From: Candidatus Latescibacterota bacterium
GTDB lineage: Bacteria > Latescibacterota > UBA2968 > GCA-2709665
Reading direction: 5' to 3'
NCBI GenBank assembly: GCA_965203805.1
Contig: OZ241917.1
Coordinates: 1,408,001 to 1,472,000, forward strand
Length of the DNA: 64,000 nucleotides
Positions 1 through 64,000 of this stretch are shown piece by piece. The notes beneath the pieces were generated by a model that did no database searches, had not been told where the DNA came from, and worked only from the letters and a program-made list of their open reading frames with translations. A program made the position numbers and the translations under genes. How positions within the stretch are numbered: the stretch's first letter is position 1; every line of letters starts with the position of its first letter.

Positions 1-81
1 GTCCTTGACGGGACGCGGCCGCCACATCCTGGGCAAGAGCCCGTTCCCGTTCAGCGCCTGGCGGATCAGCTTGAATGACAC
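1..81 (-). CDS. N-terminal fragment (cut by window edge) of sarcosine oxidase beta-like / N-methylglutamate dehydrogenase subunit A
   Basis: Not in ORF track. GTG at 81 with AAGGGA upstream reads MSFKLIRQALNGNGLLPRMWRPRPVKD, resembling the SoxB/MgdA N-terminus before the FAD motif; lies directly downstream of mgsC on the same strand. Confidence 0.6.
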   Translation of the reverse strand, partial: MSFKLIRQALNGNGLLPRMWRPRPVKD

Positions 82-133
82 GAAACCGTCCCTTATAACC
101 CGGGCCTGTACCCGACGACGCGGGAGTCCACTT

Positions 134-1480
134 CTATTGCCAGCCGGGTCCGCCCCCGGCGACACGGTTCGTACCGACCAGCGGAAGATTGCAGATCATG
201 GACGCTTCCGAAGTCAGCGCGCGCATGTCTTCCGGCTCCAGGTCGTGTACGTCGGCCTTGCCGCACGCCCGCGCCAGAATCTGAATTTCTGACGTCATGG
301 CCTGCAGGAGGTTGGCCACGCGCTCGGCTGCTTCGTCCACGTGGAGCCTCGCCATCAGATCGGCGTCCTGCGTGGTTATGCCCACCGGACAGCGACCTGT
401 ATGGCAGTGATGACAGCGGTATGGCTCCGCGCCCAGCGCCCGATAGTCCTCCACGTGAATCGGTTTGTTGCAGTTCAATGCCATCAGTGCCGCCGTGCCG
501 ATGTATACCGCGTCGGCGCCCAGCGCCATGGCCTTGGCGGCGTCGACGCCGTTCCGGATGCCGCCCGCGATGATCAGCTGCACCTTTCCGTACATGCCGA
601 TATCTTCGAGCGCCGCCCGCGCCTCACATACCGCCGCCAGCGTGGGAATGCCCGTATGCTCCTGGCAGATTTCCGCGGACGCCCCGGTGCCGCCCTCCAT
701 GCCGTCCACCACGACCACGTCGGCCCCGGCCTTGGCCGCCAGGCGGACGTCGTCGAATACCCGCGTGGCGCCCATCTTGACGAAAATCGGGACCTGCCAG
801 TCCGTGGCCTCACGCAACTCCTCAATCTTGATGATCATATCGTCCGGACCCAGGAAATCCGGGTGCCGCGCAGGACTCCGCTGGTCCACGCCGAGGGGCA
901 GGTCCCGCTGCGACGCCACGTCGCCGAGCACCTTGGCGCCCAGCAGCAATCCCCCCGTGCCGGGCTTGGCGCCCTGTCCGATCGTGAGTTCGATCCCGTC
1001 GGCGACCCGGAGGTCGTGCACGTTGATCCCGTACCGGGACGGCAGGACCTCGTAGACCAGCACCTTGCTTTCCTCCCGCTCCGCCTTCAACATCCCGCCG
1101 TCGCCGGTCGTATTGGAGGACCCGACCATGTTGGCGCCGCGAGCCAGCGCCACCTTGGCGTTGTAGGACAGCGCGCCCCAACTCATGCCGGTGATCATGA
1201 TGGGCGTATCCAGCACGATGGGTTTTTCCGCATAACGACCGCCGAGAACCGTTTCCGCCGAGCAGCGCTCCCGGTATCCTTCCAGCGGAATTCGCGTCAA
1301 CGTGCAGGGAATGAAGGTCAGGTCGTCGAACGTGGGCCACCGCCGTTCCCGCAACGTACCGAACCCACGAATCCGGTACCGACCCAGTTCGGCCTTCACC
1401 TGGATGTCTTCGATGACGGCGGGCGTGAACGTACCGCTGGCCTGCGCCGGATGAAAGCTCCCGTTTTGGTCTTCCACCAT
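134..1480 (-). CDS. mgsC: FMN-binding glutamate synthase family protein (GlxD / N-methylglutamate synthase subunit C)
   Basis: GMSWGALS, TTGDGG, IGQGAKPGTGG, DGMEGGTGA and [3Fe-4S] motif CHHCHTGRCPVG; ATG at 1480 preferred; in operon with GXGXG and GATase subunits. Confidence 0.85.
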   Translation of the reverse strand: MVEDQNGSFHPAQASGTFTPAVIEDIQVKAELGRYRIRGFGTLRERRWPTFDDLTFIPCTLTRIPLEGYRERCSAETVLGGRYAEKPIVLDTPIMITGMSWGALSYNAKVALARGANMVGSSNTTGDGGMLKAEREESKVLVYEVLPSRYGINVHDLRVADGIELTIGQGAKPGTGGLLLGAKVLGDVASQRDLPLGVDQRSPARHPDFLGPDDMIIKIEELREATDWQVPIFVKMGATRVFDDVRLAAKAGADVVVVDGMEGGTGASAEICQEHTGIPTLAAVCEARAALEDIGMYGKVQLIIAGGIRNGVDAAKAMALGADAVYIGTAALMALNCNKPIHVEDYRALGAEPYRCHHCHTGRCPVGITTQDADLMARLHVDEAAERVANLLQAMTSEIQILARACGKADVHDLEPEDMRALTSEASMICNLPLVGTNRVAGGGPGWQ

Positions 1481-1554
1481 TGTCGCCCTGTTCGGATTGA
1501 ATGCGGATCGGTACGCCGCCGCCGGCATGCGCCGACGGATCTCGCCGTTCAGCC

Positions 1555-2250
1555 TTACAACGCTTCCCGCCAGACCGCGCGCTCGTCCTTGTCGAAATTC
1601 CAGAGCTTGCGCCCGGCCACCACTTTCTTGAACGACGTTACGTCCAGCCGCCTGTCCAGATGTTCCTGTACGGAAGCGCTCAGAAAGGCGAGATCGGCCT
1701 CGCCGGGCGTTTCGACCACCGCGTCATTGCCGAGTTCCGCGATCTCTCCCCCAACGAAACATTCGGTCTCGTACATCGAATCGGCGAAGGCGTCGCCGGT
1801 GTCGCCGCAAACAATAATGCGACCCCTCTGTCCCATGAAGCCGGCCATATACCCGCAATCCCCGCCGACGACGATCAGCCCGCCCTTCATTGCCACGCCC
1901 AGCCGCGCTGAGGCGTGACCCCGTACGACCACGGTCCCCCCGCGAACGGACGCCGCGGAACCGTTGCCCGCGTTGCCGTGGACGATGACCTTCCCGCTCA
2001 TCATCGACTCCGCCAGACCCCATCCCGCGCTTCCCTTCACCTCGACGGTCGCCCCGTCTATCATGCCGCCGCAATAATATCCCACGCTACCCTCCAGCGT
2101 GAGATGGACCGGATCCAGGAGCGCCACGCCGAGGTTATGCCGCGCGCACGGGTCGAGGACACGCACCCTGCTTTCCCCCGCGGCAACGAACGCCCGGATC
2201 TCCCGGTTGATCTCCCGTGTCGTCTTTCCGTTGCAGGTCAGTTGTGCCAT
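1555..2250 (-). CDS. mgsB: GXGXG-domain glutamate synthase alpha C-terminal-like subunit (GlxC / MgsB)
   Basis: Beta-helix glycine repeats (GSVGYYCGGM, GNAGNGSAAS, GDCGYMAGFMGQRG) and C-terminal RKLWNF. Confidence 0.85.
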   Translation of the reverse strand: MAQLTCNGKTTREINREIRAFVAAGESRVRVLDPCARHNLGVALLDPVHLTLEGSVGYYCGGMIDGATVEVKGSAGWGLAESMMSGKVIVHGNAGNGSAASVRGGTVVVRGHASARLGVAMKGGLIVVGGDCGYMAGFMGQRGRIIVCGDTGDAFADSMYETECFVGGEIAELGNDAVVETPGEADLAFLSASVQEHLDRRLDVTSFKKVVAGRKLWNFDKDERAVWREAL

Positions 2251-3143
2251 AGCCGCATGTCCTTCGCACGGGCTTCAACCACGTCGTAGGCGCCATCGAG
2301 GGCCGAACGGAACGCGATCTCTTCCGTGGCCACCGCCGCAAAATCGGCCGTTTCCGCAAAGAGCAACGGCTTGAACGCGTAGGGGTCCCGAACGAAGCCG
2401 ACAGCGTCGGGTGTGGCCACCAGATAGCTGAACGAGCCGTCCAGTTCTACCAGAGAGGCGGCCATCGCCGCCTCCAGGTCCTTTCCGTCCGCAAGTTTCC
2501 GGTGCAGGTACATTCCGATAATTTCGGAGTCGTTCTCGGTATAGAACCTTGCGCCGTCCTGCTCGTAGATGCGCCGCAACTTGTGATAGTTGGTGATGTG
2601 CCCGTTGTGCACAACGGCAAGATCGGGATGTCCGTGGGCCCAGAACGGCTGTGAGTGGCTCAGATCGATTCGGGACTCGGTGGAAAGGCGGGTGTGGCCG
2701 ATGCCGTGGGTCCCTTCGAAGCCGGATATCCCGTATGTCTCGTCCAGATTGCGCGGAGATCCGACCTGCTTTACAATTTCCAGCCGGCGCCCCATGCTCA
2801 CCACCTCGACACCGTCGCCCGCGGCCTCGATGGCCTGCTCGAGTCGTCTGGCTTCGCCTCCGTACACGAGAGCAAGCCGCAGGTATTCCGCCGTGCGGGC
2901 GTGCTCTGACACGACACCGAATGCCTCCGCCCGCGAAACGACCCGCCGCGCCGTCGCCTCGTAATCTGCATCTTCCCCCAGACTCACGCGCAACACCAGA
3001 CGCCCGTCCCGCCCCTCGCCATACAGTGCAACGCCTGCCGAGTCCGGCCCTCGGCAATCCAGCGCGTTCAGCATTTTCAAGACGGTCTGACCAAGCCCGC
3101 AGGCGTTCTCCTGACGGTTCCAGAATCCCACAATTCCGCACAT
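2238..3143 (-). CDS. mgsA: Class II glutamine amidotransferase (GlxB / MgsA)
   Basis: N-terminal MCGIVG, RGPDSAG, GHTRLSTES, HNGHITN, ENDSE; start set at the MCGI ATG (3143). Confidence 0.85.
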   Translation of the reverse strand: MCGIVGFWNRQENACGLGQTVLKMLNALDCRGPDSAGVALYGEGRDGRLVLRVSLGEDADYEATARRVVSRAEAFGVVSEHARTAEYLRLALVYGGEARRLEQAIEAAGDGVEVVSMGRRLEIVKQVGSPRNLDETYGISGFEGTHGIGHTRLSTESRIDLSHSQPFWAHGHPDLAVVHNGHITNYHKLRRIYEQDGARFYTENDSEIIGMYLHRKLADGKDLEAAMAASLVELDGSFSYLVATPDAVGFVRDPYAFKPLLFAETADFAAVATEEIAFRSALDGAYDVVEARAKDMRLWHN

Positions 3144-3202
3144 TGTCTTTTCTCCGGAAATGCACAAAAAAATCCGTACCGACTTCGATGAAGCGGGTAC
3201 GG

Positions 3203-3231
3203 ATGATCGCACCGCACCGGATAAATGTCAA
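3203..3231 (-). promoter_or_regulatory. Putative sigma70 promoter of mgs operon
   Basis: TTGACA-17 bp-GATCAT on minus strand, about 60 bp upstream of mgsA. Confidence 0.4.
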
Positions 3232-3257
3232 GCCAAACTTGGTTTGCGCCCCGTCCC

Positions 3258-4598
3258 CTATCGGGCGGCCCCGCAGCACCGCTTGAATTTTCTTCCGCTG
3301 CCGCAGGGACACGGCTCGTTACGGCCCGCGCTTCGGGCCCGGGAGGCCGCCCGTCGGGATTCCCTGGCCCGCACCCAATGCATCACGTTCGCCGCGGGCC
3401 GGCCGGCCGCGAGTTCTTTCGCCATCATTTGCATGTAGGGGTCCACGTGGCCGAAGAACATCTTGTACCCCGTGCAGAGGTAGTTCAGCCCTGCCTCCCC
3501 GTCGGGCGTGTGGATGAACCTCTGCTTGGGGCAGCCCCCGTTGCAGGCAAACTTGTAGTCGCAGGCCCTGCAGTACGCCGGCAGCGTATCCCGCTTGTCG
3601 GAACCGAATTTTTCCTGCAGGGGGCTGGACACCATTTCACGAATGCTCTTTTCGCGGACGTTGCCGAGATTGTACCGGGGATAAACGAAATGGTCGCAGG
3701 AATACAGATCTCCATTGTGTTCGATGATCAGCGCCCTGCCGCACTTTTCCGCGAAGATGCAGAGACTGGCGTCCTGGCCCATCCAGCTTCCCAGCGCGAT
3801 ATCGAACATCTGGACGAAATACCGGCCAACGTCCTTCCGGACCCATTCGTCGAAGACCGCGCAAAGGAACCGGCCGTACTGCGCCGAGCCCACCGACCAC
3901 TTCGAAACCTGAGCCCGCCCGTCGAACTCCGGCGCCACAAGCTCCAGGAGATCGTCACCAGGCGAGTCCGCGATTCGCTCCACAATCGGGATGAACTGCA
4001 TGTAGCGGCTCCCGATGGACTTGAGAAAGCGATACACTTCCACCGGATAATCCGCGTTATGGGCCTGCAGCACCGTGAGGGTATTGTACTCCACCCGGTG
4101 TTTCTTCAGGACGTCCAGACCCGCCATCACGCGGTCGAACGTGGGCTTTCCCCCTTTGTCCACTCGGTACCTGTCGTGCATCTCCCGCGGTCCGTCCACG
4201 GACAATCCCACCAGAAACCCGTGTTCAGCCAGAAACTCCCCCCACTCGTCGTCGAGCAGGATTCCGTTGGTCTGGAAGGCGTTCGTGATGGTCCTGCCAT
4301 CGGCATACGTCTCCTGGAAGTCCACCGCCCGCCGGTAGAAATCCACGCCCATCAGCGTGGGTTCGCCGCCCTGCCAGGCGAAATGCACCTCCGGAACATC
4401 CTGCGCTTCGATGTAATGGCGGACGTACAACTCCAGCGTCTCGTCGTCCATTCGCCAGTTCCCGCCGGCGTCGGGATACAGCTTTTCCTTCTCCAGGTAG
4501 AAACAGTACTTGCAGTCGATATTGCAGACGGCGCCGGATGGCTTTGCCATCACGTGACAGGCCTCGGCGCCCTGGATGGTCGTCTCGTCGATTGCCAT
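3258..4598 (-). CDS. Anaerobic sulfatase maturase (radical SAM/SPASM) with C-terminal SEC-C motif
   Basis: CNIDCKYC, WQGGEP, FQTNG, SPASM cysteines, GRNEPCPCGSGRKFKRCC; start 4598 or 4607. Confidence 0.92.
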   Translation of the reverse strand: MAIDETTIQGAEACHVMAKPSGAVCNIDCKYCFYLEKEKLYPDAGGNWRMDDETLELYVRHYIEAQDVPEVHFAWQGGEPTLMGVDFYRRAVDFQETYADGRTITNAFQTNGILLDDEWGEFLAEHGFLVGLSVDGPREMHDRYRVDKGGKPTFDRVMAGLDVLKKHRVEYNTLTVLQAHNADYPVEVYRFLKSIGSRYMQFIPIVERIADSPGDDLLELVAPEFDGRAQVSKWSVGSAQYGRFLCAVFDEWVRKDVGRYFVQMFDIALGSWMGQDASLCIFAEKCGRALIIEHNGDLYSCDHFVYPRYNLGNVREKSIREMVSSPLQEKFGSDKRDTLPAYCRACDYKFACNGGCPKQRFIHTPDGEAGLNYLCTGYKMFFGHVDPYMQMMAKELAAGRPAANVMHWVRARESRRAASRARSAGRNEPCPCGSGRKFKRCCGAAR

Positions 4599-4657
4599 TT
4601 CGGTCATCCGGTTTGAAATGCCACGGCCTGCGCCCGGCATACGCTGCAGGAACCCGT

Positions 4658-5503
4658 CTACGCGTCGTCCAACGCGGCAGGATCGAACGACCTGACGTGC
4701 GCGTCGCCGCCGCTTGCAGTCCCCTTCCACGCGTAGGGGTCTTCTCCCGCCACCATAATGATGCCCCGGTAGTCTGCCCTCGCCATCCTTCCATCGTCCG
4801 GCGCGTGCCACGGCAGAAGCGAGTAAGCGTTCATGTAGTGATTCACCAGGACCCTCCGGAACCGGTCGGAGCGGTTCTTTCGCGAGCGGTGCAACAGGTA
4901 ACCGTTAAAAAAAACCACGGCTCCCGCACGGCACGCCACCGGTATTTCACCCTGGTCATCGAAGCCGTAGGACTCCTGGGCGGAGTCGAACTCGTCCGGC
5001 CGCCCGTGCGAACGCTGGGGAAACAGATAGCCGGTCCGGTGGGACCCGGGAAGGACCCACATGCACCCATTCTCTACGGTCGCGTCGTCCAGCGCGTACC
5101 AGGCGCCGGTAAGGCTTCTGTCGCGCGTGGGGATGTACACCTCGTCCTGATGCCAGGCCTGGCCGGGAAACCCGGGCGGCTTGATGAACAGCATGGTCTG
5201 CATGCATTTGACGTCGGGCGCCACCAGCCGTGAAAGCGCCCTGGAAACCCCCCGATGCGCGAGGGCCCTCCGCATGAACGGGCTGATGTGGTGCGGCTGG
5301 TGGATGCACAGATATTGCGAAAGGGCCGCTTCGTCGGACATCACGTTGGGCACCGGCTTGAGACTCTCGCTTTTGTAAGCTCCGCGACAGAGCTTTACCG
5401 CATCACCACGAATAGACGCCACGTCCTCTTCGCTCAGCAGCCCTTCTACGACCAGATACCCCTGTTCCCGGTAGGACTCGACCTGTGCTATCGAAAGTTC
5501 CAT
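4658..5503 (-). CDS. Phytanoyl-CoA dioxygenase (PhyH) family Fe(II)/2OG oxygenase
   Basis: WHQD, DDATVENGCMWVLPGSH, distal LLHRS. Confidence 0.9.
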   Translation of the reverse strand: MELSIAQVESYREQGYLVVEGLLSEEDVASIRGDAVKLCRGAYKSESLKPVPNVMSDEAALSQYLCIHQPHHISPFMRRALAHRGVSRALSRLVAPDVKCMQTMLFIKPPGFPGQAWHQDEVYIPTRDRSLTGAWYALDDATVENGCMWVLPGSHRTGYLFPQRSHGRPDEFDSAQESYGFDDQGEIPVACRAGAVVFFNGYLLHRSRKNRSDRFRRVLVNHYMNAYSLLPWHAPDDGRMARADYRGIIMVAGEDPYAWKGTASGGDAHVRSFDPAALDDA

Positions 5504-5550
5504 CGCATATCCCCGCGTTTACGACGGTTTCCGCTGACGTAACTTACTGA

Positions 5551-5579
5551 AAAATAATCGCGGGTCGCCCGATTGTCAA
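5551..5579 (-). promoter_or_regulatory. Putative sigma70 promoter of phyH-maturase unit
   Basis: TTGACA-17 bp-TATTTT on minus strand. Confidence 0.45.
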
Positions 5580-5623
5580 TGCCGGGCGTTACCGTCCGGG
5601 TTCAAACAACATCGTACCGGACA

Positions 5624-6787
5624 TCACACTTTGGAAGACCGGGGTCTCTCCCCGAATTCCGACGCGGATATCACCCGATCGTACACCGCCTCCAGCCGGA
5701 TGCCCAGCTTCCGCATGTCGTGGGCGTCTTCAGCGTGCGCCCGCCCCGCCCGGCCGATGTCGTCCCGCAGACGGCGGGACGTCAGCAGCGCATCCAGACC
5801 CTCCGCAAGTCCGTCCGCGTCCCGTTCCGGGAACAACAACGCGCACCGGCCGTCGGGCGCCACCGTCGGGATGTCTGCATGGAGCGAGGAGACGATCGGC
5901 AGCCCGGAAGCCATCGCTTCGATCAACGCCACCGGCGCCCCCCCTTCCGAGTCGCCATCCGAAGCGGTCACGCTGGGATACAACAGGACGGTTGCCCGTG
6001 CGAGTTCCTCCAGACAGGCCCCGTGGGGCAGCATGCCCAGCAGGGCGACGCGGTCACCGAGTCCGAGTCGGAAGATTTCCTTCTCCACCTCCGATCGCAG
6101 TTCGCCGTCGCCGATAATGCGCACCTTCAGGCCGGGATGCGACCCCAGGATTTTTCGGCACGCCCGGAGCCCGTATATGTGCCCCTTTTTCTCGCGGAAA
6201 TTGGCATACATCAGCACCGCCGCCTGCTCCCTGGCCTCAGGCGGCGCCTGCGCGATCTTCTCGAGGTCGACGCCCAGGCGTTGAACGCGGACCTTATCGG
6301 GAGGACATCCGATGGAGACCAGCGATTCGCCCATATGCGGTCCCTCGACCAGGAAGAGTTCGCCCTCACGAAACAGCCGGCCAAACCGGCGCCTCCACAG
6401 CCGCCGGCGCGGCAGCGCGGACGCATCCATCCCGTAGAACGTGGTTACCATTGGCACCCGTGCGCTTCGCCGCGCCGCCAGGCAGAAATATCCCTCCTGT
6501 CCGAAATGGGCATGGACGATCCCGGCGCGTTCTTCCCTGAGGACATTGCCGTAGCCGGCGTACGTGCCCCGGAACTTGCGTATCACCCGGTAGACCGACC
6601 GGCGCAGCCGCGGCAGGTTTTCGCTCGAATGGAGCGTTGCAACCGGGAATTCGTCCTCGTTACGCCGGGCCTGTGTCAACACGACGGGCCGATATCGCGT
6701 GAGGCTGCGGATCTGATCGTAACACCAGACCATCGTCAAAGTGAGAAACGGATTCGCACAGTGCGCCACCGTCGGCTTCTCCGGCAT
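5624..6787 (-). CDS. Glycosyltransferase family 4 (WcaL-like)
   Basis: HAHFG, FREKKG, DSEGGAPVALIEAMASG (E-x7-E). Confidence 0.88.
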   Translation of the reverse strand: MPEKPTVAHCANPFLTLTMVWCYDQIRSLTRYRPVVLTQARRNEDEFPVATLHSSENLPRLRRSVYRVIRKFRGTYAGYGNVLREERAGIVHAHFGQEGYFCLAARRSARVPMVTTFYGMDASALPRRRLWRRRFGRLFREGELFLVEGPHMGESLVSIGCPPDKVRVQRLGVDLEKIAQAPPEAREQAAVLMYANFREKKGHIYGLRACRKILGSHPGLKVRIIGDGELRSEVEKEIFRLGLGDRVALLGMLPHGACLEELARATVLLYPSVTASDGDSEGGAPVALIEAMASGLPIVSSLHADIPTVAPDGRCALLFPERDADGLAEGLDALLTSRRLRDDIGRAGRAHAEDAHDMRKLGIRLEAVYDRVISASEFGERPRSSKV

Positions 6788-6876
6788 TCACAATTCCTCT
6801 CGATCGTACGTCGACGCCCGATACGCGGCGCCTGGCGGATCGGCAGCCAGCGCGCGCTCCCGCCGTGACGAAACAC

Positions 6877-6905
6877 TTGACACCCCGCACCGCATCGCAT
6901 AATAT
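6877..6905 (+). promoter_or_regulatory. Putative sigma70 promoter of rhamnulokinase
   Basis: TTGACA-17 bp-TAATAT; AAGGAG RBS before ATG 6960. Confidence 0.55.
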
Positions 6906-6959
6906 CGCAAACGATCAACCCGCGCACAACGCGAAGAAGGCGATCCGGAAGGAGTCGCG

Positions 6960-8450
6960 ATGCCCCAGACCTACCTCGCGTTCGATCTCGGCGCGTCCAG
7001 CGGACGGGCCGTTATCGGCCGCTTCGACGGAAAGGTCGTAGAACTCGAGGAAATCCACCGCTTCGCCAACGGCCCGGTCACCGTTGCGGGAGGGCTCTAT
7101 TGGGATGCCCTTCGGCTCTATGAAGAAATGCTCGCCGGGCTTCGAAAATGCGTGCAGATCTCCGGACCGGAGCTCGCGGGCATCGGCATCGACACCTGGG
7201 GCGTGGATTTCGCGCTCCTGGACGGTGGCGACGAACTCCTGGGGAATCCCCGCTGCTACCGGGATCCACGGGTCCAGGGGATGTTGAAAAGGGCGATCAG
7301 CCGCGTCTCAAGAGCGGAAATCTTCGAGCAGACCGGCCTGCAGTTCCTGGAAATCAATACGCTCTATCAGCTGCTGTCGATGACGGAGAGGAATGCCCCG
7401 CACCTTCGAATGGCACGCACGTTCCTGATGATGCCGGACCTGTTCAATTTCTGGCTGACCGGCCGCAAGGTTTGCGAGTTTTCGAATGCCACCACCACCC
7501 AGTTCTACAATCCGAAATCGGGCGGATGGGCAACCGACCTGCTGGACCGTCTCGACATCCCCAAAGACATGCTTCCCGAGATCGTTCCGCCGGGAACGTC
7601 CCTGGGAGCGCTTCGCCCGGAGATTGCAGCGGATGCCGGCGTCCGGTCCGGCGACGTGATCGCCCCGGCGTGCCACGACACCGGATCCGCCGTGGCGGCC
7701 GTTCCCTTTTCGAGCGCCGATGCGGCCTACATCAGTTCCGGCACCTGGGCGCTGCTCGGTACGGAACTTCAGGTCCCGAACGTAACCCCGGAAGCCCTTC
7801 GATACAACTTTACCAACGAGGGCGGCGTGTGCGGAACGTTCCGGTTTTTAAAGAACGTCACCGGGCTGTGGATCGTCCAGGAATGCAGACGCATCCGGGA
7901 GAACCAGGGTCGCGCTTTCTCTTTCTCCGACCTCGTCCTGCTGGCGGAAGCAGCGCCCGCATTGACCTCGTTCATCGACCCCGACCACCCGGACTTTCTT
8001 GAGCCGGGAGATATGCCTGCGCGAATCCGCGCGTACTGCAAGCGGACGGGACAGACGGAACCCGCCACCGACGGCGCCGTCATCCGGTGCGCCCTGGAGA
8101 GCCTCGCCCTCAAGTGCCGATACGTCCTGGAGGATCTCGAGTCGGTCCTCAACCGGAAACTGCGCACGATCCACATCGTGGGCGGGGGTATCCGGAACAC
8201 CCTCTTGAACCAGTTTACCGCCAATGCAGCCGGACGCCCGGTTCTCACGGGTCCGGCCGAGGCCACCGCGCTGGGAAACGTACTCGTGCAGGCATACGCA
8301 CGGCGAGAAATCGATTCCCTCGCCGGTATCCGCGAAGTCGTTCGCAACTCCACGGAACTCGCGACCTTCGAGCCTGACGGCGGCGGCGCGTGGGAAGACG
8401 CGTACGCCCGTTTTCGTCGGCTGTTGAACGATCAGACCGGCCTCGACTGA
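6960..8450 (+). CDS. rhaB: Rhamnulokinase (FGGY sugar kinase)
   Basis: DLGASSGR, GIDTWGVD, HDTGSAV, ISSGTW, FTNEGG, EATALGN. Confidence 0.88.
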   Translation: MPQTYLAFDLGASSGRAVIGRFDGKVVELEEIHRFANGPVTVAGGLYWDALRLYEEMLAGLRKCVQISGPELAGIGIDTWGVDFALLDGGDELLGNPRCYRDPRVQGMLKRAISRVSRAEIFEQTGLQFLEINTLYQLLSMTERNAPHLRMARTFLMMPDLFNFWLTGRKVCEFSNATTTQFYNPKSGGWATDLLDRLDIPKDMLPEIVPPGTSLGALRPEIAADAGVRSGDVIAPACHDTGSAVAAVPFSSADAAYISSGTWALLGTELQVPNVTPEALRYNFTNEGGVCGTFRFLKNVTGLWIVQECRRIRENQGRAFSFSDLVLLAEAAPALTSFIDPDHPDFLEPGDMPARIRAYCKRTGQTEPATDGAVIRCALESLALKCRYVLEDLESVLNRKLRTIHIVGGGIRNTLLNQFTANAAGRPVLTGPAEATALGNVLVQAYARREIDSLAGIREVVRNSTELATFEPDGGGAWEDAYARFRRLLNDQTGLD

Positions 8451-8469
8451 GAAAGGCTGCGCCAGGCAA

Positions 8470-11400
8470 TCAGAAGAGGCTGAGCTGATCCGCCTGCCTG
8501 ACCCGCCGCTGCGCGGCCAGGCGTTCCCGCTTCAGGAGTCCCGTTGGAATATCCTCGAGGAACCGGGACGGCGCCGGGCGGGTCCGTTCGCCGAAACGCA
8601 ACCTGCTCCGCGCGCAGAGCATCACGGCCTCGTCCTTTGCACGGGTCAGTCCCACGAACAGCAGCCGCCGCTCCTCCTCCGGGTCCGCGTCCGCGTGCGG
8701 AATCAGACCCTCCTCAACGCCGCAGATGAACACCACCGGATACTCCAGCCCCTTGGATGCATGCAGGGTAGACAACGTCACAGCCTCCGCCGGCGGCCGC
8801 GCAACCCCGCCGATACGTATGTAATCCGCGTCTGCGCCCAGCACAAGTGTATCGAGGAATCTCCGCATCGTTTCGAAGCTGACCGCCATTCGCGCCAGGC
8901 GGTCCAGATCGTCGTCCTCTTCCGACCCGGCCACTTCCTTCCAACGCCTGACCAGGACTTCGACGGATTCCGTTTTCGCCAGGGTTCTGAACGCCGCGGC
9001 TGCATCGCTCAGCGCCGAAACCTTCTCACTCACGGATGACGGCAGGTCGCTATCGACGATGCCATCATCGGTTCGGGGAATCCGATCGAGCGCTGCCTTT
9101 CCAGGATGAAAAACGGGGATCGCCAGCGCGCGCAGGAGACGTGAGCGTGCTCCGGGCCGGAACGCGTAGTTGAAGAACGCGAGTGCGTGCCGTACAGGCT
9201 CCGACGAGAGGAACCCCTTCTGACCAACCACACGGTACGGCAGTCCTTCTTCCACAAAGCATCGCTCAATCGCCTCCGCCTGGCGGCCGGTCCTGAACAA
9301 CACGACAAAATCCGACAGACTGCGGTCGCCCCGTCCCGTTGCCGGATCCCGTCCACCTGCCTCACCGGCCTGCAGCATATCCGCGCCGCCCATCATCCGG
9401 CTGATCTCACGGACCACCGCAATCCCCTCCGCCGTCTCCCCTGGCACGGAAACCAGGCGGACGGCAACGCCCTCTCCGCGAACGGCTTCCAGCCGGCCCG
9501 CACTCCGGATCACTGAGGTTGCCGCATCGACAACCTGCCGCGTGGCACGGTACGTTCTCTTCAGAACAAACGTCCGTGCGGCCGGAAGATCCTCGCGCAG
9601 CCTGCGAAAATACGCGGGACTCGCGCCACGGAATCCGTAGATGGCCTGGTCCGGATCGCCGATGACGAACAGACCGGCGCCATTGCGGGAGAGCGCAGTC
9701 ACCAGCCGGTACTGCACCGCATTCACGTCCTGGAACTCGTCCACGAGCACGTGCCCGAACCGATTTAGGACCCGGTCGGATGCTTCGTCGCCTTGCCGCA
9801 GCACCGCCAGAAACTCCAGCAGAATATCGTCGTAGTCCCAGACACCCAGCCTGTGCAACCGGCCCTGGTACGCCTGGTAGAGGCCGCGCAATTTCTCCGG
9901 CGCCTCCAACAGCGGATCGGTCTTCGCCAGTGAGATCGCCGACCGGGCATCCCGGACGGACAGGCCGATATCCGCATCGGCGATAATCTCCGCCACTACC
10001 TGCGCGGCCTCCGCCTCGTCGATCACCTGCCGCATCTCTCCGGGTCGGCAGGACTTCATCAGGTCCAGCGCCGCAGCGTGGAAAGTACCAAGCATCAGCC
10101 CGTTCAGCCCGTTGGCCCGGGGCAACAGCGCGCGAACACGTTCCCGCATTTCCGCGGCGGCCTTATTGGTAAACGTCACCGCCAGGATCGACGCCGGGTG
10201 CACACCCTCCTCCCCGATCAGCCTGGCGACACGATGGGTCAATACCCGTGTCTTGCCAGTGCCTGGACCCGCCTCTACGATCACCGGACCGGCGTCACAG
10301 ATAACAGCCGCCCGCTGTACTTCGTCCAATCCGCCCGGGTCCGCGACGTCGCCTGTCTCTTGCGCTTCACCGTTCCCGCCAGCGGGCGCTTCGGCCTGCG
10401 GCGGCGTTTTGGATGGCGTCACCGGCGTCGGCGCTTCCGGTCCGGAGGGCAGATCGAACAGCGCGGGCTGGCGGCTCAGGCGAGCGCGGTCCTCGTCCGA
10501 GAACACCTGGATTCGCCCGTACACACCGTCGTAGCCGGCGGCAATTTTCACCTCCCCGGTCCGCATTCGCCGCACGCCTTCCGCCACGAGCGGTTCGCCG
10601 GCGACGGCAATCGCTTCGGGGGACGCATCCCGCAAAATGCCGAGTTCGGGCCCCATGTCCGCAAGCAGCCTTTCGTACACCCCCTGGACTCTCTTGCTGG
10701 TTGGCCCCACACCGAGCACGGAACCGATAATCTCCGGCAGCGGAATCAGATTCTCATACGGCGGCGCCACGGCCGGCCTGCCGCCCTCCTCCCGGTCCGC
10801 CAACTGCTCGACGCGGTGCAGTACGCCCACGGTCAACCGCTTGCCGCATTCCGGGCACACACAATCCGCCGCAAGCGACTGCCTCGGCTCCCAGCAGATT
10901 CCGCATTTCCGATGCCCGTCCAGGTGATACTTGCCTTCTTCGGGATAGAACTCGAGCGTCCCCAGGAACCGATCGGGATCTCTGGTTTTCAGCGCGTCGT
11001 ACATGCCCCGGTACGACAATTCGGTATCGAAACAGGTGGCCTCCCGCGCCAGTTTCTGCGGGGAATGCGCGTCCGAATTGGAAACGATCGCATACCTGTC
11101 CAGCATCGACAGGCGCCAGTTCATCGGCGGATCCGACGAGAGCCCCGTCTCCACGGCGAAGATCGCCGGCAGCATGTCCTCGAAACACTCCTCGAGTGTG
11201 TCGAACCCGGAACTGGCGCCCAGCACCGCAAAATGGGGCGTCCAGATATGCGCCGGAATGAACAGCGCGTCGCCGGCCGCTTCCATGCAGATTTCCACGA
11301 GGTCCCGGCTGTCCAGGCCGAGGATAGGCCGCCCGTCCGATTTAAGGTTTCCGATGTCTCCCAGGCGGGCATTCAACCGCTCGACCGCCTCGAAACCGGG

Positions 11401-11739
11401 CATCAGTACGACGTGGTGCACCTTGCGGGTCCGGTCGTTCTTCTTGTAGATCACGCTGATCTCGGTAGACAGCACAAACCGAACCGTTCCCCGGCACCGT
11501 TCCGGGAGGTCATCGTCCACCGCAGCCTGCAGGGCCGGCTTTAGCCGGAACAGCCCCTCCTCCGCGGGCTCCAGGCGGTCCTTCAGCTCCTCGATCCATT
11601 CGGGATGGGTGAAATCGCCCGTTCCGACCACGTTCACGCCCTTGAGCGCGGACCACTTGTAGAGATTCTCCGGGTTCAGTTGACGGCTCGTCGCCCTGGA
11701 AAACCGGGAGTGCAGGTGTACGTCCGCCACAAATCGCAT
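8470..11739 (-). CDS. Endonuclease Q-like PHP domain fused to UvrD/REP SF1 helicase
   Basis: N-term DVHLHSRFSRATS, GTGDFTHP, ETGLSSD, SNSDAHS, Zn site HRKC..CPECG; C-term AGPGTGKT, DEFQD, GDPDQAIYGFRG, TLHASKGLE, FVGLTRA. Confidence 0.9.
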   Translation of the reverse strand: MRFVADVHLHSRFSRATSRQLNPENLYKWSALKGVNVVGTGDFTHPEWIEELKDRLEPAEEGLFRLKPALQAAVDDDLPERCRGTVRFVLSTEISVIYKKNDRTRKVHHVVLMPGFEAVERLNARLGDIGNLKSDGRPILGLDSRDLVEICMEAAGDALFIPAHIWTPHFAVLGASSGFDTLEECFEDMLPAIFAVETGLSSDPPMNWRLSMLDRYAIVSNSDAHSPQKLAREATCFDTELSYRGMYDALKTRDPDRFLGTLEFYPEEGKYHLDGHRKCGICWEPRQSLAADCVCPECGKRLTVGVLHRVEQLADREEGGRPAVAPPYENLIPLPEIIGSVLGVGPTSKRVQGVYERLLADMGPELGILRDASPEAIAVAGEPLVAEGVRRMRTGEVKIAAGYDGVYGRIQVFSDEDRARLSRQPALFDLPSGPEAPTPVTPSKTPPQAEAPAGGNGEAQETGDVADPGGLDEVQRAAVICDAGPVIVEAGPGTGKTRVLTHRVARLIGEEGVHPASILAVTFTNKAAAEMRERVRALLPRANGLNGLMLGTFHAAALDLMKSCRPGEMRQVIDEAEAAQVVAEIIADADIGLSVRDARSAISLAKTDPLLEAPEKLRGLYQAYQGRLHRLGVWDYDDILLEFLAVLRQGDEASDRVLNRFGHVLVDEFQDVNAVQYRLVTALSRNGAGLFVIGDPDQAIYGFRGASPAYFRRLREDLPAARTFVLKRTYRATRQVVDAATSVIRSAGRLEAVRGEGVAVRLVSVPGETAEGIAVVREISRMMGGADMLQAGEAGGRDPATGRGDRSLSDFVVLFRTGRQAEAIERCFVEEGLPYRVVGQKGFLSSEPVRHALAFFNYAFRPGARSRLLRALAIPVFHPGKAALDRIPRTDDGIVDSDLPSSVSEKVSALSDAAAAFRTLAKTESVEVLVRRWKEVAGSEEDDDLDRLARMAVSFETMRRFLDTLVLGADADYIRIGGVARPPAEAVTLSTLHASKGLEYPVVFICGVEEGLIPHADADPEEERRLLFVGLTRAKDEAVMLCARSRLRFGERTRPAPSRFLEDIPTGLLKRERLAAQRRVRQADQLSLF

Positions 11740-11770
11740 CGGGGTTCCTTTAGCCTACGTGATTTACAAA

Positions 11771-12012
11771 CATGGACTTACATGGATGAACAGGATGAAC
11801 AGGATAAAGACCAACGAAAAAGAAAATCACAAGATCTGAAAAATTCATAGACATAGCCCGACATGGATAGACAGGATGAACAGGATGAATACCAACGGCA
11901 ACGGCAAGAGCCAGAAGACATGATAATTCACCAACACAAACTTACATGGATGGAAAGGATGGAAACGAAGAAGCACGAGAAAACGAGAAGACGAAAAAAC
12001 GCGGGAAAACGA
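11771..12012 (+). repeat. Three degenerate copies (spacing 81 and 83 bp) of ACATGGATGAACAGGATGAACAGGAT followed by AACGAGAA-like octamers
   Basis: ACATGGAT at 11780, 11861, 11944, each followed by 9-bp GAACAGGAT-like units; strongly purine-biased strand. Confidence 0.8.
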
Positions 12013-12118
12013 GTAACTGCAGTGAGTCGAATCACCATAGAACGCGCGTCGTCACTCCGCCCACTCTGAAACCCGACATTGTACTGGCCGTGCCCGACTC
12101 CGGTGGCGGTCGCCGACC

Positions 12119-12712
12119 TCAAATGTCGTACGAAGGCTTCACGTCCCTATCGTATTTGTCGCGACTGGCCGACACGCATTGAAAGACCTGGTAACCGTTG
12201 ATTTCGACCCACATGTAGATCCTGTGGCAGATGTCGCAGACCCTCAGGACGTGGCCGCCGGGACGCTTCTCTTCGCGGTACATGATATCGTCATAGCCAC
12301 CGAGAAGGCGTGCGATATCGTCCCTTGAACTTCGATCGAGGAGCAACCCGATAATCTCACGCGGAAGGTCGGCCGCGGCCTGGCGCAGACGGTTGGTGTC
12401 CACGTCCCACGGGGATTTGAGCCCCGATCCGCACGCGCACCAGCGGTCGCTCATATCCCAGTCCTTACGAAACCACCACTGGTCGAGGATACGTCTGCAA
12501 GACATGCAGAATTCGTACGAATCCGTGGGATCCATACCCTCATTTCGGATCAGATCGCCGATCCGGTCGCGCTCATTCTGCGGCAAGTCTCCGAGCTTTA
12601 CGGTCGGCGTGTGACACCACCGGCATCGACGGGAACTCTTCCGTAGAAATATAACCAGCGCGATAAACCCGATGATCAGAAGCGCCGAGAAAACCAGATG
12701 CCCGGTTCCCAT
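12119..12712 (-). CDS. Membrane-anchored Cys-rich hypothetical protein, paralog 1
   Basis: N-terminal TM helix; CRWC, CMSC, WCACG, CDICHRIYMW; GAGGAG RBS; aligns with two neighbours. Confidence 0.85.
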   Translation of the reverse strand: MGTGHLVFSALLIIGFIALVIFLRKSSRRCRWCHTPTVKLGDLPQNERDRIGDLIRNEGMDPTDSYEFCMSCRRILDQWWFRKDWDMSDRWCACGSGLKSPWDVDTNRLRQAAADLPREIIGLLLDRSSRDDIARLLGGYDDIMYREEKRPGGHVLRVCDICHRIYMWVEINGYQVFQCVSASRDKYDRDVKPSYDI

Positions 12713-12768
12713 CTATATTACTCCTCAGCCGACCCCGCGGGTGCGCGGCGCCGTTCTTCCGCGTATAT

Positions 12769-13365
12769 TCAGGTTTCAATCTGGCGGCGGTCCGATACCC
12801 CCTCGTATTTTTCACGCCCCGACGAAACACACTGAAAAACCTGAAAACCCTTGATCTCAACCCACATATATACCCTGTGGCAGATATCGCACACCCGAAG
12901 CGGATGCTCTTCCGGACTCCGCTCGAAGCGGTAATCCAGATCGTCATATCCGCGACGGAGATGCGCCATCTCGTCGGGGCTGTAGCGTTCTGAAAGCAAT
13001 GTGATAACAGCCGGAGGCAGGTCCGCCACCGCCTGCCTGAGTTTCCTTGGATCGACATCCCACGGAATCGACAGTTCATAGCCGCAAGCGCACCACCTGT
13101 CGTGCACATCCCAGTCCGCCCCAAACCACCACTCGTCATAGATTCGCCGACAGGCCTCGCACAATTCGTACGAAACCTCGGGATCCATACCTTCTTCCCG
13201 GATGAGATCGCCGATCTGCGCACGCTCCGCGTCCGGTAAATCCCCGATTTTTCGTGTTGGCGAATGGCACCAGGCGCACAGGTGGGAGTCCCTCCGGAGA
13301 AACACCATCAACGCGATGACTCCCCCGATCAAAACTGCTGCGAAAATCAGATACCAGATTATCAT
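12769..13365 (-). CDS. Membrane-anchored Cys-rich hypothetical protein, paralog 2
   Basis: TM helix; CAWC, CEAC, WCACG, CDICHRVYMW, GFQVFQCVS. Confidence 0.85.
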   Translation of the reverse strand: MIIWYLIFAAVLIGGVIALMVFLRRDSHLCAWCHSPTRKIGDLPDAERAQIGDLIREEGMDPEVSYELCEACRRIYDEWWFGADWDVHDRWCACGYELSIPWDVDPRKLRQAVADLPPAVITLLSERYSPDEMAHLRRGYDDLDYRFERSPEEHPLRVCDICHRVYMWVEIKGFQVFQCVSSGREKYEGVSDRRQIET

Positions 13366-13446
13366 TGCAATTGACCCTCGCCGAGCCCGGAGCCCGGCAT
13401 CAACGCACTCCCCGGAAAACCGGTAGACATCATTCGCGCCCCGACA

Positions 13447-14028
13447 TCAGTCCGGCCGATCGTATTTGGCCGTGTCGCCCGATACAACCTGGAATACCTG
13501 AAAGCCCTTGACTGGCAACCACATATAGATCCGGAAACAGCTTCTACAGACGAACAGGATATGGTCGTTGGACACGGACGAGTACAGACGTTCGTGCAGC
13601 CCTTCCTTCCCGTATTTTCGCTCAATATACGCCATGATTTCCGAGGGGATTCCACGCAGCGCGGATTTCAGCGCATCGGTATCGACGATCAAAGCGGGTC
13701 GCGACAGGTCGCAGCCACAGGCGCACTGGCGATCGATCAACTCCCAGTCCATGCGGTGCGGGCGATTGTCGCTGAACCAGCGCCAGTCGTAAACGCGCTT
13801 GCACTTCGGACAGACCTCGTACTTCTCCGGCTCCCCGGGCATTTCCTCTTCCTGAATCAGCCGCCGTACCTGTTCCGCTTCGTCACGCGGCAAACGTTCG
13901 ATCGGCGCCGTCGATTTCATACACCATCTGCATCGACGTATCCGGTGCTTCGTCAGAAACACGACGACGATAACCGCAGCCATAACGCCTGCTGTAAAGA
14001 TGGCGATTTCTTCGACGGCAACGTCCAT
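13447..14028 (-). CDS. Membrane-anchored Cys-rich hypothetical protein, paralog 3 (most diverged)
   Basis: TM helix; CRWC, CPKC, QCACG, CRSCFRIYMW, GFQVFQVVS; start set at ATG 14028 by alignment to paralogs. Confidence 0.8.
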   Translation of the reverse strand: MDVAVEEIAIFTAGVMAAVIVVVFLTKHRIRRCRWCMKSTAPIERLPRDEAEQVRRLIQEEEMPGEPEKYEVCPKCKRVYDWRWFSDNRPHRMDWELIDRQCACGCDLSRPALIVDTDALKSALRGIPSEIMAYIERKYGKEGLHERLYSSVSNDHILFVCRSCFRIYMWLPVKGFQVFQVVSGDTAKYDRPD

Positions 14029-14267
14029 GGAGACGTCCGCTCTGACGTAAACCTGGATCGGATGATTGCGACAGTTGAATTGTTGTGATTTCAGGCAGGT
14101 AATGTACTGTTCAGTATAGCGTTTCGCCGTTCGAAATACAAGCACCGAGACAATGGCGAAACCGGGACATTTCGCGTCATCGTCGACTCACCCAATAGGG
14201 GCCCTTGCAGCGCCGCGTAAGGTGGACGATAGACCGGGAACTCGGCGACCGTTGAGCCCAAATCAGA

Positions 14268-14296
14268 TTGACCGGACGTTCGATTCCGCCTATATT
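14268..14296 (+). promoter_or_regulatory. Putative sigma70 promoter of defence operon
   Basis: TTGACC-17 bp-TATATT, 150 bp upstream of the helicase. Confidence 0.5.
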
Positions 14297-14445
14297 GCTC
14301 ACCCTACGTAATTTTACAACTATGTAGTCCATATTCGAGTGCTTTGATCGAAAACCCGAACGATCAAATGGTACCGTGATTCGCAGCGGATAATGGTCCG
14401 CATATTGCATCCGTATGACAATGATATCGGCGAGGGAGTCTTGAT

Positions 14446-15579
14446 TTGAGCGTTGAAACCCCGATTCGTGAAGGACAGACCCTGACAGGACCACAGTTTG
14501 ATGAACCGATGCATGTGGAAACGATCCGCACCAACGGCGTTGGCGTCTGGATTGCCGGGCTCGTCGGTCAGCGAACAGAAAGGTTCCGAAGGGTCACGTT
14601 AACGTCCGATGATATCGCCAATCTGACCATCGCCGACTCCTCGCTCTCGTACGAAGGTGACGGCAGACTACTGCGCATCGGTCTGCAGGCATACTCACTC
14701 GGCATTGCCTACGAGTTCGACCCCTATTTCGGACTATCTATCTCGCGTGTTGATCCACTTCCCCACCAACTCGAAGCCGTCTACGAACACCTTCTCAAGC
14801 TGCCAACGGTACGCTTCCTTCTCGCCGACGACGCGGGAGCGGGCAAAACCATCATGGCGGGACTGTTGATCCGGGAACTCAAACTCCGTGGACTGATCGA
14901 ACGCATTCTCGTGGTGTGCCCCGCAAATCTCGCATTTCAATGGCAACGCGAATTGAACGAAAAATTCGACGAGAAATTCTTTGTACTCAAAGGCGGCGAC
15001 CTACGTGACCAATTCGGCGTCAATCAATGGCTGGAACAAAACCAGATCATTACGTCGCTCGACCTCGCCAAACGCAGCGAAATCCTTCCTGGATTGGAGC
15101 AGGTTCGGTGGGACCTGGTAATTGTCGACGAAGCGCACCGCATGTCCGCGCGTGATGAGACTCACAAGAGCCAGCGGTACCGCCTTGGGGAAATGCTGCG
15201 GGACAGTGCAGACCACGTGTTGTTACTGACCGCCACGCCACATAAGGGAGATCCACAGAACTTTACCCTGTTCTTGCAGCTACTCGATCGCGACGCATAC
15301 GCCGATGTCAGTTCCATCCGCGAGGCAATGAATCAAAGGCGCGCGCCGTTCTACCTGCGCCGTACCAAAGAAGCCATGGTCTACTTTCCCGAGCGTCAGG
15401 AAAATGGCACGTGGACCGCAAAACCTGTGTTCACCAGACGAATCCCACGCACCGCGGATTTCGCAATCGATGGTCCCGAGTTTGAACTTATCGGACAATT
15501 ACCCGATTCGTTAAACGACAATGCACTCGAGCCGCAGCCCACGGCGACGACCCGCGGGCGCGCGCAGTCGGATTCTTAA
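14446..15579 (+). CDS. SNF2-family helicase, N-terminal part (frameshift near 15489)
   Basis: DPLPHQ, LADDAGAGKT, IVDEAH, LTATPH; helicase-like sequence continues in the -1 frame from 15489. Confidence 0.85.
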   Translation: MSVETPIREGQTLTGPQFDEPMHVETIRTNGVGVWIAGLVGQRTERFRRVTLTSDDIANLTIADSSLSYEGDGRLLRIGLQAYSLGIAYEFDPYFGLSISRVDPLPHQLEAVYEHLLKLPTVRFLLADDAGAGKTIMAGLLIRELKLRGLIERILVVCPANLAFQWQRELNEKFDEKFFVLKGGDLRDQFGVNQWLEQNQIITSLDLAKRSEILPGLEQVRWDLVIVDEAHRMSARDETHKSQRYRLGEMLRDSADHVLLLTATPHKGDPQNFTLFLQLLDRDAYADVSSIREAMNQRRAPFYLRRTKEAMVYFPERQENGTWTAKPVFTRRIPRTADFAIDGPEFELIGQLPDSLNDNALEPQPTATTRGRAQSDS

Positions 15580-17831
15580 TGGCCTTGTACCAGCGCCGAC
15601 TCGCCTCAAGCACGTACGCTGTACGGCGATCCCTTGAGAATCGGGCGACACGCCTGGAGAAGGGCCTCAAGGAAGCACAGGTCCTGGTACAGAAAGCGCC
15701 ACCCAACATCCCCGATCCGGAAGACCTTGAGGAACTGGAGGACGCTGAACGCGAGCGACTTGAACGAATTCTCGAGGCAATAACATTGGCCGGAAACGCT
15801 GAGCAGGTACGCGAAGAAATTGCGGAACTCAGGAAGCTTGCGGAAGAAGCAAAGGAGGTCGAAGGCTCCAATGATGAAGCAAAATTAAACACGCTACAGA
15901 AGATCATGCAGGAACAAGGGTTTTTCGAACAGCGGGACCAGCGACTGCTGATTTTTACCGAGTTCAAGGACACACTCGACTATCTGATGCAACGCTTAAA
16001 GGACTGGGGCTTCAGCGTCGGCTGCATCCATGGCGGGATGAAACCAGGTTCTCGAGACGAACCCGGAAGCCGGCTCCATACCGAACAACAGTTCCGCGAA
16101 GGCAACATTCAGGTTCTCGTCGCCACTGAAGCTGCCGGAGAAGGGATCAACCTGCAGTGTTGCCACATCCTGTTTAACTACGATATCCCATGGAACCCAA
16201 ACCGACTCGAACAGCGCATGGGCCGCATCCACCGATACGGTCAACGGCGAGACTGCCTGATCTTCAACTTCGTCGCCACCAACACAATTGAAGGGCGGGT
16301 GTTACAACGACTCTTGGAGAAGCTGCAGGAGATCCGCGAAGCCCTTGATGACGACGCGGTATTCAACGTTGTGGGCGAAGTGTTGCCGTCCTCTCGGGTC
16401 GAGCGGGTACTGCGGGAATTTTACGCCGGCAAACTCGGCGAGGAAGACTTTGAAGACCGGCTCTTGAAGGACGTCGACGAAGGGAAGTTTCGGTCTATTT
16501 GCCAGACGGCGCTGGAAGGTCTGGCCTCCAGGAGGCTGAATCTGGACATGCTGATTGAGCGTCGGGCACGTGCGCAAGAGCGTCGTGTCGTTCCAGAAAC
16601 AATTGCACGCTTTATCACGGAGTGCGCCCGAGATGCGAGTCTTAACCTGAAGCCGGTAACTCGCCTAACACATACCTATGAACCTGGTCGAACGCCGACC
16701 GTATTGAAGCGGTACGAAACAGATTCGGACTGGAAACTGCCCGAATTGGCGGTCCGGTATCCTCGGTTGTCCACCGACCGTGACGCGGCCGAAGAACACA
16801 ACCTTGAGTGGGTGACTCCCGGACACCCTCTGTTTGAAGCCCTGCGCCGACACAGTCTGGACCTCAGTCAGGCCGCTTTTGCTAACGGCGCATGCTTCCA
16901 TTCTCTCACACATGACGCCCCGGCGCGTTTCGACTTTTACCGTGCGCGGGTGGTGGACGGTCTCGGAAGAGTTATCCACGAACGGCTGTTCACCGTTGAG
17001 ATATCGAGTGAAGGCGCCCCGAGCCTAAGCGGTCCTGACGCCCTTGGTGACTTGATTCCGACAAAGAACCCGGATAAATTGCCGGAGGTGGCCTCGCTTA
17101 CGGAAGAGACAGCCTGGCTGAACGAGCACGCGCTGCTTCCCTTCATTGAGGAAGTTCGCACGGAGCGGCTGGCCGAGATGGATCGAATTGCCGAGCACGT
17201 AGAACTTTCCTTGACGGAAGTACTTCAGCGGATCGATGAAGAAATAGGCCGCGCCGCTGAAGAAGTCGAGAATGACGTGACCGGCGCCGAAGGTCGCCTG
17301 GCACAGGCCGAAGCCCGACATGGCGAGGTCCTTACGCGACGCGAGCGCAGACGTGAGGAACTTGAACAACAACGCGCGGTAACACTTCAGGCCGTCGAGC
17401 GGTTGGCAAGCGCACTCGTCCTCCCTCATCCCGAGAACGAGACCCTGGACGTCCGGCGGCTGCGCCCCCATCCTGAAACTGAAATGACCGCCATGCGGGT
17501 GGTTATGGAACACGAAACCGCACAGGGACGCCAAGTGTACGACGTCCATAAGAAAAACCTCGGTTACGACGTCACTAGCCTTGATCTGCGATCAGGCGAA
17601 TTGCGACTGATCGAAGTAAAGGGATTGGCTCGCGACTCAGGTAGCATCCTCCTCACACCGAACGAACGCCGCGTCGCCGAAGATCGTCCTGATTGCTTTT
17701 GGCTCTACGTCGTCACCAACTGCGCGAACGAGCCAGAACTTCAAGAACCGATCAAAGATCCCGCGCGGTATCCGTGGCAGAAAGTGACCAAAGTGGCACA
17801 CTACTATTTAAGCGTGAATGCTCTCAAATAG
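15579..17831 (+). CDS. SNF2 helicase C-terminal part with DUF3883 PD-(D/E)xK nuclease domain
   Basis: LIFTEFKDT, ATEAAGEGINLQ, PWNPNRLEQRMGRIHRYGQ; C-term GYDVTS..IEVKG; this frame is open upstream to 15489. Confidence 0.85.
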   Translation: MALYQRRLASSTYAVRRSLENRATRLEKGLKEAQVLVQKAPPNIPDPEDLEELEDAERERLERILEAITLAGNAEQVREEIAELRKLAEEAKEVEGSNDEAKLNTLQKIMQEQGFFEQRDQRLLIFTEFKDTLDYLMQRLKDWGFSVGCIHGGMKPGSRDEPGSRLHTEQQFREGNIQVLVATEAAGEGINLQCCHILFNYDIPWNPNRLEQRMGRIHRYGQRRDCLIFNFVATNTIEGRVLQRLLEKLQEIREALDDDAVFNVVGEVLPSSRVERVLREFYAGKLGEEDFEDRLLKDVDEGKFRSICQTALEGLASRRLNLDMLIERRARAQERRVVPETIARFITECARDASLNLKPVTRLTHTYEPGRTPTVLKRYETDSDWKLPELAVRYPRLSTDRDAAEEHNLEWVTPGHPLFEALRRHSLDLSQAAFANGACFHSLTHDAPARFDFYRARVVDGLGRVIHERLFTVEISSEGAPSLSGPDALGDLIPTKNPDKLPEVASLTEETAWLNEHALLPFIEEVRTERLAEMDRIAEHVELSLTEVLQRIDEEIGRAAEEVENDVTGAEGRLAQAEARHGEVLTRRERRREELEQQRAVTLQAVERLASALVLPHPENETLDVRRLRPHPETEMTAMRVVMEHETAQGRQVYDVHKKNLGYDVTSLDLRSGELRLIEVKGLARDSGSILLTPNERRVAEDRPDCFWLYVVTNCANEPELQEPIKDPARYPWQKVTKVAHYYLSVNALK

Positions 17832-17889
17832 CCGATTGAATTCACAGAAGCGATCTTGTCGCGTCTCGATATGAGAAAGCACTGTTAGC

Positions 17890-20800
17890 GTGAACGCCCA
17901 CGATCTATACAATGCGGGCACTGTCGACGGAATTATCCCGGAAGGCGATGCCGCGCGCCAAGCAGTTGATTCTCTTCGAGGATATGCGTATCAGGTCCTG
18001 GCGGCGACGCTCGCGTGGCTCGATATCGACGAAGATTGTCAACTGTTTCTGGAAGTCGCAGAAGACTACGCGACCATTGCGAAACATACGCTTGATGCTG
18101 TTCAGGTCAAATACACGAAGGGATCGGGATCGGTCACGCTGAATAGCGAAGATATCCGCAATGCAGTTGTCACGTTTATCGATCTCTTCGAACGAAATCC
18201 TGATATTCAGGTTGAACTCCGTTATTTTACCACATCGGAAATAGGAAAAGAGCAAGCAATTGCTGACCGCCCGGCCGGGATGGCCGGGCTGAAGTATTGG
18301 TGTAAAGTCGCCTCTGGTGCGGACCTTAAGCCCCTCCGCTCAATATTAGAGAGCGAGAAGTTCCCGGAATCCGTAAGGGATTTCGCCAGGGCTCGCTGTG
18401 ACACTGCGCTTCGCCGTGATCTCATTAAGAGAATAAGATGGGATTGCGGTAAGCCGGACTTTTCGACTCTTCGCCACAGACTGGAAGAACGTCTAATTGT
18501 CGTAGGCCGCGACCGATTCAAACTTCCGGCTGCAGTAGCGCGAGGGCTTGCCGATCTTCTGCTCTATCAGGTACTTAAAAAAAGCATCGCGGAGACATCC
18601 CAAGATCGCGTTCTCACGCGCGGAGCCCTTTACTCCGAGATCGATGCCGCCACCCAGATCTCAGTGTCGCAGTGGTCTTTTGACGCTCTTGTGAGATCTG
18701 CCACGCGCAGCATGGCGGGAATGCTTAAAGGAGACTCGGGCCTAAGCAATCCAATTTCCATTTCAGATACAGAATGGCTTATAGACGGTACCACGCTTCC
18801 CGCGCCCCAAGGCATGGTACCACGCGCTGCGCTCGAGTCCGCCGTGGCCGATGCCCTCAGAAATTTCGGCGCGGGCGTGATTGTGGGTAGCAGCGGGCTT
18901 GGGAAGTCGAACCTGTCAAGGGCTGCCGCAGTCGCGCATCCCGGCACCTTCCATATGGTGGGATTTAGAGACATAGGAGCGAACGAAACAAGCCGAATTC
19001 TCGAAATGGTTCTTGCCCGATTCGGGGGGCTGCAGTCGTCAGTTCTGATCCTGGACGACCTTAACCAAATCGACGACACATATGTTAAATTGTCGCTGGC
19101 GCGTGTCATTGAAGGTTCGCGACGGAACAACCGCGTCGTGCTCGTAACATGTGACCGGCGCCCTTCTTCGACTACGTTGGCCAAAATTGGCCTCAATCAA
19201 GGTTGCGTCGTCGAATGTCCGTACTTTTCCGAGAAGGAGGTTTGTTCGCTCGTCATAAAAAATGGAGGTGATCCGAAAAGATGGGGCAAACTCGCCTATA
19301 TCGCCGGAGCCGCCGGCCATCCGCAACTTACTCACGCTTTCGTAATTGGAATGGCGACGAGAAGATGGCCAGCTAGTGAGTTTAGAGACCTCATTAATCG
19401 TGGCATGTCTACCGAAGAGATCGATGCCACTCGCCTCGAAGTTCGACGGAGTTTGGTTTCTCGGCTTCCTGAGGAAACACGGAACCTTCTGTATCGGCTT
19501 AGCCTTACGATCGGACGCTTCAATCGGTCTACGGCGTTGGCCATAGGTGAGATACGCCCACAACTGTCCCGAGCTGGGGAATCTATCGACCAGCTCGTCG
19601 GACCGTGGATAGAACCCGTCGGACAAGATTTATTCCGCGTTTCCCCGCTTGCAAGTAGCATTGGGCGTGAGATGTTGTCTCCTGACGTCCAACAACGCAT
19701 CCATGAAATCCTCGCAGTCCAGATGCTCAGAAAACGCACGATCGATGCACGCGACGCCGACACAATATTGGCACATGCGATATTAGGCAAGTCACCGCAA
19801 AGCTTATTTTCGATCGCTCAAGGTGTGCTGTCGGCTGATCCTCTCAACGTCGAGATGCTTTCGGAACAGTTCTTACTCTTGCGCTTCGCCCGAGCCGACG
19901 TGCCAATCTTGGCGGATGATCCCTTTGTCTCTGGAATTGTTCGGCTCGCGCAATTCAAGCTTGCGGCGGCTACCGGTAAATCAGCCGAGATCGCAGAAAT
20001 CGCGACAACGTTTTACAACGAAATTCGGTGCATGCCAGCTGGCGAACTGAAGTCCGCCCTTGAAGCAATGGGGGTCTTCGTCGTGCTCGGTACGATGGGA
20101 GTCGCGAACCATATTGACAACTGGGTCACCCTATTACTTGAATTTAAGACTTCAGGAATAAACAATGCTTTTTTTCAGGACAGGATTGCCGGTGCCATGT
20201 CCGATCTGGATGGATTGAATTACGTTGACGCGCTTTTTGACCTCGGAAGTGCTGGTCTCACTTCAATAGGTAAACTTGAACAAATCATCAACGAACTCGA
20301 CAAACTGAATGAGAGCGACCGAGCGCTGTTGTTGACGCAGACAGACGAAACGTCCTCCGATTATTCAGTGTTAATCAACGGCACTTGGGCTGCACAGACA
20401 AACCGCGCGGATTTTGACGCGTGCGACGCCGCAGTTCGTTACCAGCGGATGGCGAAAATGACGCGGAGTTGGGGTATCCGCACGTTCTCACTCCAATGTT
20501 CGGTTGCCCAAGCGGTGATCCTTGACGAGCATGAGAACAAGAAAGATCGTGCTGTGGAAGTTCTCAACGAGACAGCTACGGCCCTGGGCGACGACCCAAT
20601 CCTTCGTAGCGCTTTAGCGAATATTCACTCGCGCCATCATGAAAATCAGGCCGCCTTCGAAATCTATCGTAGTTTGGCGGATCATGTTGGCGGAACCGAT
20701 CCAGCTGAGCGTGCGTTCTTGCTGCGTAAGGCGGCTATGAGCGCTGCAAAATGCGACGAATGGTCGCTAGCGGCAACCTGGTTTCTTGACGCGCAGAGTG

Positions 20801-21999
20801 CTGCTGAATTAGCCGAAGGCGATACAATGGACGCGTTCGCGATCGGCTTGGGGGCCGACTCGGCGGTGGCCGCTCTTAAGGCTGGAAATGTAGTCCAGGC
20901 GTTTAAGCGCCTTGCGGACTCGTTACAGGCCTTAGCTGACGTTGACCCAGAAGCGACATTGCAAGCGACATACTGCCACCTTGTTATTCGCCAAACCGTA
21001 CTTTGGGCACAATTCCAAATCGAGGGAAGCAAAGCCCTGATTGGCGGAGAGCGTATAGGAATGGAGCCGGGTTCCTGCAGCAATCCAAGTCCCTCGCCCG
21101 CAATCCGGGAACAGCCACTTGCACATATTGATGTCGCCTGGTATATGTTGGCTAAGGCGGAGGCCACCGCCGACATCGACGCAGGAATCTCAGCGACGCT
21201 TGTCGATCGCTTGGCGCAGGGTCCCATCCCAGCAATGGAAGTAGACCTGCGGACGAAAGCAATACAAGCGCACATCAATAGGCTCGATGCCAAGAGGTTT
21301 ACGGCTCATTTCATGCCCTACGTTGAATCGGCCGTATACTTGTCAAAGGAAACCCGTCGATTTCGGCCGACGTTCGATCCGTTGGCGCCGGAAAGAGGAC
21401 TGATACCCGCGCTGGACGAAAATCAGCCGTTTGACTCTGCGGCTGAAGAGGCGGCTAATGATGCCATCATTGCCTATGGCATCATTTCTTCAATGAAAGA
21501 ACAACCTGACGCCATGAAGGAGCTTGAAAACGCCTTAGAATGCCGATTCACCGGCCAGTTTCCCGGTAAACAGTTATTCGCATATTGGCACAAGAAGACT
21601 GGGGCTCTTTCGCAACTTGATCAAACTGTGGTAACGATCGCGAAAACGCATCTTCGTAACGAGCACGTGGAACCCTATTTTTTTTGGATGACCGGGCTAC
21701 GTTTCTTTGAGAGGATCAACCAATCTATGTTCAAGGATCTCCTTACACCCCGGCTCGCCGCCTGGCAGAGGGCTGGTTGGAAGCGAATAATAGCTGTAGA
21801 GTCGTTTCGCCTTACAAGACCTAGACATACTGTGCCCCCTATTGAGAAAATTCTGGCGATACCGGTCGATGATCGGCGCTTTGTCGCAAGGCTTCTTCTT
21901 GCAACCTCCGAGGCCGTCGACTCTCCCTCTCCCCTGGGGTCGGCGTACCGTCGTAGCCTTAAGGCTATGGCAAGGAATGAAGAATCGCACAAGGAATGA
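17890..21999 (+). CDS. Predicted nuclease (Cap4/DUF4297-like PD-(D/E)xK)-STAND NTPase-helical repeat protein, Avs-like
   Basis: N-term RGYAYQ..LEVAED..AVQVK; Walker A GSSGLGKS, Walker B LILDD, GHP motif; long Ala/Leu-rich helical C-terminus; more AT-rich than host genes. Confidence 0.7.
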   Translation: MNAHDLYNAGTVDGIIPEGDAARQAVDSLRGYAYQVLAATLAWLDIDEDCQLFLEVAEDYATIAKHTLDAVQVKYTKGSGSVTLNSEDIRNAVVTFIDLFERNPDIQVELRYFTTSEIGKEQAIADRPAGMAGLKYWCKVASGADLKPLRSILESEKFPESVRDFARARCDTALRRDLIKRIRWDCGKPDFSTLRHRLEERLIVVGRDRFKLPAAVARGLADLLLYQVLKKSIAETSQDRVLTRGALYSEIDAATQISVSQWSFDALVRSATRSMAGMLKGDSGLSNPISISDTEWLIDGTTLPAPQGMVPRAALESAVADALRNFGAGVIVGSSGLGKSNLSRAAAVAHPGTFHMVGFRDIGANETSRILEMVLARFGGLQSSVLILDDLNQIDDTYVKLSLARVIEGSRRNNRVVLVTCDRRPSSTTLAKIGLNQGCVVECPYFSEKEVCSLVIKNGGDPKRWGKLAYIAGAAGHPQLTHAFVIGMATRRWPASEFRDLINRGMSTEEIDATRLEVRRSLVSRLPEETRNLLYRLSLTIGRFNRSTALAIGEIRPQLSRAGESIDQLVGPWIEPVGQDLFRVSPLASSIGREMLSPDVQQRIHEILAVQMLRKRTIDARDADTILAHAILGKSPQSLFSIAQGVLSADPLNVEMLSEQFLLLRFARADVPILADDPFVSGIVRLAQFKLAAATGKSAEIAEIATTFYNEIRCMPAGELKSALEAMGVFVVLGTMGVANHIDNWVTLLLEFKTSGINNAFFQDRIAGAMSDLDGLNYVDALFDLGSAGLTSIGKLEQIINELDKLNESDRALLLTQTDETSSDYSVLINGTWAAQTNRADFDACDAAVRYQRMAKMTRSWGIRTFSLQCSVAQAVILDEHENKKDRAVEVLNETATALGDDPILRSALANIHSRHHENQAAFEIYRSLADHVGGTDPAERAFLLRKAAMSAAKCDEWSLAATWFLDAQSAAELAEGDTMDAFAIGLGADSAVAALKAGNVVQAFKRLADSLQALADVDPEATLQATYCHLVIRQTVLWAQFQIEGSKALIGGERIGMEPGSCSNPSPSPAIREQPLAHIDVAWYMLAKAEATADIDAGISATLVDRLAQGPIPAMEVDLRTKAIQAHINRLDAKRFTAHFMPYVESAVYLSKETRRFRPTFDPLAPERGLIPALDENQPFDSAAEEAANDAIIAYGIISSMKEQPDAMKELENALECRFTGQFPGKQLFAYWHKKTGALSQLDQTVVTIAKTHLRNEHVEPYFFWMTGLRFFERINQSMFKDLLTPRLAAWQRAGWKRIIAVESFRLTRPRHTVPPIEKILAIPVDDRRFVARLLLATSEAVDSPSPLGSAYRRSLKAMARNEESHKE

Positions 22000-22150
22000 G
22001 CTAAGTTGGCCGTACGCGATATTCTTTCCGTCCCGGAGCAATGGCAAATCGACAGCCATCGATTCGGGATCGGTCGATCAGATTATCTGTGTATCAGGTT
22101 GCGGTAGATTTCTTTGAAACCATCCTTCTCTGTGTGGAGGAACGCGAACC

Positions 22151-25120
22151 TTGATCCCTAGCGAATGTAAACGCCTCGCTGAGGTCGACTTCCCGATCGA
22201 GGAGGTTTCGCGACACGCGGCAAAAGAGAAGTCCATTCGACATGGCCACCCCTCGACCCTTCACTTGTGGTGGGCGCGACGACCGTTGGCCTCGTCAAGG
22301 GCCGTTTTGATGGCGTTGCTTTTGCCGGACCCTTGTGATGAATACTGTCCCGAGGAGTTTAAGAAAAAAGCTCGTGAGAGCCTTCTTTGTCTTAATGGAC
22401 GACCACAAGGTTGGACGACTGCCATCCGATCAGATGAAGGATTGAGCCGCATCATTTTAAAGTTCATCGCCGACTTTGCCGATTGGAAGAACGCGGCGAA
22501 TAGCGATTACTTGAAGACAGGCAGGGCGCTGGTGAAGGCGGCACACGGCGAGGAGCCACCGCTGGTGGTTGACCCTTTTGCAGGCGGGGGCTCAATTCCG
22601 TTGGAGGCGTTGCGGCTGGGTTGCGAGGCGTTCGCGAGCGATCTGAATCCGGTGGCGTGCCTGATCCTCAAAGTGATGCTGGAGGACATCCCACGCCACG
22701 GACGGGGGCTAGCTGACGAGTTGCGTCGCGTCGGCAGAGATATAAAGCACGATGCTGAACTCGAGTTCGCGGATCTGTACCCCAGAGACCCAGATGGTGC
22801 AACGCCGATTGCCTATTTGTGGGCGCGCACGGTGCGTTGCGAAGCGCCCAAATGCGGCGCAGAGATTCCGCTGATGCGTTCGTTCTGGCTGTGCAAGAAG
22901 GCCAAGCGCAAACGGGCATTGCGGCATCGAGTGGAACGGAGCGAAGTTGGGCCGGCGCGCGTCGAATTCGAGATCTTTGAACCGGACTCGGACGACGAAG
23001 TCCGAAGCGGGACAGTGACCCGCGCCAAAGCCACCTGCCTTTGCTGCGGTGCGGTGCTGCCGCCGGAGCGAGTGCGGGCGCAACTTGCGGCTGAGCGGGG
23101 CGGGGCGGATGTGATTTTTGACGCAGAGGGACGACGGACAGGTGGGGCGCGGATGACGGCAGTGGTGACGATCAAGTCTGGGGAGGCCGGGCGGCACTAT
23201 CGGCTGCCGACAAACGCGGATTACGCGGCGGCGCGAAGGGCTCATGAGCGTGTATCGCAGTATTTGATCGAATGGGAGAAGGAAGGGAAGCACGGACCTC
23301 GTCCGGTGCCGGATGAGCCGACACCTGCTGGAGGCGGATCGGGTGCGGGTCGTGCATTCAGCTTGCAACGCTACGGTATGATGCAGTGGGGCGACTTGTT
23401 TACGGCGCGGCAGAAGGCTGCTTTGGTGGGGTTAGGGACGCTACTCTCCACTGAATGCTCAAGAAACTATGAATTGGCCAAATCATTACTCGTGGGTCGG
23501 ATGGCGGACTTCCTTGTTTCCTTAGCACGATGGAAACCAGATGCAGAGTGCCCTGTTCAGGCTCTTGCTCGACAAGCGGTGCCAATGGTTTGGGATTTTG
23601 TTGAAGCTAACCCGTGGAGTGGTGCCACGGGTTCAATTGAAAGCCAAGCCAAACGAATGGCAGATTCTGTTGAATCGGTATGTATTCCGTTCGAGGATAC
23701 TGGACAAATTGAGCACATAGACGCTACCGCCCACCCACTCCCTGACCAGACCGCAGGAGTCTGGTTTACCGACCCACCCTATTACGACGCCATACCCTAT
23801 TCCGATCTCTCCGACTTTTTTTTCGTATGGCTCAAGCGGACGCTGCCAGATCACCCGTTGCTACGCGATCCGTTCGATCCACACAACCCACTCTCGCCTA
23901 AGACGGCCGAGGCCGTACAGGACGAAACCAAGCAAGCCGACGGCCTACCCAAAAACCGCGAGTGGTTTGAGGAAACAATGGCGAAAGCCTTCGCCGAGGG
24001 TCGCCGCGCGCTAAGCGAGGATGGCGTTGGCTCGGTGGTCTTCGCTCACAAAACCACCGAGGGCTGGGAGGCGTTGCTCTCCGGTATGATTCGAGGAGGT
24101 TGGACCATCACCGGCTCTTGGCCGATTGCAACCGAAATGGCGTCGCGCCTGCGAGCCCGCGAGTCCGCCGCTCTCGCCACCAGCATCCACCTTATCTGCC
24201 GCACCCGTCCCGATGATGCCGGCATCGGCGACTGGGGTGACGTCCTACGAGAATTGCCCGTTCGCGTCGCGGAATGGATGCAGCGCTTACAGCGCGACGG
24301 CATTCGTGGTGCTGATCTGGTGTTCGCCTGCATCGGTCCTGCGTTGGAGATATTCAGCCGCTTTCGTAAAGTTGAGACCGCCGAGGGTAAGACAGTCGCC
24401 CTGGCCGAGTACCTCGAGCGGGTATGGGAAGTGGTCGGTCGTGCCGCGTTGCAACAGGTACTCGGGGCTGCCCAGGCCGGCGCGCTCGAAGAGGACGCAC
24501 GCCTGACAGCGCTCTTTCTTTGGACTTTACAGACCACTGAAGTGCGTTCAGACGACGGGAAACCGGAGCAGCCAGAGGAGGAAGGGGCCATTACAGCTAC
24601 CGCAAAGGGCTTAAGCCTACCCTTTGACGTCGTGAGGCGATTTGCCCAGCCCATGGGCATCAACCTCGATACCTGGACTGACCGCATTATCGGCCAGGAA
24701 AAAGGCGTTGTACGCCTGCTGCCGGTGTCAGAGCGCGCAGGAAGTCTCTTTGGTGCGGAAGGGACAACTATGGTCGCTGAACGTATCGAACGCGATCCAC
24801 ATTGGGATGTTCAACAGAAACTCTTTGCGAATTTGGACGGGCCTGCGCCATCACTCGTTCGCGAACCTAGGATAGGATACGGCGAATCGGCTGACGACGA
24901 ATCCGATCGGGCGCCTGGCGACACCACGCTCGACCGCGTACACGCCGCGATGCTATTTCAGTCGAGCGGACACGCCAACGCATTGAGGGAATTGATTGGC
25001 GCAGAACAGGATCGCGGCCCAGACTTCCTTCGACTTGCGAATGCGTTGTCGGCGCTGTATCCAAGAGGCAGCAACGAGAAACGCCTGCTGGACGCTATGC
25101 TGCTGGCAGTTCCAAGGTAG
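22151..25120 (+). CDS. DUF1156 adenine-specific DNA methyltransferase
   Basis: LHLWWARRPL, motif I DPFAGGGSIP, motif IV TDPPYYD, Zn-finger insert; GGAGG RBS with TTG start. Confidence 0.9.
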   Translation: MIPSECKRLAEVDFPIEEVSRHAAKEKSIRHGHPSTLHLWWARRPLASSRAVLMALLLPDPCDEYCPEEFKKKARESLLCLNGRPQGWTTAIRSDEGLSRIILKFIADFADWKNAANSDYLKTGRALVKAAHGEEPPLVVDPFAGGGSIPLEALRLGCEAFASDLNPVACLILKVMLEDIPRHGRGLADELRRVGRDIKHDAELEFADLYPRDPDGATPIAYLWARTVRCEAPKCGAEIPLMRSFWLCKKAKRKRALRHRVERSEVGPARVEFEIFEPDSDDEVRSGTVTRAKATCLCCGAVLPPERVRAQLAAERGGADVIFDAEGRRTGGARMTAVVTIKSGEAGRHYRLPTNADYAAARRAHERVSQYLIEWEKEGKHGPRPVPDEPTPAGGGSGAGRAFSLQRYGMMQWGDLFTARQKAALVGLGTLLSTECSRNYELAKSLLVGRMADFLVSLARWKPDAECPVQALARQAVPMVWDFVEANPWSGATGSIESQAKRMADSVESVCIPFEDTGQIEHIDATAHPLPDQTAGVWFTDPPYYDAIPYSDLSDFFFVWLKRTLPDHPLLRDPFDPHNPLSPKTAEAVQDETKQADGLPKNREWFEETMAKAFAEGRRALSEDGVGSVVFAHKTTEGWEALLSGMIRGGWTITGSWPIATEMASRLRARESAALATSIHLICRTRPDDAGIGDWGDVLRELPVRVAEWMQRLQRDGIRGADLVFACIGPALEIFSRFRKVETAEGKTVALAEYLERVWEVVGRAALQQVLGAAQAGALEEDARLTALFLWTLQTTEVRSDDGKPEQPEEEGAITATAKGLSLPFDVVRRFAQPMGINLDTWTDRIIGQEKGVVRLLPVSERAGSLFGAEGTTMVAERIERDPHWDVQQKLFANLDGPAPSLVREPRIGYGESADDESDRAPGDTTLDRVHAAMLFQSSGHANALRELIGAEQDRGPDFLRLANALSALYPRGSNEKRLLDAMLLAVPR

Positions 25121-25332
25121 TGGACAAAATCCCACTGTCGGACGTAATACAACCGAAGCCCCGCGAACACCAGCGGTCACTCTGACTGATTGACCTGAAC
25201 GAAACGGGTCGACAGTAGCGCCTGCGCCGTCACCCCGCACGCGTTCATCGACAAAGATGCGCTGAACGTTCTCCCATTTCCTGAACCGTAAAACGACCTT
25301 ACGCGAAAAGTATCGGCTTCACCGAGGCAATC

Positions 25333-27015
25333 GTGATCCGGCGAGTTACGATAACGAACTTCAAGCGTTTCCGAAACCAGGCCTTTGAACTGGCGGACTC
25401 AGTCGTACTGGCCGGACCGAACAATGCAGGTAAGTCCACGTTACTCCAGGCGATTACAATGTGGAAGTTCGGTCTGGACCGCTGGATTTCTCAGCGCGTG
25501 GGAGGCAGGGCCGTTACCAGGTCCGGCATTGCGATACCGCGAGCCGATATTACTGCTGTCCCGCTCCGTGAAATGAATTTGCTCTGGGAAGATCGCCGGG
25601 TCACCGGGCCGCGCGGGATGTCGGGCAGCCGGCGGCTTATCGAAATCGTCGTCGAAGGCGAAGCGAACGGGGAATCCTGGACCTGTGGCATCGAACTCCA
25701 GTACGCCAATCCCGAGTTGGCATACGTACGGCCACTGGACGCGAAAAGTCTCGATAGAGAAACCTTGCGAAATTTCCCTCCGGAGGCGGCGCGGCAACTC
25801 AATATCGTTCACGTTCCTCCGCTTTCCGGCGTTGAGCGCGATGAGCCGCGGCGTGACAGAGGAATGCAGGACCTGTTGGTGGGACAGGGTCGGCCAGGCG
25901 AAATCCTGCGCAATCTCCTCCTGGAGATCGCCGAGAGCAAAGAAAGAGGGCGTTGGTTATCTCTTGCACGTCACATCAAGGAACTCTTTCGGATCGAATT
26001 GCTTAAGCCTGTCTATTCTCCTGCGCAACCATACATTGTGTGCGAGTACCGAGAGCCGGGGCACACCCGGCCACTGGATCTCTCAAACGCAGGAAGCGGT
26101 ACACTGCAAGTGCTTCTCTTATTCGCGTTCCTGTATGCCCGTCCCGCAACGGTGATATTGCTTGACGAGCCGGACGCCCACCAGCACGTCATTCTTCAAC
26201 GACAGGTCTACGACCTCATTCGCAAAGTTGCGCACGAACGTGGCGGGCAGATTATTGTTGCGACACATTCTGAGGTCGTTCTTGATGCGACTGAGCCCGA
26301 GCGGGTGATCGGGCTTTTTGGAAGCGCGCCGCGTTCGCTGGCTAGCGAGACGGAACGGAATCAACTCAGGGAGGCACTTAAACGCGTTACCACGACCGAT
26401 CTGTTGCTGGCTCAGGAAGTCGGCGCCGTTCTCTACGTTGAAAGCGAGACTGACGAAAGGATCCTCTCGGTATGGGCGCATCTCCTGGATCATCCTGCTC
26501 GACGATTCTTCGAGCGGCCTTTTGTCCATTGGTTGAGCGGACGAAGCCTGCGCGAGGCGAAAGCACATTTTTTCGCAATGCAAGCAGTGTTTCCAGGGCT
26601 GCCCGCAGTCTGTCTTCTCGACGGAGACAATCTCGACAGACCAGACTCCGAAATGACGGGCGCCGGCCTCGAGCTACTTCGGTGGCGTCGCTACGAGATT
26701 GAAAATTACCTCTTACAGCCGGAGGCAATAAAGCGTTTTGTCGACTTCCCGCTTATGAATTCAAAAATTGAAGCCGCGTTCTGGAGTCAAGTGCCCCGCG
26801 GTACCGATCTCTTTGGAAACCACGTGTCGTTAGAACGCGTAAAAGCCAGCGACGAGTTTCTTGTGCCACTTTTGGACGAGGTTGGCAAGAGGACACCGAA
26901 GCGAGATCTATATTTGTTAGCTACGACTATGGAGGAAGAGGAGATCCATCCCGAGATACGCGAAAAACTCGATCGCATCGCAGCATCGCTCAATACGCGT
27001 GAGTCGTCAGAATAG
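25333..27015 (+). CDS. OLD-like ABC ATPase-TOPRIM nuclease
   Basis: GPNNAGKST, LSNAGSG, LLDEPDAH, ATHS; TOPRIM LYVESETD, DGD, YEIENY. Confidence 0.8.
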   Translation: MIRRVTITNFKRFRNQAFELADSVVLAGPNNAGKSTLLQAITMWKFGLDRWISQRVGGRAVTRSGIAIPRADITAVPLREMNLLWEDRRVTGPRGMSGSRRLIEIVVEGEANGESWTCGIELQYANPELAYVRPLDAKSLDRETLRNFPPEAARQLNIVHVPPLSGVERDEPRRDRGMQDLLVGQGRPGEILRNLLLEIAESKERGRWLSLARHIKELFRIELLKPVYSPAQPYIVCEYREPGHTRPLDLSNAGSGTLQVLLLFAFLYARPATVILLDEPDAHQHVILQRQVYDLIRKVAHERGGQIIVATHSEVVLDATEPERVIGLFGSAPRSLASETERNQLREALKRVTTTDLLLAQEVGAVLYVESETDERILSVWAHLLDHPARRFFERPFVHWLSGRSLREAKAHFFAMQAVFPGLPAVCLLDGDNLDRPDSEMTGAGLELLRWRRYEIENYLLQPEAIKRFVDFPLMNSKIEAAFWSQVPRGTDLFGNHVSLERVKASDEFLVPLLDEVGKRTPKRDLYLLATTMEEEEIHPEIREKLDRIAASLNTRESSE

Positions 27016-27045
27016 CGATTCTCCATTATCCATAGGAACTCAGGA

Positions 27046-29844
27046 ATGCCTCTCGATCCCTGGTACAGGGCAACTACGCTTCGCAAGGAAGTACGGGAAG
27101 GTCGTTCGTTCAGCCCGGACGAGTTCGCGATTGCCCTCGAGCAGGTCGTCAACGGAAGTGCGCCGGAGGATTACAGCGATCCGGTCCAGTTTTTCTCGCG
27201 TACCTGTTTTACACGGGCATTGAATGAGCATACAGGTATGGTTCTGAGACGCCTTTTCGGGAGGACGGAAAACACAGCCCCGGTGTTAACACTCGTCACT
27301 CAGTTTGGTGGTGGCAAAACTCATACGCTGACAGCGCTCTACCACATTGCAAACATGGGAACCAATGCCTCCGGATTGCCGGGCCTTGCAGGTCTCCTGA
27401 ACGAGGCAGGCGTGTCCCGTGTCCCCGGCGTTAAAGTTGGCGTGTTCGTCGGCAATGCCTGGGACCCCTCGGAAGGACGGGAGACGCCCTGGATCGATCT
27501 GGCCCGGCAATTGGCTGGCGATAAGGGCGTTGCTTCGCTCGGCGGCGCGGCACGGAATACCCCACCAGGTACCGAGGCACTCAGCAAAGTGTTCGCGGAT
27601 GCGGATGCGCCTGTACTGCTGCTCTTCGATGAAGTCCTCAACTTCGTGAACCGACATCGAGGCCTGGCCGAGAGTTTTCACGCCTTTCTCCAGAATATGA
27701 CCGTAGCAATCACCGGGACCACTCACGCCGCTGCTGTTATCAGTTTGCCGCGAAGTCAGGTAGAGATGACCGACTGGGATCAGCAATGGCAGGACCGTAT
27801 AACCAAAGTCGTGCGCCGAGTCGCCCGCGACCTGATCGCCAATGATGAGTCCGAGATCAGTGAAGTTGTCCGCCGCAGACTATTTGAGAACCTCGGTAAA
27901 GATCGGGTACGCAAAAAAGTATCGAAAGCATACGCCGACTGGTGCTTTGAACGAACGGCACGACTCCCGTCCGAATGGTTGGCGGTCGATACGGCAACTA
28001 CAGAAGCGAGGGCAAAGGAGTTTTTGCGGAGTCGATTCGAAGCGTGTTATCCGTTTCACCCCGCAACGCTTTCGGTGTTTCAGCGTAAATGGCGAGCGCT
28101 TCCCCAATTTCAACAGACCCGGGGAGCTCTCGCCCTGCTGGCGCAATGGGTTTCATGGGCCGCAAGGCAGCAATTCAACAAAGCCCGTCGTGAGCCCCTG
28201 ATTACGCTGGGTTCAGCGCCATTGGATGTGCCCGAATTTCGGGCCGTTGTCCTTGGGCAGTTGGGTGAGGCCCGGCTTGACGTGGCAATTGACGCGGACA
28301 TTGCAGGCCGAGTGTCCCACGCGAGATCCCTTGATAAGGACGCCACGGGCGCACTTCGCGACATTCACCGGCGCGTGGGTACGACCATCCTGTTCGAGTC
28401 ATCCGGCGGGCAGGTGGATAAGGTTGCCCATTTGCCTGAACTGCGCTTTGCCCTGGGAGAGCCCGAAGTCGATACCGCCACCATAGACAACGCCGCGACA
28501 GATCTGGAAAAATCCGGTTTTTTCATCCGGAAGGTGGGTACGGACGGCTATCGTATCCACCACCAGGCCACATTAAAAAAGGTCGTAAGTGACCGTTTGG
28601 CATCGCTTGACGAAGATGCGGATATCAACCCGGCTATTCGTAAACTCATCCTGGCTGAATTCAAATCCGGCGCAACCCTACCGGTGGTCGAATTTCCAAA
28701 GGAGAGCGCCGATATCCATGATTCGCCGCGCCTCGTCCTTGTCGTCGCCGACCCCGATACCCAATTTTCAGATTCTTCCAATGGACATCCGCGCCAATCC
28801 GTGACTGTGAAGCGCATCCAAAATTGGACTACGGAACGCGGCAGTTCGCCGAGGCTTTACCCGGGCTCGTTGGTTTGGTGCGTCTGTAGACCGGGGCGAG
28901 AGCTCCGTCAGAAAGTGGAGCTATGGCTCGCTTGGCAGCGGATTGAACACGAAATACGCGAGGGCGTACTTGGCGTTGAATACGACCGCTCGGACTTCAC
29001 TGACGTCCGGACGCAGGTCAAAGATGCCCACGAGGCTGCCAAAGACGAAGCATGGGCGAGTTATCGCTTCGTCGCACTTGCGGACACACGAGAAGAGCAC
29101 GGCCTCAAGATCATCGATCTCGGCGCAGGTCATGCAAGTACTGGGGAGACCCTGTGCGGTCGAGTCCTCGGCGCCCTCAAGGGTGAGGCCCTCCTTAACG
29201 AATCCGTAGGCGCCGGCTATATCGAGCGGCACTGGCCACCGGCGTTTTCGGAAACCGCGGCCTGGCCGCTGACCAGCCTGCGTCAGAGTTTTCTTAATGG
29301 ATCGCTCACCCGGTTGATCGATCCGGACACGATTCTCCGTCGTAGGATTGTTGAGTTCGTAAAGAATGGTGACTTCGGCCTGGCCTCCAGACCCACGGAC
29401 AACGGTCGATACGAGCGAACTTGGCACGCAGAGGCCATCGAAGCCGAAGAAGTGGCGTTCGAGCCAAACGTCTTCCTGATCACAAAGAAGAAAGCGGCGG
29501 AACTTAAAGCAACGACCCCGGAACCGACACATCCGCATCCTGAACCAATTCCACAACCAGAACCTGATCCCCACCCGGGGCCTGACCCAGCACCTGAACC
29601 GGTACCGAGTCCCGGCCACGAAAAAACCACCGTCAGACTTTCAGGTTCGTTGCCTTCCGAAGTCTGGAACCGTCTTGGTACCAAACTGCTGCCCAAACTG
29701 CGCGCAGGAGAGGACTTTAGTTCGCGAATCGATCTTTCAGTACGTATCGACGCCTGGTCAGCCGAGAACACAATCAACGAATTGCGGCGAATTCTCGATG
29801 ACCTTGGCATAGTCGACCAGATTCAAATCGACGTTTCGGATTGA
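27046..29844 (+). CDS. DUF499 AAA+ ATPase
   Basis: LVTQFGGGKTH, LLFDE, VVRRRLF, YPFHP, FQQTRG; Pro-Glu-rich linker near C-terminus. Confidence 0.9.
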   Translation: MPLDPWYRATTLRKEVREGRSFSPDEFAIALEQVVNGSAPEDYSDPVQFFSRTCFTRALNEHTGMVLRRLFGRTENTAPVLTLVTQFGGGKTHTLTALYHIANMGTNASGLPGLAGLLNEAGVSRVPGVKVGVFVGNAWDPSEGRETPWIDLARQLAGDKGVASLGGAARNTPPGTEALSKVFADADAPVLLLFDEVLNFVNRHRGLAESFHAFLQNMTVAITGTTHAAAVISLPRSQVEMTDWDQQWQDRITKVVRRVARDLIANDESEISEVVRRRLFENLGKDRVRKKVSKAYADWCFERTARLPSEWLAVDTATTEARAKEFLRSRFEACYPFHPATLSVFQRKWRALPQFQQTRGALALLAQWVSWAARQQFNKARREPLITLGSAPLDVPEFRAVVLGQLGEARLDVAIDADIAGRVSHARSLDKDATGALRDIHRRVGTTILFESSGGQVDKVAHLPELRFALGEPEVDTATIDNAATDLEKSGFFIRKVGTDGYRIHHQATLKKVVSDRLASLDEDADINPAIRKLILAEFKSGATLPVVEFPKESADIHDSPRLVLVVADPDTQFSDSSNGHPRQSVTVKRIQNWTTERGSSPRLYPGSLVWCVCRPGRELRQKVELWLAWQRIEHEIREGVLGVEYDRSDFTDVRTQVKDAHEAAKDEAWASYRFVALADTREEHGLKIIDLGAGHASTGETLCGRVLGALKGEALLNESVGAGYIERHWPPAFSETAAWPLTSLRQSFLNGSLTRLIDPDTILRRRIVEFVKNGDFGLASRPTDNGRYERTWHAEAIEAEEVAFEPNVFLITKKKAAELKATTPEPTHPHPEPIPQPEPDPHPGPDPAPEPVPSPGHEKTTVRLSGSLPSEVWNRLGTKLLPKLRAGEDFSSRIDLSVRIDAWSAENTINELRRILDDLGIVDQIQIDVSD

Positions 29845-29990
29845 GAGCACCTACGCGAAGGCACACGAAAAGAGCCAGATTTCGGCACGCTCTCTCACGT
29901 CTCAACAGTGTATTTTGTGTTCGTTAGAAATCAGATCGGGCTAGTCGGGGAAGTTCGAATTCGCCGTTTTTCTATAGGCATGAGCAAGCG

Positions 29991-30317
29991 ATGAAGACAA
30001 CAGGAATTGACCAGAGTACGCTAGACGAGATCATCCGGCGCGTCGTTGATGTCGCCCGGCCGGAAAAGATCATCCTGTTCGGGTCCGCCGCCCGGGGCGA
30101 GATGAACCGTCACAGCGACGTGGACTTGCTTATTATCAAAGACGGCGCGGATGCGCTTGAACTTATGGGCGAAATCTATATGAATCTCGATGGCGTCGGC
30201 GCAGCTGTCGACGCTGTTGTCGTAACGCCCGACGATTTAGAGCGGTATCGGGATAGTCACGCTGTGATCATCAAGCCCGCGTTGAAAGAAGGCAGGGTCG
30301 TATATGAATCCTCCTGA
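29991..30317 (+). CDS. Minimal nucleotidyltransferase (MNT antitoxin)
   Basis: ILFGSAARG..SDVDLL; overlaps downstream HEPN gene. Confidence 0.88.
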   Translation: MKTTGIDQSTLDEIIRRVVDVARPEKIILFGSAARGEMNRHSDVDLLIIKDGADALELMGEIYMNLDGVGAAVDAVVVTPDDLERYRDSHAVIIKPALKEGRVVYESS

Positions 30318-30693
30318 GCGATTCCCACCCGATGATCCGCGGGAATGGCTGAACCGCGCCAGAAGTAGCCTGGCAATCGCGAATAACCGAATTCCTGACG
30401 TTTACCTGGAAGACCTGTGCTTTGAAGCCCAGCAGGCAGCCGAAAAGGCCATCAAAGCCGTGATGATCAAGCGAGGCGTCGATTTCCCGTATGTACATGA
30501 CCTTGCCCGATTGCTTTCCCTGCTCAAAGAAGCGGACGAATCGATCCCAGACGTCGTCGGACAGGCCGGAAAGCTCACTCGATTCGCCACAATCACTCGC
30601 TATCCGATGAACCAGGCAGTCACTGATCAGCACTATCTGGAGGCGCTGTCCACCGCCGAAGCAGTCGTTCGGTGGGCGGAGGGGCGTGTGTGA
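30304..30693 (+). CDS. HEPN domain protein
   Basis: CFEAQQAAEKAIKA, HDL, TRYP; paired with MNT. Confidence 0.88.
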   Translation: MNPPERFPPDDPREWLNRARSSLAIANNRIPDVYLEDLCFEAQQAAEKAIKAVMIKRGVDFPYVHDLARLLSLLKEADESIPDVVGQAGKLTRFATITRYPMNQAVTDQHYLEALSTAEAVVRWAEGRV

Positions 30694-30695
30694 TC

Positions 30696-31520
30696 ATGCG
30701 AGCCGCATTCGTTGTGTTGGCGATGGTTTCGACCGTCGTAATCGGTCAGCCGGCCGTCGCGACCGAGGCGATTCAGGCCGTGTCGACCGATTCGGCTGCG
30801 AGCGCTCCCGCGACGCCCTTTGCGCGAGGCGCCTTCTATCTTCGTGCCGGGGCCGTTTTGGACTGGCCGTCGGGGACGCGGTTCGGAGACAGGGATTGTG
30901 AAAGCACGTCGCCGGCGGCGCTCTATGGATGCGGGGAGGGCGTGGACGGCGCTGCCCTCGGCGCCGCGGGTGATTTCGATAGAACCACCGGATTCACAGT
31001 CGGCATCGGCTACATTGCCTCCAGTCGGGTCCGCGTCGAAGCCGAGGTTCAGTACCGCATGGAGTTTTCTTTCAACGGCCGCGCCAATTTCACGCAAACC
31101 ACGGGCCGTCAGGACGTCTTGGCCGACCTGTCCTCTCTTTCCACGCTTCTCAGCGCCTTTGCAGACCTCCCCGGGCGGGGGCCGTTCAATCCGCACGTCG
31201 GGGTCGGCGGCGGCCTGTCGCGCAATTCCATCGGCGAGACCCGCATGGAGTTCCCCAGGACAACCACGGTCGTGCCGGGCGCAAGTCGGGTTGGGTTCGC
31301 ATGGATGTTGACCGCGGGCGTTGCGGCGCGGGTCCGGGAAAAGATGACGGTGGACGTGGGGTGGCGGTACGTGAATTCAGGCGCCGTGGAGACGGGAAGG
31401 GCCATGGGTCGAATCGTCTGGCGCGATGGCAGCCGCGATCCGTTGGAACTCGAACTGGCGGAGACCTGGGCGAATCTGTCCAGCCACGGGCTTCGCGTGT
31501 CTCTACGTTACGGACTCTGA
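30696..31520 (+). CDS. Outer-membrane beta-barrel protein (opacity/OmpA-TM-like)
   Basis: Signal peptide; FYLRAG, PHVGVGGG, VDVGWRY, terminal alternating strand LRVSLRY. Confidence 0.75.
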   Translation: MRAAFVVLAMVSTVVIGQPAVATEAIQAVSTDSAASAPATPFARGAFYLRAGAVLDWPSGTRFGDRDCESTSPAALYGCGEGVDGAALGAAGDFDRTTGFTVGIGYIASSRVRVEAEVQYRMEFSFNGRANFTQTTGRQDVLADLSSLSTLLSAFADLPGRGPFNPHVGVGGGLSRNSIGETRMEFPRTTTVVPGASRVGFAWMLTAGVAARVREKMTVDVGWRYVNSGAVETGRAMGRIVWRDGSRDPLELELAETWANLSSHGLRVSLRYGL

Positions 31521-31563
31521 GCTCGATTCCCGCCGAAAACGGTGGAAACCGGGGAACCGCGGC

Positions 31564-32223
31564 ATGACGACGTACAGCGTCTATTTTGCGGGCGAACTCT
31601 TCGACCACAAACATCTCATCGGCAATGCGATCCTGGCAGAGGCCATTGAGCGCGAATCAGATGGACGGTACGCCTGCATCGTGCCGCAACACCTCGAACA
31701 GGCCACGGAACGGGCGGTCGACATCCGGAACCAGGACCTGAAGCAGGTAATGGCCTGCGACCTGGGCCTGTTCAACTTCGACGGTACGGACCTGGATTCG
31801 GGCACGGTCGTGGAATTCATGCTGGCCAAATTCCTGGACATTCCGTCGGTCATTCTGCGGTCCGACTTCCGGTCTTCCGGAGACCAGGACAAGGACGGCG
31901 ACGCGTGGAACCTGATGTGCTCGTTCTACCCTCGCGTCCGCACGCTCGGGTTCAACGCGATGGCCTGGTACCAGGAAGCGCGGGACGGCGCATCGGACCT
32001 GCGCCAGTCCTCGGGCCGGCTGTACGCCAGAATCGCCGATGCCGTCATCGAGCAACTGGACGCCGTCCGCGTCGAACCGCCGGTGATCGGATCAGATGCT
32101 GAGCGTATTCGGCAGCAATACGAATGGGCCATCCGGTTTCCCGGCGGCGGGCTGGAGGACTTCTGCGGGCCGGGTTTCGTGGACGACGTGATCGAGTCCA
32201 AACAGCAGAAGGGTCTACTGTAA
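31564..32223 (+). CDS. Nucleoside 2-deoxyribosyltransferase family protein
   Basis: VYFAGELF, DLDSGTVVEF, WNLM. Confidence 0.8.
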   Translation: MTTYSVYFAGELFDHKHLIGNAILAEAIERESDGRYACIVPQHLEQATERAVDIRNQDLKQVMACDLGLFNFDGTDLDSGTVVEFMLAKFLDIPSVILRSDFRSSGDQDKDGDAWNLMCSFYPRVRTLGFNAMAWYQEARDGASDLRQSSGRLYARIADAVIEQLDAVRVEPPVIGSDAERIRQQYEWAIRFPGGGLEDFCGPGFVDDVIESKQQKGLL

Positions 32224-32271
32224 AGAAACGAGCCGTCGAGCGGTCAATGCGACGCCGCGCCAGGCCGCTGA

Positions 32272-32303
32272 CTTTATCCTGCACATCCTGTCCATCCACG
32301 TGA
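32272..32303 (-). repeat. Dispersed copy of the GGATGAACAGGAT nonamer element
   Basis: Reverse complement reads TCACGTGGATGGACAGGATGTGCAGGATAAAG, matching 11778-11809. Confidence 0.7.
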
Positions 32304-32340
32304 GTTTTCGTGTTTGGATTTTCCGACTCAGGAGCCTGCC

Positions 32341-33495
32341 ATGTACGATATTTTGAGCGGTCTGGCCCGCATGCAGACGAAACGGACCGGCCGTTTCTCC
32401 TCGTGGGATACGACGGGCCGCAACAGCGACGCGTGGACCATCGATCCCGGCGAAACCCGGGTTCTGGCCGATATCGACGGTCCCGCGTGCATCACCCATC
32501 TCTGGTTCACCCAGAGCAACCACTACCGCGAATGCCTGCTGAAGATCACGTACGACGATGCGGATGAACCCAGCGTTCTGTGCCCCCTAGGGGACTTCTT
32601 CGGCCTGGGTCACAGTATTGTCAACTCCTACCAATCGCTGCTCTTTACCGCGTCGACCAACGAAAACAATCGGTTCGAGACCGGCTGCGCGCTGAACGCG
32701 TACGTGCCGATGCCCTTTCGGGAACACGCTCTCGTCGAACTCGTGAACGAAAGCGAGGAGACCCACCGGCAATATTTCTACGTGGACTGGGAATCCTGCC
32801 CGGACGGACTGCCGGCCGACTCCGGGTATTTCCACGCTGAATTCCGGCGGGAAAATCCCTTCGGCGGATGGGGACACGAGATCCGCGTGAACACGCCGGA
32901 AGCGGATATCGTCAATGCCGGGCGCGATGCCTGGGAGAACAACTACGTCATCCTGGACGCCGGGGGGCGCGGCCACTACATCGGCTGCAATCTCAGCGTC
33001 ACCAATTTCCAGGGGACGTGGTGGGGCGAGGGTGACGATATGATCTGGGTGGATGGGTACAAATGGCCGCCGGACCTGCACGGGACCGGCAGCGAGGACT
33101 ATCTGAACCAGGCATGGGGAATGCAGCCCAACGCGTTTCTGCGCAACGGTTCCTCAATCTACGAGGGGGATACCGGCGGGTATCAGACCAGCTACGTACA
33201 CCACCTGGAGAATCCCGTACGATTCGAGCGGGAGATCAGGGTCACCATCGAGCACGGCCACGGGAACCATTTGTGCAACGAGATGAGCAGCGTGGCCTAC
33301 TGGTACGGCGACCGGCCCCGCGCCGTCGTCCAGCCGCCCGCGGTGGACCAGCGCCTTTCTGTTCGGCGCGACAACCGGGGGAACTGGTTGTATGACGCGC
33401 GATCGCAGACCACCTCGCGTACCATCCCTCTGAGTGACGAGATGAAGGAAAACAAAGCCCGCTGGAACCGGGGGCGATCCGTGACCGATTCGTAA
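32341..33495 (+). CDS. DUF2961 / glycoside hydrolase family 172 protein
   Basis: GPACITHLWFT, PLGDFFG, WWGEGDD, GTGSEDY, IEHGHGN; AGGAG RBS. Confidence 0.88.
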   Translation: MYDILSGLARMQTKRTGRFSSWDTTGRNSDAWTIDPGETRVLADIDGPACITHLWFTQSNHYRECLLKITYDDADEPSVLCPLGDFFGLGHSIVNSYQSLLFTASTNENNRFETGCALNAYVPMPFREHALVELVNESEETHRQYFYVDWESCPDGLPADSGYFHAEFRRENPFGGWGHEIRVNTPEADIVNAGRDAWENNYVILDAGGRGHYIGCNLSVTNFQGTWWGEGDDMIWVDGYKWPPDLHGTGSEDYLNQAWGMQPNAFLRNGSSIYEGDTGGYQTSYVHHLENPVRFEREIRVTIEHGHGNHLCNEMSSVAYWYGDRPRAVVQPPAVDQRLSVRRDNRGNWLYDARSQTTSRTIPLSDEMKENKARWNRGRSVTDS

Positions 33496-33548
33496 CGCCA
33501 GGCGGGGTCCGGCGAGAAATAACCGGGAGGCGCAGGCGGGATAGGGCA

Positions 33549-35024
33549 ATGACGAAAGGCAAACAGCCGAATATCGTGCTCATCATGTCCGACCAGCACA
33601 ACGCGAACGTGATGGGCTGCGCGGGAAACCCGATTGTCCGCACGCCCAACCTGGATGCGCTGGCCGGACAGGGCACCCGCTTCACGAATGCCTACTGTCC
33701 CTACCCGCTGTGCGCCCCGTCCCGCATGGGCTTTATGGCCGGCGCCTATCCCAGCGAAGTCGGTGGATTCGACAACAGCGGGACCCTCTCTTCAGATGTG
33801 CCCACGTTCGCCCACGGCCTGAGTGCGGCGGGTTACGAGACCGTCCTGTGCGGACGGATGCACTTTATCGGGCCGGACCGATTGCACGGTTTCGGGAAAC
33901 GCATCCACGGCGACTGCGGCGGGACGCTCTCTCCGGAAATCCGGGGATCGGGAAACAACCGAACGACCGGGCAGTCGAAATACGCCGTTGAGGTTGCGGG
34001 ATACGGAAGCACGGGGTACCAGGCCTTCGACGACAGCGTCACGGAAGCGGCGTGCAACGACATCTCAACATGGACGGGGGACGGTCGCCCTCACTGCCTG
34101 GTCGTCGGTCTGATACTGCCCCACAACCCCCTCATCTGTTCCATGCCCCTGTTCGACCGCTATTTGGAAGAAATTCCACTCCCGGAGCCCGTATCTCCCG
34201 CTTATCTGGACGCCCTCCATCCTGCAATGCGGAAGTGGCGGGAACGCCGGGGCGTGGACGAGTTGACGCGCGAACAGAACCGGCGGGGACTGGCCGCCTA
34301 TTACGGCCTGGTCACGGAACTCGACACTAACGTCGGTAGAATCGTGAATGCGGTCAAGTCTTCCCCGGCAGCCGAAAATACAGTCATCATCTACTGCTCG
34401 GACCATGGCGATATGGCCTGCGAGCACGGCATGTGGTGGAAGAGCAGTTTCTACGACGGTTCGGCCCGTGTTCCACTGATCGTATCCTGCCCCGGGCAAG
34501 TTTCACGCGGCACCAACAACGCCGTTGTCAGCCTCATCGGCGTGGGCCCCACGGTCCTTGAACTGGCGGACGCGGCAACCCTCCCGGGTGTTTCGGGAAG
34601 GAGTCTCGCGGGTTTCCTGCGCGGTGACGGCGTCATTCCCGGCTGGCCCGACGAAGTCTATTCGGAATACATCGGTCTGTTGGGCGACGGACCCGCCTGC
34701 ATGGTCCGTCGAGGGCCGTGGAAGCTGAACTACTATCATGAATTCCGATCCTGCCAGCTATTCAACATGGAGGAGGACCCCGGCGAAATGCACGACCTGT
34801 CGCAGGATTCCGGATGCCGGGAAATCGTGGCGGATTGCCGGGAACGAATTCGCGCACGGTGGTCTGCCGAACGCATGCTCGAGGAAGCCGAAAGGCAGAA
34901 CCAGGCACGAGACCTGATCAGGCAAGCCGGTCGCAGCGCCACGCCCCCACCCATCGTCCCCTTCGTTGCTCCGGAGGGATGCAACCGGTTCGACTTTTCG
35001 CAGTTGCCCGATCGTGCGACATAG
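33549..35024 (+). CDS. Sulfatase (choline-sulfatase-like, Cys-type FGly)
   Basis: IMSDQH, CAPSR, GRMH, PHNP, SDHG. Confidence 0.9.
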   Translation: MTKGKQPNIVLIMSDQHNANVMGCAGNPIVRTPNLDALAGQGTRFTNAYCPYPLCAPSRMGFMAGAYPSEVGGFDNSGTLSSDVPTFAHGLSAAGYETVLCGRMHFIGPDRLHGFGKRIHGDCGGTLSPEIRGSGNNRTTGQSKYAVEVAGYGSTGYQAFDDSVTEAACNDISTWTGDGRPHCLVVGLILPHNPLICSMPLFDRYLEEIPLPEPVSPAYLDALHPAMRKWRERRGVDELTREQNRRGLAAYYGLVTELDTNVGRIVNAVKSSPAAENTVIIYCSDHGDMACEHGMWWKSSFYDGSARVPLIVSCPGQVSRGTNNAVVSLIGVGPTVLELADAATLPGVSGRSLAGFLRGDGVIPGWPDEVYSEYIGLLGDGPACMVRRGPWKLNYYHEFRSCQLFNMEEDPGEMHDLSQDSGCREIVADCRERIRARWSAERMLEEAERQNQARDLIRQAGRSATPPPIVPFVAPEGCNRFDFSQLPDRAT

Positions 35025-35031
35025 GGCAGGC

Positions 35032-36699
35032 TCAGTCTTCACTCGCCAATATCCCCTCCACCGCGTCGGACCACGTACCGCATCGGACCTCGAGCGTCCA
35101 ATCGACCGGCGTCTGCAGCGCAATCAGAACCCGGCATGCCTCCGGCGCCTGCTCGCTCAAGCGCATCTGCCACATCCGGTGCGCGCAGGCACCGGGACCC
35201 ACGGCAATCGCGTCGGTTCCGACATGATAGGTCGCGTACCCGGTCTTGAGGAACGCGATCTGGCCCGCTCCGCCCTGGATTGCGCCGCTGTCGAAGTCGA
35301 GTTCCCCACCGGGCGCGAAATCGCACGTAATCTGAAACGGCACCCTGTCCATCGCATCCGACCGGACCCGGAGGTCGAACCCGCCGTCCACCTCCTTCAC
35401 CGTCAGCTCGACCACCAGGGGCGGCACCGGGGTGAATTCCCGCTTCCAGCGCGCCTCCTCCCACTGTGTCTGGTCCACCGGTTCGCCCAGCGGGTGGAAG
35501 TACCCGGGGCTGTCGTAGTGCCACCCTCTTCCGGGATGCGTGATCCGGATCCCGCCGCCGGCCTCGCGGAAATTCTCCCCCACAAACTGTGACGTTCCAT
35601 AATAGCTTGCACAGATTTGAACCGACGTCAATTCGGCGTCGCCGTACTTCAGGCTGAACGCCGACGGTATCCCCGAGGCCGTCGTCGCGCTCATCCTGCC
35701 CCTGCGCACCCGCCAGATCCCCGAGACCGGATACACCTTCGAATAGCTTTCGGACAATGGCGCTCGCTTCAGGTTGTCCTCACGCCATTCGGGGTGTTCC
35801 AGGAAGGGGTGCAGCGTCCACGGCAGTCCACCGGGTTCCCGATCGAACAGCCAGTCGGCGACCGACGCGTAAAATCCGTTGTCCTCGGCGCGCGCCATCG
35901 CGTAATAACTGTCCGCCAGAAACACCGGGACCGTCCGCTGTCCGCGGTCCTGCCTTTGCGACACGCTGGTCACAACCGTGCCGTCCGCATGGAGGAGGTG
36001 GCAGGAAAGGTCCAGGTTCTGCCGAACGGGATCCAGCAACTCCGGCCGGCCCAGCGCCTCAGCGGCGATTCGCAGCGACCGGTTGCAGACCGCGTTGTAG
36101 ACCCCGGTGCTCCGCTCCGTATATTCCCCGTCGGCATTGATATCGATGGTTTCCGCCAGGTACGCCTCGATCGTATCCATAACATCCAGATCCGGAAACA
36201 GCGCCCGCGCCTGTGCGAGGGCTGAGACCAGCACCCACCGGTGGTTGGGCGTATGGAAACCGCCCTCAGCCATACCCGGCGTGGCGGTATGGATCAACTC
36301 GCCGAGCGCCCCGGCGATCTCCCCGGCACCGACATCGCCCTCGACCTTCCGCGCCGCCTCCACCACCGGCGCCATCAATTGCACCAGAAAGCCGGTATCC
36401 GGCGCCGAATCGAAATTGGTCTCCACCAGGTCGAAACGTCCGGACTCCCGCCGGACCCTCCGGCCGAAACCGGCGCCAAGCAGAATTCGCTCCAGGACTT
36501 CGGCGCTGCGAAAGTGTGCGGAGCCTTCCAGCAGCCAGGCATAGCAGAGAGGAACAACCTGACCCACACCGGTTCCGCCGGCCACACCGTTCTGGACGAA
36601 ACCTCCGCGGTGCGGATGAGAACGGTCAACGATCTGGGTTGACAGAATGGATGCCACCCGGGCGTCGAGCAGGGGCAACAGGGCGTCGTAGGTTAACAT
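35032..36699 (-). CDS. Hypothetical protein (helical N-half, beta-rich C-half; possibly carbohydrate-active)
   Basis: 555-aa ORF with host-like codon usage and GGAGG RBS; motifs GGFHTPNHRW, EYTERSTGVY; function not recognised. Confidence 0.6.
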   Translation of the reverse strand: MLTYDALLPLLDARVASILSTQIVDRSHPHRGGFVQNGVAGGTGVGQVVPLCYAWLLEGSAHFRSAEVLERILLGAGFGRRVRRESGRFDLVETNFDSAPDTGFLVQLMAPVVEAARKVEGDVGAGEIAGALGELIHTATPGMAEGGFHTPNHRWVLVSALAQARALFPDLDVMDTIEAYLAETIDINADGEYTERSTGVYNAVCNRSLRIAAEALGRPELLDPVRQNLDLSCHLLHADGTVVTSVSQRQDRGQRTVPVFLADSYYAMARAEDNGFYASVADWLFDREPGGLPWTLHPFLEHPEWREDNLKRAPLSESYSKVYPVSGIWRVRRGRMSATTASGIPSAFSLKYGDAELTSVQICASYYGTSQFVGENFREAGGGIRITHPGRGWHYDSPGYFHPLGEPVDQTQWEEARWKREFTPVPPLVVELTVKEVDGGFDLRVRSDAMDRVPFQITCDFAPGGELDFDSGAIQGGAGQIAFLKTGYATYHVGTDAIAVGPGACAHRMWQMRLSEQAPEACRVLIALQTPVDWTLEVRCGTWSDAVEGILASED

Positions 36700-37010
36700 C
36701 GGATGGCCTCCCTATGGGGCGGTGTGTGTTCGTGTCTTCGACGACAATACACGGTATGCATGGTACGCGTGCATCCGGTCACCCAAACCTCGCAAGTTAC
36801 TTCGCGGACCGGTCGATGGCGAACGGGTTCTTCAAGAGCAATAAAACTCGGCTGGACATCCGGCCGCGCGCTTCTCTTTGAAAAAACAGACTTGACTTTT
36901 CCGGAAACGATTTCGGATATTCTGGAGGCCTGCCAGAACAACATGACTGCCTGATCCCGGTCCTGGGGTGTAGCTTTCCGGGCGCGGAGAGGTCTCGGAG
37001 GAGTTTTCTT

Positions 37011-37907
37011 ATGCGTCTTGTGCTGGCTGTCTTTTCGGCGGTCTTCGCTCTTCAGATGTTTTGTTACAACTCCGACGTATGGTCCCAATCGGAACCCGTA
37101 GAGTCACCGCGCTCCGGTTGGTACGTCGGCGCGACACTGGGATTGAACCGGGCGAACGACATCGAGCAGGACGGTTGGAATCGGGATACGTTCTGTTACC
37201 CGACGGATGCCTGTTTCGATCTGGACCCCATTCCCCGGATCTCGGGATACCGCTGGCACTATAACGTCGAACCCGCCCGCGGCGCCGCGATCGAGGTCTC
37301 TTTCGGACGCGTGCTGGGACCCAAACGGCTGGAGCTATCGCTCGCGCAGAGGAAGAACGGCGTCAGCCAGGTCTTTCGAAGTGTCACCAATTACGACGGC
37401 GTGCGCATGGAGGACCGCCGGGGCGGCACGATCGCGTCCAACACCCGGGCTTCGATTGACGATCTCGTCGTGCGCTCGTTTTCGCTCAACGCATACTACG
37501 ATCTACATGGTGCGCGCATCGGTATTTCACCCTATATGGGCTTCGGGTTGGGAGCGGCGCAGGTCGTGATGGCCGGGGCGCACTTCTCGAACGACCACCA
37601 GGAAACATCGGTCGGCGGCCAGGTTTACGATCCTCCGCTCTCTTTCTACAACAGCCGCCAGGATGGAGACCTCTCCGACGTGGTTCCGGTCGGGAGCGTA
37701 CACGCGGGCGCTGACTACACGGTCGGCGACAGGACGACACTGGGACTGAAGTTGACGTACTCGATGACCGGCGGCGCTGAAGTCCGCGGGAAATATTCGA
37801 CGCATCCGATGCACAGCCTGGATCCGGACTTCCCAAACCACAATACGTTCGCCGGGGCCCGTCAATGGACGCTGACACTCAATGCCAGGCGGATTTTCGG
37901 CAACTGA
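37011..37907 (+). CDS. Outer-membrane beta-barrel protein (opacity-like)
   Basis: Signal peptide; GWYVGA, NAYYD, PYMGFGLG, terminal aromatic strand; GGAGGAG RBS. Confidence 0.75.
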   Translation: MRLVLAVFSAVFALQMFCYNSDVWSQSEPVESPRSGWYVGATLGLNRANDIEQDGWNRDTFCYPTDACFDLDPIPRISGYRWHYNVEPARGAAIEVSFGRVLGPKRLELSLAQRKNGVSQVFRSVTNYDGVRMEDRRGGTIASNTRASIDDLVVRSFSLNAYYDLHGARIGISPYMGFGLGAAQVVMAGAHFSNDHQETSVGGQVYDPPLSFYNSRQDGDLSDVVPVGSVHAGADYTVGDRTTLGLKLTYSMTGGAEVRGKYSTHPMHSLDPDFPNHNTFAGARQWTLTLNARRIFGN

Positions 37908-37980
37908 ATCGGCAATCCGGCGCGCTGGCGACCTGAGAGCACACTTTAATTCAATCCAGACATCCGTTGCGAGGATTGAC

Positions 37981-39288
37981 ATGGGAAAAAAGGCGAATTA
38001 TCCGGGATTGTCCGAACTCTACAGGCGTGATCCCGACAAAGCCGACAAACTCCTGTTCGGCCGCGAGACCCATCCCGACCGGCGCGGATTCCTGAAAGGC
38101 GCGGGACTGGCGATCATGGGGGCGATGGTCGGATCGACCATACCGTTCCACCGATACCTCCCCGCACACTTCATCCCTTCCGTGCTCGCCGCGGAAAGAA
38201 CCATTCGCGGCAAAGACGGGCTGGTTGTCATCAACGAACGCCCGGTCAATGCCGAAACCCCCGCCCACCTGCTGGACGACGCCATTACGCCCACGGAAAG
38301 GCATTTCATTCGGAACAACGGTTTTCCCCCGGAGAACACGGATGCGACGGGCTGGAAGCTGACGGTTGACGGCCTGGTGGACACGCCGATAACGTTGGAT
38401 ATCGACGACCTCAAACAACGGTTCGAGGTGGTCACCCGCGCGTTGGTGCTGGAGTGCGGCGGCAACGGCCGCGCGTTCTTCGACCCTCCCGCGAAGGGCG
38501 ATCATTGGACCTACGGCGCCGTGGGCTGCTCAGAATGGACGGGCGTTCGCCTCGCCGACGTCCTCAAAGCCGTCGGGGTGAAGAGAAGCGTCATCTATAC
38601 CGCGCATGAAGGCGCCGATACCCACCTCTCAGGCGAGCCGGGCAGGCTTCCCCTCTCGCGGGGCGTGCCGATCGAAAAGGCCATGGACGAACACAACCTC
38701 ATCGCTTTCGCCCAGAACGGAAGACCGATCCACCCCATGAACGGCGCGCCGCTTCGCCTGATCATCCCCGGGTGGCCGGGATCCTGCTCGCAGAAGTGGC
38801 TGACCCGCATCTGGCTGCGCGACCGGGTGCATGATGGTCCGAAGATGACCGGCACCTCCTACCGGGTCCCGAATCGCCCCGTCGCCCCGGGCGAGGAGGT
38901 GGACGAGAAAGACTTCAGGATCATACACAGCATGCCCGTCAAGTCGTTGATCACGAATCCGTCCAACGGCCACAGGACGGGCGACCGGTCGCTGACGGTC
39001 CGCGGCCACGCGTGGGCCGGCGACCGGCGGGTGGATGCCGTGCATCTCTCGATCGACTTCGGCGCAACGTGGATGAACACGGATCTGGACGACCCGGTGA
39101 ACCCGTACGCGTGGCAGAACTGGCGGGCAAGCGTCGCGTTTCCGCAGGCGGGGTATTACGAGGTCTGGGCCCGGGCGACCGACTCGCACGGTGAGCGCCA
39201 GCCGCATGCGATCGCGTGGAACCCACGGGGCTATCTCAATAACGCCATGCATCGGGTGGCGGTCACTGTAAAAAAGGATGAAGGATGA
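37981..39288 (+). CDS. Tat-exported sulfite oxidase family molybdoenzyme (SorA/SorT/SoxC-like)
   Basis: DRRGFLK Tat motif; NAETP, FIRNN, LECGGNGR, GAPLRLIIPGW, WNPRGY. Confidence 0.9.
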   Translation: MGKKANYPGLSELYRRDPDKADKLLFGRETHPDRRGFLKGAGLAIMGAMVGSTIPFHRYLPAHFIPSVLAAERTIRGKDGLVVINERPVNAETPAHLLDDAITPTERHFIRNNGFPPENTDATGWKLTVDGLVDTPITLDIDDLKQRFEVVTRALVLECGGNGRAFFDPPAKGDHWTYGAVGCSEWTGVRLADVLKAVGVKRSVIYTAHEGADTHLSGEPGRLPLSRGVPIEKAMDEHNLIAFAQNGRPIHPMNGAPLRLIIPGWPGSCSQKWLTRIWLRDRVHDGPKMTGTSYRVPNRPVAPGEEVDEKDFRIIHSMPVKSLITNPSNGHRTGDRSLTVRGHAWAGDRRVDAVHLSIDFGATWMNTDLDDPVNPYAWQNWRASVAFPQAGYYEVWARATDSHGERQPHAIAWNPRGYLNNAMHRVAVTVKKDEG

Positions 39289-39360
39289 CGGACAAATGAA
39301 AAAGGAAGAACGAAGAAGACTGATAGCTACTTGCGGCCTGCGCCGAACGGATTATTGACC

Positions 39361-40068
39361 ATGTCACTCACATCAGAACAGGTCCACCTGTTTCGCCACA
39401 TCGGCTTTCTCAGATTGGAAAACCGGCTTCCGAAGGCGCTTGTTGAAGCGCTCAAAGAAGCAATCTGGAGCAACATCCGCGAAGAGGTGGAACCGGTTGT
39501 GCGCGACCGCGAAGGGCGAGTCATTCGCCTCTCGGGCGTCGTGGACCGGGACCCTGTTTTCCTCGAGTCGGCGACCAGCCCCCTGGTACTGGATCCCCTG
39601 GAATCCCTTCTGGGCCCCAACATAGAGCTCATCAAGAACAGACACAACCACGCCACGCTCCGCCGGGCCTCGGAGCACCGTCCGGAAGGAATGCACCGGG
39701 ACGTCAGGCAGTGGTCGCGTACCATCTTCACGGTGCTCTTCTACCTGGAGGAAACAACCGTGGAAAACGGTTGCACCATGGTTGTCCCGGGCTCCCACCA
39801 TTTTCCGGGCGTTGAAGGCCGCCTATACGACGACGACGCAACGCTGCGTCTCCTTGAACAGGCGGTGCCCGTGCCCATGCCCGAAGGCGGGATGCTCGTG
39901 ATCGACAGCATGATCATGCACGGCGTTGGGCGGAACCTGACCGACGGCACCCGTATGAGCATGACCCTGGGATACCACAGCGTGGACGAAATCGCCGACG
40001 TGGTGAATCCGCACCGGATGCTTGTGCGCGGAGAACGCCCCTACGACGGCAATGTGCCACGGAGATAG
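39361..40068 (+). CDS. PhyH family dioxygenase
   Basis: MHRD, ENGCTMVVPGSH, MHG. Confidence 0.85.
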   Translation: MSLTSEQVHLFRHIGFLRLENRLPKALVEALKEAIWSNIREEVEPVVRDREGRVIRLSGVVDRDPVFLESATSPLVLDPLESLLGPNIELIKNRHNHATLRRASEHRPEGMHRDVRQWSRTIFTVLFYLEETTVENGCTMVVPGSHHFPGVEGRLYDDDATLRLLEQAVPVPMPEGGMLVIDSMIMHGVGRNLTDGTRMSMTLGYHSVDEIADVVNPHRMLVRGERPYDGNVPRR

Positions 40069-40464
40069 CGCCTCATCCTTTCACGTTGTTTCAGTAAGCC
40101 GGCCATGTGATCGCGAATCGATTACGGATGAAATAACCCTTATATTCCCAATGGTTAATCCAAGGTCCCGCCAATTCACGGTATGGATTGCGATCGGCCC
40201 TGCCATTGCGTATCTTGCACCAGGGCTTGTGACAACACACCATCGGATTTCAGGCGGTTTTTTACGGAAGGCCCAGTAATCGTCGGGAAACTGCCTGATC
40301 CACGCCTGTCAGGGGGCGGCGCGGAAACGGAAGTAAGGTGCAGTGCGCCGTACACTTTGTGCCCACAGGCATTCAGAGAGTTACGGCGATTCGACAGCAG
40401 AACCCGGACCACGTCGACGCTCAGTTCAATACCATTGGCCATTCGTGCAATGAGTTTTCGGTTT

Positions 40465-40803
40465 ATGAATGCGAAAGCTCCACAAATTACAGAACCGCTT
40501 TTGGATGAGATCACGAGAAAAATCGTCGATCACTTTCATCCGGTTCAAATTGTACTTTTCGGCTCCTATGCCTATGGAGAGCCAACGAACGATAGCGACA
40601 TAGATTTGCTTGTCATAATGGACTCAGAATTGCGCCCGACAGCGCGAAGCGCCGCGGTTGCCAACATCTGTCGCCCCAAATATGTCGCGATGGATATTGT
40701 CGTGCGTACACCTGAAGAAATCCAAACCCGCCTGCGTGACTTCGATCCATTTCTCGAAGGAATCTTTAAATTTGGACGCACCCTTTACAAATCAGCCGGG
40801 TGA
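40465..40803 (+). CDS. Minimal nucleotidyltransferase (MNT antitoxin)
   Basis: VLFGSYAYG..DSDIDLL. Confidence 0.85.
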   Translation: MNAKAPQITEPLLDEITRKIVDHFHPVQIVLFGSYAYGEPTNDSDIDLLVIMDSELRPTARSAAVANICRPKYVAMDIVVRTPEEIQTRLRDFDPFLEGIFKFGRTLYKSAG

Positions 40804-41182
40804 TATACAAGCGTGGGTCTAAAAAGCGGAAGAGGACTATCGCACGGCCACTACAATGGTTCGGAAACGCAGCGAACCTGTTCCCGACAATGTTTGTTTC
40901 TGCGCGCATCAGTGCATTGAAAAGTACCTCAAAGCTTTTCTTGTTTTTCATCGCGTTCATTTTCCGAAAACTCACGATCTTCTGGCACTGTTGGATTTCG
41001 CGGTGGATATAGATTCCGATCTCGAGGAATTGCGACTTGATCTCAATTATCTATACCCGTTTGCCGTTGAATATCGCTATCCCGGGGAAAACGCGACTGT
41101 CGAAGAATCAAGAAAGACAGTAAGGGTAATGCGGCGCGGGCGGCGCATTCTGAGGGCGAAACTAAACATCGGAGATGCATAA
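40772..41182 (+). pseudogene. HEPN domain gene with in-frame TAA at 40820-40822
   Basis: TTG 40772 reads ..DIQAWV*KAEEDY..CFCAHQCIEKYLKA..THDL..YRYPG; the stop splits the first HEPN helix; a truncated ORF runs from ATG 40856. Confidence 0.75.
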
Positions 41183-41197
41183 CGTCCAAAGAAGGCG

Positions 41198-41722
41198 CTA
41201 CATCTCCAGTGTTACGGATTCAGCGTGTCCCTTCCACTTTCCGGTCACAGAATAAATGACCGTTTCGTGGCAGACGACGATCACCCGCTGAAGGGACCGG
41301 TGTCTTTCCATTACACGACCGACGCGCTCGCGAACGCTGGACAGCGGCTCCCAGTCTTTCGTTTCACCGGGCGGCCACTCCCCGTCGGACTCAAGCATTT
41401 CAGCCACTGTTTCGTTGACCTGCTCCAGCGAATCGCGCCATCCGCAGATCCATTCGTGCAGATCGAATTCGACGTGTAGCGGAATACCGAGCCTGCGGCT
41501 GACGATGGCGGCCGATTGGAGCGCCCTCGTCATCGGGGACGATATAACCAGTTGATAATTCGCGGCTTCCAGGTCATCGGACGCTTTCTCGATCTGGCGA
41601 ATTCCGGTTGCAGTCAACGGAACGATATGGGCCGCCCAGCCGACGGCGGCGCCCTTGAGTTCACCTCCGGCAGCCAGGCGCCAGTCAGGCTCTCCGTGCC
41701 GAATAAGATGGAAAGTCGTCAT
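41198..41722 (-). CDS. Histidine phosphatase family protein
   Basis: LIRHGE, SSPMTRALQSA, VVCH. Confidence 0.88.
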   Translation of the reverse strand: MTTFHLIRHGEPDWRLAAGGELKGAAVGWAAHIVPLTATGIRQIEKASDDLEAANYQLVISSPMTRALQSAAIVSRRLGIPLHVEFDLHEWICGWRDSLEQVNETVAEMLESDGEWPPGETKDWEPLSSVRERVGRVMERHRSLQRVIVVCHETVIYSVTGKWKGHAESVTLEM

Positions 41723-41800
41723 TTCTTTAACGAGGAATGCAAGACCATACCGGGCGCAAGCGTGCCTGGACGATACGGTTTCAGGATCCCCTGTCTGATC

Positions 41801-43876
41801 TCAATTTGAATTCTCCAGCACGGCCACATAGGCATCATAAAGATGCTGGACCCTCTCGACATAGTGCACGGGTTGCCCGCCGCGGCAGAAACCGTAACGA
41901 GCCCGCTCGTAGTATTCGGGCTGTGAGAGCAGGCGCATCGCCTGTTCCACGTGGCCGAACCAGAGGTCCGGGTCCCATCCCTTCTCGCGCGCCAGGCGGC
42001 GGGCGTCCAGCAGATGTCCGTACCCGGCGTTGTAGGATGCCAGGGCAAAGCGAATTCGCGACTGCATTGGGATCTCGTGATCGAAACGCCCGATCAGCTG
42101 ATGCATGTACTTGGTGCCCGCGTGTATTCCCTGGTCCGGATCCTCGAGTTTTTCAAAACCCAGCTGGAGTCCCGTTTTCGGCATTACCTGCATCAATCCC
42201 TTCGCACCGACCCAGCTGACGGCGTCTGGATTGAACCTGGACTCCTGGTACATCTGCGCGGTTATCAGGCGCCAGTCCTGCCCGTATTGAACTGCGTACT
42301 TTTTCGTCAGGTCGTCGTACGGAGACAATTGTCCGCTCAGGTCGACCCGCGTCGAATCCTTGGCCCTGGCGATCCCGCGGCTGTTTTCGAAGTACCTTTT
42401 CTTCATCATGTTGAAATAGAGACCGCCCTTTTCGCGCCTGACGTACTGATTGAGAGATTCCAGAAGGGCGGGGTTTTCCTTGCGCACCGCCCAGCCAAGA
42501 CGTACGGTTTTGATGCTGAAGGCGGCTTTGAGACGACGGCCGTACGAACGTTCCACGTCGAGCAGGTTGGAATCCGCAAGCGTGAGGTCGTAGTCTCCGG
42601 ACTCGACCCGTGCGAGTATTTCCTCGGTCTCGACGTCGTCGGGCAGTTTGACAATCCGCAGGTCTTCGACGGAGTCCTGCAGTGCTTTCAGCGTCATGTA
42701 GAAGGAGGAACTCTCGCGCACGTGGACCGTCCGGCCTGCCAGATCGCCGAGGCTGGATACCGAATTATCCTCCGCATGTGTGACCACAACCTCCTCCACT
42801 TCGTTATATGGCCACGTAAAGTCCGCCTCGGCCTGCCGCGCCGGGGTGATGGTCATCGCCGCGGCCACCACGTCTCCCTTGCCCTCATTCAAATGGGACA
42901 GCAGTTCGGCATGCGACTTCGGAATGACGATCTCGAGGCGCAATCCGTGTTCCGAGGCGAACTTCTTCATCAGCTCGTACTCGAATCCTACCTGCAGGCC
43001 CCGGTGTATGAAATACGTCATCGGGTTGTTGCGCGTGATCATGCGCAGCCGGCCCCGCTCGATCAGGCCCGGGAGATCGTCCGTGAATTCATGCTGCCGC
43101 TCTCGAGAAAAGTGCCGGGCCAGTAGAAATTCGTCCACTTTGGTCTTGAGTTCGGTATCCTCGGGCCGCATCATCACCGCGATCGGGCGGTCCCTCGCCA
43201 GCACAAGGGAGGTTGTCAGGCTGTCATAATAGCTGGACAGGGCGTGCCACAGATGCGAATCAGACAGCGTGGCCTGGTATTCCCCGCTGGCGACGCCATC
43301 CAGCAAGGCTTCGATGTTCTGGGTTTCCGGTACGGTCCGGATTCGCAGGGACGGCACCTGCCGCTGCAGGTTGACAAGCGTCTGATAGTACGAGCTCGAG
43401 CGCCGAACGCTGATTTCCGTGCCCGCCAGGTCATCGATCTTCCGCGGAAGTTCGCCGCCGGTTCTGGTCACCAGATATTCGTCCACGTACATATACGGGA
43501 CCGAGAACGCGGCTTGCTTCCGGCGTTCCGGTGTTATGGTCAGGCTGGCCACCACGATGTCGCCCTCGCCCTCGAGCAGCATCCCCATCATTCTGGAAAA
43601 GTCCCCGACCTTGACAAGCCGGGGCTTCAATTTGAGCGACTCCGCAAGCTCCCGCGCGATATCATAGGCGATTGTCACGTGCTGCCCGTGCCGCGGCAGA
43701 TAGGCAATCGGTTCGAGGGGCACGATCGCCCTGAGTTCGCCCCGCGACCTCATTTCGGTAAGGTCGCCCGTGTATTTGGCCGAAGCAGACGGGGGCTCTT
43801 CAGGCTGGCTGCACTGTAACAGAACGCTCAGTGCGGCGAGAACAATGCAGACCTGAGCCCCGAGTCGGTGAAACAT
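41801..43876 (-). CDS. mltF: Membrane-bound lytic murein transglycosylase F-like (two substrate-binding domains + SLT)
   Basis: Lipoprotein-like signal; two SBP_bac_3 repeats; YQESRF, GLMQV, ASYNAG. Confidence 0.85.
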   Translation of the reverse strand: MFHRLGAQVCIVLAALSVLLQCSQPEEPPSASAKYTGDLTEMRSRGELRAIVPLEPIAYLPRHGQHVTIAYDIARELAESLKLKPRLVKVGDFSRMMGMLLEGEGDIVVASLTITPERRKQAAFSVPYMYVDEYLVTRTGGELPRKIDDLAGTEISVRRSSSYYQTLVNLQRQVPSLRIRTVPETQNIEALLDGVASGEYQATLSDSHLWHALSSYYDSLTTSLVLARDRPIAVMMRPEDTELKTKVDEFLLARHFSRERQHEFTDDLPGLIERGRLRMITRNNPMTYFIHRGLQVGFEYELMKKFASEHGLRLEIVIPKSHAELLSHLNEGKGDVVAAAMTITPARQAEADFTWPYNEVEEVVVTHAEDNSVSSLGDLAGRTVHVRESSSFYMTLKALQDSVEDLRIVKLPDDVETEEILARVESGDYDLTLADSNLLDVERSYGRRLKAAFSIKTVRLGWAVRKENPALLESLNQYVRREKGGLYFNMMKKRYFENSRGIARAKDSTRVDLSGQLSPYDDLTKKYAVQYGQDWRLITAQMYQESRFNPDAVSWVGAKGLMQVMPKTGLQLGFEKLEDPDQGIHAGTKYMHQLIGRFDHEIPMQSRIRFALASYNAGYGHLLDARRLAREKGWDPDLWFGHVEQAMRLLSQPEYYERARYGFCRGGQPVHYVERVQHLYDAYVAVLENSN

Positions 43877-43974
43877 CCGAATCTCCTGATTGCGATGTTT
43901 GGCTGTTTTCTGTGCTCGTTCTTTAACGTCCCGGGAGACGCGAAGTTTCCGGTTAAGGGCCGAACGACGCCGGA

Positions 43975-44787
43975 TCAGCCGCCCGGCTTCCGTCCGATGT
44001 AGAGGATGTGTCTGGAGGAGGCGACGATGCTCGGTTCCGCGCTGACTTCGAAGAGCAGATCCAGCCAGAGTTCTCTCTGCTTCCCTTCAAGCGCGTTGTA
44101 ACTCTCGTCATCGGCGGAGATAGCCGGCTCCACGCCCGCAATCTTCAGCGTCTGGAATCCTGCGCCCTCGTGCATGGGGGCGACATCCTGGTATCGCACG
44201 AAATATCCGCGAAAGCCCCCTTTAGGGGCGTCGAGCGGGCGATGGCCATACCTGACCACAGACCGCACTTCCTCCCGGTTTTCGATCCAACCGGGGGTCT
44301 TCCTGATCAGGGCCCCCAAAATGCCGTACCTGGATATCATCGCGGAAAAGATGGCGCCGCCCGGTTTCAGGCAGGCGATGGCGCATTGCAGCGCTGCCGA
44401 CCGGTCGGTTTCCAACACGAGATGGTACAGGGGTCCCATCAGAAGAACGGCGTCGAAATTCCCGCAAGGTATGCCGTCCAGCGTGCGCGCATCGCCCACC
44501 CGGACGTCGACCCCGTCGGACAGGCCCAGCGCCTCGGCCCTCGCCCTGCAACGGATCACGAATTCATCGGCGAGGTCCACCGCCGTGATCCGATAGCCGC
44601 GCTTCGCCAGGGCAAACGTGTACGACCCCGTACCGCATCCGATATCGAGAATCCTCCCGCTAGACGGGAGGTACAGATCCAGGTAGCGCCAGGTCAGATC
44701 GGCTTCCAGCTGATGGCGCGTCAGGCGGTCGTCCTCGCCGTCCCAGGCGGCGTTGTAGAACTCGCGTATGTCGCTCACGTCGTCCAC
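43975..44787 (-). CDS. Class I SAM-dependent methyltransferase
   Basis: ILDIGCGTG, FDAVLLMGPLYHL. Confidence 0.88.
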   Translation of the reverse strand: MDDVSDIREFYNAAWDGEDDRLTRHQLEADLTWRYLDLYLPSSGRILDIGCGTGSYTFALAKRGYRITAVDLADEFVIRCRARAEALGLSDGVDVRVGDARTLDGIPCGNFDAVLLMGPLYHLVLETDRSAALQCAIACLKPGGAIFSAMISRYGILGALIRKTPGWIENREEVRSVVRYGHRPLDAPKGGFRGYFVRYQDVAPMHEGAGFQTLKIAGVEPAISADDESYNALEGKQRELWLDLLFEVSAEPSIVASSRHILYIGRKPGG

Positions 44788-44889
44788 GGGAACACCATCG
44801 GGTTTGACTCGTCAACAATCCTGTACCGCCGCGTGCATGAGACTGTGCAGGCCCCCGGCGGCGGCGGACGAATGCAGGCAATCCTTCTC

Positions 44890-45531
44890 CTAACCGTACA
44901 TCGACAGGTCATCCCAACCCGCGAGCAGATGCGGTCGGACCATCGAGGCGTCGGGCCGCCAGTCCTCCCATCCCTCCGAATACGGCCCTCCGGAGCCCTC
45001 GATTTCGGCTACGGCACGGTCTCCCTCTTCCCTCACCGCCCTGCCCTCTTCGGGTGTCATTCGACCCTGGCCGACCGCAAGATCCAGTTCATCGCGGTCC
45101 TTCCACCTCCAGCGCCGGTCCGGTTCAACGACAATGTCCAACTGGTGATCCCTGTAATCAAACCCCAACTCGGTACGCGTCAATTGACTCTGAAGGTTGA
45201 CGTACCATCCCTGAAATACGCCATCGGCCGACCATCGGACCCAGGTTGCGCGACGTTCGCCAAGCCGCACGAGAATCAGAAGCTCCGCCCACTGCCATAC
45301 CGAGTCCACCATTGACCAGGACCGGTTGACCCAATCCCGTGGTTTACCTGGCATGTCGCGCGTGAACTCGGGCTTCTTCGCCGGCGTCCCAAGCGGAAGC
45401 CATAACCGGACTCGTGAAACCGAATCCTCGACTACGGTGACGGGCTTTACGTCGATGATCCGACCGTTCTCGTCAAGATCCCGATAGAGGATCGATTCCC
45501 CGCTGCGGAACCTGGATCGCACGGTTTCCAT
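44890..45531 (-). CDS. DUF402 (FomD-like) protein
   Basis: GWYVNLQ, DHQLDIVV, WKDRDEL. Confidence 0.8.
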   Translation of the reverse strand: METVRSRFRSGESILYRDLDENGRIIDVKPVTVVEDSVSRVRLWLPLGTPAKKPEFTRDMPGKPRDWVNRSWSMVDSVWQWAELLILVRLGERRATWVRWSADGVFQGWYVNLQSQLTRTELGFDYRDHQLDIVVEPDRRWRWKDRDELDLAVGQGRMTPEEGRAVREEGDRAVAEIEGSGGPYSEGWEDWRPDASMVRPHLLAGWDDLSMYG

Positions 45532-45575
45532 GGAACGGGCTCCTCCGTGATCGGAACACACGATATGACGAAACG

Positions 45576-46046
45576 TCAGTCCGCCATTGCCGTTGCTCCG
45601 TTGGCGAAATCTCCACCTTCGAGATTGCCGTTATCGACGAACCACTGCGAATTTGCGTACAGCGCCATCACCGACTTGTGCTTGAGGAACCCCTCTTTTC
45701 TGTAGAAATCCTGCTGGCCGTGTACCCCCGCCAGGATGACTCTTGGAACGGCGAGTTTCCTGAGGATCGAGCTCAAGATGGCTCGCCCGATACCCTGGCG
45801 TTGAAACTCCGGCGCGACGACAAGCTCGCACACGGTCGTAGACGATTCGTCGTCGGATATCGCCCGACCGCCTCCCACGAGCGCCTCGCCGTTGAACGCG
45901 AAACAACAGACCTCGCTATTGGAATACGCGCGGCGGAGCTTTCCGGGATCGAGCTTTCCCAGCGGAACGCGCCTGTAGACTTCGGCCAGGTCCTTCCAAT
46001 TGACGCCTCTTGCATTTTCCCGATAGACAATTTCACTCGTCGACAT
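45576..46046 (-). CDS. GNAT N-acetyltransferase
   Basis: VAPEFQRQGIG, FYRKEGF; real start at ATG 46046 (upstream part of the track ORF is an alternate frame of the next gene). Confidence 0.85.
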   Translation of the reverse strand: MSTSEIVYRENARGVNWKDLAEVYRRVPLGKLDPGKLRRAYSNSEVCCFAFNGEALVGGGRAISDDESSTTVCELVVAPEFQRQGIGRAILSSILRKLAVPRVILAGVHGQQDFYRKEGFLKHKSVMALYANSQWFVDNGNLEGGDFANGATAMAD

Positions 46047-46156
46047 GTTCCCCCCAGTTGATTCGTGGCGTTTTGCATCTGAGACGTTTGACGTTTTGAG
46101 TTCTCGATTTCGAAGCGCGAAGGGTTCGTAGATCAGACTTCCGAATCGACGCCGCC

Positions 46157-46720
46157 TCAACGTACGTCCGGCGCCGCCCCGGCTTGCCGTAATCCACCAC
46201 GATCGGCTTCCTTCTTCAGGGCATTCACGAATTTTTCGACCTCCGTACCCGACCGCAGGATCACGACATTTTTTGTATCCCTGATCCGTTCCAGGTACTC
46301 CAGGATGCCCGGCAGGCGTGTCCTGTTGTAGTTCCAGATCCACTCCAGGAATTCGCGATCCGGCAACTGCTCCCGACACCCGGGATGGATGTCCGGCCGG
46401 CTGCGTCCCAAGTGCCTGATCGCCCTCCTGAATACCCGAAACAGGCAGGTGAACCGGGACAGCGCCAGCAGGATCACCGTATCGCCGGCTTCTATCCGCT
46501 CCTTCATCGTGCCGCCGTAGTTCCCGTCCAGTATCCAGGCCTCGCGACACAAGAGGTCCCGGTGCCGGCGCTGCCATTCCTCCTGCGGCGGTTTCTGCCA
46601 GTCGGGTTTCCAATAGACGGCGTCCAGGTGGACCACCGGCAGGTCCAGCAACGATCCGAGCCTGACCGCCAACGTGGACTTTCCAGCGCCGCCGCAACCG
46701 ATAATGCAGACCCGTCGCAT
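46157..46720 (-). CDS. FlaR-like / adenylate kinase-like P-loop protein
   Basis: IIGCGGAGKST, HLDAVYW, WILDGNY. Confidence 0.85.
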   Translation of the reverse strand: MRRVCIIGCGGAGKSTLAVRLGSLLDLPVVHLDAVYWKPDWQKPPQEEWQRRHRDLLCREAWILDGNYGGTMKERIEAGDTVILLALSRFTCLFRVFRRAIRHLGRSRPDIHPGCREQLPDREFLEWIWNYNRTRLPGILEYLERIRDTKNVVILRSGTEVEKFVNALKKEADRGGLRQAGAAPDVR

Positions 46721-46786
46721 ACCGGAAACGGCGTCATCGGTTCCGGTTTCTGACTGTGTGTGTTCGTTTATCGTCGCGCGCACGCC

Positions 46787-47647
46787 TTATCCCCATTTCA
46801 AGTCTGAAACGACCGGATAGTGGTCGCTGGGGTAGAGCGAACCCCGGTGGCGCCGTACGATCTCGGAATTTTCCACCCTCACCTCAAGGCCGGGGCAGCG
46901 GTAGAGTACCCAGTCCAAACGCCACGAGAGATGATGTTGTCGCAGGTCGTATGCCGGTCCGTCATAGCCGTGATAGGTATTCGACTCCGGACCGTCGCGA
47001 TGTCCGGCGCTCAGAAACGCGTCTTCGAAGCCTTCCCCGAGAAGGAAGCGATGTACCGCGTCGGTGATGGTGCTGCCCGCCGCGGCGGGATCCTCCACCG
47101 CGGGCGTCCACGGGTTACAGTTGAAGTCTGCGGTCAGCAATTGGCGCTCCCCAGGTCGTGCAGCCGACGATATCCATCGGTTCAGCAGCGATGCGCCTTC
47201 GGTCCGCGCCTCCTCGCTGATGTGATCGAGATGGGTGTTGACGTGAAGGAATTCCACGTCAGTCGCCAGGTCGTGAAACCGGACCCACGTCGCGGTCCGA
47301 ACGCAGGCCGACCCCCAGGAACGCGAGTAGCCATCCGGCGTGTCGCTGATCCAGAATCCGCCCCTCGAGCGTGGCTGAAGCCTCTCCCGCCGCCAGTAAA
47401 CCGGGTTGAATAGATGGGGCGGATCATTCGCGTGCGGACCCTGGAAGCTGTCGTATGCCGTGAGCGCTTCGCCAAACGTGGCGAAATTGGGCCACTGAAT
47501 TTCCTGAAAGCCGATAAGATCCGGCGACGAATCATCGATCACGTCGCAAACCAGCGTGGATCGCCCTGAACCGATCCAGGCGTTCCCCGGCTCGTGTTCG
47601 TCGTATCCGCCGGCCAGGTTGAAACTCATGACGCGAAGACTCTGCAT
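46787..47647 (-). CDS. Endonuclease/exonuclease/phosphatase family protein
   Basis: MSFN, GFQE, NTHLDH, ADFN, LDW, PSDHYP. Confidence 0.9.
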   Translation of the reverse strand: MQSLRVMSFNLAGGYDEHEPGNAWIGSGRSTLVCDVIDDSSPDLIGFQEIQWPNFATFGEALTAYDSFQGPHANDPPHLFNPVYWRRERLQPRSRGGFWISDTPDGYSRSWGSACVRTATWVRFHDLATDVEFLHVNTHLDHISEEARTEGASLLNRWISSAARPGERQLLTADFNCNPWTPAVEDPAAAGSTITDAVHRFLLGEGFEDAFLSAGHRDGPESNTYHGYDGPAYDLRQHHLSWRLDWVLYRCPGLEVRVENSEIVRRHRGSLYPSDHYPVVSDLKWG

Positions 47648-47721
47648 CTTTCTGTGTGGTCCTTTCGTTTTGCGTCGTGTATGGACTCGATGTCCGGAAC
47701 CCGCACCCTTCGACGCCTGGA

Positions 47722-48027
47722 TTATCCACCGGGAATGCGCGGACGCACCTCCCGGTCCAACCTGTCCGAGAGCTCGTCCTCGGCGACCTCGAGTTCATAG
47801 TTGGTCTGAATGCTCATCCAGTATCTGGGGGAGGTGTAGAAATATCGTGCGAGCCTCAACGCCGTATCCGCGGTGATGCCGCGTTTGCCCAGGACAATCT
47901 CATTGATGCGGCGCGGGGGCACCCCGATGGAAAGCGCCAGCTGGTTCTGGCTGAGATCCATCGGCTTGAGAAACTGTTCCAGCAATACGATCCCGGGGTG
48001 AACGGGAGCCGTTTCCCCAGTGGGCAT
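47722..48027 (-). CDS. higA: HigA-family addiction module antitoxin (no adjacent toxin)
   Basis: PVHPG, RINEIVLGKRGITADTALRL, YW..Q.NY. Confidence 0.9.
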   Translation of the reverse strand: MPTGETAPVHPGIVLLEQFLKPMDLSQNQLALSIGVPPRRINEIVLGKRGITADTALRLARYFYTSPRYWMSIQTNYELEVAEDELSDRLDREVRPRIPGG

Positions 48028-48102
48028 AGATTCTTCTCCAGGGGCGATCGTCTACGAACACCACGTCACGGGTGGCGCCGGCGGGACGGACGCCAACATG
48101 AT

Positions 48103-48131
48103 ATTATATAACGATTTCCGTTAAATGACAA
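48103..48131 (-). promoter_or_regulatory. sigma70 promoter of higA
   Basis: TTGTCA-17 bp-TATAAT; spacer contains perfect TAACG-N5-CGTTA. Confidence 0.75.
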
Positions 48132-48248
48132 GTGTTAAATGCGTTTCGTTTAATATACAGTATTAAATAGTAGACGTTAAACAGTTTTCATTAAACGGTA
48201 TTTGTTCAACGGTATTCGTTTAATGTATTTCGTTAAACGTATACCGTT
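48110..48248. repeat. Array of ten AAYR-N5-YRTT palindromes at exact 14-bp period
   Basis: Units start at 48110, 48124, 48138, 48152, 48166, 48180, 48194, 48208, 48222, 48236. Confidence 0.9.
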
Positions 48249-48408
48249 ATGCATGACAAAGACACGATTCGCCGCCAGCCAAATCCGGCGGAGTCGTACA
48301 CGGGGACAATCTGCGGCAATGCGGAAGGGCATTCGCAGGCAGGACGGGCGGGTGAGACGGGAGAGGGGGAGAAAACCAGAGAAACAGCCCGTGCGCCTGG
48401 CGGAGCGG

Positions 48409-49098
48409 TCAGCGTTGCGCCAGCCGCAGCATGTTCGAGTCGCCGCGGCGGAACTCGAAGGGCACAGGAACGCATTCGACGCGCGCCGTCCGTCGGAGCG
48501 TCTGCATGGCGGCGTTCAGATGCCTCGACGGTTTACCAGCGAGGTCGAACAACGGAAATACCCGGACCTCTCTCCCCACTCGAAGCAGTTCCCGGAGGAA
48601 TGAAAGGTGCGTTTCAAGGTTGAATTCCGCGGAGAACAGAAACAACATGTGGGAACAGAGGACAAGGTCGAAGGATCCGGCCTCGAAGGGTAATCCGGGG
48701 AGACTCGCGGAGACGTACCGGCCACGCCGGTCTTCCGACCTGAAGTCGCGGAGGAACGTCCTGAGGACGTCACGTCGCAACTGGATAACCGCTTCGGGGC
48801 TACCGTAGTGGTCCCACAGAAACCGTTCACGCGCCCTTCGCGTTCCCGCAAGCATGCGCGTGCCAGTGCGTTCGAAATCGGTTTCCAGGTTCCGGCCTGA
48901 GAACCTGTACACTGGATCGACGGCGACGACGAATCGCCCGGTCCCGCCCCATTCGGCGGCGAATGACGACGTTCCGCCTCCGCAGTCCAGTATCCGCGCG
49001 GATGACGAGACATCGGACAACGCAAAGAACGCCTCGTATTCGGCCGCGCAGCGGCCCCACGCGGGAACGGACCCGCCGAAATCGAATTCTCTGGACAT
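48409..49098 (-). CDS. SAM-dependent methyltransferase-like protein
   Basis: ILDCGGGTSSF, LPFEAGSFDLVLCSH, EVRVFPL. Confidence 0.8.
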   Translation of the reverse strand: MSREFDFGGSVPAWGRCAAEYEAFFALSDVSSSARILDCGGGTSSFAAEWGGTGRFVVAVDPVYRFSGRNLETDFERTGTRMLAGTRRARERFLWDHYGSPEAVIQLRRDVLRTFLRDFRSEDRRGRYVSASLPGLPFEAGSFDLVLCSHMLFLFSAEFNLETHLSFLRELLRVGREVRVFPLFDLAGKPSRHLNAAMQTLRRTARVECVPVPFEFRRGDSNMLRLAQR

Positions 49099-49111
49099 GT
49101 GACGGAGAGCC

Positions 49112-50092
49112 CTAGCGCAACCACGTCCACCCGGCCCGGGTTGCCGGATGGACGACTTCCTCTCTCAAATGCAGGTTTTTCACATCGGGATCGACAACAC
49201 GCCGTCGAACGGCCAGCGCAATTCGATACAATCGGTTGTCCGGGTAAGGCGTTCGATGGCTATCAGTCCGGGCGGCGGGTGAAAAGCCAAGTTTCTCAAG
49301 TTCATCCGTGTAGACCGCCTCCACGCGTTCCACCAGTTCCCTCCTGCCACGCACCCTTGCGTAACCCTCCCGGAGCAAGCTGCAAACCTCCACCGGGGCG
49401 CCTTCAAGCTTCTCGAACTCTTTCCACAACCACTTGTGATACGGCGCATACCGCCTGTTGATCAGAAAGCCGACCTTTGTCGCGTATTCGGCGAATTTCG
49501 TCCAGTAGTTGAACGCTGTTACGTGGTCTCCCCGAGCTTCTGCCCTGAAGAGATGTTTCCGCCCCCATTCCCAGCACCAGGAAAGACATGCCGCCAATCG
49601 ATGCCTCCATACATCCTCCGGATACCTGGAAAACGCTCTAAATCGGGCACTCACAATGCCCAGTTCGTCATGATAAAGCCTGTTCGGAGTGAGTTCGAAC
49701 AGGTACGGTTCCGGGATACGCAGCCAATCTCTGAGTGACGGCGGCGGCTCAGGGAATCCTACTGTATTCTCCGCATAGCTGCCGACTTCCCAGACGCTGC
49801 AGGTCCTTTCAGGCGGATTCTCCCAGTGGAATCCATCATACTCCGCAAGCAGCGTATCGAGAATCTCCTGCAAACGGGAGCCGTATTTCTGGTAATCCCC
49901 TTGCGCCAACCACACGGAGAATTCCGGACCCCAGCCATGATCGCGAGAGATATCGTCGTCGTTCTTGTGTGCCTGCGAACCCGCCGATCCGACGCCGGCG
50001 GCCAGGCTCCGCACACACTGTGGCAATCGCCGCTCAATCTCGGGGAGTCCGACCCCGCGAAAGAACCTCTCAGACAGTTCGAATCCTCTCAC
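49112..50092 (-). CDS. DUF4037 domain protein (nucleotidyltransferase-like)
   Basis: DDISRDHGWGP, YPEDVW, YAPYHKW. Confidence 0.75.
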   Translation of the reverse strand: MRGFELSERFFRGVGLPEIERRLPQCVRSLAAGVGSAGSQAHKNDDDISRDHGWGPEFSVWLAQGDYQKYGSRLQEILDTLLAEYDGFHWENPPERTCSVWEVGSYAENTVGFPEPPPSLRDWLRIPEPYLFELTPNRLYHDELGIVSARFRAFSRYPEDVWRHRLAACLSWCWEWGRKHLFRAEARGDHVTAFNYWTKFAEYATKVGFLINRRYAPYHKWLWKEFEKLEGAPVEVCSLLREGYARVRGRRELVERVEAVYTDELEKLGFSPAARTDSHRTPYPDNRLYRIALAVRRRVVDPDVKNLHLREEVVHPATRAGWTWLR

Positions 50093-50110
50093 AAATCCTC
50101 CTCGTGGAAG

Positions 50111-50387
50111 CCTCTCCCCCCGGCCCCTCCCCCCACGGGTACGACGTTAGACGCAAGACGGGAGATACTGTGAGTGCCTGAAAAGCGGGGAGACGCAAGA
50201 CGTGAGATTATATGATTGCCTGTTCGGTTTCATCTCTTGCCGGAGGCATTGAGCAGGAGCAAATTGGGCAAGGACGTCATCTACCGTCTTGCGTCTCACG
50301 TCTCACCGCCTTCATCTACCGTCTACCGTGCTTTCAGGTTTTCACTCTTCACTCTTCACTCTTCATTCTTGCCTTTCTCGTCTCACC
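50111..50387. repeat. Intergenic patch of inverted heptamer repeats
   Basis: GACGTTA-GACGCAA-GACGGGA and GAGACGCAAGACGTGAGA on the left; TCTACCG-TCTTGCG-TCTCACG-TCTCACC and (TTCACTC)3 on the right. Confidence 0.75.
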
Positions 50388-51357
50388 GCCCTTCACGACC
50401 GTTCCGGACGACAGCTTCGATAAACTCGCCCTTGCCGGTCTGGTAGGACTGCCTGTCCTTTGGAAACCGACGAGCCAGGTCCTGCTTCAATCTCATGTAG
50501 TTGTCCGCAAGGCTGCGGTCCGATCTCAGGCGGTCCCGGAACAGGACAATCTCTTTCCAATCCGCGCTTGTCTCTTCGAACACGTGGATGTGATGGGAGC
50601 GAGGTGCGCCTTTCCGGAAGAAGTGCCTTCGAGGGATGCCGTTTTCTCCCCTGTATTCGTACCCGATCCCGCCGAGGGGCTGTATGCATACCCTGGCGCG
50701 TTCAAAATCCCTGACGGCGACCGCGATGTCCAGCACCGGCTTGGCGGCCATCCCCTGTATGGACGTGCTGCCCACGTGCTGGATATCCTCCACGAAATCG
50801 CCGATCGTTTCTTCGATATTCTCTCTTTCCAACTCGAACAGGACGCTCCATTCTTCCCGATACGGGGACACCGACACCTCTCCGCGATTCAAACCGAGCA
50901 AAGGTCCCCTGCTGAACAGTTCCGGCAGGCGGTCCGGCGTCAGGAAGGTCGCCAGTTCAGGATCCACCGTCGAGATGGATTCGTGAGAAATCCAGGAAAA
51001 TGCGAAGACAACGCCGGATTCCGGACCCACCGTTCCGACGTGTTCCCAACTGTCCGGTAGATGAGGATCCGCTTTGAAAAGAAAGTCCGTCCGTTCCACG
51101 TCCGATTGGATATATGGTTTGAAGTAGCCTGTCTTCCCGATCCTGCGGATGAACTGCAGGTCCTCGATTCCCGATTCCTCGCGGGTTTCTCGATGGGCGG
51201 CCTGAAGCGGCGTTTCACCGGCCTCGACGTTTCCTCCCGGCAGGCGATAGTATTCGTAGCCGATGGATTTGAGTTCGAGGACGAGCAATTCGCATGTCCC
51301 ATCCGCGTCGTGCCTGATAATCAGCGCGAACGCCTTATGGACGAGCGGGTTCTTCAT
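50383..51357 (-). CDS. NUDIX hydrolase-GrpB (UPF0157) fusion
   Basis: Nudix box GGNVEAGETPLQAAHRETREESG; GrpB HVGSTS..AKPVLDI, FRDRL, Y..LK, Y..GK. Confidence 0.85.
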   Translation of the reverse strand: MKNPLVHKAFALIIRHDADGTCELLVLELKSIGYEYYRLPGGNVEAGETPLQAAHRETREESGIEDLQFIRRIGKTGYFKPYIQSDVERTDFLFKADPHLPDSWEHVGTVGPESGVVFAFSWISHESISTVDPELATFLTPDRLPELFSRGPLLGLNRGEVSVSPYREEWSVLFELERENIEETIGDFVEDIQHVGSTSIQGMAAKPVLDIAVAVRDFERARVCIQPLGGIGYEYRGENGIPRRHFFRKGAPRSHHIHVFEETSADWKEIVLFRDRLRSDRSLADNYMRLKQDLARRFPKDRQSYQTGKGEFIEAVVRNGREGR

Positions 51358-51421
51358 TGTACCGGAACAGGCGCCGTGGGAAATGTGGGAGCGTATCTCA
51401 TTGATTCCATGACCGTTACGA

Positions 51422-51901
51422 CTATATCCCCATTCGTTTAAGGATGACCGTCAGTGTCTCCTCGGGCGTCTGGCTTCCGTTGTCGATCACGGTTCCGATT
51501 CCCGGTTCGATATGCGAAGACCGATATTGTTCGCGTATGCGGTTTCGTTCCCGCTGAGACAGTTGCCGGCCGCGGTTGGAAATGGCCACCTGGAGGGGCG
51601 GACGGAGCGTAAACGCGTGTATGGAAACGCGGGCGTCTTGCGCTTCACGTTCGAAGGCCGCGTAGTCACGATGTGAAATCGGCCACGTCACCACAACGTT
51701 GAAACCGCGCGAGAGCCAGTTTCGCGTCAGCATAGCCGTGTCGACGACACAGTATGGACACACTTCCGCCAGACTCAGACAGTCGGCGAAGTGACGCAGT
51801 TCGTCCACCTCGATGTGGACGGTCCCGGGCAGGTTCTCCGCAAGCAGACGACCGACGGTCGACTTGCCGGAATTGATCGAACCGTTGATATAAATCAGCA
51901 T
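51422..51901 (-). CDS. Small P-loop kinase (AAA_33-like)
   Basis: NGSINSGKST, EVDELR. Confidence 0.75.
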   Translation of the reverse strand: MLIYINGSINSGKSTVGRLLAENLPGTVHIEVDELRHFADCLSLAEVCPYCVVDTAMLTRNWLSRGFNVVVTWPISHRDYAAFEREAQDARVSIHAFTLRPPLQVAISNRGRQLSQRERNRIREQYRSSHIEPGIGTVIDNGSQTPEETLTVILKRMGI

Positions 51902-51913
51902 GGGGCGTGACCG

Positions 51914-52681
51914 TCAGTCGATGAGGCCCCAGAGACGCTGCCGGTCCGCCGACCAGCCCGCCCAATCGGGGTGCACGTGTTTGATCGCCTCCAGGTCGCG
52001 CTTGCGTCCGCCCGCCGGGAAATAATTCCACCCCATCGCACGCCTGGGTCCCGCGGCGGTCTTCAACCCTGTCGCGTGCCAGCAGGAGGGCGTCCACACC
52101 AGGGTCCACCGGGGGTCGAGGATGACCTCCACTTCGTGCGGGTGGCGGGCGTACAGTTGCCCGGGCAAATCGTCGTGCGTTCCGGTAGCCAGTTCGAGTT
52201 GCATCAGTTCGGCCTTCACCTCCTCCGGTGGGCGGTGCTGGCTGCCGGGCAGCACCCGGAGCGGCCCGTTGCTGGCGTCGTGTCGGTCCAGGGCGGTACG
52301 GAAGGAGACCTGGCGGACTTCAGGGCTGCCGTCCGCGTGCCAGGGGACCTGGCGCTGGCCCGTCCTCTCCGCCTTCGAGGCGTCGCCGATACCGCAGGCG
52401 CCCACGTGCACCGATTCCACGCCCAGAATCCGCCGCGCCGCTTCCACGATCTCCGGCCGCTCCACCATCTGCAGCACCGGTTCACCGATCATCAGAAACA
52501 GGCAGGCCAGGCGGTTGCATCCCGCGGGGAACTCACTGCGTTCCCACTCCGGCTCCACTTCCTGCTGCCGGTTGTCAACAAGGCGGACGCCTTGCTCCCC
52601 CAGGGGATTCGGGATGAAGAAGAACCCGTTGCGTTCGAAGTGCGCCAACTGATCGTCGCTGATCTTCAGTTGATTCTCCAT
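51914..52681 (-). CDS. PhyH family dioxygenase
   Basis: PWHAD, NGPLRVLPGSQ, CWHAT. Confidence 0.85.
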   Translation of the reverse strand: MENQLKISDDQLAHFERNGFFFIPNPLGEQGVRLVDNRQQEVEPEWERSEFPAGCNRLACLFLMIGEPVLQMVERPEIVEAARRILGVESVHVGACGIGDASKAERTGQRQVPWHADGSPEVRQVSFRTALDRHDASNGPLRVLPGSQHRPPEEVKAELMQLELATGTHDDLPGQLYARHPHEVEVILDPRWTLVWTPSCWHATGLKTAAGPRRAMGWNYFPAGGRKRDLEAIKHVHPDWAGWSADRQRLWGLID

Positions 52682-52684
52682 ATT

Positions 52685-53761
52685 TCAAGCCCTCTCCACG
52701 GTTAACTTTGCGAGATTGTCTTCATCCAGTTCAACGCCCAGGCCGGGGCCCTCGAACGGCGTCAGATAGCTGCCCTCGGCCCTCACCCGCTCCCCGGCCG
52801 GCGAAGCGGTGTAGAGCACGGGTCCCATCGGATCGCACGGTAACCGGACCTGGGGCGAGGTGATGCCCACCGCCACCTGCGCGCTGACGCCCAGCGTGGA
52901 CTCCTGGTCGGTTCCGATCAGACAGGGCAGTCCCGCCGCCTCCGCCACGGCCAGGATGCGCTTGACGTGGGTGGGCCCGCCGGAAACGCATGCCACGTTG
53001 AAGGCCGTGCAGGCGCCGCGTTCGGCCGCCTCCCAGGCCTGCTGAAGGGAACCGATATGCCAGGTGACCGGCAGGTCGACGCGCCGGGTGAACTCGGCGC
53101 TGGAGCGCATGTCATACGTTGGCTGCTCGAAGTGGAACGGGTCATGGCGCCGCAGCCTCTCGCCGTAGCGCAGCGCCTCCAGCCAGTCGTGGAAGCGACC
53201 CGAGAAATCGATGGACTTCAGCCGGATCCGGTCGCCGTGCCTGGCCTTCATTTCGGTGAGGAAGCGGTCGTCCAGATCCACGTCGCCGGAGACGTAGTAG
53301 CGGAACAGGTGGTGGCCCAAATCGACCAGGCGCTGCAGGTACGTGCCTGTGCGCTCGAAGTCCGCCATCACCTGCCAGCCGAAGATCGGATAGCAGCAGT
53401 AGAGCGAGTCGCGCACCTTGCCTCCGAGCATCTGGTAGACAGGAACGCCGTGAACCTTGCCGTTGAGGTCGTACAGCGCCAGGTCCACGGCACTGGCTAC
53501 GTGCGGATTGGTGACTGTACTGTTCCAGTTCCGGGCGCGAGCGAAGTCGTTGATTTCGTTGATTCGGCGGGCGTCACGTCCCTTCAACTGCTCGTTCAGT
53601 TGCCGTGCAAGAGCAGGCACATCGGCGCACCGGCTGTCCGACGCCTCGCCGAGGCCCACGGGACCATCGTCCACGTGCACGGCGATCAGCACGTGACCGG
53701 AGACTAGCCCGTAATAACGCGGCGTCTCGATCTGAATGACCTCGATCCTCTCGATAATCAC
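52685..53761 (-). CDS. Mandelate racemase/muconate lactonizing enzyme family protein
   Basis: GLGE, SAVDLALYDL.GK..GVPVYQMLGG, FEQP, GPGLGVELD; GTG 53761 with AGGAG RBS. Confidence 0.85.
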   Translation of the reverse strand: MIIERIEVIQIETPRYYGLVSGHVLIAVHVDDGPVGLGEASDSRCADVPALARQLNEQLKGRDARRINEINDFARARNWNSTVTNPHVASAVDLALYDLNGKVHGVPVYQMLGGKVRDSLYCCYPIFGWQVMADFERTGTYLQRLVDLGHHLFRYYVSGDVDLDDRFLTEMKARHGDRIRLKSIDFSGRFHDWLEALRYGERLRRHDPFHFEQPTYDMRSSAEFTRRVDLPVTWHIGSLQQAWEAAERGACTAFNVACVSGGPTHVKRILAVAEAAGLPCLIGTDQESTLGVSAQVAVGITSPQVRLPCDPMGPVLYTASPAGERVRAEGSYLTPFEGPGLGVELDEDNLAKLTVERA

Positions 53762-53810
53762 GATTCTCTCCTGATTCCGTGGATGACACCCTGATTCGAG
53801 TAACGACAGT

Positions 53811-53842
53811 TCACATTGATGAACAAGATGAACAGGATAAAA
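53811..53842 (+). repeat. Dispersed copy of the GGATGAACAGGAT nonamer element
   Basis: TCACATTGATGAACAAGATGAACAGGATAAAA; weaker copy TGGATAGACAGGAC near 54045. Confidence 0.7.
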
Positions 53843-54158
53843 CCCACAGGCCGGGAAGTTCCCGGTTACGGGATCAAGCGATGAGTCCGGCCACTCCGGA
53901 CGCAACATCAACCAAAGAAGCGATCTGGCACGATCAAGATTGTCATCTATTTCTGCGCTAACATGATTGAAAAACAACCTATAGAACAAAAAACACTGCC
54001 TTGCGTGAATAACTCACCGTAAATCAAATAGCGGTCATTCACTTTGGATAGACAGGACAAAAAAAGCGGAAGCAGGAACCTGTCGACTCGGATACGAAGG
54101 GCTTCGCGACCCCCGAGGTGCCGTCAGCAACGGACCGCATCACGACAAGTTAGAATTC

Positions 54159-54731
54159 TTACGTCGAATCGCCAAGAGAGAAAGTCATCCGCCTTCTGAA
54201 CCGGAACGACTCATCGGGCACCAGATATTCCAACCGGTCGCACAGGAAGGTGCCCGAGGGCGCCGTATCCTGCAGGCGCTCGCAAAGCCGTAGACTCTCC
54301 TCGATGGAAATGAACTCGGCGATCGTCATGTGCGGAGCGATGTGACGTCTGCGATGGGCTTCGCCCGCAAATCCGGAGGTCTCGTGTAGGACGTCCTTCA
54401 GGCGCTCGATCGGCTCCTGTGGCGTGATGCAATATGCGACACCGGCATGCCTCGTCGAGGCGTACAGTTTGTCGTAGAAAAGCGTGAACGGACGGACGTC
54501 TGTAAGGACGCCGCGGATTTCGCCCGCGAGCGCTGGACACATTTCACGGTTCAGTGGATCGGACAGCGAAATGTGCGCGGGACAGATTGCGGCCGAGCGG
54601 GGATCGTATCTGGCGCGCAGGGGGTTGATTTCTTTCGACACTTCCGGCGGCGGCAGAATAAGGATGATGCCCCACCGGTAGTCACGTCGCCAGTCTTCCC
54701 ACGTCGACGTGTCGTTTACGTAGGTAATCAC
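54159..54731 (-). CDS. 2H phosphoesterase (2'-5' RNA ligase family)
   Basis: Two HxS/T motifs: AHISL and PHMTI. Confidence 0.85.
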   Translation of the reverse strand: MITYVNDTSTWEDWRRDYRWGIILILPPPEVSKEINPLRARYDPRSAAICPAHISLSDPLNREMCPALAGEIRGVLTDVRPFTLFYDKLYASTRHAGVAYCITPQEPIERLKDVLHETSGFAGEAHRRRHIAPHMTIAEFISIEESLRLCERLQDTAPSGTFLCDRLEYLVPDESFRFRRRMTFSLGDST

Positions 54732-54784
54732 TGCGATGCCCTCGTACAGCAACAATGGTGGCCGGTGTCAATATACTGCGGCTA

Positions 54785-54875
54785 AACGGGAGAGCGTAGA
54801 TGTAAGAGGGTAGACGGGAGATAAAGAATAGCAAGAACGGGAATCATCTCACACAAAGACACAAGGACACAAAGG
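54785..54875 (+). repeat. Heptamer (GAnnnnA) run followed by CACAAAGA-type octamers
   Basis: GAGCGTA-GATGTAA-GAGGGTA-GACGGGA then CACAAAGACACAAGGACACAAAG. Confidence 0.6.
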
Positions 54876-55043
54876 GAAACCGGAAACGACCGAAAAGACG
54901 ATCTAATTCCAGTTCTCCCTTAAAGGCTCGGGCGCCGAGTGCAATTGACCGGACGTTTATCTCAACACCTGTTCCGATGCAGTTCAACTTAGTGGACATT
55001 GACAATATAAGATTGAAAATTAACATCTTACAACAATCATCAC

Positions 55044-55072
55044 TTGATTTCGGGCGGAAATTCTGATATATT
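55044..55072 (+). promoter_or_regulatory. Putative sigma70 promoter of AF2212-like gene
   Basis: TTGATT-17 bp-TATATT. Confidence 0.5.
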
Positions 55073-55166
55073 GTCTTGCAAGGACGTGAGACATCATGTC
55101 GGCGTCTTATTTCACGATTGACACATCAGCTGCAAATGGTACTCAAAAAAGGGGGTGCAGGGTCCG

Positions 55167-55391
55167 ATGAAACACACCCTGGAGGCGGTATATGAGAATG
55201 GCGTCTTCAAGCCATTGAACACACCCAATCTGTCTGAGGGCCAATTCGTTCGTATTGAAGTCGAAATTCCCATCAAAGAAGGTTCCGATGACCTTCTTGA
55301 ATTGGCTTCAAAAGTGTATGAAGGCCTTTCCGATAACGAAATTGACGCCATTGAAAAGATAGCACGTGACCGTCATGGCTTTGTCGGATAA
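55167..55391 (+). CDS. AF2212/DUF104-family antitoxin (no adjacent toxin)
   Basis: EAVYENGVFKPL..LSEGQFVRI. Confidence 0.85.
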   Translation: MKHTLEAVYENGVFKPLNTPNLSEGQFVRIEVEIPIKEGSDDLLELASKVYEGLSDNEIDAIEKIARDRHGFVG

Positions 55392-55442
55392 TGGCTAAAG
55401 TAAAGGAGCAACGCTGCAAACAGAGAGGCATTGCAGGTTTTC

Positions 55443-55470
55443 GCGGCCGAGGAAAATGGCCGCTTTTTTT
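55443..55470 (+). terminator. Rho-independent terminator
   Basis: GCGGCC-9 nt loop-GGCCGC followed by T7. Confidence 0.7.
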
Positions 55471-55563
55471 GTGTATTGTTGCGAAATGATCGGATTTCCG
55501 AATCCATCAGTGCTGCTGGTATTGCACTTCTTGGTTGATTGCAGAAAAGGCTCCAATGTAGGC

Positions 55564-56725
55564 TAGTACTTACTTGACAAAAAAAGCGAAATAATATATC
55601 TTGTGCTCATAGGGAATCGATCTCAGTTCAACTGTGGAGAGGAGACCGCCTATGAGCCGCCCCGCCGTGTTGATCACGTTGCGTGACGAGGAAAAAGAGA
55701 CGCTGTTGAGTTGGACACGTTCAGGCAAGACGCAACACCGTTATGTGCTGCGCGCCCGGATTGTTCTTTCAGCGTCCCAGGGCGATGCGAACCGGGACAT
55801 CGCCAGGGATCTGGGAACGCGCGAGGCCACGGTGTGCAAGTGGCGCCGGCGCTTTCACGAGTCGGGTCTTTCCGGGTTGCAGGACAAGGCGAGATCGGGC
55901 AAGCCTGCCAAGTACGACCAGTCAAGCGAAAAGCGCATTTTGGAGGCCTTGGACGATGCCCCGCCCAAGGGCTATGGAAACTGGACCGGTCCGTTGTTGG
56001 CCGACAAGCTGGGAATTTCTGTCCACTATGTCTGGCAGGTCTTGCGCAACCACGGCATTTCGCTGGCCAGAAGGCGCAGCTGGTGTATCAGCACCGATCC
56101 GGAATTTGCCACCAAGGCCGCAGCCATCGTGGGGTTGTATCTGGAACCTCCCAAAAATGCGATTGTCTTGTGCGTCGATGAAAAGCCCGCGATCCAGGCG
56201 TTGGAAAGGGTACAGGGATGGCTCAAGCTGCCCAACGGCAAGGCCGTGACCGGCTTTAACCACGAATACAAGAGAAACGGCACCACCACCTTATTCGCTG
56301 CATTGAACGTCGCCACCGGCCTCGTCAAGGCCGGGCATTACAAAAGGCGCAAACGACGCCAGTTTCTGAGCTTTATGAACGAACTTGTCGCCGAATACCC
56401 CGATCAGGAACTCCACATCATCCTCGACAACCTGAACACCCACAAGCCCAAGAACGACCGCTGGCTGCCACGCCATCCCAATGTCCACTTCTACTACACC
56501 CCCACCCACGCATCCTGGCTCAACCAGATCGAAATCTGGTTCAGCATCCTGTGGAGAAGCGCGCTCAAAGGCGGCTCCTTCACCTCGATTCGAGACTTAC
56601 GCACCGCCATCAATCACTTCATTGACGCCTACAACGAGAACGCACATCCCTTCGAGTGGAAATCCACAAAAGTCCGACCCAAAGCCCTTGAAGAAAAATA
56701 CTCTAATTTAACCAATTAAGTACTA
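55564..56725 (+). mobile_element. IS630-family insertion sequence
   Basis: TA target duplication at 55564-65 and 56724-25; imperfect terminal inverted repeats GTACTTACTTG / CAATTAAGTAC. Confidence 0.92.
55652..56719 (+). CDS. IS630 DDE transposase (uninterrupted)
   Basis: N-terminal HTH; CVDEK, YKRNGT, LDNLNTH, SWLNQIEIWF. Confidence 0.95.
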   Translation: MSRPAVLITLRDEEKETLLSWTRSGKTQHRYVLRARIVLSASQGDANRDIARDLGTREATVCKWRRRFHESGLSGLQDKARSGKPAKYDQSSEKRILEALDDAPPKGYGNWTGPLLADKLGISVHYVWQVLRNHGISLARRRSWCISTDPEFATKAAAIVGLYLEPPKNAIVLCVDEKPAIQALERVQGWLKLPNGKAVTGFNHEYKRNGTTTLFAALNVATGLVKAGHYKRRKRRQFLSFMNELVAEYPDQELHIILDNLNTHKPKNDRWLPRHPNVHFYYTPTHASWLNQIEIWFSILWRSALKGGSFTSIRDLRTAINHFIDAYNENAHPFEWKSTKVRPKALEEKYSNLTN

Positions 56726-56806
56726 GTTACAGCGTACCTGGAAAGGAATCATCTATCCTCGGCCAATGGAGCCCGCAGTGGAAAAACGACCAGTGTACCC
56801 ACGCGA

Positions 56807-57142
56807 CTATAGGTGCGCGTCGGTGAGGATTCGCTCTATGGAATTGACAAGCCGCTGGTTGGGCACGGCGCCGACGAGGCGGTCCACGACGCGGCCATTC
56901 TTGAAGAGCAGCAGGGTCGGCAGGCTTTGAATGCCGTAACGGACCGCCGATGAATGCGAGGTATCGAAGTCCATCTTACCGACTTTCAGACGCCCGGCGT
57001 ATTCGACCGCCAGGGCCTTCACAGTCGGATCGATAAGCCGGCATGGTCCGCACCAGTTCGCGCCGACGTCGACGAGGACGGGCCGGTCTGAGGAAATGAC
57101 CTCCGTTTCGAAGGTCGCGTCGGTGAACGTAGCAGGTGTCAT
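56807..57142 (-). CDS. trxA: Thioredoxin
   Basis: WCGPC, YGIQSLPT; GAGGAGG RBS. Confidence 0.9.
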   Translation of the reverse strand: MTPATFTDATFETEVISSDRPVLVDVGANWCGPCRLIDPTVKALAVEYAGRLKVGKMDFDTSHSSAVRYGIQSLPTLLLFKNGRVVDRLVGAVPNQRLVNSIERILTDAHL

Positions 57143-57146
57143 GAGT

Positions 57147-57401
57147 TCATCCTCCTCTTTCTGATTGATTGCGTGGCAGATCGAGCCGCGAATAACCCGG
57201 AAAGAAGAAATCAGGTCCGATGGACTGAACCCTCCCAAGGTCACACATGAGACCGATGTGTTCCGCATTGGGCGAAATCCTGCTGGTCTCCCACCGTGCG
57301 ACGGTGGATTGCGGAACATTCAGAATATCTCCCAACGTCTGCTGGGTCATCCCGACGGTTTTTCGAAATTCCCTGATCCTTGACGCGTCGAACGGCATCA
57401 T
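57147..57401 (-). CDS. XRE-family HTH regulator
   Basis: IREFRKTVGMTQQTLGDILNVPQSTVARWE. Confidence 0.8.
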   Translation of the reverse strand: MMPFDASRIREFRKTVGMTQQTLGDILNVPQSTVARWETSRISPNAEHIGLMCDLGRVQSIGPDFFFPGYSRLDLPRNQSERGG

Positions 57402-57606
57402 AAAACCCCTGAATTATATCATGTTTGCTATAAAAATAACAAAAAGAGGTCCGCCTGGCAAGGGTGAAATCACCCACGGCATATCGTCCGGGTTAAAATC
57501 GAAATTTAAGAGGGGGACGTGCGGGCGGGAACTATGCGGTGTCGCGATGATGACGCATCTGCATGGGGGCGTGTCCGCGGGTTCGCCCGGTTCTTTGGCG
57601 CGGATT

Positions 57607-58632
57607 TCAGAAGGCGTTTACAGCCGCTGATCTCAGAGTGTCATAGCACGCGTTCCAGCGGTCCAACTCGGCTCGAACCGTTTCCTCATCTCCCATCGAA
57701 GTCCAGCAGATGACCCCGTGAATGAACATCAGCATCCGCTCGATCGCCAGGGCCGTCGATTCCTCCTCCCGCCAGGCAGGTTTACAGACTTCCCGGTACG
57801 ATTCCAGGAATGCGGCTTCCACGTTCTCGTCCACCAGTCGATATCGCGTCGATTCGCCCCAGGGCGAATCAGAATGCGGAGCCAGGTAATACATCGATAC
57901 ACAAACTTCGAACACCCGCCGACCTCTTGACGCGTGGTTGCAGTCAATGAACCAGAGATTACCCTCGTGATCGATGATCATGTTCTGCGGACTGGTGTCC
58001 AGGTGCAGACCGGTTTCGACCAGGCGCGGACGAAGCCTGTCGATCGCTTCGACGCAGTGCTCTGTATCCTTTGCGTACGTGAGAAACTGATCGTGAAATG
58101 CGCTTCCTCTGGTTGAATCCCGCATCTTCCGGACGTTCGCCTGCAACCTGTCGACAGCCAGATGATTCATGGTGAGACGTTCTTCGTCCGGCAGGTCCCG
58201 ATATCCGACGCCTGCACTGTGAAGACGGGCGATTTCAGCCCCCGTCAGACGAACGTCCGATTCATTCCCTTTCTTCGGCGGCCGTCCGTCGACAAACGGG
58301 AAGACCTCAACTGTCAATCCCGGCTCCGTCGTCAAAAAGGTCTTCCCCTCAAGCGACTGCAACGGAAGGACGGTTCGTACGCCATGTTTCCTCAGGTGCA
58401 TCTGGAATCGATGTACGCGTGAAAGACGACGAGCCAATGACGATGAACCCTCTGAGTCCCGCCCGGGATTGGATATCCGCAAGACGTAGGGCTTCCCCGT
58501 ATTCCGGCACGCGATCCTGACAACATGGGCGATCTTGCCGCTCATGTCGCGATATTGTCCATCCCAGACAAACCCATACTTTCGATAGAGCCAGTCGGGA
58601 TCCGGAAGCGCGTCACTCGGGTTCAACGCCAT
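57607..58632 (-). CDS. Phosphotransferase (APH / type II homoserine kinase-like)
   Basis: YVLR, IARLH, LHLDTSPQN, FID. Confidence 0.75.
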   Translation of the reverse strand: MALNPSDALPDPDWLYRKYGFVWDGQYRDMSGKIAHVVRIACRNTGKPYVLRISNPGRDSEGSSSLARRLSRVHRFQMHLRKHGVRTVLPLQSLEGKTFLTTEPGLTVEVFPFVDGRPPKKGNESDVRLTGAEIARLHSAGVGYRDLPDEERLTMNHLAVDRLQANVRKMRDSTRGSAFHDQFLTYAKDTEHCVEAIDRLRPRLVETGLHLDTSPQNMIIDHEGNLWFIDCNHASRGRRVFEVCVSMYYLAPHSDSPWGESTRYRLVDENVEAAFLESYREVCKPAWREEESTALAIERMLMFIHGVICWTSMGDEETVRAELDRWNACYDTLRSAAVNAF

Positions 58633-58696
58633 ATCACCTTGCCATCACACCAGGGTAATACGCGGAAGAATGGTGGGGTATTTCCGGGACAGGACG

Positions 58697-59509
58697 TCAG
58701 GTCAGCCCGATGCTCCGGATTCGGGCACGGTAGTGACGCTCATATGCCCTTCGCAATCGGGAGAATCCCCACGCTTCTCCTCGTCTCTCGATTGAATCGA
58801 CGACGACCGAGCCGAAGCCGAAGGCCAAAAAGTGGCGAACGTCTGAAACATCAGCCTCGAAGAACCCTGCGTCCCTCAGACGCGAAAACAGTCGATGCGC
58901 CGGCCAGACCGGATTGTGAAGCAGTACGCCGACCAGTATCTCTCTGCTTCCGAGGAACGCCTGTTCGAAATCGATGAATTTGTGGACCATGCCATCCCGC
59001 AGGAACAGATTCCCCGGATTCCAGTCCAGCTTGATCAGCACCTCATCTGAAAGCTCGACTTTCGCGACGTTCTCGCCGAGCACCTTGAAAATCGGCGCGC
59101 AATCGTCGTCATCGGATGCCAGCCGGGATAGACGGTCGTGTAGCGAGGCAAGATTCTCATCCGCCCCCCTGCCCTGGAAATAACGGTCTTTCAGGTCCGC
59201 ACCAGGCGCTGGCACGTCGAACAAATGTGCGATCTCGTCAACGTAACGATCGGTCAGCAGGTCCAGATCGACGCTCGTCAGATCCACGTCGCGCATCAGA
59301 TCGCCGGTCACCCGCTCGATGACGATATATTCGTCCGGACTCGAATCCAACAGGGTCGGTATCAAGGGCGACCCGCCGTAGTGCCGGTAGAATCCGACCT
59401 CACGCCTGAATCTGCCTGCCGGATCGTCGTTCTGATTGTAGGTCTTCCTGATCGAACCGTCAGGCAGGTAGTCGATCCGGCTCTTGCGGCCATGGTATGG
59501 CAGCTTCAT
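58697..59509 (-). CDS. Protein kinase-like / APH-fold phosphotransferase
   Basis: IRKTY, REV.FY, LDWNPGN, FIDFE. Confidence 0.65.
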   Translation of the reverse strand: MKLPYHGRKSRIDYLPDGSIRKTYNQNDDPAGRFRREVGFYRHYGGSPLIPTLLDSSPDEYIVIERVTGDLMRDVDLTSVDLDLLTDRYVDEIAHLFDVPAPGADLKDRYFQGRGADENLASLHDRLSRLASDDDDCAPIFKVLGENVAKVELSDEVLIKLDWNPGNLFLRDGMVHKFIDFEQAFLGSREILVGVLLHNPVWPAHRLFSRLRDAGFFEADVSDVRHFLAFGFGSVVVDSIERRGEAWGFSRLRRAYERHYRARIRSIGLT

Positions 59510-59645
59510 CCCCTGTACTCGCAAGCGTTGTTGCTATTTGAATTTTCGTGTTGACCGAACGACGGGGCGGATGGGCGAGGGCACGTATAGAACCGGGCGG
59601 GGAACAGGATCCTGTGGCGAAGCGGCACTCCCTCGCCTGACTGAC

Positions 59646-60359
59646 TCAGGTGTGTGCGACAGGCTTCATCAGAATGGTCCACAGACCAGCCATTCCGAAG
59701 CGTCCGGATTCCTCAGGTTGGACAACCATGGGCTGGATCTCGAGAATCTCGAAATGGTCTCGAAGAGTGTCCCTCAGCCTGTCTTCGGAGAAACCAATAC
59801 CCGGTGGCATCTTCTTCTCTTCATATACCTCCCGGTCATCAACGGGTCGCCCTGCCGTCGTGTCAAAGCAGGTCATCCCGAGGATCCCACTCGGTTTCAA
59901 CACGGCGCGAATCAGATCGAGGTAGCCTGGCCTCCGATGCGGCTGCAGATGATGAAAAAGGCCCGAGTCGTACGCGATGTCATAGTGGTCGTCAGACAAG
60001 GGTGTGTCAAAGACGGACCCAACGATGAAATTGACATTAACACGCTCCTGTTTTGCGATCAGACGCCCCTGTTCGACCGCGGTCTTCGACAGGTCGATCG
60101 CGTCAACCCGACATCCCGCCTTGGCCATATGGATTGCGTTTCGACCGATACCGCATCCCAGATCGACGGCACGACCGGCCTTGAAGATTCCCTGTTCGAA
60201 GTATCTGACCAGGTTCTCGTCCGGGACGTTCTTTAGAAATGGAGGGGTCCGCTTCCCGTGGGCGTAGAAGCGTTCCCAATCTACCCCGTCAGGTATCGAA
60301 GTATCGACGCGCGCCGCGTCTTTGACAGTTTGGAAGGGCTTTCTCGGGATGTTTGACAT
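59646..60359 (-). CDS. Class I SAM-dependent methyltransferase
   Basis: VDLGCGIGRN, YDSGLFHH. Confidence 0.88.
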   Translation of the reverse strand: MSNIPRKPFQTVKDAARVDTSIPDGVDWERFYAHGKRTPPFLKNVPDENLVRYFEQGIFKAGRAVDLGCGIGRNAIHMAKAGCRVDAIDLSKTAVEQGRLIAKQERVNVNFIVGSVFDTPLSDDHYDIAYDSGLFHHLQPHRRPGYLDLIRAVLKPSGILGMTCFDTTAGRPVDDREVYEEKKMPPGIGFSEDRLRDTLRDHFEILEIQPMVVQPEESGRFGMAGLWTILMKPVAHT

Positions 60360-60573
60360 CTTGTGTAAATGATGGTTCGCGGATTGCCTCTGTCTCCAAT
60401 CCGATGGAAGTTACGACATTTACACGGTCGATTTCGCCGTTGGGTCAGCCTACAACGTAAATTGAGCTCCTTGCATCGAATCAACGGCCCATGGTCTACT
60501 GTCCTGACACCCTCAAGACTGAGATGAGCACAGGGGCTTCGCACGAATTGGCGCATCCGCGGCGTTTTGATGA

Positions 60574-61314
60574 TCAGCGTGATTGCGGCGGGTCGCAATA
60601 ATGCGTCTTTCCGAACTCGACGAAGGATTCCACCTCCCTCTTGAGCAGGTCGACCTCACCCGGCTGTGCCGTCCCGTTGTAGGAAGCGAATGCCGCGGTG
60701 ATCAGCGGCCTCCATTCGGGGTACCGATTGCAGGCCCATGCGCCGCTTGAAAACTTGGACACAACCACGTTTCGCTCCTGAACGCTGAATATAATCCGGC
60801 ACATATTGAGGACACAGTAGTCGGGATATCGCAGGTTCTGCTCGATGAACGTAACCTCTTGGTCGAGAGCGGCCGAGATGTCATCCCACGACGGCGCAGG
60901 GAAGATGTCGTTTGGGGGCGGACCGTAAAGCGTAAAAAAACGCCCGGCCCTGATGTGCGCGCAATGTAACGCCCACGCTTCGTCCCGCAGTTCCGACTGT
61001 AACTGGTGGACCGGCGGGCGCGCATCGCCGGCATCCTCGCGCAGGATGACATAGGCGTCCAGTTCGCCGCCGAGTGGTGGAAAACGCCGCGCAAGATCCC
61101 GATGCAATTGAAGGATAGCGTCTTTGTTCCCGCCATTCATCGGTCCCTCCAGGATCACGTGACAGTCTATGTCCTGAATCGGGCCGGAGTCCGGAAATAC
61201 GGCCGCGCCGTGCATGTAGATCCCATGCAGATTGGCATCGAGGATATTCGCAAGGCCTGCGACAAAGGCCTGGCAGACCTTCCGAACAGACGGTGGCAGT
61301 TGGGCGAATTTCAT
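60574..61314 (-). CDS. Aminoglycoside adenylyltransferase-like (DUF4111) nucleotidyltransferase
   Basis: GIYMHGA..DID, LYGPPP, VLNMCR, VVSK..G.WA. Confidence 0.75.
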   Translation of the reverse strand: MKFAQLPPSVRKVCQAFVAGLANILDANLHGIYMHGAAVFPDSGPIQDIDCHVILEGPMNGGNKDAILQLHRDLARRFPPLGGELDAYVILREDAGDARPPVHQLQSELRDEAWALHCAHIRAGRFFTLYGPPPNDIFPAPSWDDISAALDQEVTFIEQNLRYPDYCVLNMCRIIFSVQERNVVVSKFSSGAWACNRYPEWRPLITAAFASYNGTAQPGEVDLLKREVESFVEFGKTHYCDPPQSR

Positions 61315-61378
61315 GAGGAGGGATGCGTGGCGTTGGTCAGTTGTCGTTGGTCGAACGACGGGCTGCCAATCACCCGGT

Positions 61379-61777
61379 CTAAACGAATACTGAAGGCGAA
61401 ACGCCAAATCGCCTGGACAGAGCACGGACCTGCCGGATGTTCAGCTCTCGTTTTCCGCTCAGGGTCTCCGAAATCACTCCTTGCGAGCCTACCTCCGGCA
61501 AATCGGACTGAGTCAATTCGTGCTCTTCCATGAGAAGTCGAAGTGGATCTGCGCCCTCCAGGCTGGGCATGGAACAGTGTTGTTCTTCCCAGGCGTGGAC
61601 AACGGCCCCCAGCGTATCGAGCAAAGAATAAAGCGGATGTCGCTCATCCGTGCCTACTTCGTCGATCAGGCTGTTGAGCCGCTGCAAGGCCAGGTCGTAT
61701 TCCCGCTCGTTCCGGATCTTGAGTAGCGTGCTCACTTGCGACCATGATCGCTGAAGCTGTGGAGTAATAACGCTCAT
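61379..61777 (-). CDS. HigA-like antitoxin with C-terminal HTH
   Basis: IRNEREYD, LMEEHELTQSDL.EVGSQGVISE.LSGKREL; ATG 61777 overlaps stop of higB remnant. Confidence 0.85.
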   Translation of the reverse strand: MSVITPQLQRSWSQVSTLLKIRNEREYDLALQRLNSLIDEVGTDERHPLYSLLDTLGAVVHAWEEQHCSMPSLEGADPLRLLMEEHELTQSDLPEVGSQGVISETLSGKRELNIRQVRALSRRFGVSPSVFV

Positions 61778-61857
61778 GTCCTCCATCCTACTCGGTCATA
61801 TGCCTGGTGTGTAAGCACATCACGGATGTATACTTTGCCCCGATTGAAGTGAGCGAA
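61774..61857 (-). pseudogene. 3' remnant of HigB-type toxin gene
   Basis: Reads AHFNRGKVYIRDVLTHQAYDRVGWRT*, the typical HigB C-terminus, with ATGA coupling to the antitoxin; 5' portion absent. Confidence 0.8.
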
Positions 61858-61892
61858 CCCCAGGATTGAGCCATTCCCTCAGAATTTAATTA

Positions 61893-62258
61893 TTATGAGT
61901 CAATGGCTTCTCGCGACAAGGTTGACTTGAAAAACCGTTCCTGGAATTCCGTCATCGTGATGATTTGCGCGTCGGAATAGTGCGCACCCTCAGGCACAAC
62001 GACGAGCTTGTCGTCATCGTCGTCTTCTCTTTGAATGACGGCGATGCACCTTCCGCTGAAGGACTCTATCGGTCTATGGACGCCAAGGACATAGGCGTCG
62101 AGGTTGTCGCCGTCAGGCGCCGGGACATCTTGGAGAAATCCGTAGTTGACCGGATAGTCGAACCCCGCCTCAGGATGCCCGGAGCCAATGGGCCGGTCTA
62201 TCGTGACCCGTACCGTCTTTCCGACAAATGTCCTTGCGTCGACGAATTCGGCCGTCAT
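61893..62258 (-). CDS. Inorganic pyrophosphatase-like protein
   Basis: YPVNYG, DGDNLD, DDKL. Confidence 0.85.
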   Translation of the reverse strand: MTAEFVDARTFVGKTVRVTIDRPIGSGHPEAGFDYPVNYGFLQDVPAPDGDNLDAYVLGVHRPIESFSGRCIAVIQREDDDDDKLVVVPEGAHYSDAQIITMTEFQERFFKSTLSREAIDS

Positions 62259-62297
62259 GTCTGACCGGTCTCCAGTACTCTACAAAATCAATCACCG

Positions 62298-62642
62298 TCA
62301 CACAGGGTCGTAGACGCAGGCATCCAGAATGCTCAGCACTTCATTGAGCACAGTCCGCGGCGCACTCGAAACCCGCTCCACCCTCCGGCTGGCGTAATCG
62401 ACTGATTTGATCTGCTCGACCATAATGTAGCCGCTAACAGCCTGTCCTTTCGGGATCGTAACATGAAACGGGATATTTCTGAATGTGCGGGTGATCGGGC
62501 ACACCATAGCGAGCCCGGTATGTCTGTTGAACAACGTATTGCTGATGACCAGAGCGGGACGACGGCCCATTTGCTCGTGTCCGGACTGGGGACTGAAGCT
62601 CAACATGACGAATTCGCCTTTATGGGGAACATATTCTGACAT
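62298..62642 (-). CDS. mazF: MazF/PemK endoribonuclease toxin
   Basis: PQSGHEQMGRRPALVIS, CPIT. Confidence 0.92.
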   Translation of the reverse strand: MSEYVPHKGEFVMLSFSPQSGHEQMGRRPALVISNTLFNRHTGLAMVCPITRTFRNIPFHVTIPKGQAVSGYIMVEQIKSVDYASRRVERVSSAPRTVLNEVLSILDACVYDPV

Positions 62643-62891
62643 CTACCACACTTCTTTCCCCGTGGGCTCTCCCCAGCCCAATTCTTCGATCTGATAGTCC
62701 GAAGGCATTCTGGAAATCAGTTCGTTCAGATCGTACTTCCCCCGCACTCTGGAAAAGGGTTCGACGATAATCTGACCGTCTCTCACGGAGACGTTGACCT
62801 GATCGCCGACATTGATTCGGGCTTCCGCCATAATTGATTTGGAAAAACGAAGCCCCTGGCTGTTGCCCCATTTTTGTACTCTGGTCACCAT
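62643..62891 (-). CDS. mazE: MazE/AbrB antitoxin
   Basis: VQKWGNSQGLR, WGEPTGKEVW. Confidence 0.92.
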   Translation of the reverse strand: MVTRVQKWGNSQGLRFSKSIMAEARINVGDQVNVSVRDGQIIVEPFSRVRGKYDLNELISRMPSDYQIEELGWGEPTGKEVW

Positions 62892-62924
62892 CGGCTGTCT
62901 CCTCGAAATCATAAAGTCAGTGAA

Positions 62925-62963
62925 GTATATACGAAGTATATACAATGATCAATCAGATTGCAA
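62925..62963 (-). promoter_or_regulatory. mazEF promoter with overlapping operator
   Basis: TTGCAA-17 bp-TATACT; GTATATAC-GAA-GTATATAC (62925-62943) covers the -10. Confidence 0.75.
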
Positions 62964-63455
62964 GCGGATTCGCAGACACCGGGTCGACGCTTTATTCGGT
63001 ATGGATCGCCTCCACCCTGTCAATCTTACCATTTGAACGTGGGTAGCGTCTTCATCGACGATCGAAAACCCCAGCCTTCGGTAGAACGCGATACCGCGGG
63101 TGTTGATCTTGAGTACCTGAAGGGTTACGGCCTTTTTCTGTGCGCGCGCATCCGCGACAATGCGGTTCATGCACGCCGACCCGAGCCCTTTTCCCTGGTA
63201 CTCGGGAAGGACGAACATCTGATGGATTCTGACCGAATCGGCTGTGGCGGAGGTGGAAAAGTAACCGATGTCATTCGCTTGAAACCGGATGATTCGGACA
63301 TCCTGTGAAGCAATTCGCGCATCGTGCAATTCCCGCTGGCGGATATGATCCCAGCCCCAGACCTGATCGACGTACCTCCTGAACGCCGCCTCTTTCACGG
63401 CAAAGACAAAGTCGCTGTCAGACTCGCGCGCCGTGCGAATGTTCAGTCCATCCAT
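62949..63455 (-). CDS. GNAT N-acetyltransferase
   Basis: VLPEYQGKGLG, N..GIAFYRRLGF. Confidence 0.88.
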   Translation of the reverse strand: MDGLNIRTARESDSDFVFAVKEAAFRRYVDQVWGWDHIRQRELHDARIASQDVRIIRFQANDIGYFSTSATADSVRIHQMFVLPEYQGKGLGSACMNRIVADARAQKKAVTLQVLKINTRGIAFYRRLGFSIVDEDATHVQMVRLTGWRRSIPNKASTRCLRIRLQSD

Positions 63456-63509
63456 GGCGAGACATATACTTAACAGCCGAGTGCTGTGGGGATTTTGAAT
63501 GGGAAACCA

Positions 63510-64000
63510 TTAATGTCGGTGCGTTACGTGCTTTTTTAGAATATTGACTATTTTTCTTACTTCCTTCTCCGAAAGCTCTTCCCTTCTATTTTCAATGAAA
63601 TAATTGATTTTATGTAAATTAGTGACGTACACGTATTTGTAATCCGGATCATATTTCATCTCTCCTCGAACGGATAACAATACACTAGAAACTCGCGGAT
63701 AGTTGCTCTTAAACCATCCCCATTTGGACTTTAGGACTATCCACAAAACTCGTCCCGCCCTACCCACTTGCTCGTGGGGACTCATTCCTGTTTGTAGATT
63801 GTAATATCGCGTGCTCCAGTTCTTCGCTTCGATTACGACAGTCCCCTTTCTTGATACCACCACAAAGTCCATTTGGGCTGTTCTGAGATTTCTAATTCCA
63901 TTGTATGTAACGTAGCGAGGAAGAGAGGCATTTAATCCGCACAACACGTAATAGTTATCGCTCAGGTGCGACAATTGTTCTAGGGTCCGAATCTCTCCCT
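63510..64000 (-). CDS. NERD nuclease-related domain protein (5' end outside window)
   Basis: GE..., QMDFVVVS..G.VVIEAKNW, SPHEQ; frame open to window edge; AT-rich. Confidence 0.8.
   Translation of the reverse strand, partial: GEIRTLEQLSHLSDNYYVLCGLNASLPRYVTYNGIRNLRTAQMDFVVVSRKGTVVIEAKNWSTRYYNLQTGMSPHEQVGRAGRVLWIVLKSKWGWFKSNYPRVSSVLLSVRGEMKYDPDYKYVYVTNLHKINYFIENRREELSEKEVRKIVNILKKHVTHRH

Follow-up and report, generated by a model that had tools for sequence, protein, structure and literature searches.

We found that higA, an antitoxin-type gene in the 64-kb window analysed here (the whole stretch of 64,000 nucleotides), is preceded by ten 13-bp palindromic sites of the form AAYR-N5-YRTT, laid end to end at positions 48110..48248. 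Comparison with related genomes argues that this array is probably a greatly expanded operator for HigA itself, kept by selection after the toxin gene had been lost. As a rule, a type II antitoxin represses its own promoter at one palindrome or a few. Autorepression of HigA through the palindromes at its own promoter is predicted here, and the sequence evidence is consistent with it. Multi-site toxin-antitoxin operators and orphan antitoxins are both already known; a limited literature search on HigA operators, orphan antitoxins, and antitoxin operator repeats found no multi-unit phased HigA array. A sequence-only reading of this DNA had proposed an orphan HigA and the sites before it as a candidate protein-DNA filament system, and its interpretation as a whole is partly supported by the present analysis.

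The array was established by pattern search, by comparison within the genus, and from independent assemblies, and no strand is assigned to it. Its units start at 48110, 48124 and so on to 48236, every 14 bp and with no exception among the ten. Counted from higA, unit 1 occupies 48110-48122, unit 2 occupies 48124-48136, and unit 10 occupies 48236-48248. The units abut, with a single spacer base, mostly T or A, after each 13-mer. The G+C content of 48100-48239 is 0.279, compared with approximately 0.6 in both flanks and 59% in the genome, and the AT-rich block of ten abutting 13-mers in exact 14-bp phase that was first described from the sequence is confirmed. A pattern search of the 64-kb window returned 17 matches, ten of which are the array; shuffles of the window gave a mean of 10.1 (sd 3.1), and 17 matches were reached by one shuffle in 100. 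TRF called a repeat of period 14 (72% matches) over 48175-48239 alone, the four units that most resemble one another, and the array is therefore too diverged to be a clean or fresh slippage repeat.

Within the genome, a single contig of 5,865,457 bp, the pattern occurs as 784 single matches. The sole run of at least two sites in 14-bp phase, and likewise the sole cluster of at least three, is the array at higA. When a PWM built from 124 units of other species was run against the own genome, the matches were single and scattered through AT-rich stretches, and no further locus had paired or phased sites; no wider regulon can be claimed. The concern that the array might be an assembly artefact is removed by three independent metagenome studies (X3, X4, and X13; marine, sponge, and coral), whose contigs span the array without indels; this independent bridging indicates that the array is real. 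Three SNPs were present within the array among the bridging contigs (48158, 48170, and 48198), and all three fall in N5 centres.

The gene itself (47722..48027, minus strand) encodes a 101-aa XRE/HTH_3 antitoxin-type DNA-binding protein, an assignment that draws on TIGR02607, HTH_3, and solved relatives. The product scores 98.2 bits against the TIGR02607 HigA equivalog (cut-off 47.7, E 1.8e-28) and matches Pfam HTH_3 at 4e-10. A family match above cut-off and an XRE-type HTH domain thus place it among HigA proteins, and the HigB (RelE-superfamily) toxin gene that would lie directly upstream in the same operon is missing. Judged from its sequence, the gene is HigA by descent and no longer half of a toxin-antitoxin pair. 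The solved relatives found by phmmer are Coxiella burnetii VapI (3TRB, 4.6e-20), P. aeruginosa HigA (7CSV, 1.5e-19; 6JPI and 6LB3, 1.7e-19), and P. putida GraA (6F8S, 6F8H, and 6FIX, approximately 4e-16 and up to 5e-16). When the recognition helix is aligned with the contact residues of P. aeruginosa HigA (PaHigA), N42 and R49 are retained, and E stands in place of D43; the replacement of T40 by R and of R46 by L counts against our main reading. The gene is under purifying selection, with a median dN/dS of 0.124 (range 0.026-0.25; 105 pairs, codons 10-101), and the median synonymous difference in higA across the genus is 35.7%.

On the minus strand, a -35-like hexamer TTGTCA (48126..48131) lies within unit 2, the centre of which is invariant in 11 genomes, and a -10-like hexamer TATAAT (48103..48108) follows immediately after unit 1. 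The resulting TTGTCA-17-TATAAT arrangement agrees with 11 of 12 consensus positions and is a candidate promoter by consensus match. The 17-nt spacer is essentially unit 1 and the -35 sits in unit 2. As such, the earlier placement of the higA-proximal unit in the promoter spacer holds at the level of consensus, with units 1 and 2 overlapping both the spacer and the -35. A hexamer of the TATAAT, TAAAAT, or TATATT type is kept at the -10 place in orthologous loci. From the end of the -10 to the higA ATG at 48027 there are 75 bp, a leader (48028..48102, minus strand) with a GGAG ribosome-binding site and, by local alignment, a remnant of the lost higB 3' end; with only 75 nt available there is no room for a toxin gene. 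Assembled contigs from an RNA library (metatranscriptome X16) cover higA and the leader (47806-48075), as well as portions of the genes on either side (several of the downstream one, one of the upstream one). None of these contigs reaches the array, a gap that carries no weight as evidence; the cover of higA is compatible with higA expression but no proof of it, as DNA carry-over is possible.

A protein search over 41 related genomes, with a genus set of 15 genomes including our own, recovered a higA orthologue in all 14 other genus genomes at 82-96% identity. With the conserved -35 unit as the common anchor, 14 of the 15 genomes show an array before their higA orthologue, in strict 14-bp register with no phase indel, and the array accompanies no other gene. 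Ten genomes carry 10 units, G004 carries 11, G008 and G013 carry 8, and G011 carries 7. A strict AAYR-N5-YRTT fit was observed for 102 of the 134 genus units, and the remainder fit 6-7 of the 8 arm positions; 13-mers flanking the arrays score at most 6/8, compared with 6-8 for the units. Pairwise comparison of the 11 genus genomes with at least 10 units gave differences of 12.8% in the arms (564/4400), 18.2% at the spacer base (100/550), and 42.9% in the N5 centres (1181/2750). Within the 13-mer, 90% of units have A or T at position 6 and 98% at position 7. Units 1 and 2 scarcely vary in their centres, which is to be expected if these serve as promoter spacer and -35. The one genus genome lacking the array is G001, in which other DNA replaces both array and promoter and higA is intact, with a dS of 0.16 to the window's gene; G012, a close relative of G001, has ten units. 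The array is therefore dispensable at least in the short term, which counts against our main reading.

The loss of the toxin can be followed in the same genomes. In G008, G011, and G013 higB is a pseudogene, with approximately 310 nt containing stops and frame changes between the array promoter and higA, and in the other genus genomes only end remnants of higB are found. A tblastn search with related intact HigB found nothing at the window's higA locus. The window's leader aligns with the 3' end of the higB pseudogene in G008 at a score of 48 (best of 200 shuffles 31) and in G013 at 41 (best shuffle 36). Aligned directly to the intact higB of L023, the leader scores 18 against a shuffle mean of 17.4, which is not significant, and the link between leader and higB thus runs through the intermediate pseudogenes. 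At the loci with the nearest HigA outside the genus, L023-L026 (78-81% identical), an intact 93-aa higB precedes higA. Pseudogenes in three species together with an intact higB outside the genus establish that the toxin was lost in this lineage, and the proposal of an orphan HigA left by toxin loss is thereby borne out.

The same motif is found at canonical promoters with an intact toxin gene. The higB promoter of L023-L026 carries two abutting units at 14 bp and a third that overlaps by 7 bp, over the -10, and this third unit forms a GraA-like overlapping pair. L032, L034, and L037 have two units, 16 bp apart, at the promoter of the higB-higA operon, and L033, L035, and L038 have a single unit there. 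The unit is constant and its number and spacing are variable among relatives, which is the behaviour expected of a dimer site. In G017, which belongs to another genus, higB was lost independently and only two sites were kept; toxin loss alone, therefore, does not expand the operator.

Beyond the genus, we scanned for at least four exact units with A or T spacers and used the reversed pattern as a control. In the order, 9 of 53 genomes have such an array, and in the phylum 9 of 168 do. All of these are in this genus and at higA, with none in the 153 phylum genomes outside the genus and none anywhere with the reversed pattern. Five more array-bearing genus genomes fail this strict scan solely because units matching 6-7 of the 8 arm positions interrupt their runs. 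A wider scan of contigs for four units was rejected, as almost all of the 80 matches read were 7-bp microsatellites, e.g. (AACATTG)n; because such repeats meet a four-unit pattern trivially, the A or T spacer was required in the order and phylum scans. We also collected 79 metagenomic loci with a HigA 57-75% identical, of which 13 with less than 420 nt upstream were dropped. Exact sites within 600 nt upstream of the 66 loci kept numbered none in 29, one in 25, two in 12, and more than two in none. In 53 of the 66, a complete or incomplete HigB-like frame terminates immediately before higA. Canonical higB-higA operons (L023-L026, L032-L038, and these 53 loci) thus share with the array system a homologous HigA (57-81%) and the same motif over the promoter, but they have one to three sites, never more, and an intact higB stands between promoter and higA.

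Structural work on related antitoxins indicates how a single unit may be read. As described in the report on GraTA (PMC6393540), the 33-bp graTA operator contains two 13-mers fitting AAYR-N5-YRTT that are offset by 7 bp, and two GraA dimers bind on opposite faces of the DNA, each with one HTH on the central TAAC half-site and the other approximately 11 bp away. The HTH motifs are 35 Å apart, and binding is obligately cooperative even though the dimers do not touch. For PaHigA, the published account (PMC6987408) gives a GraA-like arrangement with TTAAC/GTTAA half-sites. This geometry suggests that one 13-mer is the footprint of one dimer in this HigA subfamily. TAAC-type half-sites approximately 11 bp apart are present in all ten units of the window, and the match to the GraA dimer site, together with the motif at canonical promoters, upholds the claim of a HigA-type operator. 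A pair overlapping by 7 bp around a central TAACGTTA-type palindrome occurs in L023-L026 and is lacking in the window, where the 7-bp-offset position over the -10 matches just 6 of 8 arm positions.

GraA (6FIX) and PaHigA (6JPI, 6LB3) therefore have the family, the TAAC/GTTA half-sites, and the dimer-site geometry in common with the array system; in both, the antitoxin alone represses and two dimers cooperate through the DNA. In those two systems a pair of sites overlaps by 7 bp around one central palindrome, the outer contacts lack sequence specificity, and a toxin gene accompanies the antitoxin; the array differs in its ten end-to-end sites at 14-bp intervals, in the conservation of both arms, and in the loss of the toxin gene. 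With abutting sites and two conserved arms, the binding mode may differ from that of GraA and PaHigA. Another long example is the F-plasmid ccdAB operator, which one study (PMC5389731) describes as unusually long, 113 bp with eight antitoxin sites, and models with raised avidity and steepness. However, CcdA is a ribbon-helix-helix protein of low specificity whose dimers are bridged into a chain by CcdB, and the array involves an HTH fold, specific palindromes, and no bridging toxin. Several to approximately ten phased short sites are also coated cooperatively at the four-operator hipBA promoter, in parC/ParR, and at omega-protein heptads. The proteins involved are small dimeric DNA-binders encoded adjacently, and the centromere arrays work with a partition NTPase. 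These arrays differ from the HigA array in protein fold or site architecture, and no partition NTPase was found among the 11 ORFs scanned around the HigA locus.

We propose that each (T)AAYR-N5-YRTT(A) 13-mer would dock one HigA dimer, with its two HTH motifs on half-sites approximately one helical turn apart. The array would have grown by duplication of a 14-bp unit in the genus ancestor, starting from a 1-3-site operator like those of canonical higB-higA promoters, and higB decay would have accompanied its origin in the genus, in either order, leaving a pseudogene in three species and a deletion in others. HigA bound to units 1 and 2 would sit over the -35 and the spacer of the one good promoter at the locus and turn off its own transcription. 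The eight upstream units, which extend approximately 110 bp further upstream, are probably kept by selection, and the likeliest cause is that stable binding needs neighbouring dimers, as the DNA-mediated cooperativity of GraA and PaHigA leads us to infer. A long phased array of this kind would produce multivalent, very tight, and steep (switch-like) autorepression as its physiological output. Its occupancy would also cover the AT-rich upstream stretch and read-through from the upstream same-strand gene, with no terminator-like site detected between that gene and higA, and it is possible that bound dimers act as a roadblock to this read-through. At 10.5 bp per turn, each 14-bp step corresponds to approximately 120 degrees and 48 Å per dimer, and full occupancy would form a helical coat around the DNA. 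Since GraA dimers 7 bp apart do not touch, dimers spaced by 14 bp should fit sterically.

The sequence-only reading had gone further and suggested an ultrasensitive switch or an antitoxin sponge, both of which are possible. In the first, the toxin-less HigA would work as a nucleoprotein switch in which ten dimers load all-or-none as a helical coat, three dimers for every four DNA turns, with cooperativity passed through the DNA and no protein contacts; the response would be bistable or ultrasensitive, perhaps with an antitoxin reserve against incoming HigB. We consider this strong form a tentative proposal with a low chance of being correct. If it were true, the locus would be a natural, genus-wide case of long-range DNA-mediated allostery in a repressor array; if HigA binds the proximal sites only, it would be an ordinary operator with a curious conserved repeat. 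The published puzzle of GraA and PaHigA, two non-touching dimers with obligate cooperativity, is extended here to ten such sites strung in phase. The genus thereby offers a natural system for the scaling of DNA-mediated cooperativity with site number, with built-in variants of 7, 8, 10, and 11 units as well as a species that lacks the array. It may also serve as a dated example of a toxin-antitoxin remnant that was retained and rewired instead of decaying, and synthetic biology could draw from it a small, orthogonal repressor and operator whose response is possibly switch-like.

The sponge is the less probable of these two ideas, and we think it unlikely. It holds that the array is a DNA-borne antitoxin reservoir with an anti-addiction role, storing up to ten HigA dimers and setting a threshold; an incoming or paralogous HigB would titrate HigA, strip the array, and derepress higA, so that antitoxin would be made in a rapid burst. 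An anti-addiction role is a common proposal for orphan antitoxins (PMC7354431), and the GraTA toxin derepresses its operon by taking the antitoxin off the DNA (PMC6393540). The purifying selection on higA in the absence of a cis toxin fits this idea, as does the presence in the genome of other HigB-like genes (C1:1634482-1634923 and C1:5508202-5508333) and of six weaker HigA paralogues, none with an array. However, the paralogues are at most 49% identical, the HigB-like genes are partial tblastn matches with 36-60% identity to canonical HigB of the clade, and ten dimers per chromosome is a small store. The sponge is, moreover, an elaboration of the auto-operator model and brings in no other binding partner.

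It is also conceivable, although we disfavour it as very improbable, that replication slippage left the extra units behind as neutral sequence and that only one or two promoter-proximal sites work. Unit duplication has occurred, given that units 7-9 are alike enough for the 14-bp call by TRF, and the number of units varies from 7 to 11 among species, with G001 living without an array. The pattern of divergence opposes this account. In units 3-10 the arms differ by 5.5-22.7% between species and the centres by 47-56%, at or above the synonymous level of 35.7%, which argues that the centres drift approximately neutrally while the arms and the phase are held. No indel is found over the 98-154 bp of array in 14 species, and the flanking intergenic DNA is unalignable. 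Equivalent units in two species differ at 2.15 of 5 centre positions, compared with 3.27 of 5 for different units within one species; the units are therefore orthologous by position and old, and have not been homogenised. The strain-level SNPs, three of three in centres, follow the same pattern. With arms conserved, centres free, and phase kept without indels in 14 species, the 13-mers show the behaviour of sites bound by a protein, unlike that of slippage repeats, which is what had been claimed for them from a single sequence.

The auto-operator reading must also be set against the genes around it. The locus is chromosomal and syntenic in the genus, with DUF4037, methyltransferase, array, higA, EEP-family gene, and kinase-like gene on one strand. 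It is possible to imagine that HigA has re-paired with the downstream EEP gene (endonuclease/exonuclease/phosphatase family, 46787-47647) as an antitoxin-first module, in which case the array would be the operator of that operon. The EEP gene lies on the strand of higA after a 74-bp gap with no terminator-like site, and it stands at full length beside higA in 9 of the 15 genus genomes. Against such a pairing, only fragments of it are found in L004, L012, and L010, and it was not detected downstream of higA in G008, G011, and G013, three genomes in which higA and the array persist. An EEP gene fragmented or undetected in six genomes is not an obligatory partner of higA, and the adjacency is explained by shared ancestry. 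To our knowledge, there is no EEP-type toxin family. We disfavour this reading as well, and its chances appear slight.

Short sites in phased arrays are characteristic of plasmid centromeres and of iteron origins, but the suggestion that the array belongs to a mobile or partition system, as a centromere-like or iteron origin-like element recognised by some other protein, is the least credible of all and is disfavoured. The locus lies on the chromosome, with methyltransferase, array, and higA in syntenic order across the genus, its sites are the promoter operator of the clade with no second genomic copy, PADLOC returned nothing relevant, and the adjacent NTPase or initiator and the mobile context of plasmid-type elements are lacking. 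The 11 neighbouring ORFs (43975-52681) encode methyltransferases, DUF402, GNAT, kinase-like AAA, EEP, DUF4037, NUDIX-GrpB, and PhyH proteins, with no ParA/ParM or other partition gene, replication initiator, integrase, or other mobile-element gene among them, and the centromere-like role raised in the sequence-only reading is not sustained.

Two further candidates at the locus were discarded. A plus-strand ORF at 48249-48623 starts just past the array, and the DNA there is unconserved even in the closest species. An RNA element was dropped because the sole Rfam match to the array is a sub-threshold miRNA model (20.5 bits compared with 58) and the RNA fold z-score of -2.0 is as expected for a string of small palindromes. 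Finally, pattern matching and genus comparison point to a candidate eleventh site at 48001..48013 (no strand assigned), inside codons 5-9 of higA and out of the 14-bp phase of the array. From the genome-wide frequency, the chance of one AAYR-N5-YRTT match in a 306-nt gene is approximately 0.04. The site is missing in G013 and in 7 outgroup genes and is kept in 14 of the 15 genus orthologues, including that of the array-less G001; synonymous positions nearby are generally conserved too, and the pattern is only suggestive of a functional site.

One species of the genus, represented by G001, has lost the whole array together with the promoter from the approximately 450 nt upstream of higA. At this locus (L003), homology to the other loci restarts within the leader, approximately 55 nt ahead of the higA ATG, and the DNA that replaces the array carries the GCTGA-rich repeat of the genus. 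Because higA remains intact in G001 despite the loss of both array and promoter, this genome offers a natural array deletion. The repeat itself is short and rich in GCTGAC/GGCTGA, with the form AGCTGACGGCTGACC...GATAGCT; it recurs in several genomes of the genus, in non-conserved intergenic DNA upstream of the arrays, and has been located at L003, L005, L008, L010, and L012. Possibly it represents a small dispersed element characteristic of this genus.

G003 has, besides its main ten-unit array, a second operator of two units with a TATAAT-like hexamer behind it (L004:1100-1127), set apart from the array by approximately 170 bp on the upstream side. The DNA that follows this operator is similar to the stretch ahead of the arrays at two other loci, L001 and L012, a likeness which hints that the promoter region was duplicated as a segment.

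A further match to AAYR-N5-YRTT lies within the higA coding region, at 48001-48013 (codons 5-9). It is present in 14 of the 15 orthologues in the genus, with nearly invariant synonymous positions, and it arose jointly with an N-terminal change from the canonical KLAPI-type sequence to ETVPV or ETAPV. The spacing between this match and unit 1, the higA-proximal unit of the array, differs among species, ranging from 109 to 122 bp and reaching 336 bp where the higB pseudogene persists. The match could serve as an auxiliary downstream operator, or it could be a coincidence of the conserved 5' end of the coding region.

A continuous run of small enzyme genes occupies the minus strand from 43975 to 52681, encoding two or three SAM methyltransferases, a DUF402 protein, a GNAT acetyltransferase, two kinase-like AAA proteins, an EEP-family hydrolase, a DUF4037 protein, a NUDIX-GrpB fusion, and a PhyH dioxygenase. 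The run looks like a set of small-molecule-modifying or detoxifying genes. The segment 46700-49200 is covered by contigs of the runs X3, X4, and X13, which come from three studies that sequenced marine, sponge, and coral metagenomes and which match it at 90 or more of every 100 letters, mostly 95-99. At 49098, the contigs of X3, X13, and the metatranscriptome X16 pass into different DNA, and in those strains synteny therefore ends before the methyltransferase gene, on its upstream side.

Elsewhere in the genome that contains the window, a HigB-like gene (G000:C1:1634482-1634923) adjoins the HigA paralogue L016. It aligns to a canonical HigB as two pieces, residues 1-51 and 52-93, separated by approximately 160 nt, and possibly carries an interruption or a frameshift.

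In a Cytophagales MAG (L105, 2001-2097), a 14-bp unit that fits AAYR-N5-YRTT is likewise repeated in tandem without variation, with seven copies reaching a contig end; among the matches listed in the global scan for four phased units, this locus is one of the few that are not 7-bp microsatellites.
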